This document shows positions 1 through 64,000 of a stretch of 64,000 nucleotides of DNA, one piece after another. Source of the DNA: Octopus bimaculoides (taxonomy: Eukaryota); assembly GCF_001194135.2 (NCBI RefSeq), contig NC_068983.1, forward strand, positions 93,940,951-94,004,950, given 5' to 3'. A program made the position numbers and the translations under genes. The notes under the pieces are model-generated. The model saw only the letters and a program-made list of their open reading frames with translations, had not been told where the DNA came from and ran no database searches. The stretch's first letter is position 1. Every line of letters starts with the position of its first letter.

Positions 1-1355
1 AAAGGACAAATTCAAATTCGGCATTACAGTATCAGAAAACCTTTAAAAATGTTAGTAAAAATAAATATTAGCATGCCAAGTAAATTACAAAATACTTTCA
101 TTGTCAAATATTTTTGTTCCTTGAATAATTTCTTTATTGAATACACTTCAGTATAAAACATATTCTAAAGTGTTGATTGTTTTGTTTTTTTAACTTTCTA
201 ACTTCAAAAACGTTTGAAATTAAATTTAAAAATAATCTATATAAAGCACTGTAAATCAATGGATATTAAAAACAATAGTTTTATGCTATAAAAAGAAATG
301 AAGAATATTATTTTTAACCAATCAATGATATAAATAAGCAATTAAAGAACATATTATTCATGAAAAGCAATGAGAGTTCTTTTTTCAAATGCTCAACCAT
401 CTCCATGTTCATGTCTTTCATTGTGCAATCTCCTCACAGGTCCTTACACCCACATAATTCTTCTGATACACTATTTATCCACATCAATTTTTTATTGACA
501 TGAAAACAAAGTCTCAATACCTTGTGTGTGTGCATGAGGATTAGTAGAGTTTACAAAATTTCTTCTGAAGTTCACCATATTATATTAATATTAGTGTTCA
601 AATACATGTGATAATAGCTGTATATGTTTATATTTAAGGTAGGCAAATCGATTTTTTTTTTTAATTCAACTCTAGTAATAAAGAAGTATTAGCTAACATT
701 CATATCAGTGCTTCTTTTTTTATTAATTCTTAAAGAATATAAACATTTTTACATACCTTATTTATTTCTAAATGGTTCTTGAATTTTTTGAAAACTGGTG
801 ATGGCCAAAGTCAGAAAAAAGATCAATCAATAGAAAAGCCCTGCATAATGGATAAGTTCATAATGGATAAGTTCATAATGTTCCACCATTCTTGTTCTTC
901 ATATGAGAGTGAGGAAATGGGGATAAAAACTGATAGCTTAGTAAGAAGATGCTTGGCTTAGCAAAATGAGTTCTGAGAGGTTGAGAATCTAAGAATCCAT
1001 GGTGGAAAAAGAAAAGTGTCAAACAGCTAGACAAAAAGGTAGATAGATACAATACTTCAAATAACTAAATATAGAGATACAGTTACAATGATTGATTAAA
1101 GAAATGTAGTGCATGGAAGTTGAGAGGAAGTTGGATGGAAACAATTCCTTAAAGAATCACACATATACAGTTACAATAATAGATTGGTGTATTGTGATAA
1201 AGCTGATAAGAACAATACCTCAAAGAATCACATATAAAGATACAGTTATAACAGATTAAAGCATTATGGATCAGATGCAAAGTAGCAGAAGATAAGATGG
1301 AACATATGTATACCCTCATAATTACATGTATATATATATATGTATATATATATAC

Positions 1356-1394
<39 letters not shown>

Positions 1395-2481
1395 CATACA
1401 TTCACTCATACATACAGTTACATACAAACATTCATGTGCATTTCTTCACACTTTCACTTCAAAACAATACAGGACCAACTGAATTGTCAGTGAGCTAGCA
1501 GAATATATTAAGTAACACTACAAACAAGACATCATTTGAACATAGTTTGGTTCATAGCCTGCTTGTTAGAAGTGAAGTAACTTGTTTTAAAATTAGGAAA
1601 AAAGAAACATTGACATTAATAAGTAGAAAACTGTGAATTAACTAATGAAGTAAAACAAGGTGTTAGTTAACCCACATTATTGTTTTATTTTGTTTTTTCT
1701 TTTATAACTTGACAAAAAAGATCATATTTATGAAAATATGAACAACCAAAGCCAGGTTCATCTCAGCCCAGCCTGTACAATAATAATGTGATGTAGTTTT
1801 ACTAAGATGAAAATTATTTTATTATTGGGCAGAGGCTTCTTAGTTCAATGGTTTCTCTACCATTATAAGACAATAATCATTAGAGTTAACGTATGATAAT
1901 TGAAGACTATGTAAAACACTAGAAAAGTGCCTGTTTCATCATGTTGCTGTAAACCTATAAATTTGTTGATATTGATGCAAAAGGTCTTGTTTTGGCAAAG
2001 TTACAGCATGGTAAGAGATCATGGCTCATGTGCCTATAATTACATCTTTAATATATGCTTCTCCTACATTGCCCTACAATTAACTTCATGCCAAAATTTT
2101 ATATTTAAATATTTCACATATTAACTTATTCAAATACTAATAAAGCAATATGATTTTATGATAACAATAAATAATTAAATACAACTTGCAACTTCACTCT
2201 CTCTTCTCCCTAATGCATAGGTATGTACATGGCCACACCCAACCTGACCACACATTCATTACCTTACATCATTATTTGAGAGTCACTCATGGCCACTCTC
2301 ATCCCTCATCTCCACTGATCCAACCAAATACTGAGCTACTCTAATTGTATATTGTGATTTAATCTATATAATGTATTTTATCATGAGAACTGAATGAAAT
2401 ACACATACATAATAGTAATGATAATAATAATAAATAAACAAGTAAATGTTTATTGATAGAAACTTAAAAGATAATAATAAT

Positions 2482-2513
<32 letters not shown>

Positions 2514-2514
<1 letters not shown>

Positions 2515-2722
2515 TTTGTTACAAGGGCAGCCATTTTGGGGAGGGAATGAGTTGATTACATCAACCCCAGTGTTCAACTGGTACTTGTTTCATCAACCCT
2601 GAAAGAATGAAAGGCAAAGTCAACTTTGGTGTGAATTTGAACTCAGAACAGAGTGACAGGCAAAATACCACTAAGCATTTCTTCCAGTGTACTAACGATT
2701 CTGCCAGCTTGCTGCCTTAATA
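2514..2722 (-). mobile_element. tRNA-derived SINE, family B (central GTCAACTTTGCCTTTCATCC-type domain)
   Basis: Reverse complement reads AAGGCAGCAAGCTGGCAGAATCGTTAG...GAGTTCAAATTC...GTTGACTTTGCCTTTCATTC...GTACCAG. It aligns by eye with copies at 14490-15065 and 43549-43762, and there is an (AAT)n run at the 3' end. Confidence 0.8.
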
Positions 2723-3562
2723 ATGATTATAATAATAATAATAAGAAGAAGAAGAATGATAATCAACTTCATTAGCATTCACTGAATATACAAAAACAAA
2801 AACCTGGGAATTGAGAAGCAAGCATACATAATATCCACACATGTCCCCAACGATTTCAATCACTATGTCTGATTAATTAATCAAAAGAAACCCATTCAGC
2901 AGAGATAAATCATAATACAGCAAGACAGATCACATAATAGTTGCACACCTTTTCTCTAACTTTGGACTGTTAGAAAAATATTGATTTATAAGCAGAACTT
3001 AAACTTACTTCTTAAGAGTTTTAACTCCAGTACCTGACCACTGTGCCACAATCCTTCTTCGTATTTTCTTCCTTAGAAATATTTAAATGTATGGTAGATT
3101 ACTTTATGGTGTCTTAGAATTTCATTAATTTAGGAAGATAATTATTTAATCTCAAACCAAACCAGCTGGCTGGTATAAAGAGATAGCCATAAACATTTAT
3201 CAAGATATATTATCTAGTTAGGTTTTTCTGGATGTCCATGGATGATTGAATGAGGATTTTGTTTTATTCCTTTATTGCTATGGCTGTCTAAATGGCTGAT
3301 TTATCTCATAGTTCTGACGTTGTTGTTCTTATTTGCTATTTATTTTGTTGTTGTTGCAACTATTGATGCCCCCACATCATTTATATGACTCAGGTCTCTC
3401 TCTCTTTTTAAAATCAGGCAATCAATATCAATTTACTAGAATTTTGCAAAAGCAGACAAAGTGCTGGAACTTTCTTGCTTCTCTCTATAAATACCCACAC
3501 ACATACATACACATACGACTATTTTCATGGACAGATAAAGATACATACATACATATATATGC

Positions 3563-3598
<36 letters not shown>

Positions 3599-4459
3599 AC
3601 ACACACAAACATATATATATACATAATATACTGTAGTTATCTTGCCAACATTCAAACTTATAATGCACGAACTCACATACTCTCACATACACACATGCAT
3701 AAACTGATATTAAATCAACAAAGAGCTACATACTATTTACTACATAACATAAAGCACGTCTTTGGGGGTTATGTTTTTTTTTCTTAGTCAATCAACATTA
3801 GAATTTAGCTTTTTGTATGTGAATTTTTTCCAGCAGATGTTCTTAAACAATCATAAATCCTGAAATATTCCCTTCATCATTCAACACCATTGATTCAATA
3901 GCAGCCAGCTGAACTCTACACAACTACTTTGATTATCAATATACTCTGTTAGGAATTCTAGCTTTAATTTTTTATATATCATGCGATTACCTCCATGTAA
4001 GCTGTTTGAAATAACCAAGAGCACACATGCAAACTCATACACACACTTGCATACAGGCATGCACATGCTCGCACATATGCACCCACACACACACGTGCAC
4101 GCACACACACACACACACACACACTTTCATGCACACACACACATTGCTGTAACTCATCACAACTGTTATGTCATATGAAGGCTATAAATTGTAATAAGTG
4201 CAATGCTCAACTCTGAAGATAACTTAAAATGATTTTATTGGTTGTAATTTGTATGCTGCATTATATTGTTCAAGAGAGAAGGGAGCTGTATCAGCAACCT
4301 TGTGAGCATAACAGTTCTCACAGGAATTATGCTGTAGGGTTATTAGTAATAATCTACTTGACAGCAAGGAGGCAGTCGACTTTGTTATGGTAACAAATGT
4401 GTGACTAGTCCAGCTCTCTAGTACAGGTCTCTGACAATAGATAATTACTGCTGGATGAA

Positions 4460-5260
4460 GTCATTTTAAAACTGTTCTGACAACAGGTAGTTACAAATAG
4501 GTGATAGTCTGGTAAAACAACTTTAGAAACATATAGGTGGAAATCATGGAAACAGGCAGTTACCAAAAGGTGATGTCATGGTAAAACAGTTTAGGCAATA
4601 GATTGCTACAAATAGATAACACAATTGTAAAAAATGTTCTGACAATAGATTGTTACAAATAGGTAACATCATAGTAAGACTGTTCTGGCAATAGACTGTT
4701 ATAATAGATTACATCAAAGTAAAACTGTTCTGGCAATAGACTGTTATAATAGATTACATCATAGTAAAACTGTTCTGGCAATAAGATTGTTACAAATAGG
4801 TAACATCATTGTAAATCTGTTTTCTCAATGTGAGATCATAGTAAAATTGTTCCTACTATAGATAAAAATAGATAACATCATGATAAAATTAACCTTTAGC
4901 TAGAGCAATGGTGAAATTATTCTGGAAATAAAGAGTTACAATTAGGTAGTGTAAAGGCAACATTTCTTTAGTAATAATTGCTGAATGATTGATGTCATGG
5001 TGAACCTTTTCTAGCTACATTGCTACAAATAATTGATGTCATGAAAAAGCTAACTAATAGATAAAGTCGTGATAATACTGACTGATAATAAGTAGATATC
5101 ACCTGGTGATGCCACAACAAATCTGATCTTAAAATAGAAAGTTACCAGTTGATGAAATCCTTGTAAAACTGACTTGATACTATTAAATGAACTCACAGTC
5201 AAACTGATCCTTATTATAATAGTTACCAATTGGTAAAGTCATGGTAAAAACTGACCTAAC
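4460..5260. repeat. Degenerate minisatellite, ~38-40 bp unit (GTAAAACTGTTCTGGCAATAGATTGTTACAAATAGGTAACATCATA-like)
   Basis: Near-identical adjacent units at 4670-4800, more decayed units on both sides; related units recur at ~6150-6230. Confidence 0.8.
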
Positions 5261-5350
5261 TATAGACTCATTCATTTACCCCTTCATTCACTAAGGAACA
5301 CGTTTCTCTACTTGAAGGAACCTTTTTCTCAACCCTACACTATCTATATA

Positions 5351-5690
5351 AGTGCTTCTCAAACTATCTGATGTGGCGTACCAGCAGTTCTCTTTTTTCC
5401 AATGTGCCAGGAACTGGTAATATTTCTCAGTGATATTAATTTATACCAGAAACAATAAATATAAAGAATATGATAAAAGTTGACAATTTTTAAAATCTTA
5501 TATTTATTTTGTAAACAAATAATACAATATTACATAAGCTGATAAGTTATTTACTGCAGTGCATAAGGCAAAATTACTGAAATTATGCTATTGTTTCTTT
5601 TCTGGAAACTTGCCGTGTACTGGCAACTAATGGCTCACAGACTAGCACCAGTCTGCGGACCATCACTACATGATGCTAGCCTATATTTTG
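5351..5690. mobile_element. Decayed hAT-type MITE
   Basis: Left end AGTGCTTCTCAAACT resembles CAGTG(G/C)TTCTCAAAC hAT/Charlie termini; the right end (CAGTCTGCGGACC...) is degenerate. Confidence 0.45.
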
Positions 5691-5844
5691 AGGATTTACT
5701 CACCTGTTAGGCTTGCAGTTGGTAAGAGTAGCTTTTAAGCATCTAAATGGGGCTTGACTCAGAATGCAAAGAGCCAGATTAAATACCACAAGGAATCCAG
5801 ACAGGTATTGTTACAGTTCGACCAATCCATTGTCCCGAGATGAT

Positions 5845-5975
5845 ATTTTTATATCAACCCTGAAAGGATAAAAAACGAAGTTAACTTCAGTGAGATTTGA
5901 ACTCATAGTCCAGAGAATCACAACAAATACCATGAGGCATTTAATCTAAAACTCTAATGACTCTACCAATTTGCA
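5845..5975 (-). mobile_element. Partial SINE family B
   Basis: ATCAACCCTGAAAGGATAAAA...GATTTGAACTC matches the family B core at 2590-2645. Confidence 0.6.
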
Positions 5976-6679
5976 GTATGACTATAGACAGCTACAATAA
6001 ATTATAGAATTTGCTGGAATAGTTGAGGGCTTGCTTTGGCAACAGCCCAAGAGAGTTTATAGGTCTCAATAAGTTTAATTGTTATGAGGTAAAAAAGGTC
6101 TCACATTTTGAACATAGGTCTTCCATCAAAGGACCTGTGTCTAATATTTTGTACATAGTTACCACTGATTGAAATCACAGTAAAACTGATCTAATGGCAC
6201 TAGATTACAGTAAAACTAATCTTAACATACTGTATTCATCTCTAGCAATGTCAGTTTTAAATACATCTAAATTGCTACTATATGGCCTTAAGTAAGATAT
6301 TTAACATTACCTCCTTCAGATTTAGTATCCAGGACAAGCATAACACAACAATAGGCACTAAAGTAATTTGAAGTAGATTGGATTTAGACAGTATAAAAAT
6401 TGACAAAAGTCAAAACTGACAATAACATTAATAAGTATAGAAATGTGTTGAATTTTATTCCATAATTTATTACTCAATTATCTTACAAACATGTATGTTG
6501 GATATATAATACATTATATCTTTGATTTCATTCCACAGTTAAAGGTTATCTATGTAGACCATAGCAGAATAATATTATTGGCACTGCGTTTATAATTGTC
6601 TTCAGTTTCATTCCATAGTCAAAAGTATTACCATGTTACCATACATAGACCAGAGCATATTATAGATCATTGTTTCTCC

Positions 6680-6735
<56 letters not shown>

Positions 6736-7045
6736 GATAAAATGAAGAGTGCAATGTAACTGCAATAAATATTTTATTGGTTGAATGATATTTTGACAGC
6801 AAGCTTGTCTTTGTTGAATTCAAAATAAAAAATTATAAAAATTCAAAATCATAGAAATTCAAATCAAAAGTATGAACGAGAGTAACCAGTGTCCCCATGT
6901 TGATGGAATGACATCATCAGTTTTTAGGTTTCAATTTTATAACTGGCAAAATAAAAAAAAGACAGATAAAAATAGAGAGAAAAAAAGGAAAGTAAAAGCA
7001 AAGATAAAAGAATATTCAATCAAACAGTTTTGTATAAATTTAATG

Positions 7046-7780
7046 TTATTCGCCTGTCATTTTATTCATTCTTCCAGAGTGTGAAGTTAGTAACCTGGAA
7101 ACATATTTCTCCTCATGCATTTTGAATATTGAAAGTGAAGCAGATTCAGAATATTTTCTAAGAATATGCACTTCCAAGCCTTTTTCAAAATTGCAGCCGT
7201 TTGAAGCAAGATGTTCAGCAAGTTCTGTTGAACTACTGTTATTGTGCCAGATGTCATATCTGTGCCCATTAAATCTTTTGCTTAATTGTTCTGTTGTGCA
7301 ACCAACATAAATCAAGTTGTATTTCGTGCATTCTACCACATACACCAAATGGGAATCTTTACATATCCCACCTTCTGTATAAATCAGAACATTTTTGTTA
7401 TGATTCCTGATGGAATTCACTTGATTCATGTTGTTGCACAATGAATAGAGCTTGCCTCTCTTGCAGCTGTTTTTCAAGGGAGAGCATGCAGGTACTCCAA
7501 TGTTAGTTTTCTTGGAGTCAAGAATAAAGGTCAATAGTTCCCTTATATTTTTATTCCGTCTAAAGGCTACAATAGGCAGCAGAGGAAATATCTGTTTGAA
7601 ATGAGGATATTTTTCTGCAACATGCTGGTAACTTTCATGCAATACTTTTTGAAATGCCAGCGAAAGTTTGATACCAGTTAATCACTAAAGGAATTCTGTT
7701 ACATATTGTATTGTGTTTGCTAAAATTATGCGTGAAGGTTTGACTTTCTTTGCTAATCTGAGGTATCCCATTTGCTATTT
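7046..7780 (-). mobile_element. Penelope-like retroelement, C-terminal linker plus GIY-YIG endonuclease (decayed)
   Basis: The 198-aa ORF 7046-7642 has LPIVAFRRNKNIRELL, LVYVVECTKYNLIYVGCTTEQLSKRFNGH and ELAEH, the PLE GIY-YIG signature. Upstream RIPLVINWY in another frame matches the PLE thumb/linker. Several conserved Cys are substituted. Confidence 0.85.
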
Positions 7781-8099
7781 CCTTTCATCGTGATTCACTG
7801 TAACTGTGTTTGACATAATGGTGTACAAAAGCATTTGCATGTTTCCAGTTTCCCCCATGTCAGTACAAATCCATTTTATCCTCAAAAATTGGGATTTCAG
7901 GCAGTGGTGGTGGTGGTGGCGGTGGTGGTGGTAAGAGCAATTGGTGGCAGAATCAGTGTAGCATCGTTGTGATATTTCATGTCTCATTATATCTTAAGTT
8001 CAAATCTTGCCAGAGTCAGCCTTTCTTTTCACCTTTCCATGGTGAACAACTTAAGTACGAATCATGTTCTGGGTAATGATCTTATCAACTGTTCCCTCC

Positions 8100-8200
8100 C
8101 ACCAAATTTGTATCCTTGTGTCTATGTAAGGAACTATGAAACTATGGATATGGTTATGTTTATTAACAAATGTATCACTATTGTTTATTATTCATCTCAC
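8100..8200 (-). mobile_element. Possible Penelope RT motif 6-7 remnant
   Basis: Minus-strand translation DTFVNKHNHIHSFIVPYIDTRIQI resembles PLE 'F..LN..HP.IKF...(L/I)PFLD..I'; same strand as, and upstream of, the GIY-YIG ORF. Confidence 0.4.
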
Positions 8201-9261
8201 CATTTATTCTATGTAAATCCTCTATAGTCTCCTGTTTGCTATTTGTTTTTTGGCTTTTTTTTACCATTGTACTGTCCCCACAGTTTTAGGTCCTTGTAGC
8301 CAATAAAAGAATCATCACCATCACCATCATCATTGCTGCTGTAGTAGTCCTCATAGTGACTGGAGTGGTGATAATATAGAATGTATGAAAATCTATATAT
8401 TCTCACCATTATGATTGATGTTACTGTTATTATTATCCAGATTATTATCACTATTATTGTTATTATTATTATTAAAGATATAAGCCACACTAAATCAATA
8501 TCTTATTCCCTTCATGATATTTATTGTTGATACTGTATTTGTTTGCTTTATCTAATTAAATATGATTTACTTTGATCTATTTCTCTTGTATCATTCCATA
8601 ATTATTTCTAGAAACTTCTGTCCATTATGATATGCTTTTTTGTTGTTTTGTATTTTTCTGTTTATTGGTTCCATAGTTAACCTATCATTAGATTATTTTC
8701 TACTAAATGTATAAATACTCATTTAATATAGATGAGGTCAGTTATTAGTGATTGCTCTGCTTCATTTTCTCTGTTCCATCTCTTTTTATTTTCCATTGTT
8801 TTTTTCGAATATCTTTTCACTCTCATTCTTTCTCCATTTTTTCCCTCTCTCCCTCTCTCACCCCACCTCTCTCTCTCTCTCCATATTTTTGTCCCCCTTT
8901 ACCTTCAATCAAAATATGGTTTGTCTCATCCTTGTTTACCCTCCATAAGAGGGTACATTTCCAATCTCAGTTTCAGATTCCTCACCACATTTTTCACACC
9001 TTTCTCAGTCCAGTTGGCTTACAAATTCAGTGTAGAGATTTCCAGAACACCATCTCTAACACATCCGGTTAATCATGTCCATATTTTGCCAAGTGTTGCG
9101 AGAAAAGATGAAATGTCAAAGTAGACTGGGATATTGAACTGGGGGATCATGGTCTGTGGTTTCTTTTTTCTTGTTGCATCTCTCAAGAACTGGCAAATAT
9201 TGGTGAAATTTTTTTGATGACACCACTCTTTCTTTGTTAATGCAAAAGCAAAAGAGATTTC

Positions 9262-9690
9262 ATCATCATCATCATCATTATCATTTAACATCTGTTTTCC
9301 ATGCTGTCATGGGTTGAACAGTTTGACAGGAGCAGGCTAGTTGAAGTGCTGCCCAGGTTCCATGTTTGTTTTGACATGGTTTCTACAACTGGAAACCCTT
9401 CCTAATGCCAACCACTTTATAGCATGTCCTGGATGTTTTTACACAACACTGGCATGGGCGCCTTTACGTGGCATTGGCATGGGTGCTTTTTATGTGACAC
9501 CAGCTCCCACAAGCCTGTAAGATAAGGACTGCTCAGCTAAAGAGGGATGTAGGAGACATGCCTGTATGCAAGGACAACCATGATTTTACTTAGCTTGACA
9601 TGTCCTTTCAAGCACAGCAAACTGCCAGAAGTCTTGGTCTTTTGTCATCTCCTTTGTGAGGCCCAATGCCTGAAGATCTTAATCCTTTTT
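9262..9690 (-). mobile_element. RTE-type 3' tail repeat (family E, (GAT)n tail)
   Basis: (CAT)n followed by TTTAACATCTGTTTTCCATGCTG...TTTCTACAACTGG...CCTTCCTAATGCCAACC; the same sequence forms the 3' end of the RTE copy at 58210-58520. Confidence 0.8.
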
Positions 9691-11329
9691 TTCTTCACCA
9701 TGGTGTTAGACAAGTTTGCAAAGTTGGAAACCATCTGAACAGGGCAGTTTGTCCCTTTTTGTAGTCCTTACGAACCAACCTCCTGTTCCCCACAATTAGC
9801 ACTACCATGAGAAATACTGTCTTAGACAACAATAAAGGGCAAATCCTCAAGCACTTGTTTTTGCTGTTTAGGCCTAGCTCAGCATGTTCCAACTATGATG
9901 TTTCCTTTCTAAATATGTATGTATGTATGTATGTATGTATGTGTGTGTATGTGTGTGTATGTATGTATGTATGTATGTATGTATGTGTGTATGTGTGTGT
10001 ATGTATGTATGTATGTATGTATGAATGTCCTGGGTATGACATTAAACTGTATCTGATGGAGAGGCTTCAGTTCGGAAGTTCTGGAGTTGTGGGGAGCATG
10101 GAGTCACACTTTAATTATCATTACTCCTAGGTCTGTTCTGACCTAGAACAGTAGTCAAAGTTCCATCTAAGGGTTAAATAAATTTTCCAGAGGTAGAGGA
10201 AATCCCTATTATCTTTGACAAAGCTGTAAGGAAGGCAGCTCTTCTAGGAAAAAGATACTCTGACTTAAAACTTGCAATCAAAATAGTAGTACTAGTCATC
10301 TTGCAATGCTTGACACTAGAACCTACTATGGTAGTCAAGAGAGTGGTAAAGGTGCTGTACAAGCTTTTGTTACTTATATGTAATAATGTACAGATGACTC
10401 ACTATCATTTCATTTCTTGGTGATGGATTGAATGCATGGCAACATATAAAGTCATATCTGCTTACATGCAAGGATGAAAGTAGATCAAGGCAATCAGGCT
10501 GAATGTGAGACAGCTATCATCTGACAATATGAAGTAATCATCATGTGTATGTGTGTGTGTGTGTGTGTACCTGCATGCACGTGCATGCATATGTGTGTGT
10601 ATTTATCAGGAACTACATTGCCCAATGCATTTAAAGCAGTAGGGTGTGATGTGAGGGAAACTTTTGGTTGCTGCTTCTAGCAAATCATGCAACTGCATAA
10701 AAGCTTCTTCATTGACTCAAGACAGTACAGAAAAATCATCCAATATGTTGACACCTGTTTTTTTGTTTTTTTTTTGTTTTTTTACCTGTTTGGTCTTGAG
10801 GAAGGAGCAGTTCTCCTGACCACTGAAGGCCCCTCCTGAACCACTGAGAATGAATTTATTAACATTTCACCTACATCTTTGCAAATCAACACTTGCAAGA
10901 AGTAAGATATAAAGTAAGAACTGAACAGGAAGAAAATTCCAAATAGCTGATGTTTACATCTTTCCATGATTTTGTTGGTGTACTATGTTTATAACCAAGA
11001 CATTTTACTATTCAATGGCTTGATCCACTTTGTTGAAAATATGTAGAATAAGATATGATCAATTTACCAGTGCAAGCACGAGTAGCTGCACTGTAAAATT
11101 TCATTAGCTTACAGAGCTGAGTTCAACTTTTCCAATGGTAGTGTAGCTTAGAGGGACAAAAACAATCACTGTGAGTTTTCCTTAAATATATATGTTATGA
11201 AAACATACATATATACACACATTCACACACATGTATATGCTATTCCACACATCACATTTGCACATACACTACAAAAGCAATCTTACCCTTGTATCTCAAC
11301 ACCTCCTTTGATACATGCCACCCCAGTCC

Positions 11330-11490
11330 ACTCAATTGTAAATGAGTAATCTTGTGATGGATTGACTTCCTGTTCAGGAGGAATGTTGGCCTGCCCACCT
11401 GGTCAGCAGGATGTCATCATTTGAAAGCTACAACAATTTTGAGAAGCACTGTGTGATCAATGGTGCATAACAACATCCAATAGTCTGGTT
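11330..11490 (+). mobile_element. Partial SINE family F body
   Basis: GAGGAATGTTGGCCTGCCCACCTGGTCAGC...CATTTGAAAG matches 17185-17240. Confidence 0.55.
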
Positions 11491-11504
11491 ATTATATTAA
11501 TTAT

Positions 11505-11705
11505 TTTATTCTTCTACTTGTTTCAGTCATTCGACTGTGGCCATGCAGGAGTACCACCTTGAAGAGTTTTAACCAAACGAATAACCTTAGAGTTTATTTA
11601 TTAAGCCTAGCATCTATTCTATCGGTCTCTTTTGTGAATTACTATGTTACGGGGATGTAAACATACCAACACTGGTTTTCAGATGGTGATGGAGGGGGAC
11701 AAACG
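11505..11705 (-). mobile_element. SINE family A, 3' body
   Basis: TACTTGTTTCAGTCATTCGACTGTGGCCATGC...GGGGATGTAAACATACCAACAC is the reverse complement of the body at 14720-14880. Confidence 0.8.
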
Positions 11706-11895
11706 CGCACACACACACACACACACACATACATACATACATATATATATTGAAAGAAAGAAAATGGATGTATGAATAATTTATTTGTATGTTATAAAGA
11801 TGTTGAAATTTTTTTAAAACATAACAATACAAATAAATTATAAGTTTTAAAACTAAAAAAAATGGGAGATGTAAAAAACCTACATATATGTTTTA

Positions 11896-12059
11896 GTCAA
11901 AACAGGAAGTGTGTGTAAGGGGAGACAACCATTTCTTAACACACATACCCCTCAGTGACCTTATTTCTCTAGGAACAGACATAAACTTCCTGTTGAAAAA
12001 GAGTTCATAACTCCAACTAAAAAGATTTGTCTCCCCTTACACACACTTCCTGTTTTGAC
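11896..12059. repeat. Perfect 33-bp inverted repeat with 98-bp spacer (MITE-like)
   Basis: GTCAAAACAGGAAGTGTGTGTAAGGGGAGACAA (11896-11928) is the exact reverse complement of TTGTCTCCCCTTACACACACTTCCTGTTTTGAC (12027-12059). Confidence 0.9.
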
Positions 12060-12378
12060 ACCACACTTCCTGCTTAACACATTAACCTTTAGCCCCTTTT
12101 CTCTTTTTCTAAACCTTACACAACTTTCAATTTTCATGCATCCTTATTTATCCAACCATTAGCTACATGGATTACCATTGAACTTTAAAAGCTCAAAGAC
12201 AATATAATGTATTGATATATTTATTTTTTTATATATTATTTTTTTTCATTTTTTACTTTTTTGTAAAAAACATTTTCATTCTCCCTCTTCTTGAAAATTT
12301 GCCATGCAATGAAAGCCGGTTAGAAATCTATATTAAAATATGCTTTCAGTTTAGCATTCTGCCTTATTATTATTTTTC

Positions 12379-12774
12379 NNNNNNNNNNNNNNNNNNNNNN
12401 NNNNNNNNNNNNNNNNNNNNNNNNNNNNNNNNNNNNNNNNNNNNNNNNNNNNNNNNNNNNNNNNNNNNNNNNNNNNNNNNNNNNNNNNNNNNNNNNNNNN
12501 NNNNNNNNNNNNNNNNNNNNNNNNNNNNNNNNNNNNNNNNNNNNNNNNNNNNNNNNNNNNNNNNNNNNNNNNNNNNNNNNNNNNNNNNNNNNNNNNNNNN
12601 NNNNNNNNNNNNNNNNNNNNNNNNNNNNNNNNNNNNNNNNNNNNNNNNNNNNNNNNNNNNNNNNNNNNNNNNNNNNNNNNNNNNNNNNNNNNNNNNNNNN
12701 NNNNNNNNNNNNNNNNNNNNNNNNNNNNNNNNNNNNNNNNNNNNNNNNNNNNNNNNNNNNNNNNNNNNNNNNNN
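12379..12774. other. Assembly gap (N run); other gaps at 14685-14694, 46023-46498, 49847-50150, 60280-60289
   Basis: Runs of N, mostly abutting (TA)n/(TG)n microsatellites. Confidence 1.
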
Positions 12775-12812
<38 letters not shown>

Positions 12813-12814
12813 GA

Positions 12815-12970
12815 ACTTCTTTCAGTTTCCATCTACCAAATCCACTCACAATGCTTTGGTTGGCCTGAGGTTATAGTAGAATATACTTGCCCAAGGTACC
12901 ATGCAGTAGGACTGAACCCAGAACCATGTGGTTGGGAAGCAAGCTTCTTACCACACAGCTATGCCTGCAC
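12815..12970 (-). mobile_element. SINE family A, tRNA-like head
   Basis: Reverse complement: GCTGTGTGGTAAGAAGCTTGCTTCCCAACCACATGGTTCTGGGTTCAGTCC...TTGGGCAAGT...GTGAGTGGATTTGGTAGATGGAAACTGAAAGAAG. Confidence 0.85.
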
Positions 12971-13010
12971 CTTGTATATATATATGTGTGGTGCGTGTAC
13001 ATATATATTC

Positions 13011-13106
13011 ACTCCCACACCCACGCAAGCGCATAATACCTGAACACAGACAACATATACTCCCACACCCACTCAAGCATATAATACCTGAATGCAGACA
13101 ATATAT
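13011..13106. repeat. 48-bp tandem duplication (2 copies)
   Basis: ACTCCCACACCCACGCAAGCGCATAATACCTGAACACAGACAACATAT is repeated at 13011 and 13059 with a few substitutions. Confidence 0.85.
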
Positions 13107-13344
13107 ACACACACACATGCAACACACATAGACAAAGATAACTTTTGCCCACATACTTACACTATACACATGCACACTATTTAGTCACATGGACACACAC
13201 ATACACATGTGCACACATCATGTGAAAAAGCATCCATCAACTGCTGCACACACAAACATGTGCGCATTACACATGCACACAAATATACACATCAAACTCA
13301 CTCACTCCTATTCACACATACACACTTACACACATCATTCTCAC

Positions 13345-13612
13345 ATACACCATTTGCACACCTTAGCTTGTTGGGATCAACATTATTATCTCCCTTTCAT
13401 TCAACCTCTTTTTTTCCAATCATTCACCTTACTGGACTGCTGAACTCTACACATTTTCTTTTATTCTCTCTCTATATATTTGCTCTTATTCCTTTCAGCC
13501 GAAGTGCATAGGCTTGAAACGTAAAAGACTTTTTCATTTTTACTGAGCATCAAACTAAAACACTTGCTTGTTGTTCCTACACCTGTCGTCTTTTATTTTT
13601 CTATAAATTTGG
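13345..13612 (+). mobile_element. Penelope-like 3' end / pseudo-LTR remnant
   Basis: Translation IHHLHTLA-(frameshift)-GIN matches the PLE C-terminal 'I..L.TL.P.G(L/I)N' motif; it is followed ~110 bp later by a hammerhead-like core. Confidence 0.6.
13492..13527 (+). ncRNA. Degenerate minimal type-I hammerhead ribozyme
   Basis: CTTT-CAGCCGA-A-GTGC-ATAG-GCTT-GAAA-CG-TA-AAAG. Stem I is CTTT/AAAG, the GAAACGTA cleavage context is intact with a palindromic ACGT stem III, and the CUGANGA box and stem II are mutated. Confidence 0.55.
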
Positions 13613-14489
13613 GCTATATATATATATATATATAAATTCATATACATACATGCACACATACCTTTTTCTACACAAATATATATGTGTTAATAATGACATA
13701 TTCACAAACACAAACACACACACACACACGCACAAACAGTTTATAAGCTGACTTGGATAAACAATGATAAATAGGAGCAAGTCACTTCCATTTTTATCAA
13801 TCTCACGAAACAGAATCTCATATAAACAGCCATTTTCAAATTTTCATATCAATTCAATTCATGATACATTAGCACGGTAAAATCCAACATATAAAAAGAC
13901 ATCAGTCTCTAATAAATTTAGCACCAGGAAATATGAGAAGCACAAGCTTGTTTAGTGTGTGTAACTCGATTGAAATAAACTGTAGGATCTGATGTATTCA
14001 GTGTTATCAAAATAGTGGAGGTCATCAGCTTTCTCATTTACTATTGCCAATATATTCATTCTAATTCAAGTACGTATTGAGTTGAGAGAAACGTCTGGGG
14101 TTTTTGCTTTTGTAATGTTATAGGCTCCTTAAGTGGTCCCTCAGAGAAATTATCTTGAACTTCTCAATCAGTTAAAGCTTTAGAATTACTGGCCTTGTTT
14201 TTCTTTCTCTTTTGTGAATGCAGAATATTCTAATCATTCTAACCTATTTGCTGACCCCTTTCCACCATCAGTGCCACCACCACCACCACTACTATATTTT
14301 CTTTTCAGCATCACTCAAAACTAGAGCTGTTAATTATGCATCAGGTGCTGCTGTTGTTGTTGTTGTTATTGTTGTTCACTTCCTCCTCATCCCAACTATC
14401 ACTACTACTACCATCCTTCTTCTTTTTCTCTTCCTCTTCCTCCTCCCCCTACTATCACTACAATTATTATCATTATTATTCTTATTATT

Positions 14490-15062
14490 AAGGTGGTGAG
14501 CTGGCAGAATTGTTAACATAGGCGCAGGAGGGGCTGTGTGGTAAGTAGCTTGCTAACCAACCACATGGTTCCAGATTCAGTCCCACTGCGTGGCACCTTG
14601 GGCAAGTGTCTTCTACTATAGCCTCAGGCCGACCAAAGCCTTGTGAGTGGATTTGGTAGACAGAAACTGAAAGAAGCCCTTTGTNNNNNNNNNNATGTGT
14701 CCCAATATCGCTTGACATTGATGCTAGTGTGTTTACATCTCCATAACTTAGCAGTTCGGCATAAGAGACTGATAGAATAAGTACTAGGCTTACAAAGAAT
14801 AAGTCCTGGGGTCGATTTTCTCGACTAAAGGCGGTGCTCCAGCATGGCCCCAGACAAAATGACTGAAACGAATAAAAGAATACTGGATGAAATGCTTAGT
14901 GGTATTTCACCTGTTGCTACATTCTGAGTTCGAATTCAGTCAAGGTCAACTTTGCCTTTCATCCTGTCAGGGTCAATTAAATAAGTACCAGTTGAACACC
15001 AAGATCGATGTAATCAACTCATCCCCACCTCCCTCAAGCTGCCCTTGTGGCAAAAAATTGAA

Positions 15063-15065
<3 letters not shown>
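14490..15065 (+). mobile_element. SINE family B interrupted by a nested SINE family A
   Basis: Head AAGGTGGTGAGCTGGCAGAATTGTTAACATA (14490-14520) resumes as CTGGATGAAATGCTTAGTGG at ~14883 and ends in (ATT)n. Confidence 0.8.
14521..14882 (+). mobile_element. SINE family A, near full length
   Basis: GGCGCAGGAGGGGCTGTGTGGTAAG...TTCAGTCCCACTGCGTGGCACCTTGGGCAAGTG...GAAACTGAAAGAAG, then a central gap/microsatellite and a body ending GACTGAAACGAATAAAAG. Confidence 0.9.
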
Positions 15066-15110
<45 letters not shown>

Positions 15111-15112
<2 letters not shown>

Positions 15113-15215
15113 GAATGTGGTGACCTGGCAGAATTGTTAGCATCCTGGGGTCGCTGTAATCGACTAGTCCCCTCCCCCAAATTTCAGGCCATGTGCCTGT
15201 ATAGAAAGGATTATT
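15111..15215 (+). mobile_element. Internally deleted SINE family B
   Basis: The family B head (GTGGTGACCTGGCAGAATTGTTAGCA) is joined directly to the tail (CTGGGGTCGCTGTAATCGACT...TTTCAGGCCATGTGCC...TAGAAAGG). Confidence 0.7.
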
Positions 15216-17054
15216 ATTAGTAGTAGTAATAGTATAAGTATTATCATCTTCAGCATTGTTGTCATTATCAGCATCATTATCATCACCACTATCACAATCA
15301 TCATTATCATCATCATCATTATTATTATTATTAATCATATTGGCCATTTATTTTTTTAGTACTTATTTATTGTAGGGACAGTAATAGAGTTGAGTACACC
15401 TATTGGCCTCTGAAGAATAAAAACAAAATAAAATGGCTTCATAAAGATGTCACCTTTTAACCATTACTTTAAATTTATACACATTCACAATTTTAATTGT
15501 TTCAGATAATTAGATAACTCTGCAACCAGTTTTTGTTATGGTTCTTCATTGAAATTATTGAATCTTGTTTGTTTACTGTTTGTTTGCTTTTGTTTTTGCT
15601 TCTGTTTTTGTTTTTTATTATATCTGTAATGTCCCATTTTCTTTTATTGAATTCGACATTTGTTGAATCAAACTGGCATGCTGGCATTTTGACCAAGACT
15701 TAGAAACAAATCCTTTTCTAATACAAATACATAAAGTTGAATTATATAAATAAGAAATGAACTCCAAAACAGTTATTTTTATGTTAATTCTCTGTCCTAA
15801 CTGTTGAATTATGTATGGTAATTCCTCAGACTACTTGCTTATCGTGATAATATATAAAAGATAGATAATTCTCTCTAAAACATTGCTGACATGAAGCAAC
15901 AAAAATGCTTTTAAAATTTTCTTTTGCTATTGATTTATGGTTTAGAGTAATCTTTTCTTGTTGGTTTTTAAGAACAGATTAACTTTGATATCAAAATATA
16001 TAAAGATATTCTATGCATTGAATCATCTTCATGTACAGAATTGATTGATTCTCTTATAGGTATTGGTGAATACTAAAAGAGAGGTAGAAATTGTCCATTA
16101 GAAAAATATTACAATCAGTATAAAGATAACTTGAGTCATGACTAAATAATTTCCTCTGATAATCAATAGAAAGAGAAAAACTAAGAAATGAAAGAGAATG
16201 AAACTAGTTTTTCCATAAGAAACTGCATAGTTAGAGCTTTAATAGTATCCTATTGTGCAATAATGGTCAAATACTTCTTACTATTATACATTAAAAACAA
16301 AAAAATAACTGTATATGTAGCAACAGTGCGTTTGATAATCATCAGTAGTACTATATATAATAACTATTATCATCATATTAGTTGTATAGCTAATGGTTTC
16401 ATCTTGGTCTGTTTGTCTATCTGTATGTCTGCATCTCTCTCTCTCTCTCTCCCTCGCTCTCCCCCCCCCTCTCTCTCTCTCTCTCTCTGTTTACACACAC
16501 ACACACATTTGATTTTCATCTGGAATCACTGTTTATGATCTTATAATATTATATGAGTGTGGACATTTATGTGTACAAATGGTGACTCATCAACTCCAAA
16601 TAAGCATATATCATTATCATTATCATTTGACAACAACAACAACAACATCATCATCATTATTTTATGTCTATTTTTCCATGCTGGCATGGTCTGGACAGGT
16701 CACATCAGTTGTTACAGTCCATAAGATCTTGTATACACTCAGCAGCAGTGAAAACTAACCGACCATGTTCTTGTGTGTATTTCATATTGTGGACAAGGCA
16801 CTTTTTTACATACCATTAACACTAGAAAGATTGTTCTATTTAGAAACAGTAAAGATACAAAGAAAAGGGTAGTAAAGAATCCCCTCTGCACTATATCAGT
16901 TCTTATTCACTGCCACTAACGTCCTAGGCAGGCAGTTTGCAATGTGGTTTGCAGAGTCTACCTCTCTTATGTATTTCCAATATTTTAGCTTAGTTTTTAT
17001 GGCTAGATGCCTTTCATGTCACCAACCACTTTATAGATTATACTAAATGCACCA

Positions 17055-17310
17055 TGAAGGCGCACAGCTAAGTGGTTAGGCTGTTACACTCACAATCACT
17101 AGATCATGGGCTCAGTTCCCAGAGTGGGCAGCACGTTGTGTTCTTGAGCAAACCACTTCAATTCATGTTGCTCTAGTCCTCATATCAGTCAGTGAGGAAT
17201 GTTAGCCTGCTCGCCTAGCCAGTGGAATGGTGTCATTTGAAACAATGCAAATGTGCATTGTGACCAGTGATGTGTAACGGCATCTGATAGCCTGGGCAGT
17301 CACGTATCAC
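17055..17310 (+). mobile_element. tRNA-derived SINE family F
   Basis: CAGCTAAGTGGTTAGG...GGGCTCAGTTCCC...TTGTGTTCTTGAGCAAACCACTT; head shared with 44496 and 62013. Confidence 0.75.
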
Positions 17311-17974
17311 TAGGTGCACCATGCCACTGACACTAGAGAGGCTACCCCATGCATGGAGGCTTAATAAATCCTCTGTACTTTCTGTCAGTTCTTACACAGA
17401 TTTGCTGCCCTCTGAGGTTAGTAACCTGTGATTTGGCTTGCAGAGTTCATGTCTTACTCGTAAATTTCTTCAACATAAGGATGCAGGCAAGCTTTAGTTA
17501 CTAAATGATTTGAAGACAAGGTGATATGATGTGACTTGGAAAAATGTTTGTTTTTGTTATGTAGAGATATCATAGCTGACTTAGCATTAGACTGTCTCCA
17601 CAGTGCTAAATAGTATATTGAGAAGTTCTCTCAGGAATTTTAGTAAGTAGTCACATTCAAATTGGTAGGGGTAGCTGATTTGTTATATCAACACATAGAA
17701 ACTACAATATTTTATGTAAATCTATGTCTGAGTTTTGTGTTTCAGTAGTTTATTCTCTTAGATGTGTTAACTTTACTGAAGATTAAATATGAGCAGACAT
17801 TTCTTAAAGAAGAGAGATATAGAATAGACAACTATTTAATTTAAGTTGATGATAAATGAGATGACAGAGGACCAAGAGAGATAACAGAGGACTGAGATAT
17901 GTGGTGCATTGCTCTACTCAAGAAAACACTCACCATAACAAAATTGAGATCCTAAAATCAAGGTGCCACATAAA

Positions 17975-18150
17975 AAAGCATTGATGTGGTTTCCGGTGCC
18001 ACATAAAAAGCACTGGTGATGGTATCATATAAAAAGCACTGTGATGGTGCCATGTTAAAGCACCCAGTATGCTCTGTAAAGTGGTTGGCATTAGGAAGGG
18101 CATCCAGCTGTAGAAACCATGCCAAAATAGGCTATGGAATTTGATGTGGC
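17975..18150 (+). mobile_element. RTE-type 3' tail repeat with internal GGTGCCACATAAAAAGCAC tandem units
   Basis: Three to four GGTGCCACATAAAAAGCA-like units, then GGTTGGCATTAGGAAGGGCATCCAGCTGTAGAAAC. Confidence 0.75.
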
Positions 18151-19072
18151 CCCTGAGAGGCTAAGTTTATGCATTGTTGAGTAGGCTCAAGGGAGATAGA
18201 GAATAATATAGTGAAAGATTGGAAGAAGAGAAATAAAAGAACAATATATTAAGGAGTATAGGAAAAAAACAAACTATAGTATTTGATTCAATAGAGGTTG
18301 GAGTTTACCCTCCATCCATGGCAAACTGGTTGAGACAGCTTAAAGAAATAATGTATTACTCATAGAACATATGAGCTCCCTTTCCTTGTACTTGTCTTAC
18401 AAGACTTTGCCGTCCATGTATGGGCTTAGTTCCATTGCAAGCTTTGAGTTTCAGCATTGTCTATTAACAAAACACTTACTGATTATACAGTGACTCGCCA
18501 ATTATACATTACCTCCCCATTTATACTGTCTCATTAATTATGCAGTGCATACAGTCATGATGTAACCTGACAAAAAGTTTGTCTCCATTATGTAGAGATA
18601 TCCTTGCTGGCTTGGTGTCAGGCTGTCTCACACACCAAGGCTTTGTAATGCTTAAATTTATTTCCTTTCCTGTGATATACACTGCTGTGTATGAAAAAAC
18701 ATTGTTTTTAATTCATAAAGAAACATCAAAAGCACAAATATGCAAATTAAGCTATCCACCAAGGTGCTAGTCTAATTTTTGACTGCATTATATTGCAGCT
18801 AATGTGTTACGCTATTGATTGGGGATGGAAGCCAAGTATGTCTTTTCTGAAGAGTGGCTAACAATTCATAAGGAAACTCCTTCCATCTTTTTCCTTTATA
18901 TCAATAGCATAGAACCTGTTTACATTCTTATTTAACCTACAGTGAGGTGGTTTATGTTGTGTTGTGCATAATATATGTATGCATATATCATTATTATCAT
19001 CTTTTAACATCCATTTTCCATGATAGATATATATAAATATATATCTGTGTGTGTGTGTGCGTGCGCATGCAT

Positions 19073-19104
<32 letters not shown>

Positions 19105-19421
19105 TGCTGGGTAACAGTCCAGATATGCACACACAGGTATATTATAATGTATTTCTATGCATTAATTTAGTTTTCAGTATCTGTTTTATTTCTGGTTGTT
19201 TTGTCTTATATAAGTGAGGTTTATTTATATTAGCTTATATACAATAGCTGTCAGTTGTTGTCCTGTTATGTAAACCTCAGTCCATTCACATCATTACAAG
19301 TGAACCTCAAAGAAAAGACTCCAATAACAAACGAAATTTTATCTCAATATTATTATGATTTGCTTTGCAGCAAATCATTTGGATCGCTAATGCCTTTCTT
19401 TTACTGACATCTTTATTGCAG

Positions 19422-19488
19422 ATAAATTTTGATGGATCAATTTGACTATTCTGAATATCATAGCATCTTGGCAAGAAGGCGCTATGAC
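19422..19488 (+). CDS. Putative start-codon exon of an unidentified host gene (CDS from ATG 19432: MDQFDYSEYHSILARRRYD)
   Basis: Branch-like TACTGAC plus CTTTATTGCAG acceptor, and a perfect GTGAGT donor at 19489; in-frame TAA just before the ATG; non-repetitive, CpG-containing sequence. Confidence 0.55.
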
Positions 19489-19759
19489 GTGAGTGTGTTA
19501 GACCAGCTACCATTGTCTATCATATTGATAATGATTTTGTTGTTTAGGGAAAGCAGGTGAAAAATGGGATTTTCATAAAAATATTTGGCATTTAAAGGAT
19601 AATGTGAAACATAGGGTCAAGTTGTTGGGAAACGGTTGTACTGGAACTGGTTGTTTCTATGCTATTTTAATGAAGACAAGAAAATTGAGCCGTAAAGTCT
19701 ACTTGCTACAATACAGCTATGGACATAATTGTAAATATATACACATACATTCACACACC

Positions 19760-19796
<37 letters not shown>

Positions 19797-19845
19797 CGTA
19801 TGTGTATTTCGTGTGCAAGATTCTTGATGTGGATACGTGTGTTTA

Positions 19846-19885
<40 letters not shown>

Positions 19886-20174
19886 TACACATACACATTC
19901 AAACACATAATACATACGCATACATATGCATGCATAGGCACACACACACATACATACACACACACACACACACATCTACTATAGTCATCTACAGTATTCC
20001 TTTAGTTTAGTTGTATGCAGACTTTTTTAATATTAGTAGTTTTGCTTTATTCTAGTACTTACTATTGTCTAGTGATCTAAATTATTAAAAAGAAAGCTCT
20101 ACGATGCAAAAGAACCTTCTAGTTCAGATATTCATAAAAAATTCATTCCTGCCTTTGAGCTCTCAGCCCTGGTC

Positions 20175-20532
20175 TCTGTAGTTCCAAGTTCAGTCCCACT
20201 GCACAGCACCTTGGACAAGTGTCTTCTACTATAACCTCAGTCTAAGGAATATCTTATAAGTGAATTTAGTAGATGGAAGCTGTGTGAAACCCCATCATGT
20301 GTGTGTGTGTGTGTGTGTGTCTTAGTGTCTGTGTTTGTCTCTCCATCACTGCCTGGCAATCAGTGTTGGTGTGTTTATGTCCTCGTAACTTAGCAGTTTG
20401 GCAAAAGAAACCAATAAAATAAGTACTAAGCTTAAAAAATAAGTGTTGGGGTCAATTCATTCGACTAAAACCCTTGAGGTGGTGCTTCAGTATAGCCACA
20501 GTTAAATGACTGAAACAAATAAAAGATAAAAG
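20175..20532 (+). mobile_element. SINE family A
   Basis: TTCAGTCCCACTGCACAGCACCTTGGACAAGTG, central (TG)n, body ending GACTGAAACAAATAAAAG. Confidence 0.8.
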
Positions 20533-22019
20533 AATCACATACATACCAAACCTGTTGTATTACTGCTGCTAATTTGATATCTCATTTTTCTCATTTCAAA
20601 TCCCACTGTCACTTACTCCCTTTATTGTTCTGGAATTGATAATCCAAGAACCAGAAATAAATGAAGGTCAACTCAACCATTTATCATTATCCTCACAAGC
20701 ATGGACCTTTTTTCTCTATTTTTAGAAGCAATCTATATTATTTACTTATTTGTTTATCCATTTGGTTTAGAAATATGTTCCTATCATGAATGGAGATGTA
20801 ATCATCTACCTGCTTCATTTCAATACTTGCTTTATCTCATTTTCCTCATTTTAAGCCTATCAGCCCTTCAAACTTCCCTTCTTTTCTCATTTCCTCCAAA
20901 ATATCCTTTTATCATGTCTAAAGTGATGACTGTCTCCATTTCTCTTAAATTTGTGTTGAAATAGCCATATCTAAATTTCATTATTTAACATTTCAAAAGT
21001 TAATTAAACAATCCTTAGCGATAAAGCAAAAGATATTAGTGAAATATGAGGCTTAAATTATTTTGGATTTGCCATAAAATATGAAAATATTGATTTGCCT
21101 ATTTAATAATAATCTTCAGTGTACTTTATGCATATGTACATACATACAAGAAAAGTTGCATAACAGAGAGTGCAGGGTAGAAATAATTATATAATGAGAA
21201 TGTTTGTAGGGTTAAGAAGATTACTTTCTAACTACATAGTTTCACAATTGATCCCATTGCACAAAATCTTGGATAAATATTTTCCACCATCACATTGGGT
21301 TGACCAATAGCTTGTGATAGACAGAAACTATGCAGAAGATTATCTCATACATGAGATGAGTTTCAGCCACACATGAGCCTATACATAACATATATCCGGG
21401 TTGGCAATATAATCTCTACTAGTGGGACCCATGGATATTCCACAAAATGAAAACGATTAAGAGAAGCTATTTAAGAAGGAAAGGATGATCTGCATTTTAA
21501 TTTTGCTAAGTTATTTCACTTCCAGTCACAATAATATATTATATAACTTTAAATTTCCCTCTACTAAGCATTTTTTATTTCTCTATTTCTCTCCACTGCT
21601 TCAACAAACTTTTTAACCATGTAATTCCCTTCTTCATATCTTTAACATTTCTCTCTTTCTCTTCACTTCTCACTAAATTTCTCTAACCACATGAGTGACA
21701 GCATAATGCATCAGCTGGCTATCTCACATTCTCTCTTCCTCTCACTCACTCTCACATTCCCTCTTCCTCTCTTTCACTACACCTCTTCCACCTCTCTAAC
21801 AAACTAAAACATAAAATGTGAATAAACAGGTAGAAGAGAAATATAGATTTAGTTCAATAAAAAAATTCATTTCACTATCAACACACCACCAGCATCGTCA
21901 CTAGAGTTTACAGTAACAAAGCTCATTTCATTTCAGTTCAGTTCAAATGTTTGTTTATATCAACTTTTTATTGCTGTCAATGTATCTCTACTATGACAAT
22001 ACAAATGCTCTCTGCCTGC

Positions 22020-22053
<34 letters not shown>

Positions 22054-22155
22054 CTATAACTACCTACCCTGTCCACCTCTCTCTATCTGCCTTTCTTTAA
22101 CCTCACCACTAGAACATCACCCTCTGCTTAATATTGTATCTTAAACATATTTCTT

Positions 22156-22246
22156 TCTCTTTACCTTTCCTTCCCCACCTTATAGCTCGTTATTAACACT
22201 TCTCTTTACCTTTCCCTCCCCACCTTATAACTTATCGTTAACACTT
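22156..22246. repeat. 45-bp tandem duplication in a CT-rich tract
   Basis: TCTCTTTACCTTTCC(T/C)TCCCCACCTTATA...TTAACACTT at 22156 and 22201. Confidence 0.8.
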
Positions 22247-23088
22247 TTCTTTCCCTCTTTTCTCTCACCATCTTTTTCTCTCACCATCTTTTTCTCTCAC
22301 TCTCTGCCTCTCCCTTCGAATAACCACATGATGTACTTGACCTTACTGTATTATTATACTTCTCACTTCTTTCTTCTCTACTCCCATTCCTCCCTCTTTC
22401 TCCCATACTTTTACTCAACCTCTCATTCACTCCCCCTCTCTAACTACTAAAGTATAACGGATGAATGAACAAGCAGATTATTATACAGATATTATGACAC
22501 TGAAAGTAGGCACAATATTCTCTCCCTGAAAAATCCAAAGAAAATGCTGTAGATAATGTGCTTTTTTCTCCTACTGTTATTATAACGACATCTGCTTCTC
22601 TGAACTTTACATTGATCTTTGCATCTCTGGAGTTGCTGATGGCGTTCTTTCTCTACCTTAACCCAATAGATATCTTTTAACATGTTTGCGTGTGTGCACA
22701 CATATGCACATGTACATATGCATACATGTTTATGTATAATAAAGAACAACATACACAAAAACACAACAGTCAGCATGTGCATGTTGTGCTCCTTTATGTT
22801 CCATAACCTAGTAGTTTGACAGATTAATATCAATGAAAGAAGGATCAGGTTCAAATAGATATCAGAGTGTGTATAATCAGGTACAACTCTTAAATTTGAT
22901 TCCCCATCATTGCTGCATTCCAATGACTGAAACTAGTAAAAGAAGAAAAAAATAAAAGAACTGAAAGTTGTGTGTTTGATAAATGACTTCAAATTAATTG
23001 CATGTTAAAACTGAAACGTTATGTCATCAAAGCCACACAGTAACTGCTTGAAATACACAAATGCCATTATATTTAGTTTTTTTTTTTT

Positions 23089-23482
23089 TAGGTGTGGCTG
23101 TGTGGTAAGAAGTTTGCCTATCTTTTAGGTTCAGTCCCACTGCATGGCACCTTAGGCAATTATCTTCTACTATAGCCTCAGGCTGACCAAAACCTTGTGA
23201 GTGGATTTGGTAGACAGAAACCAAAAGAAGCCGATTGTATACATGTATATGCGTGTGTGTCTGTGTCTGTCTGTCTGTCTGTCTGTCTGACACATCCTCT
23301 TGACAATTGGTGTTGGTGTGTTTACATCCCCATAACCTAGTGATTTGGCAAAAGAGACTGACAGAATCGGTACCTGGCTTGAAAAAATATAAGTACTGGG
23401 ATCAATTTGTTTGACGAAAATTCTTTAACGTAGTGCCCCAGCATGGCCACAGACTAGTGATTGAAGCAAGTAAAAGATAAAG
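23089..23482 (+). mobile_element. SINE family A
   Basis: Head GTGGCTGTGTGGTAAGAAG...GTGAGTGGATTTGGTAGACAG, central (CTGT)n, tail GAAGCAAGTAAAAG. Confidence 0.85.
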
Positions 23483-24654
23483 AATATGTGAGGTTAGATG
23501 ACCTAATGGTTAAGATGTTACACTTCATTTCACATTGCTCTGCAATCCCTGCAACATCTGATGTTTGGTATACTATGTACCAGTAAAGGCAATGTCAGTT
23601 TGATGGAAGGAGTGAGTTCGTGTACAGCAAAAACATTTGACCACTATAAACAAATCATCAGTGTAGGTTGTATAGCAAGAAATTGTGAAATCATCTTTCT
23701 CAAACTTTGGAGATGACCAACATATACTATAAACTATAAGTACAATATAACCAAATGGCTAAGAAGTTTGATCCCACTGTGTGGCTGTGAAGTTTGAGCC
23801 TTTGGTCAATCTGCACCTTGTGTGTGAATTTAAGTAGATGGAAACTGTATAGGAATCTGTTGAATGAATTGCGCTTCTAATTTAAAAAGTGCAGACTGAC
23901 GTGCTGATTCTGCTTAAGAATTATTTTAAGGATTCACATACTCAGCCACTTGCATGTTGATTCAGTTGATTGAGCAATTGAATCCTTGTCGCTAAACAAT
24001 GGAGACCACCACAACTGTTATAGATTGTCAAAAAATATGCAATGAAATTTAGTCAGTATCTAGATCAGGGATCTGTAACAATATTTTTGAAGATTTTATA
24101 GCATTAAGGTAGTGCTCCAGCATGGTTGCAATCAAATGACTGAAACATGTGAAAGAATGAAATATAATATTTCACAAAATAAAAGAAAAATGAATATAAG
24201 AACTTACAGCTACAGGACTCTCTCAGTGTGTCTTTCTCTCTCTCTACCAGTCTTTCCCCCCCCCCTCTCTCTCTCTCTATCTATCTATCTATCTCTCTAC
24301 CGACCAATCTTTTCTTTCTCTCTTTCTCAGTCAAGACGAGATTGTATGTTCCATTATACATAGAGCAATACTGCACGGTAGTGAATCATAGGTATTGAAT
24401 GCAGAGGCAGGAGAGATGTGAAGCATGCATGCTTCACTGGATGTGTAATGTTAGTGTGCATGAATGCTGAAGCACAAATGAACTGAGAGAAAAACTGGGT
24501 ATAAAAGGAATCAAATGTGGTACACAAGAGAGAAGTCTGTGTTTGTGCATTCATGTGCAAAAGCAAGAAACTCAGAGTAGTGATGGAGTGAATCATCAGC
24601 TTCAGACAAATATATGCTTGTATGTATGAGTGTGAGTATGTGTGTGTGTATATC

Positions 24655-25058
24655 ATCATCATCATTTTAACGAAGCTTATTGAAGTAGATTTTCTATGAC
24701 CAGATGTTGGATGCTCTTCCTGTCACCAACCCCAACTCATTTCCAAGTAAGATAATGCTTCATGGCCAGACATGTTTTTTTCACAGAATATTAGAAATGA
24801 ATGACCCTTTTTGTATAACAATGACACTCGTATACAATTATCACGTGATGTCAAGACAAGGAAACACAAATATCACACATACATATCATCATCATCATTT
24901 AACGTCCTTTTTCCATGCTGGCATGGATTGGACGGCTGGACAGGAACTGGCAAGGCCAGGGGTTGCACCAGGTTCCATAGTCTGTTTTAACTTGTTTTTT
25001 ACAACTGGATGCCTTTCCTAATGCCAACTATTCCACAGAGTGTACTGTGTGCTCTCTT

Positions 25059-25120
<62 letters not shown>

Positions 25121-25285
25121 CATGCACACATACTGGGCTTCTTTCAATTTCCATCTACCAAATCCACTCACAAGGCTTTTGTTGGCCCAGGGTTATAGTA
25201 GGAGACACCCTCCTAAGGTTTCACACTGTGAGACTGAACCTAAAACCTCGTGGTTTGAAAACAAAGAAAACATAGCCATATTATG
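24655..25285 (-). mobile_element. Cluster: family C body (24655-24885), RTE-type tail (24890-25050), SINE family A head (25132-25285)
   Basis: Each segment matches other copies in the window (34310-34525, 9262-9430, 12815-12970). Confidence 0.7.
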
Positions 25286-25399
25286 TCATACGTGTTTGTG
25301 TGTGTAAAGACTAAAACTAAATATATTTAAAAACAACTCACAAAAAGCAAAGTACAATAAGTTATTAGCCTAAAACTGAAAACAAGACTAGAGTGTCTT

Positions 25400-25970
25400 A
25401 ATGTTTGACAGGATCCAATTAGCTGAATGACTGTGTTGAGCTCCAGTGTCTGCTTTGGCATGATTTCTACAGCTGGCATTTCCTAACACCAACCACTTTA
25501 CAGAGTGTACAGTGTGCATTTTTCAGGGTACCAACACTAGTAAGATTGCCAAATAACTTGTGAGACAAAGAAACAAAAAGCACCCTTAACTGTGTGAGGG
25601 TACTGTAGAGAAAGAGTTGACTTTATGCTAGAAGTTGAGAAGCTACCTCTTCTATATATTGAACAGAACCATTTCCCTGAAGGGATTAGTAATTTGTCTT
25701 CTTTCCTGCTCACTAGTACTTTGGTCTTTACTAAATTAACTCTAAGGACAGCCAGTCTTAAATTCTTCAGTTATGGCCTGCAGAACTATGATAAACAAGA
25801 GGGGGCTGAAAACCAATCCAAGATGTACTTCTACCTGCATACTAAATTCATCAGTGTATTCAATATCAATTTTTGCTTTACTGACAGCATCCCTAAACAT
25901 AACTTGGATGGCTCTCACCAATCACTCATCTTCTTCTAGCTTTCATATTGACCACCAGATGAGTGACCAG
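25400..25970 (-). mobile_element. RTE LINE fragment (partial RT plus 3' tail), internally deleted
   Basis: Minus translation WSLIWWSI*KL..DE*LVRAIQVMFRDAVSKAKIDIEYTDEFSMQVEVHLGLVFSPLLFIIVLQAITEEFKTG, then LRVNLVKTKVLVSRK; the YADD segment is missing. Confidence 0.85.
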
Positions 25971-26146
25971 TTATATGCCATAATCAGAAATATACTACAC
26001 AACAAGATATATATATATATATAAAGTCATAAATGACAGAGAAATAGTTTGATGAAATTTTATCTAACAATAAGAAACACTTAATATCACGAAAAATTGT
26101 CTCATAACTTAAAAACGTGTAAATAATTTATATTATTATATTTAAT

Positions 26147-26525
26147 AACAAGAGCACTCAGAGAGCACAAACCTCTGCCAAAACAACACCAACATCCTCT
26201 CAACAATTAGCCAGAGATGATTTTTAAAATGAGAATATTTGAAATAAACTCAACTGTTCTCACAAACGAGAATACTAAAAATGAGCCCAACCACTCTCAA
26301 AAATTAAGTATAAAAGACCTGAAAAATAATCCAGAATCCTTGTCTGGTACTGGATCGATCCCAAAAATCTAATCAGTTCATGCCAGCCACGAGGCCAAAC
26401 ATCCTTGCAAGTTTCAACTGAATCCATTCAGTGGTTCTTGAGATATCTCGTCCACGGACAAACAAACAAATGAATTAACACAACTGAAAACAATACCTCC
26501 ACTTTTGCTAAGGTGGAGGTAATAA
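26147..26525 (+). mobile_element. Non-autonomous Helentron-type (HINE/DINE-1-like) element
   Basis: 5' AACAAGAGCACTCAGAGAGCACAAACCTCTGCCAA; internal AAGTTTCAACTGAATCCATTCAGTGGTTCTTGAGATATC; (ACAA)n; 3' hairpin TACCTCCAC-TTTTGCTAAG-GTGGAGGTA (26494-26521) complementary to the 5' subterminal ACCTCTGCC. Confidence 0.7.
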
Positions 26526-26828
26526 ATAAATAAATTACATGTCTGCATTAATACAAAATACAAAACATCCTTCAAAATAAAGCAGAATTTAAGCTACATC
26601 CTCAGGTGAAAGAAAGTCTATGTTAAATACTAAATTCTTGGCGTAATGTTATTGTCATGATATTAGAATTTTTTTATTTTTAGATAAAATTTCTGTCATT
26701 TATAACTTACTGATTTTTCTTGTATTGTACTGTATATTCCATATGTTTTATAGAATCGTACATTAAGGAGCTTTCTTTATGAGTACTACCAGATTACTTG
26801 AACCCATATATTATGACACATATGTATG

Positions 26829-26862
<34 letters not shown>

Positions 26863-26976
26863 CGTACATACATACGTACGTTTGTGTGTGTAACATGATG
26901 TGATACAGAACAATACATACTTTTTTGTTCCTCACATTTTTTTTTTATACCTTTAAACTTCCTTCTGTCAACCTAA

Positions 26977-27015
26977 CTTTCTGAAAAAGAGCTTAAACTT
27001 AAAACAGCAAAAATA
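26977..27015 (+). ncRNA. Highly degenerate hammerhead-like remnant
   Basis: CTTT-CTGAAAA-AGAGC-TTAAA-CTT-AAAA-CAGC-AAAA aligns with the 13492 motif, and downstream ...CATCAAACTA is shared; the core is mutated. Confidence 0.3.
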
Positions 27016-27192
27016 TTTCCACCTTTTTAATTCTTCATTCAACATCAAACTACTAATTACACTTTTTCACTGTATATTCTGTGTTGTAATTTTCATAAAG
27101 TTTGAACACACATACAGACACCCAAACATACACACATACGTATGTATATGTGTAAGTATGGAGTGAGGAAAAATATACATTTATATGCATAC

Positions 27193-27223
<31 letters not shown>

Positions 27224-27508
27224 TGTATGTATGTATGTATGTATGAATGAATGTATTTATATGTAGGAAGTGAGAAAAAACATATATCTATATACATGCA
27301 TACATATATATATATATGTGTGTGTGTGTATGTGTGTGTACACACACACACACATACACACACACACATACATATGTATATATATATATATATATAATAT
27401 AATATAGGATAAATTCTTTATAAGAATTTATCAAGTAGTCAGCGTGAAAAAACCTCAAAATGAAAAAAAAACGAAAAATTTCGTAATGAAAAAATTCATC
27501 ATTTCTTC

Positions 27509-27564
<56 letters not shown>

Positions 27565-27949
27565 GGTTATGTGAGGTAGATAGGGGTGATATTTTTGTAT
27601 ACTTTTGAGTTCGTATATACCTGGTTATCAATCTTTGTTAAAACAAACAAACAAGAATAATAGTAAAAAATAGATTAATCAAATTTGTATTTGGAGATAT
27701 TTCAACACTCACTTTTTCACCCTTTTTTTTTAAATTCAATTTTTTTGCTAATTCTAAGAATAATTCTTGCTTTTTATTTCTGAAACACCAAAATAAGAAA
27801 TAATTGATTAATTACCACCATAAAATCCATGCCTAAACCTTGGTAACTAATTTATGTAACAATTATTTTTTAACTAAATATACACTAAGCAAAGAGATTT
27901 CGCTGATGTTATTCATATTATTTTTGTGAATGATGTTTTTATTAGACAG

Positions 27950-28017
27950 AGCTTGAGAAAGAGATTGTTGAAAATGTTCAAAGCTCCACCCACTCCCTGG
28001 ATACAGAATGAATATAC
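27950..28017 (+). CDS. Weak candidate exon (SLRKRLLKMFKAPPTPWIQNEY)
   Basis: TTTTTATTAGACAG acceptor, phase 0 compatible with the 19422 exon, only one open frame; the GTAGAA donor is weak. Confidence 0.25.
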
Positions 28018-28529
28018 GTAGAACATGATTTCCATAAATTCTGTCTTGAAAATAAATATTTCATCATTGATTTTCCTGTCAAAAAAATGTATCTACTATT
28101 AATGACGATGATGATAATAAAAGCAAGAATAATATAATTAATTGTTATAATAATGATTTCTCTTACTTGGCACAATAGTGTCGGATACATACTCTCTATA
28201 TATATATATGTGTGTGTGCGCGTGTGTGTGTGTGTGTGTGTATAGAGAGAGAGAAAGAGAGAGAGTGAGACAGAGAGAGAAAGACACATACACACATGCA
28301 TACATACCATCTATCTACTTTAACTGCTTACCTACCCATTTACATACTGTACATAGACATGTACGTACAGTTTGTGTGAAATTCAGTTCAAATAATTTGG
28401 TGTTATAACTATATCATCATTATCACCATCACCATTACCATCATCACCATCATCATCATTTTCACCCTTTAACATCTAGCATGGAACATGGATGTTAAAG
28501 GATAATGATGGTATATATGTAAATATGTG

Positions 28530-28682
<153 letters not shown>

Positions 28683-29177
28683 TAATTGAGTGAAAAAGAG
28701 AAAGAATGATGAGATGAGATTATTACAGTATAAATACTGAGACTGGTGAGGTTTTTCACAGAATCAATTATGAATAACTCTGCATAGAAAACAATTTACA
28801 AATGAAATGAAATTAGTCATTCCAATCAGGAGATTGCTACCAAAGACCAGTCAAGAAACTTCACAGATCTAAGATTACTCTTATTCCCAAGAGCAAAGGC
28901 TTTCTTGCAATTGTGTTCTCAGCCTACAGGTGCATGACAAAAGTAGGTTCATTCACATGGCCTATTCTTATCATTCATCCATCTTTCAGCAAATTTGCTG
29001 GTTGTCAGCACCTTGCTCTGTACCCCTGCCACCCTTTCCAAATGAAACTTGAAGAAGTTGAGAGTTTGGTCAAAGAGGAAAGTGTCTGTTCTTAGTTTGC
29101 TTCAATTTTACGTACTCTACTAATACCTTTGTCAAAACCATCAAGCAGAGGAAATTTTCTTGGCCTTCCAGATTATC

Positions 29178-29373
29178 CATTTAGCATTCAGATTACTCTG
29201 TTAGATGTAATGCATATTTATTCATTATCTTGTAACTTCAAGATATTGATGATGTAATTGTTTATCTTTAGAATCACATTGTAGGATATGAGTGAGAGGC
29301 TGGATCTGGCCAGTCTGAACATAAAATAGGTAGAATATTTAGGCCATATCTGGCTGGTTTAAATACTAAAGGG
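29178..29373. mobile_element. piggyBac-like MITE copy
   Basis: Right end TAAAGGG followed by TTAA (29374-29377); body matches 35912-36102; left end decayed. Confidence 0.7.
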
Positions 29374-29559
29374 TTAAAGAATGCAATTGGACAAACCTTA
29401 TAGTGGACTAGAGTAAAAGTCTGATCTACCCTACACCAGACAAAAGTTATTTGGTGGAACTCCACAAGTCAGCAATGCTCTGAATGTATGCAAAATGTTT
29501 TCATTATTTTGCACTCATCGTGGACAGGCATGGCTAACAGTATTCCTTCAATAGAGATT

Positions 29560-31040
29560 AGGCCAATTTTTTTTGGTGTATGGTTACAGATTTCACTGCT
29601 GTTATTGTTTACATCTTTGTGGGTATTTCTTCCGTTGTTTTTGCTGTGATTGTTGTTTTGTTCATAGGTTTTACTTATATTGGTTTTATTTTTGTGGTCG
29701 TGGGCTTAGTTCTTGTCATTGTTTTGGTGGATTAGTTTACAGGTTTTCCAATGTTTCATCAAACCATTTGGCTTTCAGCATTAAGTGACTGTTGTTTTGG
29801 GAGGATTTTTCCTTCCTCTTTTTTGCCTTACCATGAGGACTTTTTTATCATGGTCCCTTCTGCTCATCTTTGTCATTTGACAGAGTGTCAGTGGGAGACA
29901 AGTCAGAAGTAGAGAAGAGCAACATCATCATCATCATCATCCATTAACATTCATTGTCCATGCTGGCATGGGTTGGATAGTTTGACCACAGCTGGCAAGC
30001 AGGAGAGCTGCACCAGGTTCCAGTTTGATTTAGCTTGATGACCTTCTTAATGCCTCTGGATGCCCTTCCTAATGCATCTGGATGCCCTTCCTAATGCCAA
30101 CCACTTTACAGAGTGTACTTATGCATATTTCTATGTCATTTTTGTCTGTATAATTTGAGTTCATGTTTTTTTTTTATATTTGTGTTGTTTGTGTTTTTAT
30201 TTCTATTTATGGAGAGTTGATGTTTATGGGATGTCCTGTTACTTGATGGTGATACTGACTGATGTCAACAGTCCCTCATAATGTTGTTGTGGTACTTGTG
30301 GTCATTACTGTAATTGCTGCTTCTGCTGATGTTATTGTTGTGGCTGCAGTACAAATTCATGTTGTCTTTGTTTCTATTGTAAGCAGGCAACCTTCAGATG
30401 GTTGGTGCTGCCACATGAACCTTCAACTCTCCACCATAATATACAGTTATACTGTTGGTTGGGAGGCCTATGTATATGTGGCTCTTTCTACTGATTAGCC
30501 CTAGACTGCCATACACTGGTACATTGCCATTTTCATAATCTTCTCTTCCAAGAGTCTTGTCTCTCCATATGAGTCTTTTGGTTTTTATCAGATCTGACCA
30601 ATTGTTTTTCAGAGGAACCTGTTCAACTCTTCTTTTCATTTGTGGAGGAGCCAACCTTGGATCCAGTACTAATGTAGTAACTGCTGTTCATGCTGATGCT
30701 GCTACTGCTGTTGCTACCGCTTACTATGGTAGATATAGGGGTGATATTGAAAATGTTGGTGTTAGATGAAATTGCACTTTCCACTCCTTCTGGCTTCTCT
30801 ACAATCTGTAGCCAAGAACCTTGTTTCTACTGATGATGGTGGCAGTGGTAGTGAAGATGCATTTATTACTGTTGTTGTTGGTATTGGATGTATTATTATT
30901 GTTATTATTTTTACAACCATTTTGAGGGGTAATGATTTTCCTCATTGAACTTTGAACTGGAGGGGGTAAATCATTAATAGTGAGAATGGATGGGAGGTCC
31001 TCATTTACTTCTTTATGTAACTGTTGGCCTATCATATCCT
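29560..31040 (-). pseudogene. Decayed low-complexity (Q/S/N-rich) ORF remnant, possibly a retroelement ORF1/gag or a dead exon; interrupted by an RTE-tail insertion at 29925-30120
   Basis: One frame over 30240-30855 reads HHHQ*KQGSWLQIVEKPEG...HMERQDSWKRRL*KWQ...CGSTNHLKVACLQ*KQRQHEFVLQPQQ*HQQKQQLQ, with stops sitting in Q/R contexts; there is a K-rich segment near 29800-29850. Confidence 0.4.
29925..30120 (-). mobile_element. RTE-type 3' tail repeat
   Basis: (CAT)n...TCCATGCTGGCATGGGTTGG...; internal 22-bp duplication CTGGATGCCCTTCCTAATGC. Confidence 0.8.
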
Positions 31041-31485
31041 TCTATCTGTTAGGTGATACTACTTTGTGAAATTATTATTTAGAAACATTTGTAATTGGTT
31101 GTTGTTTTTCATTTGTTTGGTTGTTTGTTTTGTTTTATTATGATTATTATGACCCCACCCCGCCCCCATATGGTCCTAACAAAATGGAATGACTGGTCTT
31201 TGTTTATAGTCATATCAACAACAAAATAATACAAAACTCTTAATAGCGAAATGAACAATAATTCTTTACAAATATACAAAATGAAGTGAGACACAACTAA
31301 CAATAACGGTAAAAAGTAATGATGATGCTGATTGCCAACATTGGTGTAAGTCCACACATCTTGGGGGAGGGTATAACCATCACCAATGACTTTGAATAGA
31401 AACAATATGTAAATTTTGTTATATATTTCCTACCTTTCTCCCACTTTCCCACCTGCCCTGTCTCTGTTCTCTGTCCCTCTCTGTA

Positions 31486-31525
<40 letters not shown>

Positions 31526-31959
31526 CAACAAATAAAAGAATATATTTTACTAAAGAAATCTTTGAATATTAAAGTGTAATTAAATTATGTATAAGCATTC
31601 ATAATATAAACAAAAATCAATAATCAGGCATGTACACACTCACACACACACACACATTCATACATATATAAATACATATGTACACACATTCACATTTGCA
31701 AAACATAAGAAAAACTTACATATACATTTATACATCATAACACATATTCATATTATTATTTTACAAACATTCCACCCTACAAGACATTCTCTTCATCTGT
31801 TGATAACTAGAAATCACACTAGTTTCAGCACCTTCTCATATTATCAGCTTTAATACCACCAGTGAACGTGCAAGTTCTTTTGGCCTACATCATAGACTAC
31901 ATTTTTCATGGATAAGCAGCAACTACTTAACAATTGCTTAGTTTTATTTCTTACTGAGC

Positions 31960-32290
31960 ATTTATTCTTTGTCCTTAGCTTTGGTCTTCTTTCCATATGC
32001 CATATTCATGCTGGAACATTCTTCACTTCCTTCTGCAGTTAGCAAATCACTGCGCTCTACTATCTCTCCCAAGTCCAGTGCTAAGTTGGATATTATGGAT
32101 CTAGCTACAAATCCATAACATCCTACCTCTACAGGAAGTATCACATTGTGCTATCTCTATGCATCACATGACTTCCTGAGTTTCTTGTATTTTAAGCTCC
32201 TATTTTCATGCGTCTCCTCCCATATCACCTTCCTAAAATGATATAGTTCCTCCAATTAGGATTTTTTCTCTTTTATTAGGCCTGACTGTA
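31960..32290 (-). mobile_element. Restriction-like-endonuclease LINE (Hero/NeSL-like) C-terminal remnant
   Basis: Minus translation, across frameshifts: RPN..KILIG, WEETHENRSLKYKKLRKSC, ILPVEVGCYGFVARS...L.LDLG...AE. This matches the RLE 'RPD...ELTVPWEE...KY..L...C...PVEVG.RGF' pattern. Confidence 0.6.
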
Positions 32291-32553
32291 CAATAAAGTC
32301 TGAAGGGAAGTACTGCTTTATAAACTCAGTGTGTATGTGTGTGAGTTGTGTATATGTATGTAAATGTGTGTGAGTGTGTATATGTAAATATAGAGATAGA
32401 CAAATGGACAGACAGATAAAACTCTCAGGTGACTTTAGTATAACTTGTCAAGTTTGTCTTAAGGCTTACAAAGTCTAGACAGGTTTTTCTACTCATTCAT
32501 TCAGATACATATATCCATGGCCTTATACATACATACATACATACATACATACA

Positions 32554-33473
32554 TTGGGTCATCCCATAAATAATATGGTTTTTTCATACTTCTTTTATTT
32601 TTCAAAGTTAAGATAAACAAAGTTCTTTTTTAATCTAAAATACACTCATCATTTTCTACAACGCTTTTCCATCTATCTGGTAGACTTCCAAGGCCCTTCT
32701 TCCAAAATTCACTTGTCCGTGATGAAAAATACTCCCCCAGTACTGTTCTGACTTCGTCTACAGAATTCATATTTTTTTTCATCAAAATGATTTTGAAGAC
32801 TGCAAGATAAATGATAATCAGATAGGGCAATATTGGGTGAATATGGTGGGTGAAGCATCATTTCCCATTCAAACTGCTCTGGTCTTTGGAATGTCATCCT
32901 TGTTGTATGTGGCCTGGCATTATCCTGATGGAAGAACACTTTTCATTTTGAAACCAAAGATGGTCATTTTTCTTCTAGCAATGACTTGAAAGGTTGAATG
33001 ACCAAATCCAAGCTTCTCTGTTAATTCCTCAACAGTTACAATGGGATTTTGTTCCACCTGGGTTTGCAGGACATCTTCGTCAAGCTCTACTGATCTTCCA
33101 GGATGAGGCTCATCTTCTAGGCTGTAGTTTCGAGCTCAGAATTTCTGGAACCAACATTGACACTGGCTTATGCTTATTGTCCAATCCCCATATACTGCAT
33201 TAATATTCCTTGCACTTTCTGCTGTGTTATTGCTTTTATTGAACTCATAAAGCAAAATATGGCGAATATGCTCTTTTGTCACTTCCAATATAGCTTTGAA
33301 ACAAATAACTGTTAAAATCAAACTGCACTCTTCAAAACTTGCACTAAGAATAAGTACAAGGTAAAATTACAACCTGCTTTTATAGCAAGTTGATGCAGGT
33401 AGTTTATCCTTTCCCCCTCCGACTTTTAGTTCATGCAATTGAAAAAAATCACATTATTCATGGGATGACCCAA
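32554..33473 (-). mobile_element. Internally deleted mariner with both TIRs
   Basis: TIRs TTGGGTCATCCCATAAATAAT / ATTATTCATGGGATGACCCAA, TA after the right end. N-terminus KEHIRHILLYEFNK...WFQKF; C-terminus FFHQDNARPH...HPPYSPNIALSDY...LPDRWKSVV; the WVPHEL-to-first-D region is deleted. Confidence 0.92.
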
Positions 33474-33524
33474 TACACACAAACACACACACACACACAC
33501 ACACATGTATACATGTATGTAATT

Positions 33525-33525
33525 A

Positions 33526-33581
<56 letters not shown>

Positions 33582-33850
33582 TGATGAAAACTCACAGCTT
33601 ATTTTGCTGGGTATCATGAAAAGTGTCAGCTGTCCACAGCCAGCAGACACTTGTTTACTGGTCATGCTTCAAGAACTCTGCAAAGAATTCTTGCAGTTCC
33701 AAGCAATGCTGATCTTTGTAGGTGTTCTACTTTTACATTTGTACCAATCTTTTTATGCCATGTTGGTGGTTGATGATTGATACTTCCAAGTGTGCCAATT
33801 ACTACAGAAACACATCATGACTTTGTCTTTGGAGTTTCTAATAAAACACC
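33525..33850 (-). mobile_element. R4/Dong-like LINE 3' end with (TAA)n tail
   Basis: Minus translation VSVVIGTLGSINHQPPTWHKKIGTNVKVEHLQRSALLGTARILCRVLEA* (stop 33662-33664), a short 3' UTR, then (TAA)n at 33525-33582. Confidence 0.75.
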
Positions 33851-33939
33851 TGGACACTGCTTTGCTAATTAGTCATTTTTGCCAGTTAATTTTTTATGCA
33901 GTTTTTAATCTTGTTTAAAAACACCAACACTATATATAA

Positions 33940-34525
33940 TCATCATCATCATTTGGCATCTGCTTTCCATGATGGCATTGGTTAGATGGTTTGACTGGAA
34001 CCAGTAGCTGGAGGGCTGCACCAAGTTCCAGTCTGGTTTGGCATGGTTTCTATGGCTGGATGCCCTTCCTAATGTCAATTATTCCAAGAGAGTAATAGGT
34101 GCTTTTTACATGCCACTAGCACGGGTGCTTTTATGTGCCACCAGCACAGGTGCCTGTTACATGACACCAACATCAGCCAATTTTACTTGGCCTGATGAGT
34201 TTTCTCAAGCACAGCATATAGCCAAAGGTCTCAGTCACTTGTCATCACCTCTGTGAGGCCCAAACATTCGAAGATCATGCTTCACCACCTATATATCACT
34301 GTCATCATCATCATCATCATCATCATTTTCCTTGCTTGCATGGCAATGCAAGAATGGAATTCATTGAGGCAGATTTTCTATGGCCACATACCTTTCTTGT
34401 CACCATCCCTCACTTGACATGTCTGTATGGAAGACTGGAAATGTACAGTGCTTCCTGTATGGTGGTGGTTCCATATTTTAACTATGATGTGATGTTAAGA
34501 CAAGAAGACATGAACACACGTACAT
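33940..34525 (-). mobile_element. RTE-type tail repeat (33940-34290) and family C body (34310-34525)
   Basis: Matches 9262-9690 and 24670-24885. Confidence 0.75.
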
Positions 34526-34544
34526 GCACACATAGTCACAGACC

Positions 34545-35735
34545 AAATTTGTGACTGGTGCAAAGTTCCAGCCAAACCTATGATATATGATGGTGGAACA
34601 GTGAAGTAGGCAGTGTTATAAGAGCAAAGAAACAGGTATGGAAGGTCTAGAAGAGTGTGGGGTAGCAAAGAACTATACTGAGTTTCTAGAAGAGAAACTA
34701 TGTGATAGATATATCTAGCTAGGGGAGAAGCAGAAAAGAAAAGTTTACCAAATGTTCTGCAGTGCGAGGGCCAGAGACATGAGGTGTTCCAGATTGCGAG
34801 GGTGGTGGTCAGAGAAAATCGTGTTCAAATGGATAATGATACACTTGCATTTAGTGACCCTGAAAAGAAAGAAGCATGGAAATGTCACTATGAAAGACTG
34901 CTAAATGTGGAGAATGCCTCAAAAAAGAGAGTCTTCATAATACGGACCCAATAGAGGGACCAGCTACTGAGTTGACAGCTGCATAATAGATACAGCAATT
35001 AAGGATATGAGGACAAGGAAAGCCCCTGGTCCATCAGGAATTACTGTCAAGAAGCTTAAAAATTTGGTGGAATGTGATATGACCTATTCACCCATATAGT
35101 TAATCAAGTCATCCAGGAAGTTCATACCCAATAACTGGTGTAGTGGCATCATAATCGATTACTGCAAAAGTAAAGGAGATACCATAGACAGAAGTAATTG
35201 CAGAGGTATGAAATTGTTGGACCTTGTCATGAAAATTACAGAAAGGGTCATAGCTCAAATAATTAGGAAGTGAGTTAACCTAGATGATATGAAGTTTAGT
35301 TTTTTGCCAGGGAGAAGTGCTAGCTAAAAATAAACCACTCACTTGGCATTTGTTGAAATGGAGAAAGCCTTTGACAGGATCCCTCACTCTCTCATATGGT
35401 GGTAGCTGTAGAAGCTGGGGGTAGATGAGTGGCTGGTGAGAGCCATCCCAGCTATGCACAAGAATGCTGTTTGTAATGTGAAAGTCAGCAATGAGTATAA
35501 TAACAAATTTAGTGTGCAGGTAGGAGTTCACCAAAGCTCAGTTCTCTTGTTTATCATAGTCCTCTAGGCCATAACAGAGGGATTTAAAACTGGTTGCCCA
35601 TGGGAGCTTCTCTATGCTGATGACCTTGTTCTTATAGCTAAATCCAGAGTAGAATTAGAAAAGAAATTTCAGGTATGGAAGCAATGATCTTAAAGTTAAT
35701 TTAGCAAAGACCAAAGTACTTGTGAGCAGAATAAC
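34545..35735 (+). mobile_element. RTE LINE fragment, decayed RT
   Basis: Frameshifted translation KKEAWKCHYERLLNVEN...KAPGPSGIT...RGMKLLDLVMKITER...LAFVEMEKAFDRIP...AITEGFKTGCPWELLYADDLVLIA...KVNLAKTKVL. Confidence 0.92.
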
Positions 35736-35911
35736 ATAGACAAATACAGGTATATCAAATACCATACAACCTAAATTCTTGACTTATTAAAATTATCTCC
35801 ACCTCTAGAGGATATATCACAATTTCCAAATGGTATCTGAGAACCACTCCATATGAGAAGGGGAGATAAGCTCAGGAATGAAGAATTTCTCCAAAGTTGA
35901 CACACCATTAA

Positions 35912-36102
35912 CCCTTTAGCATTCAGATTATTCTGTCAAAGGTAATACTTATTTATTAGCTTTGTTTTGAATTAATGATGCATTATTTCATAGCTCCAAG
36001 ATTTCAATGATGTGACTGTTTTATTCTTAGAATGACATTGTAGGGTAGGTGAGTAAGGCTGGATCATTTTGGCCAGATATGGTCAGTTTAAATTCTAAAA
36101 GG
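35912..36102. mobile_element. piggyBac-like MITE with TTAA target-site duplication
   Basis: TTAA (35908-35911)|CCCTTTAGCATT ... AATTCTAAAAGG|TTAA (36103-36106). Confidence 0.8.
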
Positions 36103-36686
36103 TTAAGGAAAAGAATAGGCTTATTGTCTGCAGATAAAAGGACAATTGTAAGAGAAGGCAGTACCTATAGGTTTGTGAGTATGACATTAGGGAAATTGCT
36201 GTAACAGGATATAGAATTAGTTTTAATATCATGTAGAATATTCCTATTGTTTTATTTCCTCTATTTTGATAGAGATTAAAAATTATATTTCGTTGTTTCT
36301 GTGATTTTATAAATATATTTTTTTTAAAAATAAAGCAACCAAATATTATGGTATAAATATTAAATTTTAATAAAGATGTTTAAAGAAATATTTTGCATGT
36401 AATCATTGTAATTCGCATCATGATAGTCATTAGAGTAATAACCATTTTAATTTGTTTTTGTTTTTCTAAATTTTTTGTTGTTGCTTTCCCATCCAAATTA
36501 AAATTATGATCCCATTAATTAGTCATCCTTGTACAGAATTTCATCATCGTTTTACCATAACTCATTGATTTCTGCACAAGTTAAGAAAACACAACACGGA
36601 AACCATATTCAATCTTTTCATCCAACCATTCTCACAACTCTCCTCTATCTTTCATTATCTCTCTTTCCTCCCCTCTCTCTCTACAA

Positions 36687-36736
<50 letters not shown>

Positions 36737-36919
36737 ATATATTCCTATCTATTACTCTCGCTCTTTCTCTCTTTTTCATTCACTCCATTTGTCTCACTGT
36801 TCCTTTGTTTTCTTATTCTTTCTTTCTCTCTTCCACTTAATCTCCCAGGATCTCTCTCCCTCTTTCCCTTAGAATATCTCTTTCTGTTTCCTCTCTCAAT
36901 CACTCCCCCTCTCACTGTC

Positions 36920-36979
<60 letters not shown>

Positions 36980-37142
36980 ATGGAAATAAAGTCAAATTTT
37001 AACATTTTAAAAATTAGTTTGCTAATGATAGCTACTTGATTATGTATTTCTGTTTTAATTAATTAATTAGATTCTTTTTGGATATCTCTAAATTTAACAG
37101 TGAATGACCAATGTAAGGATTTCTACATATTTCCATGGTGTG

Positions 37143-37205
<63 letters not shown>

Positions 37206-37289
37206 CTTATAGGCTCTGACGTGGATGAGTCGATATAGAGACCACTTTATAACCAAGGTGTTTTAGATTGTATCCCACTGAGTGGTACC

Positions 37290-37710
37290 TTGAGCAACTG
37301 TCCTCTTCTATACCTTTAGGCTCACCAATGCCTTGCAATTAAAACTTGTAGACAGAAACTGCATAGAAGCCTGCCATATATATATACATGTGTGTGTTTG
37401 TGTGTGAAAGTGTTTACAATAGGAGAAGGAAGAGGCTCTTTCCCATCAGTAGGACAGAATTCATTGAGGCAGACTTTCTATGGCCAGATGCCCTTTCCAT
37501 TGCCAGTTCTCACCTGTTCCCAAGTAAGGTAATATTTTCCATGCCTGGGCATGTTTTCATGGAAGATTAGAAACAATGGACAATGCTTATATGACTGTGA
37601 TACTTGATTACAACTTTCACATGATGTCAGCACACACACACACGCTTTTTTTTTCAGTTTCCATCTCCCAAATCCATTCACAAGGCTTTAGTCAACCCAA
37701 GGTTATCTCC
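37290..37710. mobile_element. SINE fragments (family A heads on both strands, family C body at 37445-37640)
   Basis: Similarity to the other copies in the window. Confidence 0.65.
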
Positions 37711-40700
37711 CATCCCATTAATTTATTGTTCTTGTTCCAAGTCCACCATTGACCATCATAGCTCAGGGGTTCTAGGGTAGCTTGTTGACTGTCCCGCATT
37801 TCACAATGGAAATTTCTCTGGACTACCTCATACAGGTGAAATTATGGTTCCCAGATAATTGAACTGGATTACCAATATATTGTTAGTTATAGGACAATGA
37901 ATAGTCAATCATCTTCTGATGATGACATTTTTCATGTGTGTGTGTGTGTGTGTGTGTGTGAAGACATGTCACTGATAACATTTTTTATAAGTAGCTCTAA
38001 GTTGCTTCCTATATGTCTAGAATGGACATAACTAGCCACTCTTAAAGTTAAGCTGTTCTAAGATTCATTCTACAGAGCAAAACATAACAGAGTTTGTGTA
38101 CATAGTTAGGCTGAATGTATGTTTACAGAAGGAATAGAAATCAAATTATGTCATTGGAATTGTATATAATGTACAGATATTACACAAACATTCTGTTTCT
38201 ATTATTTAAGAATCATACTAATGTCTCACACAATAGTCTTCATTTTCTGTTACAGACTATACATTTGAAATATCACAGTGAAGCTTGATTAGGTAGTAGC
38301 CATCATTGCTGTTGCTGTTTAGTTTCTGGTTGGCACTCACCAAACTGAATTATGATCAAATGGGTTCCAATCGGAGCCCTCCAGTCTTTTTTACTAGAAA
38401 TAGAGCAAGAGGATCACATAATAATTTGACTCCTTCCTTTTCTAAGTGAGATGTAATTTGAGAGAAATTCTGACTAATTCTATGTGGTCAGATGACCACA
38501 TAAGGGTTTCTTTGTTGGCTTATGATCAAGGGGTATAACCATATGGTAAAATATATTAAATTTGGAGTGAAAATACGGTATAGAAATGAAGTTACAGAAT
38601 GATTTGTTATGAAGGTGTTAAATATTCCATTCAATACAAGGTAAAATTGCAATGGCAAGAATAAGGTTTGGGGTTATACCAGGGTGAGGAACTACAGATG
38701 CTATCAGTTCTGGTGGGATTATTGTAAAAGAAGTACTTAAGAAAGAACAAAAACTTATATTGGCATATATTGGCCATTAGCAGGTCTCCCTGCCCACCCT
38801 CAATCCTAACTTCATCATGTTCTGTAATCTAGTGAGCAATAAGGAATGAATAAATTTTCAAATATGTTCTTCCCATGAATGCAGAAGCTAAAATTAGGCT
38901 AATTTTAACAGCGGACTCCAATGAGTTCTTGCTATTATGTGTGGGATAAGAGAGAATGTGTAATATTCTCTTTGTCAGTGTTTCAGATAATAAAATCCTC
39001 ATTGAGAACTTGTGATGTTATATGATTATGTTACATTAAATATGAAGAATCTTAAACATAAAAATAATACCAGTGACGTGTTTAATGATAATAAAATTAT
39101 CAATGAGGAAGATTAAAATCACCAAATGAAAGATTAAAGCATTGTATATTTCTGTCAGGGAACTCATTCCAAAAAGTTCTTGAGTTAATGTACAATCAAT
39201 TGTTTAATTAAATTAAAAAGCATTCTAAAAGTTGCTAAAAAGCATTCTTCATTTCTAAAAGTTGTGAAAATGGATACAGAAATAAAAGATCATGGAAGAA
39301 CATTATTAGTTTTTCTTTATCATCATCTTCTCCTCTTTTCTCTTCCATCTTCTGTGGTTCACACAAACATCTAGGAAAATCAATAAACTATTTTGCCAAT
39401 AATATTTGGTCAGTTCCACTTTACATGTTTGGTTGATAGGAATACTGCAGCTTAGAAGCAATTAACACCAAAATAGAAATGCAAAATTATCTGAAAGAAT
39501 AAATTAGGAAAAGAATTCTACTTTCTGAGAATAAGTGAAATATTTCCCACATTATAGGTAGCTGGAATTTCAACATGAGTCTTTAAGATTTCAATTAACT
39601 TACCATTTTTTTTTTTTTTATATATATATTTTCTACTGGTCTGCATTCACATCATCAACATTAACCATATCTTTCTGATTATTCCCATCATGCCATCTAA
39701 GTGATGTTTTCTACTTCTCATTGTCTTTAATAAAATATTGTTTATTTTTGAAATATCAATGAGCCAGATAGAAATCTCTATCAATATTTCTTACCCTCTC
39801 TATCTATCAATCTATTAATCTAGCCACCTATTTTTCTGTCTGTCTGCCTATGTCTGTCTTTCATCCTTTTTATAGATGCATGCATCAATCTATTAGGAAT
39901 CAGGTGATTCTGGGACTAAGACTTTAAATATTTTTCCTAATACCAGTTTAAATGAGTTTGAACTTATCATCTACAAGTCATATAACAATTCTACTAATTT
40001 CTAGTCCCTATATTTTAGAGACTATACTACTGAAATATCATTTCGTTGCCTACATATTTTATTTTCAAAAATTCCAGTATATTGTTTTAATCTCTCAGAC
40101 TCACTTCATCCTATATCCATTACTTGATGTTGCTTAATAACAAATGCTTTCTGTAGTTGGCTTTCGTCAATAGTAATCTCCCCATTGTAATGAAATGTTT
40201 GATTAGGAAAATTACTTTTGTTAATCTGTGTTCCTTTAATAATTGATGTTACATGATAGCTAGGTTCTCTTCATGAGTAACATTTAGCTGTAGCATCATT
40301 CACTAAACAAAGTATCTGGTTTATAGGTCTTATTGTTACTTCTTACTATAGTTTATTCAATGAATTAAATAGGGACAGACATCAACATCCTAAAAGAATC
40401 CACACAATCCCTTATTAATCATCATCCACTTCTTTGGAATTCAATTATTGGATACGCATGTTTGTACATTTTCCATTATTCCAGATCTCAGCAGATTCCA
40501 AGACATTCTAATCTTCATGTTTCACAAAGCATTTGAATTTATCATAGATTGTGATAACTAAGAGAATACAATAAATTGCTTAAAGTATTTATGTTAAATC
40601 AGTGAATGAGTTTTTGTGAGACATCAGTTCATAATATGCCAGCAGTGACCAACAGAATCTCTGGATCAATTTACTTCAAGTTTTACAGTGCTTGACTGAA

Positions 40701-40839
40701 GGATATATCCTCAAAGCAGCAACATTAATACAAAATGTTCAATAAAGGATGTTTTTATTTTTAGAATAATGTTGGCAGTACAAGGTTCAGATGAATTGAA
40801 AATAAAACATTGGCCCTGGAAGTGATAAGCATGAAATGA

Positions 40840-41370
40840 CTAGTGTGACAATAACAAGAGTGACACAAGCAAGTGGAAGAGTAAAAAGTTTGATATTAAT
40901 AATTTTGTCAATGAGAACTATGGCAGTAATATAGATAATGAGAATAAGTGTCACTGTAAATAGTTATACATTGACAAACATGACAGGCATGTTAACAATC
41001 ACAGTAAGTGTGATTGTGGTATATGTATGTAACATATGTCATTGAACAGTATAACAGTGTCATATGTCAATGAACAATGTGACTTTGATATATATCAATA
41101 AACAGTATGACAGTGACATGTCAGTGGACAGTATGACTAACATATATCATTAAACAGTATGACAGTGACATATATCACTGAACAGTTTGCAACAAATATC
41201 AGTGGACAGGATAACTGAGACATATGTCAATGAATAGTATGATTGTGGCATGTGTCAATGAGCAGTATGACTGGGACAAGTGATCTAATAATGTCATAAT
41301 AACAAGTGTGAGTATAATATGTCACATTGACAGCATAATGACAGTGCTAACTGTGATATGTATCAATGAA
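40840..41370. repeat. Degenerate ~30-33 bp minisatellite (ATATGTCAATGAACAGTATGACAGTGAC-like)
   Basis: Repeated GTCAATGAACAGTATGACAGTG variants. Confidence 0.8.
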
Positions 41371-41435
41371 TAGATTGATTATTTGGGATTCTTTTTGTGG
41401 GGTAAGGAGAGTCACTTGCAACAAGTGTAGTATAA

Positions 41436-41840
41436 CTCCTGTAGCTATGTGGTAAGAAGCTTGCTTCCCAACCATATAGTTCCAAGTTCAGTCCCACTGT
41501 GAAGCACCTTTACCAAGTGTCTTCTATTATAGCCTCAGGCTGACCAAAGCCTTCTGAGTGGATTTGGTAGACAGAAACTGAAAGAAACTTGTTGTTTATA
41601 TACATGTATATATCTATGTGTGTGTCTTTGTGTCTGTGTTTGTCCCCCACCAGCACTTGATAACCTGTGTTGGTGTGTTTGCAACCCCTTGACTTAGCAT
41701 TTCAGCAAAAGAGTTCAATAGAATAAGTACTAGGCTTAAAGAAAAAGTACCAGGGTTGATTCATTTAACTAAAAAAATGTTCAAGACGGTACCCCAGCAT
41801 GGCTGCAGTCTAATGACAGAAATAAGTAAATGATAAAAGA
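41436..41840 (+). mobile_element. SINE family A, full length
   Basis: Head GTAGCTATGTGGTAAGAAGCTTGCTTCCCAACC..., body, and tail GACAGAAATAAGTAAATG. Confidence 0.88.
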
Positions 41841-41914
41841 AAAAGACATACATACATACACACATGCACATGCACACACTCACACACACACACATATATG
41901 TTTGTACGTATGTA

Positions 41915-42630
41915 TGAGGGAGAGTCAAAAATTATATGCACTCTTTTTTTTTCTCAATGTATTTACACAAAAGCAGGGGGTAATCAAGTACATCATTTTT
42001 CTATCTAGTCTTCTTTCTTTTCAATGCACTTGGTCCAGCTGTCCACAAGCTTGCTTATTCCCTCCAAGAAGAAGGTTTTTGGTTGGTCATGCAACCATTT
42101 ATGCACTGCTTCCTTCACGTCTTCATCCATAGGAAATCAATGACCTCATAAACCATCTTTGAGTGGTCCAAAGATATGATAGTCAGAAGGGGTGAGATCT
42201 GGGCTGTAGGCAGGGTGTTCCAGCACCTCAAAACCCAATTGGTTAATGGTTTCAATGGCCTAAGCAGCTGTGTGTGAGTGTGCATTGTCATGCAACAACA
42301 AAACTTTCTTCGACAATAGGCTTTTGTGCTTACTGCGAAGTGCTGGCTTCAGTTTGTTGGCCAGTAAAGCACTGTATCTTGCATCATTGATCACACACCC
42401 CTTTTCCAGAGAAATCAGATCACTGCTCTTTGTTCTTCTTTGGTGCACATGGCAAGTGGAATGGCCATGCTTACACTGTAAAGCCAGAAAGAAAAATGGC
42501 ACAATCAAGCTCAAACTTCAATCATGTGACCACAGTAGTACTAACTATAAGCACGCATGTGCAGAAGGCAGTGTGGCAATAATAAAGTTATATTATGGCA
42601 AAAGTGTGGATAGTTGTTGACTTCTACTCG
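41915..42630 (-). mobile_element. Internally deleted mariner (irritans/Hsmar2-like)
   Basis: TA-flanked TIRs TGAGGGAGAGTCAAAAATTAT / ATAGTTGTTGACTTCTACTCG. MAIPLAMCTKEEQRAVI*FL is fused to VLLLHDNAHSHTAA...LEHPAYSPDLTPSDYHIFGPLK. Confidence 0.9.
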
Positions 42631-42639
42631 TATATACAC

Positions 42640-42861
42640 ATATGGAATGGTTGTGCAATTAAGAAGTTTGCTTTCCAGCCTCATGTTTTACAGTTCCATT
42701 CTACTGCACAGCACCTTTGTTAAGTGTCTTTTACTATAGCCCCAAGGCAGCCAAAGCCTTGTGAGTGAATTTGGTAGAAAGAAACTGAAAGAAGCCCATT
42801 ATATGTATGTATGTTTGTATGAATGTATTTATGATTGTGTGTATGTGAGTGTGTGTATGTA

Positions 42862-42928
<67 letters not shown>

Positions 42929-43160
42929 GTTTGCATATATTTGTGTCTCCTTGTCTTGACACCGCTTGATTACTGTAATTGAACATCATTGTCATATAAG
43001 CAGTGTTATCCATTTCCATTTTTCTGCAAAAACATGTTTGGCTATGGAGAAATATTACCTTACTTGGAAACTGGTATGGGTTGGTGACAAGTTAGACATA
43101 CTGCCTTGATAAATTCCACCTATACAAGCATAGTAAAGTAGATGTTAAAGATTATGATGA
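42640..43160 (+). mobile_element. SINE with family A head, (TG)n centre and family C body
   Basis: Head matches 41436; after the microsatellite the body TTGTGTCTCCTTGTCTTGAC...TTACCTTACTTGGAAAC is the reverse complement of 24730-24870. Confidence 0.75.
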
Positions 43161-43174
43161 TGACATGTGTGTGC

Positions 43175-43225
<51 letters not shown>

Positions 43226-43334
43226 TTGTGTACCAAAATGCTAATTTCGCACACCAGCGGTTTGCCTATACTCAAGAAAATGTTGAATGGAAATTGTGAT
43301 GCTCATGTGACAGAATGTTGGCCTCAAACTTTGG

Positions 43335-43515
43335 CACAAGGCCAGCAATTTTTCGGGAGAGAGGAGTTAATTATATCGACCCCAGTGCTCGACTGGTACT
43401 TTATTTATTGACCGCAAAAGGATGAAAGATAAAGTTGACCTCGGCAGTATTTGAGCTGAGAATGTAAAGTTGGAAGGAATGCCTCTAGGCATTTTGTTGA
43501 GCACAATCATGACTC
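43335..43515 (-). mobile_element. SINE family B
   Basis: GACCCCAGTGCTCGACTGGTACTT...GGATGAAAGATAAAGTTGACCTCGG. Confidence 0.8.
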
Positions 43516-43548
43516 TTATAACACTTTGCTTTAATGTCATAGAATATT

Positions 43549-43762
43549 CCTTTCTACTCTAGGCACAAAACCCGAAATTTTGTGGGGAGGGGGACAGTCA
43601 ATTAGATTGATTCTAGTATGCAACTGGTACTTAATTTATCGACCCCCGAAAGGATGAAAGGCAAAGTTGACCTCAGCAAAATTTGAACTCAGAATGTAAA
43701 GACAGATGAAATACCACTAAGCATTTCCCCTGGTATGCTAATGTTTCTGCCACCTCACCACC
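43549..43762 (-). mobile_element. SINE family B with 18-bp target-site duplication
   Basis: Full-length copy flanked by TTAATGTCATAGAATATT at 43531-43548 and 43763-43780. Confidence 0.9.
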
Positions 43763-43789
43763 TTAATGTCATAGAATATTAAAAGCAGA

Positions 43790-44380
43790 TTCAAGAAGTA
43801 AGTGACAATGTTGGCACCAGTTAATTGTTATATTAAAGTAGGTGATATGCTGGTATCAATATTAGTCCATCAACACAATTATCTTGATATCTTAATGGAT
43901 TAGTGCAAAGAGATGCTAAGGTGTGATATGTTGACACCAGTACCTTGATAGACTGTTGTAGAGAGGTGATAATATTGAATATATTGACATTGGTATCTTG
44001 ATAAACTGAAGACCATTGTGCATATATGTATGTGTGTGTATTTGTGAAAGAGTGTGCATATGTTTGTACATTCTTGTCTTGACATTGCTTGATAATATTG
44101 AATATATTGGCACAAGTATCTTGACAGACTAAAGAGAGTAGTGACAAAGTGGGCTATGCTGGCACCAGTATCTTGATGCACTGATGTAGGAATATGATAA
44201 TGTTAAATACATTGACGCTGATATCTTGATAGACTGAAGGGTTTAGTGATAATGTGAGATATGTTGGCACCAGTATGTTAATGGACTGATGTGAGGAGGT
44301 AATGATGTTGACTATACTGGCACTGATATCTTGATAAGCTAAAGGGGACAGTTATAATGTTGGATATGTTGGTACCAGAG
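43790..44380. repeat. Degenerate ~53-bp minisatellite (GGCACCAGTATCTTGATAGACTGA...GATAATGTTGGATATGTT)
   Basis: Clear units at 44161-44380, more diverged units to the left. Confidence 0.8.
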
Positions 44381-44452
44381 TGCACAGAATGAATAAATTT
44401 TTTAATTGTATTTTTATACTATTGACTATTACAGTCTATGGAGTGTTTTTGC

Positions 44453-44492
<40 letters not shown>

Positions 44493-44495
44493 GGT

Positions 44496-44837
44496 AAAGG
44501 TGTAAGGCTCAGTGGCTAGAGCATCAGGCTCCCACTCATGAAGTAGTGAGTTCAATTCCCAGACCAGGATGTGTGTTGTGTTCTTGAGCAAGACACTTTA
44601 TTTCACATTGCTCCAGTTTACTGAGCTGTTGAAATGAGTTGTGACATCACTGGTGCCAAGCTGTATTGACCTTTGCTTTTTCTCCTTGGATAACATCAGT
44701 AGCATGGAGAGGGGAAGCTGGTATGCATGTGTAATGGCTGGTCTTCCATAAACAACCTTGCCCGAACTTGTACCTCAGGAGATAACTTTCTAGGTGCAAT
44801 CCCATGGTCATTCATGACCAAAAGGGGTCTTTACTCT
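44496..44837 (+). mobile_element. tRNA-derived SINE family F variant
   Basis: GGCTCAGTGGCTAGAGCATCAGGCTC...GAGTTCAATTCCC...GTTCTTGAGCAAGACACTTTATTTCAC. Confidence 0.85.
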
Positions 44838-45716
44838 ATATATATGTAATGATTAAATCATATATTATGCACTTTGTTGTTTTGTTAAGCACATGATCCC
44901 TCAGACCATGGAAAATCGTTTACATGAAACCAGTCTGTGGTAGCAAAAAAAGCTGGGGACCAGTGATTTATGTAATTTCCTTACTTAGGAGGGTAAGAAT
45001 GATTTGAGAGAGACTTAATTACTACTTCTAGTAGGTCAAGCAGCTTCATAGGCTCACTTTGTGGAGAAGTTGTACAATAGCCAGTGAAACTTTATCTTGT
45101 GGTATAGTTATTGATGGTTGAAAAGAAATATTACCTTGTTATATTGAAGTGGGTAAGATGATATTGAGTATAGAGCCAACATTATATTGATGCATTAAAG
45201 GAGAGATGATGATGTTGCAATATTTTGGTAATTATATAAACTGGTAGAAGCACTGACCTCCAAATGGTTTTCTGCTAGTTTGTTATAATAAGGATATATA
45301 TCTATATCTTTTAGATCTGTTTATGGGCAACATTCTGAATATGCAAATTAAGCTCCTATTCCATTAGGCCAGCTACAGTCTAATGATGCTGACTGATGAA
45401 CCAGTTTTTTGAGGTTGCACCAAGCTGTACCGATATAATGTAGGATAAATATAGTAATAATAACAATAATCCTTGGATGGAATTTATGAATGTTTCAAAT
45501 GTTTTAATGCATCGCTATGTGCATTTCCACAAATCACATATCTCTTAAGATCACAGTCCATATTCCTGGGATGGCTACTGTGTAGATCATCTTCATGGAT
45601 TCATTTCTTCAGGCAATATAGCATTAATGGATGTTTAACTGAGGGTTGTTTATCATTTTTGACCAGTGAGAAGATTGATTGAGGTATGTCCCATCCAAGG
45701 ATTATTGTTATTATTA

Positions 45717-45787
<71 letters not shown>

Positions 45788-45794
45788 CATATAG

Positions 45795-45853
<59 letters not shown>

Positions 45854-45859
45854 TGGTAT

Positions 45860-46020
45860 AAGCATGGCTATGTGGTTAAGAAGTTTGCTTCTCAAGCATG
45901 TGGTTTCAGGTTCAGTCCCATTGCAATGGCAACTATTTTCTACTTTAACTGTGGGCTGACCAAACCCTTGTGAGTGGATGGATTTGCTAGATTTAAACTA
46001 AAAGAAACACATCATATGTA
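45860..46020 (+). mobile_element. SINE family A head (body lost in the gap)
   Basis: GGCTATGTGGTTAAGAAGTTTGCTTCTC...GGTTCAGTCCCATTG...GTGAGTGGATGGATTTG. Confidence 0.75.
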
Positions 46021-46498
46021 CANNNNNNNNNNNNNNNNNNNNNNNNNNNNNNNNNNNNNNNNNNNNNNNNNNNNNNNNNNNNNNNNNNNNNNNNNNNNNN
46101 NNNNNNNNNNNNNNNNNNNNNNNNNNNNNNNNNNNNNNNNNNNNNNNNNNNNNNNNNNNNNNNNNNNNNNNNNNNNNNNNNNNNNNNNNNNNNNNNNNNN
46201 NNNNNNNNNNNNNNNNNNNNNNNNNNNNNNNNNNNNNNNNNNNNNNNNNNNNNNNNNNNNNNNNNNNNNNNNNNNNNNNNNNNNNNNNNNNNNNNNNNNN
46301 NNNNNNNNNNNNNNNNNNNNNNNNNNNNNNNNNNNNNNNNNNNNNNNNNNNNNNNNNNNNNNNNNNNNNNNNNNNNNNNNNNNNNNNNNNNNNNNNNNNN
46401 NNNNNNNNNNNNNNNNNNNNNNNNNNNNNNNNNNNNNNNNNNNNNNNNNNNNNNNNNNNNNNNNNNNNNNNNNNNNNNNNNNNNNNNNNNNNNNNNNN

Positions 46499-46550
<52 letters not shown>

Positions 46551-46554
<4 letters not shown>

Positions 46555-47782
46555 GAGGTCATTAAGAATGAAATGTCCGATTTTGGACTGAAAGTTTATT
46601 TTACTTTATCTCAACACAATTTTGCCACTTTATCGGTAGCTTCTTTAGGCTGGCAGTGAAGAATTCTGGAGAGAAAGAGGTGATGAAATCATGAAAGGCT
46701 GTTTTTGTATCTTCTCCAGATTTGAACCTTTTTCCTTGCAAAAGTTATCTAATGCCTGGAAAATGTGATAGTTAGATGGTGCAAGATCTGGTGAATAGGG
46801 TGGATGACAGAGTATTTCCAAGTGCAGTTCCTGTAACCCAAGTAGCATTCTTTGTGCAACATGTGGTCAAACATTGTCTTGCAAGAGAATTGCCCTGTAT
46901 CTGTTGACCAATCTCAGTTGTTTAATTGCATGTTCACTCAAGATTTCGTCTAATTGGTTGATGTATATATCCACTGTAATTGACTTACCAAGTCTCATGA
47001 AGCTGTAGTGGATGACACCAATGCTGGACCACCAAACAAACACCATTAGCTTTTTTTGGTAAATATTCTTTTTTGGGTTGTTTTGACACTTTGTCTCTAT
47101 CCAACCACCATGCAGAACACTTGCTATTGTTGAAAAGAATCTATTTTTCATCACACATAACAATACAATGCAAAAACAGTTCACTTTTATGCATGACAGC
47201 AAAGAACAGCAAGTTTCAAGATGACGTGTCATTTGACCCTCATTCAGTTCATGTGGTACCCACTTGTCCAGCTTCTTTATCTTGCCAATTTGTTTCAGAT
47301 GGTCCAATACAGTTGGAATCAAAACATCAGACCTTGCTGCTAACTTATGCACAGTTTGAGATGTATCCACTTCCACTAAAGTCTCCAGCTCATCACCTAA
47401 CTTGGTCTCAGGTCTACTACTGGACTGATTTTCAAGAGTAAAGTCACCAGATCAGAACTTCTCAAACCATCAACATACAGTGCACTTATTTGCCACATCT
47501 TCACCAAACACCTCATTGATGTTTCAAGCTGTCTGGGATGCATTGGTTCCATGATGGAACTCATATTCATAAACAACACAAATTTTTTATCTATCCATGG
47601 GTCCACAAAAATTTACAAGAGAAAACTCACAATATAACCAGACACCATAATTGCATTTCGAAAGGTGATTATGTAACTCTTCAATGTTGTAAAACAAAGA
47701 ACTGTCAAGATAAAACATTAAAATTAATGACTGTCAAAATTGGTGCATAAGAAAATCGGACATTTCATTCTTAATGACCTGA
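46551..47782 (-). mobile_element. Near full-length mariner (Hsmar1/cecropia-like), frameshifted transposase
   Basis: TIRs TCAGG(AGG)TCATTAAGAATGAAATGTCCGATTTT / AAAATCGGACATTTCATTCTTAATGACCTGA, in (TA)n flanks. KKLDKWVPHEL, KKLMVFVWWS, ILLQDNV and HPPYSPDLAPSNY (third catalytic D changed to N). Confidence 0.95.
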
Positions 47783-48225
47783 TATATATATATATATATA
47801 TATTACAGGAGGTGACCAGTGACAAGAAGCTATGTCTTGTCACTTAGAATAAAGCACTCAAAGTTAGGTCTGAATAAAATAACATATTTAATCCATAATC
47901 ATTAGTTCAACAAAATATATTTTGTTTTGCCTAAAGCTGGGAACTCCTGGGGTGCCAGAGGTGAAACCATATTATATTTTATCAGACTAATGATTATGGA
48001 TTAAATATTTTATTTTATTTTATACATACATACTAAGTTCAATTCGTTAGACTAAAACCCTTCAAGATGATGCTCCAGTATATCCATAGTCCAATGATGG
48101 AAACAAGTAAAAAGATAACATATATATATATATATATATATATACATACTTTTATTAAATGCACAGTCCGTAATAAACTTTAGAATATGTGAAGGGCACA
48201 TTCTGAGATAGGTGAATAATCTATA

Positions 48226-48546
48226 AATAAATAACAAATGAAGGACAGGTGTCAATCCATTATGGCTGTTTCTAACGACTCCTCTAATTGATTAATGAGT
48301 ACATTATATCAATTCCAGAAAAAATGTTTTCTTCAGATGGATACTTTACAATGAAGGACATTCCAAATAATTTAACGTAGTTTAAAACGATTATGTTAAA
48401 TTATTTGGAATGTCCTTCATTGTAAAGTAATCCATCTGAAGAAAACAGTTTCTTTGGAATTGATATAATGTACTCATTAATTAGTTAATGGAGTCATTAG
48501 AAATGGCCGTAATGAATTGACACCTGTCCTTCATTTGTTATTTATT
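48226..48546. repeat. ~320-bp imperfect palindrome (two ~158-bp arms, almost no spacer)
   Basis: AATAAATAACAAATGAAGGACAGGTGTCAAT...TTCCAAATAATTTAAC is mirrored by GTTAAATTATTTGGAA...ATTGACACCTGTCCTTCATTTGTTATTTATT; centre ~48383. Confidence 0.95.
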
Positions 48547-49665
48547 CATTTATATATTGAGTCATCCCACCATTTGTATATGAGAAACTGTATTGTTCAA
48601 TATAGCCGTTATTTAAGGGTATGCTCTGTGAGTGTTTTGGCTGCTATTTTCAACACTTCAAGTGGCTACATGTCTGATGCCTGTTCAACAAAACCTGACT
48701 TCAAGCAAACAATATTTTTCTTTTCTTAGCTTTCACTCTCCTTAATGCTCTTCTCTCTCTCTATTATCTTCTTCTTCTTCTTCTTATTATTATTATTATT
48801 ATTATTATTTATTGTTTCATATCTCTGCAAAACAGGTGAATCAGTTCATCACTTCAACAAAGTGGTCACCTTCAGAGACTGCTAGTTTTTGACTTAACTT
48901 AATTAGGAGCTATGAAAAAAGAATGTTTTTCTTTCTTATTTTTATTATTTTTTTCTGTTTGTTTTTGTTTTGTTTTGTTTTGTTTTTGTTTTTTGTTTTG
49001 TTATATACACACATCAATGCATAATCATCATTATATTAAAAATCTATACATTATTTACTTCCCTTTCAAAACTATTCAAAGAAATAACTCTTAACTGGGT
49101 GACTAACACTGCTGAACTTCCCACAGATGGTCTAGTTTTTATTCCCCACTAGCTAAATCTGTTTACTGACAAGAAATGCTTGAAGGCAGATTTGAACTAC
49201 TAGTCCATGATGAGACACACAAACACCTTCCTACTTGACCAGTTCATCATTATTTTTATAGCATACATAAATATGCATGAACACACAAACATACAAACAT
49301 AGATACACATGCAAATGTATATTACATGTACATAAATATGTATGCATGCATGTATGTTTTTTATGTATGTTTGCATTTGATAATTATATATATATATATG
49401 TTTGTGTGTGCTGCACTATTTGTATGGCAGCAAGTTTTCTACAGCTGGATGCCCTTCCTGCTGCCAACCTCTACCTGTGTTCCAAGTGAGGTAGTTTCCA
49501 AATATATATACATACACTTTTAACCCAATAAATTTTTCTATTGTGATTTTTTTGTTCGAAAATTGATAGTTTATATTTTTAGTAAACTGAAAAATATTTT
49601 AAGTATTCTTTCATAAAATTAAAAGTTGTATTACATGCACACACACATTTATGCTTGCGTTTATA

Positions 49666-49718
<53 letters not shown>

Positions 49719-51117
49719 CTGTGTGTATACACATATATATATATTGATGTTTGTATTCATGTGTGTGCATATATATATATGTATATGTATAAATATGTTT
49801 ATATTTATATATGTATAAATATGAATATGTATATATATATATGTATNNNNNNNNNNNNNNNNNNNNNNNNNNNNNNNNNNNNNNNNNNNNNNNNNNNNNN
49901 NNNNNNNNNNNNNNNNNNNNNNNNNNNNNNNNNNNNNNNNNNNNNNNNNNNNNNNNNNNNNNNNNNNNNNNNNNNNNNNNNNNNNNNNNNNNNNNNNNNN
50001 NNNNNNNNNNNNNNNNNNNNNNNNNNNNNNNNNNNNNNNNNNNNNNNNNNNNNNNNNNNNNNNNNNNNNNNNNNNNNNNNNNNNNNNNNNNNNNNNNNNN
50101 NNNNNNNNNNNNNNNNNNNNNNNNNNNNNNNNNNNNNNNNNNNNNNNNNNTATAGATGTGTTGAAATATATGTATGCTTTACACATACTCACACACACAT
50201 ATATAAATGTGTCAAAATATATGTATGTTATATATGTGTGTGTGTATTATATAAATATATATTTATATGAATGTATACATATCATATAAATATATATTTA
50301 TATGTTTGTAAATATGTGATATAAATATATATTTAGATATATGTATGTATACACACACATACACACACACATATATATATGTATGTATACAGACACACAC
50401 ACACACACACACACAAACATGTATATAAATTTTATCAGTTTCACTTTTATATAGAAATGATCTGAAATTGCATTTTGTAATTTTTTTTTTGTTTATTTAA
50501 AAATACAAAATTTCAATTTTTCAATACAAATGCAATAACCAAATAAAATAAAATGAAATAAAATAAAAGCACAACAGTTGTATTATCTTTTGTTTACTGG
50601 AATAGATGGAGCATGATTCTCAAATAGACTGAGACATAAGACTCAGCTTTAAGTAGGATATTTAAATCTCTCTTGGTACTATTTCTCACCATTGTAATGC
50701 TAAGTGATGCAAGAAAATTTCTCTTCATCACAAATACGTCCACCCTTTGTTCTTTCCCTCCACTGGGCCATTAATATCAATGGAATATATTGCCTAGAAA
50801 ACTACATGGAGATTTATTTCAAAATTTTACTTAAACATTAAGAAAGAAAATAAACACTTTGCAATGAACATTAAATTATTTATGCTTTTTAGATTTATAC
50901 AATTGAATAATAAAAATAATGAATCATTTTTATTATATGAATCTTTTTTCTCCCTCCTTATTACTACTCAAAACAAGTAATCAATTTTTGTTTGTTTCTC
51001 CTTAATACTAAATAACCAAGGCAAGTTTCTTTTTGTTAATACTACTTGTGTGCTTTTCCTATGCTTTTGCTTGCAACATTCATTGTCAATAACTGTTTAC
51101 TTGCACCCTAACTACAG

Positions 51118-51193
51118 GTTTGTCTGCAGTGACTGTTAAACGACCAGACCAATTGCACGATGGTGACAAGCGCACAACCTGGAGCATTACACG
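51118..51193 (+). CDS. Probable coding exon of an unidentified host gene ((G)LSAVTVKRPDQLHDGDKRTTWSIT(R))
   Basis: CCCTAACTACAG acceptor, ACG|GTACTT donor; only the phase-1 frame is open; GC/CpG-rich relative to the flanks. Confidence 0.7.
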
Positions 51194-51357
51194 GTACTTT
51201 GTTCATTCTATCATACACACTTTTATTTATTTTTATATTTTTTTGCCTTTCATTTTCATTCTTGATATTTTATAAAACATTGAGATTATTTAACAATAAT
51301 CTTGTCATTAAGAAATGATTAATCTATTGACATGGCATGAAATTTTTTTAAATCCAG

Positions 51358-51515
51358 GATACTTGAGTATAGTTACATGCTTAAGCTATATAGACTTTTG
51401 CTGTGGAATGAAACTCAAAGCAGGAAATACACCCCAAGATTTTTTTCAACAGCAGGAATTTGTTTTAGATATATGCCTCAGTATTCTACATTTCTTGATA
51501 CCCATACTCTGTTGG
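51358..51515 (+). CDS. Probable next coding exon (ILEYSYMLKLYRLLLWNETQSRKYTPRFFSTAGICFRYMPQYSTFLDTHTLL)
   Basis: TTTTTTTAAATCCAG acceptor; phase 2 matches the previous exon and gives 52 open codons; donor G|GTTAGA lies just before an in-frame TAG. Confidence 0.6.
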
Positions 51516-52931
51516 GTTAGAGCTTATCATGTGAATTTTATTCCAAAAGAATTTTCTGCTTTTAACATGGAAATATTCTTTGATATACTGAAATATTTAA
51601 TAACAAAGTCATATGAAATATCTTTGGACTCATTGTATCTTGGTAAACATGTATACATATATATCTGTGTGCATGTGTACATGTGCACAACACATTTCTG
51701 TGCATGTTCCTATAAACTTTATGTAATGTTACAAGCTGTCAGTTTTAAAATGTATTTAGCAGTTTAGACAAGACTTTCATGTAATTCTAATTCTGACTAG
51801 TGCAGCACCATAATCATGTAAACTGGGCCATCACATCAGTGCATGTTTAAGATTGCACTCATTTTATATGGACTGTAATTATAACAAATAATTACTTGTC
51901 AGTTTTCCATAGATTTCATAATTTATTAACATTTTTCTGCCTTTTATCTAAACAACTAAAATTGTTAGAATGAAGACAACCATTGCAAATCAAGTTGTCA
52001 GTATGGGAAGTTCTGTGCAAAATAAGCAGTGCAATCTGATTCATAAAGATAGTAACATAAATATTGTTTGACTAAATTACTATGAGCATATTTTTCTATC
52101 ACCGCACAAAATTCTCCTGTCACCATATGATTCAGAGGAGAAATCAAAATACAACTTTGATCAAACTAATCATTATCATTTACACAAAATTGATCACACA
52201 TCTATGGTTTCCTCTTGTCTGTATGTTAATGTAAATACAACTACTTCAAAATAAGGAATCAACTACGAAATTTAGAAGAGTTGCTTTCTCCTTCTTTTCT
52301 TAATGTTTCTTTAATAATGTGGTGTCATACTTTGTAAGTGACTTCATTTATCACACAACAATTATTTATTTATTTATTTTTATTGTTTATTTATTTATTT
52401 TATTTTGTTTGGTTGGAATCAACAAATATTAATCCCAATTGCTGCTATAAATCAAACCATAACTAAGTGTCATGCCAATTTCCTCACAGATAAATTAGAG
52501 CAGTAGTAATTGATAGAAAAGTAATGTCTTCACATGACTTATAAGGTTTCTATATCATTAAAACTGATTTTTCTCTCTATATATCATCGTCATTGTCACT
52601 CAAAAGACAGTGGGTGACAGACTCAACATGATATTGAATGAGCTACTTTGTAAGCTCCTATCTATGCCTCTTTGTGTTCCAGGTTCAAATTCTACATGTA
52701 ATTAATTTTGTTTTTCAACATTCCATGCCTTCATACATGTATGGTATTGCCCAACATGTCCATTAAAAATCACTGGCTATAGTACTGATGTCACTGTCAT
52801 TTTTATCAAGGTAGTTTGCAGAGAAACAGAGAGTGCTAATAAAAACCGTTCTGCTGATTGTCATCTCTGATTGTCATCTCTGATTGTAGTGTATATGCAG
52901 AAATAAATTTCACTCTAATGACTGTCTTGAC

Positions 52932-53010
52932 CAGTGGTTCTCAACCATTTTTTTATCTATGAACCCCTTTGATCAATATTTTATTCTGGTGGACCCCCAT
53001 AGCTATTTGA
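52932..53010. mobile_element. hAT-type MITE left end
   Basis: CAGTGGTTCTCAACC terminus followed by GAACCCC...GGACCCCC; no matching right end found. Confidence 0.5.
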
Positions 53011-53953
53011 TGTTTTTAAATTCTTTCAAAATTTTTATTTTGTTTTTCACACATTCACTTGTGTAGTTTCAACTATGTAAAACACTAGACAAAGAAACCT
53101 GGCTGTTTCTTAAAGCAAAGTTTATGAAAAAAATACATAAATTTATGAAAACAAAATGCATAAATTTATGAAAAAAAATACATAAATCCTTGTGTAGAAC
53201 TGTGTGCTTCACAGTTCCAGCGACGTGGTGTTTAGCTGTTGTGCACATGCTCACATGTCTGAGATAGGAAGCTGCAGCTAGGGAGAGAGAGAGCACTGTG
53301 GTTCTGGCAGTGCTAACCCTGGTATGCTGGTGAAAGGTAGTGTTTTTTTTTATTCCATTTGTGTTGTGCTTAAAAACATGTTTATATTCTTGAATGTGAT
53401 AAAGTGTAGAATTAGATTATTATCCTGCTTCCAGCTAGAGTGTTGCTGCCAGGATTTGAAAGATAGGGCAGATTTTCCCCCCTTATTTTGTGATTTAGGG
53501 GGATTTTTGAAAAACAAGGGGGAATTCATGGCAGTGTTCAGTGAACAAATTAAACACACTACTTGGCAGTGGCTAAAACGTGAACCCATAAAGTTTATGT
53601 ATAAATTTTCTTTTTATGTTTGTTTCCTTTTACACAATATTAAAACAATGGCTAAAAATTTTCTGAAATAGCACTCCCACTGCCATTACTCTCTCATCAC
53701 TCTTGCTCACCCAGAAGAATTTGGCCCTTTGTTGTAATAAATAATTTTCTATTATTCTTTTAATAATTTTAGTCACTGGACTGCAACCAAGCACTCCCTT
53801 GAGCATGTATAGGCAATTGTATTCACGCCATTGCTTATTTTCACTGATCTCATAAAAAAACAAAAGTTGAACTGACACAGAACTTAATACAACAGGATAT
53901 TTTTGTTTGACACACCAATTCTTCAATCCAATGCACATATAAACACACACATA

Positions 53954-55232
53954 TGAGGGGTGTTCATTGAAGATTTCTCCTGACCCAATTCCCAAGGACT
54001 GGGATAAACAAAACTTGGCATAATTATTAGTCCCTCTCTACATGGCCACCACCAATGGTGACACACTTCTCTCATTGCTTTATGCAGCTGTGCAGACCTC
54101 ATCTGTAGAAGTCAGTAGGTTGTGTCTGAAGCAAAGACTTTATCTCACAGATAAGTTCATCATCTGAAAAGTGCTTCCCCTTCAAAAAAGACTTCATGGT
54201 TGGAAAGAGATAAAAGTCAGATGGTGCAAGGTCAGGAGAGTAAGGGGGATGAGGAAGGATTTCTTAGCTGCAGGAGTGTGCTTTCATCCAGGCAATATGC
54301 ACATTGTGAACTGGGGTGTTGTCTTGGAGAAGACAGACTCCTTTGGTCAGCATGCCACACCTCTCTTCTTTGACAACGTGCCACAGTTTTTGCAACAGAG
54401 AGGTATATGCCCCATTAATTGTGGTGCCCTTTGCCAGAAAATCCATCATCACTACTCCACACTGGTCCCAAAATACTGTAAGCATCACCCTGCCTGCTGA
54501 GGGTTGGACACAAGCCTTCTTTGAAAGTGGTGAGTTATTGTGCTTCCATTGTTTCGACTGGACTTTAGGCTCAGGATCATAGTGATGGACCAGTGTTTCA
54601 TCCTGTTTGATAAGTCTGCCAAGAAAGTCCTCCTCATTTTCTTAGCACATTGCCAAAAGAGCCTGGGAGCAATTTACTCATTGCTGCTTCTGAAAAGGTG
54701 TGAGTATCTAAGGAATCCATCGTGCAGACAACTTTCGCATGTGCAAATGGTCATGAATGATTTTTTCCACAGACCCTAGACTTATCTTCACTTCTTGGGC
54801 TAATTGCAGAATAGTTATGAGGTGTTCCTCCAAAACAGTGGCTTCCACTTTATGGATGGTGTCATCATCATTGGTGGAATGTAGCTGTCCAGGAATAGGA
54901 GCAGTCTCTGCCAATGTCCAACCACATTTAGCAATGCCAGTGCTTGACTACATTGTATGAGGGTGCATCATTACCATACACTTCTTTCAACCCATCAAAA
55001 GTCTCTTTTGATGTACAATCTTTCAAGTATAATAACCTGATCACTGATCGGCATTCAACTGCCTCCATTATAACACCTTAGTCCACTTCAGCAGCCATAA
55101 AAGACAAACGGATACTAGTGGAAAGCTACAATTTACAATGTGACATGTAGAGACATGTATGATTATATTTGTACAAGTTCTATTTCCTGCACTAACCAGA
55201 AGTGGGTCAAGGGAAATTCCCTTCTAGACACA
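53954..55232 (-). mobile_element. Near full-length decayed mariner (irritans/Himar1/Hsmar2-like)
   Basis: TA|TGAGGGGTGTTCA left end, eroded right TIR (TGGGTCAAGGGAAATT). Fragments LKEVYGNDAPSYNVVKHW, HMRKLSARWIP, DETLVHHYDPE, VMLTVFWD, LLQDNTPVH, HPPYSPDLAPSDF. Confidence 0.92.
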
Positions 55233-55338
55233 CACACACACACACACACACATGATGGGCCTCCACATAATTTTCATCTTTCAAATTTTGTTCACAAGGC
55301 ATTGGTTGACATGAGACAATGTCATGAAACACTTTCCA

Positions 55339-55667
55339 ATGACATGAGACACTTTCCAAGAGCAAAACTTTTGGCTGAAATGTGAAATTCTTAACCACAT
55401 AGCTGTGTCAGACGTGAAAGAAGAGAAAATGGTGCATAAACTGATTAATTAGACAGGTTCATAACAAGAACAATAGTAAAAAAACAAATTAAAGAAAGAA
55501 TAAGTGAATGGAAAATGTTTGGAAGAGGGAAGAGAAGTTAGAAGTTTACTTGTCTGTATTTTCCGTTGTTGTAACATGTGTTGTACAATAGCAACATTAA
55601 GAAAGATAGAAGAGATAGAGATTGTATGAGACATATTTATATTGGGGACAGAAGTTAGAAAATGAAA
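55339..55667. repeat. Copy 1 of a ~330-bp local direct duplication (copy 2 at 57264-57607)
   Basis: ATGACATGAGACACTTTCCAAGAGCAAAA...GGGGACAGAAGTTAGAAAATGAAA is present twice with few differences. Confidence 0.92.
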
Positions 55668-56617
55668 GCATTCCTTGAGATTATTGAAACAGCAGAGAGA
55701 CAGAGATAGAGAGAGTGAGAGGTAGGAGAGATCATGGGGTAAGAAGAGAAAAAGATGCATAATGTGAGCATTACATTCATAATAGGGACAATAGTAGGAA
55801 GTTAGAGAAAGAATAAGTGAATGGAGAATATTAGGGGGAGAGAAAGAAAGCTAGAGGCTTGCTTATCTAAATTTTTTTTTTTATTATTGTAACATATATA
55901 ATTTAAGAGTACTAAAGTAAGTTTATTACAATTTGTTTTAGCAAGTGCACACATTATTTGATACAGAACTCAGTACAGTTGGTAGAGTAGATAAATATAT
56001 CAAACAGTGAGTCTATTCTGAGTTGCCCCCTTAGTTGGGCTATGTATGTATATGTATGTATATAGGTAGGTATGTATATATGTATATGTGCTTATATTCA
56101 AGTATGTATGTTTGTTCATTCATTCATTTTCTTCTGTTTTTAATTATTTAAATTCCTCCTCTGAGGAAAGAGCTGGTTTCTAACAAGGATTCAAAGCTCC
56201 ATTGTTGGAATGTAGGTAACAAAAACAAATGTCACATTTGAAACTTGAGAAAAGTCTTGAATATTTTTACTGCTCCACTTACAGATTGTATTTGTAATGT
56301 TTGAGTTAGCTGGTTGATTTCTTTTTCTGAAAACCCTCACTTATTCAGATTGTCATTTACTCACATTTGGCATTTACTCACAAAACTAAGTGCACCAATT
56401 ATTATTGGTATGAATGTGAAGTTATTATCTGGATATAAAAGTTGGAGGTTTCAAAGTAGATGTCCATAGTTATCTTTTTCCTTTGGTTTTCAAAGAGATG
56501 TTCACATCAACAGGACAGCTGACTCCTATGATGGTTCATAAGTATGTATTGTGTGCATGCATATATTATGTATATTTGTGTGTGTGTATGTCTGTGTGTG
56601 TGCATGTGTGTGTATGC

Positions 56618-56688
<71 letters not shown>

Positions 56689-56692
56689 CATA

Positions 56693-57130
56693 CAAGTCAT
56701 TGTCATTTTACGACCTATCTGACCAATTGACTTTACGATGATTGGCATACCAGCTTCCAGCAGCAATAATAAATAGTCCAGTTGAAATCTAATGGGTATA
56801 ATTTCTTAGAAATTAACCCATCTACAGATGATGTCAGCTGACAAATGCTTCCCCTAGGTTTGGTTATCATTCGCCACTATCCTGTCACGGAGACATTGAG
56901 GCAACCTTGTAATTGTTTATAAGACGACTGCTTGAGACTCCAAAATTTTTGACTAACGCCAGTATAATAGTATAATACAGAATGCTGTGTGTTTCTTTTA
57001 CCTGAAAAAGTGCCTTAAGAATGTAAAAATATAAAACAAAGCTGTGTGGGCTTATAGATTGACTTCCGACCAAATCGACTTTCAACCAGTCAGCCGGAAC
57101 CAGTTGTGGTCATAAGTCGACAACGACCTG
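56693..57130. mobile_element. Tigger/pogo-like MITE
   Basis: TA-flanked 23-bp imperfect TIRs CAAGTCATTGTCATTTTACGACC / GGTCATAAGTCGACAACGACCTG (17/23 match). Confidence 0.75.
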
Positions 57131-57174
<44 letters not shown>

Positions 57175-57263
57175 GCACATATATTTTTGTGTGTACATTG
57201 TGTATTTGTGTGTGTACATTGTACACACACAAACTCATTCACAAGCATACCACATACACACAC

Positions 57264-57607
57264 ATGACATGAGACACTTTCCAAGAGCAAAATAAGACCA
57301 AAAACTTTTAGCTGCAGTGTGAAATTCTTAACCCCATAGCTGTGTCAGATATGAAAGAAGAGAAAATGGTGCATAAACTGATTAATTAGACAGGTTCATA
57401 ACAAGAACAATAGTAAAAAAAAAACAAATTAAAGAAAGAATAAGTGAATGGAAAATGTTTGGAAGAAGGAAGAGAAATTAGAAGTTTACTTGTCTGTATT
57501 TTCCATTGTTGTAACATGTGTTGTACAATAGCAACATTAAGAAAGATAGAAGAGATAGAGATTGTATGAGACATATTTATATTGGGGACAGAAGTTAGAA
57601 AATGAAA
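57264..57607. repeat. Copy 2 of the ~330-bp duplication
   Basis: Matches 55339-55667, with a short insertion (ATAAGACCAAAA) near the left end. Confidence 0.92.
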
Positions 57608-59268
57608 AACACACAAGCACGCGCGCACACGCACACACACTCACACACACACACGCGCACATGCATGCACACATATACATTTTAATGATCGAGTTGCAAA
57701 GCAGACAGCAGAGGAATAATTAAGGTCTATTCCATTTTAGAATGGAAACCTTCCAAGTAGTTAATTAAAATTAATGAGACAAATTGCGCAAAGAGAAGTA
57801 CAAGTGTGTAGAATTTTATTTCATTTTAATTTTATTAAGACAGCGAGGGGTTTCATTCACCTAGACAGTGTAATTTAGAATAGTTTCGGAGCCACATTGA
57901 TGTCTCCAACTCTAAGATAATATTAGGACTAATCTAGGTTAGAGTTGGAAGAAGTATTCAGGGAAAGCACTGGGAGTCAGTAATTCGGATTAATGTTCAA
58001 TCCACTGAAGCTCCAAATTTGATATTAGTGAGAGAAGGTGGGAGACATTAACTTGATGTAGCACTAGAATTATTGTCTCTATAGCCACTAATCCACTAAT
58101 TTGGAGTAGTCTTGTAGGTACTAATCTTGATATAAGCTATGGAGAAAGCAGTGAACTGGCAGAATCATCAAAATGCCGAGCAGCATTTCTTCCAACACAC
58201 ACACATATATATCATCATCATCATCATCATTATCATCGTTGTTTCACGTCCGCTTTCCATGCTGGCATGGGTTGGATGGTTTGACTGAGGGCTAGCATGC
58301 CAGAAGGCTGTACCAGGCTCCAATCCGATCTGACAAAGTTTCTACAGCTGGTTGCCCTTCCTAACACCAACCACTCTGAGAGTGTAGTGGGTACTTTTTA
58401 TGTGCCACCAGCATGGGAGCCAGTCAGGTAACACTGGCAATGACCAGGCTCAAATGGTGCTTTTTACGTGCCACCGACATGGGGCCAGTCAGCTGGCACT
58501 GGCATCAACCACGCTCCAATGCCTCTGTTATTGCCTGGAGGACTATGATGAATAAGAGGATCTGAGGACTGATCCTTGGTGGACCACTATCCCTACCCGG
58601 AATTCTTCACTGTACTCATTGCCAACTCTCACCTTACTTACAGCATCCCTGTATATGGCTTGTACAGCTCTCACTAACCATTCATCTATCCCTAGTTCCC
58701 ACATTGACCACCAGATAAAGGACTGGGGGACCCTGTCAAAGGCTTTCTCCATGTCAACGAAAGCCAGGTACAGAGATTTATCCCTGGCTAGGTATTTCTC
58801 CTGCAGCTGTCTTACAAGAAATATAGCATCAGTGCTGCTTTTCCCTGGCACAAACCCAAACTGCATCTCATCTAGACTGACTCTCTCCCTAAGTAGTTGG
58901 GCTATGATCCTCTCCATGTCTTTCATTACCTGATTCAATAGCTTGATACCTCTGTAATTATTCATATCTAATGCATCGCCTTTACCTTTGTAGCAGTTGA
59001 CTATGATGCTGCTACACCAGTCATTGGGTATGACTCCTTCATATATTGACTATATGGATGACTAGACTATAGCCAATACCACCAGATATTTTAAGCATTT
59101 CTGCAGTGATTCTTGATGGGCCAGGGGTTTTCCCAGTGTTCATGCTCTTAATTGCTTTATCTACCAAGGTACTGTCAGTTCGGATAGCTGGTCCCTCTGT
59201 TGGGTTGACATTTGGCAGACTCTCTTTCTCCCATTCATTTTCTTCTTTTAGCAACCTTTCATTGTGGT

Positions 59269-59421
59269 TTACATGATTTACATTTGATGGATATTTGTCC
59301 TCATCTTGTTTGTTGTTAACACAACATTTCGGCTGATATACCCTCCAGCCTTCATCAGGTGTCTTGGGGAAATTTCGAACCTGGGTTCTCGTTCCTAAGA
59401 TATTTTTCAATGTTGTTGTTG

Positions 59422-59469
<48 letters not shown>

Positions 59470-59657
59470 TCACTACCTGGAATTGAACTCAGAATCTTGG
59501 AGTTAGTAGCCCATGCTCTTAACCACTATGCCATATTCTCATGGTATATCAGCCAAAATGTTGTGTTAACAACAAACAAGATGAGGATAAATATTTGTCA
59601 AATGTAAATAATGTAAATAATGTAAATAATTCCTCATCTCTTAAATATAGAACTGTA
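59269..59657 (-). mobile_element. Hammerhead-bearing tRNA-headed SINE-like insertion with 5' inverted partial copy and 13-bp TSD
   Basis: TSD CTTTCAT(T/A)GTGGT at 59256-59268 and 59658-59670. Minus strand: A box TGGCATAGTGG, B box GAGTTCAATTCC, (AAT)n(AAC)n, hammerhead, tail. 59543-59657 is an inverted copy of the hammerhead 3' half plus tail. Confidence 0.85.
59318..59363 (-). ncRNA. Minimal type-I hammerhead ribozyme
   Basis: GACAC-CTGATGA-A-GGCTG-GAGGGTATAT-CAGCC-GAAA-TG-T-T-GTGTT. The core is intact, stem II is 5 bp, stem I is GACAC/GTGTT, and stem III is vestigial (ATGT, probably ACGT before CpG decay). Confidence 0.8.
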
Positions 59658-60162
59658 CTTTCATAGTGGTGTCTCCAAGTCTCTCTCCTTGCAGCCTCAT
59701 TAAATGCAAAGGAGCCATCATCCATGTGGACACATTTTTCTCCTATGACATCCCAATTCTCTCTCACACACTGTCTTGCAGCATGAAATGCCTTGAATCT
59801 TTGGTCCTCACGATGCAGAACATTGGCAAATTTTTTCTTACCTGGTTCCCTTCTTGCTAAATAAACCTGTCTCCTAGCTTCCTTTCTGGCAGTCTGATAC
59901 AATTCCCTGCTACTACCGTTCTTCCAGTCCTTCCATGCCTGTTTCTTTTCCCTAACGGCCTTGTCAACTACATTGTTCCACCTTGGATTGAGAGGAGACT
60001 TTGCACTTTCCACAGATCTGGTCAATAGCCCTCAACAGGTTGTCCTGTAGAAACCTACAGTTGTCTTCCACATCATATAATGCTATATCCCCCTCTATTT
60101 TGTCAAATGCTTCGAGTAATACATCTCTAAATTTCTATCCATTCGCAGGATCCTTATGCTTT

Positions 60163-60216
60163 CAGACCCTTCTTCTCCATGCTGGTCATCTTCTGGGCAT
60201 GGAGAAGAAGGGTCTG
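60163..60216. repeat. Perfect 20-bp inverted repeat, 14-nt loop, at the RTE 5' truncation
   Basis: CAGACCCTTCTTCTCCATGC / GCATGGAGAAGAAGGGTCTG. Confidence 0.95.
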
Positions 60217-60219
60217 GAA

Positions 60220-60279
<60 letters not shown>

Positions 60280-60289
60280 NNNNNNNNNN

Positions 60290-60321
<32 letters not shown>

Positions 60322-60536
60322 TGAATTGTGGCAAGGTATGGACGGATTCCGGAGTACCAAGAAAATTATGTATAAATATATCAAATTAGTAACAACTATA
60401 AAGCTTGAAACACGTGTACCGTAGAATCCTTTGTGTTTTTGTTTTTATTTTTGCATTTACAATTTATTCATTCAACTCAACCACTAGCTGGCATACACTG
60501 ATGCTTACAATTGTCAAGTATTACCTCTAACATTTA

Positions 60537-60569
<33 letters not shown>

Positions 60570-60659
60570 GCAACACCCTTTTTTTTCAGTTTCCATCTAC
60601 CAAATCCACTTACAACTCTTTAGTTAGCCTGAGGCTATTGTAGAAGACTCTTGCCCTCA

Positions 60660-60960
60660 GTGATATTGAAGTCTGTTATCTTAACATAGTATTGGAGTTA
60701 CTGACGCTAGAGTTACTAATCTTCAGGTAGTATTGGAGACATTAATCATAACCACTAAATCTTGTATGAGTAATTCTACTAAACTTAAGATAAATCTGGA
60801 GTCTCTAATCTGCAGATTTTGTTGGATTCATTAATTGTAAGATAATGTTGGAAACATTAATCTTTAAATAATGTTGAGGACACTCATTTTCAAATTTTGT
60901 TGAAGACCCTCATCTTCAGATATTGTTAATCTTAGGAAAGTGTTGGAGCTACTAATGGGT
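60660..60960. repeat. Degenerate ~28-30 bp minisatellite (TGTTGGAGACATTAATCTT-like); related tract at ~57900-58140
   Basis: Recurrent TTGGAGACATTAATC / TTGGAAACATTAATC / TTGGAGCTACTAAT motifs. Confidence 0.6.
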
Positions 60961-61017
60961 TGCTATGCTGTAGTGTGGTTAGTAAATTTTTTTAGTCTCA
61001 GATCAGCCTTGATCATG

Positions 61018-61166
61018 CATTATTTTGTAGTTTCAAGATTTCAATGGTGTGTTGTGTATTTTTAGGATAACATCGTAGGGTAGGTGTGAGAGATTGGATC
61101 TGGTCAGTTTTAATATCAAACCAGTTGAATATTTGGGCTGAATGTGGTCAGATTACATGCCAAAGG
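61018..61166. mobile_element. Partial piggyBac-like MITE
   Basis: GTAGGGTAGGTGTGAGAG...GGATCTGGTCAG...AAAGG|TTAA matches 29178 and 35912. Confidence 0.7.
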
Positions 61167-61299
61167 TTAAGTGCTATTTCCTGCAGGTGCAGCAACTATA
61201 TAGACACTCTATCTCTATCATTGATTCAGTTAGTAGTTTGCAGCATTAGTTGATGTGTTATGCTATTCAGTGCTCCTTTATAGTATGACTTGATACTTT

Positions 61300-61990
61300 G
61301 CAGTACTAGTTGGTGCACTGTATTGGTGTATTGTAATATTAGTTAATATACTGTAGAATTGGTTGGCATATTATAGAATTGGTTGGTACATTGTAGTATT
61401 GGTTGCTGCATTGTAGTATTGGTTAAGGTTTTGCATTGCTTGGTGTATTGTGGAATTGGTTTGTGCAGTATTGATTGCTACTGTGCACAAACTGGTACAG
61501 TGTAGTAGAGTCAGTGCAATGTAGCATTGGTTGGTTGGTTGGTGCAATGTATGATTGGTTGATTTGTTGTAGTATTGTTTGGTGCATTCCAGTATTGGAT
61601 GGTACATTCCAATATTGATTGCTACTTTGTAGTATTAGTTGATGCATAGAATTATTATTGGCTGGTTGTTTTGTAGAATTGGATGGTGTATTGTAGTATT
61701 GTTTGGTTGGTTGGCTGGTTGGTTGGCTGGTTGGTTGGTTGGCTGGTTGGTTGGCTGGTTGGTTGGTTGGCTGGTTGGTTGGTTGGTACGATGTAGTATC
61801 TGTTGGAACAATGGTTAGTACAATGTAGCATTCGTTAGTACATTGTTGCATTGATTGATGCATATTTTAGTATTGTTTGATTAGGTAGTTGGTAGGTGCA
61901 GTGTACTATTGGTTGGTAGATTGCTATATTGGTTGGTTGATGCAATGTAATATTGGTCAGTACAGTCTACAAACTGGTATGTACATTACT
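61300..61990. repeat. (TTGG)n-derived degenerate array with near-pure (GGTT/GGCT)n core at ~61700-61790
   Basis: GTAGTATTGGTTGGT-like units flank the pure core. Confidence 0.9.
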
Positions 61991-62012
61991 CATATTCTTC
62001 AGCTGCTAACAT

Positions 62013-62330
62013 GAAGGCATGTTGCTTAGTGGTTAGAGTATTCAGCTCATGATCGTAAGGTCATGAGTTCAATTTCCAGTAACACATTGTATCCTTGAGC
62101 AAGACACTTTATTTCATGTTGCTCCAGTGCACTCACCTGTCAAAAATGAATAGTACCTGTATATCAAAGGGCCAACCTTGTCACATTCTGTGTCATGCTA
62201 ACTCTCCCTGAGAACTACATTAAGGGTACATGTGTTTGTGGAGTGCTCAACTACATGTTAATTTCACAAACAGGCTGTTCCATTGATCGGATCAACTAGA
62301 ACCATCATCGTCATAACCAACAGAGTACCA
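62013..62330 (+). mobile_element. tRNA-derived SINE family F
   Basis: GCTTAGTGGTTAGAG...GAGTTCAATTTCC...CCTTGAGCAAGACACTTTATTTCATGTTGCTCCAGT. Confidence 0.85.
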
Positions 62331-62987
62331 GTGCTAGTCAGCTGCTTATACACATTGGTTGCTATCAGCAAAGGAGATAGTGATGTATGTCATAACCTAG
62401 TAGTTGTTGGTTATTCTGACGATCAGATTATAGGGAAAATGTACTTTATATCCTTAGAGTTCTGACACATAGCAAATTTTTTTCCGTCATTCCAATTTAT
62501 AAACAGAGTGAGACTTTCAGATGTGCTTGTCTTCTCTGTAAATTACAATTCCACAGCTTGTCTTTCTTTAATTCCATCCAAAAGATACATAGTTGGAGCA
62601 TTCCCAAACATGACATCAGTTTTGTCAAATGTAAAAAGAAGCTAAATGTTGAATCTTGACAGAAAACAAGTTTCATATGTTTTGATTTCATATATATAAT
62701 ATATCAAAGTGCCTGATGTTTGTCAAGTCAGACAATCAGATCACAATCATTCAAATTTCTTTGAATGATAAACTGAAAAAAGAAACAGAAAAACAATATT
62801 TGTAATCCTCCTTTTTCAATCCTTAATTCTCATTTTACTATGTTGCAGTAAATGAGTTATATTCAAATATGATTTATAACCATCCTTTACATGTATATAC
62901 ACACATATGCAAACATGTTTATACACATATTTATACACACACACACACACACGCACACACGCACACACGCACACACATGTATGTATA

Positions 62988-63211
62988 CAGTAATCCCTCA
63001 ACTATCATGGGAGTCATGTTCCAAAACACCTCCGCAATTGATGAAAATCCACGAAGTAGAAACAGTACTGTACAGTATATTTTTTAAAATTATTTTTGTA
63101 ATTTGTACATATCTATTTTATTATAAACGCAAAACAACAGATCAGAGGAATCGACATAAACTTAAATAATAAACCAAAATAGGTGAACCACAATATGATG
63201 AGGGATTACTG
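62988..63211. mobile_element. Tigger/pogo-like MITE (224 bp)
   Basis: TA|CAGTAATCCCTCA ... TGAGGGATTACTG|TA: 13-bp perfect TIR, TA TSD. Confidence 0.92.
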
Positions 63212-63858
63212 TATATATATATATATATGCTTTTACTAGGTAAAGATCCAGTGAAAAATTACTCAATACAAGTCAGTCTGGAGCACAATATTTTTTTTAA
63301 TCCATAGTAATAGGCTACTAAATCAGCATAAATAATCCAATATACATATATATATATATAGCCACACATACATATATACACACATGCACACACATATATT
63401 TTCATATTTTTTACTGTGGTAATTATTATACTTAGCTATGTATCTCCTCAGCACCAAGAAACCTGTTTCAGCCCCTTTCTTTTCTGCTTTAACCTCTCAC
63501 CACTGAACATAAAGCCATGACCCTTTCTACTATAGTCCTATTCAATGAAAGAATATCTTAGTCTTGTAAGTCACTTGGTAACTTCACTAGTGCTGGTATC
63601 CAAAACATATTTCATCTTCTAAAGGCAATTTTACTAAGAAGCCAGAAATCCATCTAATGGTCTACAGAGGGTGCTGTGAGCTTATAATGGTTCCTTTAGA
63701 CCTTTCTCCCAAAAGCAATAATTTTTTCTCTATAGTAAACTGATATTGCCTTCAGAAGTTGAAATATGTCCCAAACTTATTTGAACTACTCTAAAGTTTG
63801 TTTATTTTCCATCACAGCTTTGTACTTCTACTCACATATGTGTGTGTGTGTATATATA

Positions 63859-63902
<44 letters not shown>

Positions 63903-63907
<5 letters not shown>

Positions 63908-64000
63908 CCTACCGTATGTCGACCCAACAGAGCGACCAGCTATCCGAGTTGACAGTACCAGGGTAGATAAAGCAATTAAGAGTATGAAGACAGGGAAAGC
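63903..64000 (+). mobile_element. Start of a 5'-truncated RTE LINE running off the window
   Basis: ESLPYVDPTERPAIRVDSTRVDKAIKSMKTGK matches the RTE segment at 59130-59230. Confidence 0.88.

Follow-up and report, generated by a model that had tools for sequence, protein, structure and literature searches.

The window that we analysed, a 64-kb stretch of octopus DNA, contains a non-coding insert of 389 bp (59269-59657) that lies within an older RTE element. The insert is flanked by the direct repeats CTTTCATTGTGGT on its left (59256-59268) and CTTTCATAGTGGT on its right (59658-59670), which agree at 12 of 13 positions, and the right-hand repeat still has the Tyr codon that is ancestral in the RTE ORF, where the homologue reads HYERLL. 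Excision of 59269-59670 left an unbroken minus-strand frame, ...AARRETWRHH(N/Y)ERLLKEENEWEKESL... (the (N/Y)ERLLKEENEW region), and this restored frame aligned with the RTE homologue without a gap over the junction (WRQHYERLL; query WRHHYERLLKEE, subject WRQHYERLLNEE), while the downstream part of the restored ORF matched Pfam RVT_1. The 13-bp target-site duplication (TSD) that the preliminary description had proposed, with its restoration of the interrupted RTE frame, was thus confirmed. Because the TSD, the restored ORF and the gapless homologue alignment are all in place, the limits of the insertion are exact to the nucleotide, and all of 59269-59657 is therefore inserted sequence; these observations support a single retro-insertion with a TSD at this locus. 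The best homologues that a protein search returned for the RTE reverse transcriptase (RT) shared only ~55% identity with it, and the contig with the top match (L001) belongs to an unrelated eukaryote, with the RT alone in common.

On the minus strand, the main unit of the insert spans 274 nt (59269-59542), appears to be full-length, and is made up of a head, a microsatellite, a spacer, a minimal hammerhead motif and a tail. The head (59466-59542, minus strand) is of the tRNA/CORE-SINE type and has the A and B boxes that had been claimed for it: the A box TGGCATAGTGG (59533-59523, minus strand) matches TRGCNNAGTGG at 11 of 11 positions, and the B box GAGTTCAATTC-C (59489-59479, minus strand), which lies 44 nt downstream of the A box, matches at 9 of 11, with 2 mismatches. 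Pairs of boxes of this kind are expected 0.13 times per shuffled window. Like the related SINE heads of the window, to which it is homologous, the head has ..ATGA.. at its start, and it aligns over ~85 nt with the heads at 62018+, 17067+ and 44505+ from their common 5′ ..CATGA.. onward; the similarity ends exactly where the other SINEs enter the ‘cttgagcaagacactt’ CORE domain. Since the head scored 16.5 bits against the Rfam tRNA model, below the gathering score of 29, and ARAGORN called no tRNA there, we consider it a tRNA-derived pseudo-head rather than a tRNA gene.

At the point where SINEs with homologous heads have their CORE domain, the unit instead carries the microsatellite (AAT)13(AAC)5 (59412-59465, minus strand), of which the (AAT)n portion had been noted earlier. 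It is followed by a 48-nt spacer (59364-59411, minus strand) that includes a second B-box-like motif, GGTTCGAAA, at 59381-59373, and for which blastn and nhmmer detected no similarity elsewhere in the 64-kb window. The whole 274-nt sense unit is devoid of TTTT, i.e., of an internal Pol III terminator, and a Pol III transcript could therefore traverse it from end to end. Moreover, the native 5′ end of the SINE is also where the main copy starts, which points to a full-length Pol III transcript rather than to a longer element shortened at random from its 5′ side. The Pol III-type head, the lack of TTTT and the single, TSD-flanked retro-insertion support the proposal that this is a non-autonomous retroelement with a tRNA promoter. 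We also considered an element on the plus strand with a (GTT)n(ATT)n tail and rejected it, as there is no A box on that strand and as this reading would place the tRNA head downstream of the 75 nt that occur twice in the insert (see below), an arrangement that does not fit a Pol III element.

Directly after the spacer, at 59318-59363 (minus strand), we identified a minimal type-I hammerhead motif with a predicted cleavage site between 59323 and 59322. Helix I is 5 bp long including one G.U (GACAC, 59363-59359, with GUGUU, 59322-59318) and leads into the core CUGAUGA (59358-59352, with C3 at 59358), after which an unpaired A (59351) separates A9 from G10.1. Helix II, 6 bp including one G.U (GGCUGG, 59350-59345, with UCAGCC, 59336-59331), is closed by the pair G10.1-C11.1 and encloses loop II (59344-59337); the GAAA box (59330-59327), U15.2 and G16.2 (59326-59325), U16.1 (59324) and U17, which is H17 (59323), follow, all on the minus strand. 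The conserved hammerhead core is complete, comprising C3-U-G-A-N-G-A9, G12-A-A14, A15.1/U16.1 and an H17 that is not G. Our search descriptor was built on the published features of Penelope minimal hammerheads (min-HHRs; PMC4209133), namely, in this order, helix I (≥4 bp), CUGANGA, 0-1 unpaired nt, helix II (≥4 bp, with G10.1-C11.1 as its closing pair), GAAA, 0-2 nt, U, H, and the return strand of helix I. Over the 128 kb formed by the two strands of the 64-kb window, its one match was this motif. Judged against 400 dinucleotide-preserving shuffles, a relaxed form of the descriptor is expected to match 0.0025 times per window, and the observed stringency was reached in 0/400.

No match to the Rfam hammerhead models was obtained at E≤10 in 58800-60100 or at E≤0.1 window-wide, as expected for a variant without helix III, since these models describe canonical ribozymes that have one. 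(The many mir-297/mir-466 matches that Rfam gave in the window are artefacts of TA/CA microsatellites.) The ‘intact hammerhead’ of the preliminary description therefore stands as regards its catalytic core, set in a minimal, helix-III-less architecture, but not as a canonical hammerhead ribozyme (HHR). Its palindromic stem III proved to be a weaker feature than claimed: with U and G at positions 15.2 and 16.2, the sequence A-UG-U is self-complementary solely via two G.U wobbles, which a dimeric helix III (AUGU) would need in order to form. The hammerhead fold, at -13.0 kcal/mol against -13.8 kcal/mol for the minimum free energy structure, is energetically accessible, and helix I is in competition with the local hairpin UUGUGUUAACAACAA. 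Besides an intact core and the lack of a real helix III, the min-HHRs of PLE pLTRs have further traits that, according to the authors, went beyond their search descriptor: one nucleotide stays unpaired between A9 and G10.1, helix II is long and is closed by G10.1-C11.1, and helix I measures just 4-5 bp (PMC4209133). The octopus motif has each of these traits, with its unpaired A, G10.1-C11.1, 6-bp helix II and 5-bp helix I. Judging from these shared features, it quite probably descends from hammerheads of the minimal PLE type. Minimal hammerheads reportedly do not cleave as monomers and do so only poorly as dimers in vitro (PMC4209133), and the locus contains one complete hammerhead motif only.

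The unit ends in a tail (59269-59317, minus strand), in which a local hairpin, GAUGAGGA/UCCAUC, occupies 59305-59286 and the 3′ end carries roughly two 9-mer units AATGTAAAT; an 8-nt palindrome, UGUUAACA, at 59321-59314 overlaps helix I. Abutting the head, and oriented head-to-head with it, is an inverted, 5′-truncated copy of 75 nt (59543-59617, plus strand) that runs from loop II to the tail. The two arms, 59268-59342 and 59543-59617, are each 75 nt long and 92% complementary, and the inner end of the first, at 59342, falls inside loop II, so that the inverted copy is as the preliminary description had it, from a start in loop II to the end of the tail. The arms differ at 6/75 positions; 5 of the differences are transitions, 3 are adjacent (CCA/TTG), and in the inverted copy G12 is replaced by A. 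Beyond the inverted arm lies a one-sided extension (59618-59657, plus strand) with further 9-mer repeats, three units of which belong to this arm at 59601-59630, and then a unique stretch of 28 nt, TTCCTCATCTCTTAAATATAGAACTGTA, with no equivalent at the other end of the insert. A 9-bp hairpin joins UCCUCAUCU of the extension to AGAUGAGGA of the arm, and none of 200 shuffled sequences folded equally well (z = -3.1). The possibility that the 28 nt are RTE target sequence was rejected on the basis of the RTE homologue alignment.

Long inverted arms at both ends, together with a flanking direct repeat, could suggest a MITE or a foldback DNA transposon with 75-bp terminal inverted repeats. In the present case, the termini are asymmetric, since the 28-40-nt extension is found on one side only, and a Pol III head lies inside, at the start of one arm-delimited unit; furthermore, a TSD of 13 bp is atypical of cut-and-paste superfamilies. 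Taken together, these features make a DNA transposon highly improbable.

SINEs are by definition parasites of LINEs, and this element could likewise be an ordinary SINE that depends on an RTE, CR1 or L2 partner, with a vestigial or fortuitous hammerhead motif and an inverted copy that arose as an aberrant product of TPRT. Such a reading would be in keeping with an RTE-rich genome and with the lack of an Rfam hammerhead match, as well as with the tail itself, in which 9-mer repeats close the main copy beyond the hairpin at 59305-59286 and their number is unequal between the arms, as slippage of an RT would give. It accounts poorly for a complete min-HHR architecture, for which chance predicts 0.0025 occurrences per window. 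Nor would twin priming of one RNA leave two copies of the same 75-nt 3′ segment, as found here, since it inverts upstream sequence without duplicating the 3′ end. In addition, the repeats of the longer arm are situated inside a hairpin loop rather than at a terminus, and we found no LINE in the window that shares the tail of the element. We therefore regard dependence on a LINE as unlikely.

By comparison, PLE insertions typically show an inverted 5′-truncated copy adjoining the 5′ end and an extension of 30-40 bp at one end (PMC8557442), and the locus displays this signature, with its 75-nt inverted arm at the 5′ end and its one-sided extension of ~28-40 nt. In these two respects and in its TSD, the octopus insertion resembles those described for PLEs (PMC8557442, Craig et al. 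2021; Evgen'ev & Arkhipova 2005); it is unlike them in that its unit is neither repeated in tandem nor arranged as a pLTR, no direct repeat of it having been found at the locus, and in that it has no coding capacity for an RT or a GIY-YIG endonuclease.

The arms and the TSD have each diverged by ~8% (6/75 and 1/13, respectively), which is consistent with one event, and the insertion is old. The three adjacent changes (CCA/TTG) give a weak hint that the arms may derive from two slightly different RNAs, i.e., from more than one source copy. The position of the inverted arm, beyond the head, shows that the transposed unit comprised the hammerhead and tail together with the head and microsatellite. 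Both copies also span the junction 59323|59322, indicating that the reverse-transcribed templates were uncleaved and, consequently, that ribozyme cleavage was no part of the insertion at this locus, in line with the reported weakness of minimal hammerheads; the self-cleavage suggested in the preliminary description thus gains no support here.

Alternatively, the locus could have been built up by nested events, in which a PLE-type inverted pair of 5′-truncated fragments inserted into the RTE and a short tRNA-SINE with an (AAT)n tail later entered at the junction. The sequences that flank the head and microsatellite are weakly similar to one another (ATGAGAATAT vs ATTGAAAAATAT), which could be the trace of such a second insertion, and SINEs make up a large share of genomes of this kind (PMC13282606). 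The putative inner TSD, however, needs gaps and is AT-rich and of low complexity, the supposed SINE would be a 3′-truncated CORE-SINE head and thus no TPRT product, and the junction must have been struck within a few nucleotides. Given these demands, we think it rather improbable that two successive insertions produced the locus.

We searched the 64-kb window for a second copy with exact and 3-mismatch patterns, with blastn at word size 7 and with nhmmer, using the head, body and arm, and found none; these searches gave solely (AAT)n loci and weak similarity of the head to other SINEs. Exact patterns of the tail and head had zero matches in metagenome, prokaryotic genome and viral contigs, in collections that apparently do not include the source organism. 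At the protein level, a query from the ORF through the element produced no word-sharing candidate, and an exhaustive search of representative proteins with the ORF of the element produced one match, to a poly-Leu stretch.

A single copy in 64 kb, where other SINE families recur, is what would be seen if the unit were a one-off chimera, joined at this locus alone when a PLE-type RT working on a PLE-derived or retrozyme-like RNA switched to a CORE-SINE RNA. U6/L1 chimeras provide a model for template switching of this type, and the 3′-truncated CORE-SINE head, joined via a microsatellite, might be taken as the product of such a switch. A template switch would, however, join the 3′ end of the second RNA, and not a point ~78 nt into a SINE together with 54 nt of pure microsatellite, and the clustered CCA/TTG change between the arms hints at two source molecules. 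We accordingly hold a chimera confined to this locus to be unlikely.

PLEs do occur in the source genome: the window contains a 5′-truncated PLE with a GIY-YIG ORF (7049-7681, minus strand) and a 3′UTR that ends in (AAT)18. Whether a PLE shares the HHR and tail of the element was a check proposed in the preliminary description, and its outcome in the window was negative, since this fragment, the only PLE present, is dissimilar. We detected no similarity between the 3′ module of the element and the 3′ region of the PLE (downstream of 7049), and no valid hammerhead in that region by the descriptor; a CTGATGA ~130 nt downstream of the PLE ORF (~6920, minus strand) was rejected as a hammerhead on account of its 3-bp helix II and the lack of a GAAA box. 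The protein collections yielded no homologue of the PLE endonuclease ORF. The suggestion that the element uses PLE rather than LINE machinery is thus compatible with the architecture of the insertion but gains nothing from the PLE fragment of the window, with which it has no tail in common.

The explanation that we favour, with somewhat better than even confidence and on the evidence of sequence features, is that the insert represents a composite SINE, in which a CORE-SINE head has been combined with a PLE-derived 3′ module bearing a min-HHR, and which would have been transcribed by Pol III and integrated in the manner of a PLE. Its 5′ module, with an internal Pol III promoter, would stem from a tRNA-derived SINE of the CORE type, of which it retains the initial ~78 nt, and the ~190 nt beyond the (AAT)n(AAC)n joint would constitute the 3′ module, a Penelope-type minimal hammerhead with a structured tail. 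Pol III would start at the head and read through the T4-free unit, and the 3′ module would then be recognised by an RT, most likely a PLE enzyme, the module having presumably been borrowed from a PLE 3′/pLTR region. Priming by the tail on both sides of a staggered break could have generated the full-length copy and, head-to-head with it, the 5′-truncated inverted copy. The same two-sided priming might also explain the one-sided extension of ~30 nt and the 13-bp TSD, both of which are present in the structure of the locus. The hammerhead itself would be an inherited piece of the PLE-derived recognition module and would not have been required for this insertion. As the templates were evidently uncleaved, this locus favours a role of the minimal hammerhead in structure or recognition.

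A role for PLE machinery is the most economical reading of the architecture, as seen in one decayed copy. Several observations run counter to the composite-SINE explanation, namely that the window yielded one copy of the element and no PLE sharing its 3′ end, that Rfam gave no match, that 15.2/16.2 do not make a Watson-Crick palindrome, that helix I faces a competing structure, and that both the main and the inverted copy run across the cleavage site; likewise, a tail with a stem-loop and short tandem repeats also resembles the tails of stringent LINE-dependent SINEs. The broader proposition that octopus-type genomes harbour a family of Pol III SINEs with a PLE hammerhead 3′ end, mobilised by a PLE RT and GIY-YIG endonuclease, is one that we advance only tentatively, and we would sooner expect it to fail than to hold.

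Among known elements, the closest functional analogues are Sm-alpha and Sj-alpha of schistosomes, which are tRNA-derived, SINE-like retroposons with hammerheads (PMC2770079; PMC8490949) and to which we liken the octopus element by description and not by sequence homology. Each is a short, non-coding, tRNA-derived (Pol III-type) element that bears a type-I hammerhead motif. Sm-alpha, from a flatworm, has a canonical HHR of proven activity with loop-loop contacts, is very abundant and is partly arranged in tandem, whereas the octopus element has a helix-III-less motif of the PLE type, one known copy, a CORE-SINE head, a microsatellite and an inverted 5′ copy. The min-HHRs of PLE pLTRs are frequently found scattered, either singly or as two neighbouring motifs on opposite strands (PMC4209133, Cervera & de la Pena 2014); unlike these, the octopus motif lacks a Watson-Crick palindrome at 15.2/16.2 (UG) and is accompanied by a Pol III head instead of a PLE ORF or pLTR.

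Metazoan non-LTR retrozymes are also short, non-coding, HHR-bearing elements, thought to parasitise PLEs; they occur in tandem, have canonical HHRs, form circRNAs and reportedly have no promoters (PMC7761336, Cervera & de la Pena 2020), and a recent preprint argues that they are derivatives of PLE pLTRs (bioRxiv 10.64898/2026.07.22.740005, Li et al. 2026). The octopus unit differs from them in being solitary, in having a Pol III head and an uncleaved linear template, and in its lack of a canonical HHR. With the CORE-type tRNA SINEs of octopus, whose tRNA-Core class dominates the repeats of these genomes (PMC8967140), it has its homologous head in common, but the CORE domain and usual tail of those elements are replaced by (AAT)n(AAC)n and the HHR/tail module. 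In the literature, which we covered incompletely, we found no description of a Pol III head combined with a PLE min-HHR and a PLE scar, nor of hammerheads in cephalopod SINEs. The novelty that the preliminary description implied is tempered by the close precedents of Sm-alpha/Sj-alpha and the non-LTR retrozymes.

Short hammerhead-bearing elements such as Sm-alpha and the retrozymes are only now being tied to PLEs. If our favoured explanation of a composite SINE is correct, the element, with its tRNA promoter, PLE-type min-HHR and PLE-type scar, would link SINEs, short hammerhead-bearing elements and PLEs, and it would imply that Pol III transcripts are able to hijack PLE machinery. It would be a small, tractable substrate with which to study what min-HHRs do. 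The broader family, if real, would amount to a SINE-PLE partnership outside flatworms and to a relative of the retrozymes that carries a promoter, in which the part played by the min-HHR, as a recognition module or in processing, could be examined directly. Should it instead be a one-off chimera, the locus would be a curiosity of limited consequence. As for its surroundings, the repeats of the window comprise CORE-type tRNA SINEs, RTE, PLE and mariner, and this composition, along with a GC content of 34%, fits published descriptions of octopus genomes.

In the longer, inverted arm of the element (59543-59657, + strand), a 9-bp hairpin formed by AGAUGAGGA and UCCUCAUCU encloses the short tandem 9-mer repeats (z = -3.1). 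In place of this hairpin, the main copy (59269-59542, - strand) displays local pairing of GAUGAGGA with UCCAUC, so that GAUGAGGA pairs differently in the two arms, which thus carry alternative hairpins and differ by an adjacent CCA/TTG change. The RTE copy into which the element is inserted (58543-60031, - strand) is itself degraded, with a frameshift near 59040-59050, an ORF that stops at 58546, inside the RT domain, and an upstream part that disappears into a microsatellite of CA/TA type, itself containing a gap of 10 Ns (60280-60289).

Further assembly gaps (N runs) lie at 12379-12774, 46023-46498, 49847-50150 and 14685-14694; (TA)n borders most of the gaps, and the repeats adjoining them may be misjoined. 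Sub-threshold Rfam matches to mir-297, mir-466, mir-1277 and mir-3149 occurred at many sites in the window (e.g., 27303-27397, 19036-19108 and 56588-56658), every one on TA/CA microsatellites, and were rejected as artefacts.

We also detected a 5′-truncated Penelope-like element at 6681-7681 (- strand), with a 211-aa ORF in which Pfam recognises GIY-YIG (E = 6e-5) and which also carries the motif FRRNKNIRELL. Upstream of this ORF, RT was not recognisable. The 3′UTR, of approximately 315 nt, terminates directly in (AAT)18 (6734-6681, - strand). A CTGATGA approximately 130 nt past the stop codon does not qualify as a hammerhead.

Three CORE-type tRNA SINEs (44495-44830, 62005-62300 and 17054-17400, all + strand), in which the head is followed by cttgagcaagacactt..., have heads homologous to that of the element. 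A second tRNA-SINE family, with the pattern ggctgtgtggtaagaagcttgc...ccttgggcaagtgtcttctac...gaaactgaaagaag, is represented at 12892-12973 (-), 14516-14680 (+), 41437-41600 (+), ~23095 (+) and ~45865 (+); TA/CA microsatellites usually adjoin its copies, as do assembly gaps in two cases. Copies of a third SINE type (~14900-15110, +; ~2515-2680, -) end in ...ggcaaaaaattgaa(ATT)n, with the tail on the sense strand, and another 5′ SINE head begins at 15111, directly after the (ATT)n tail of the first of these. Finally, two mariner-type transposase fragments were found at 46870-47451 and 54267-54641, both on the - strand (Pfam Transposase_1, E ~1e-15).
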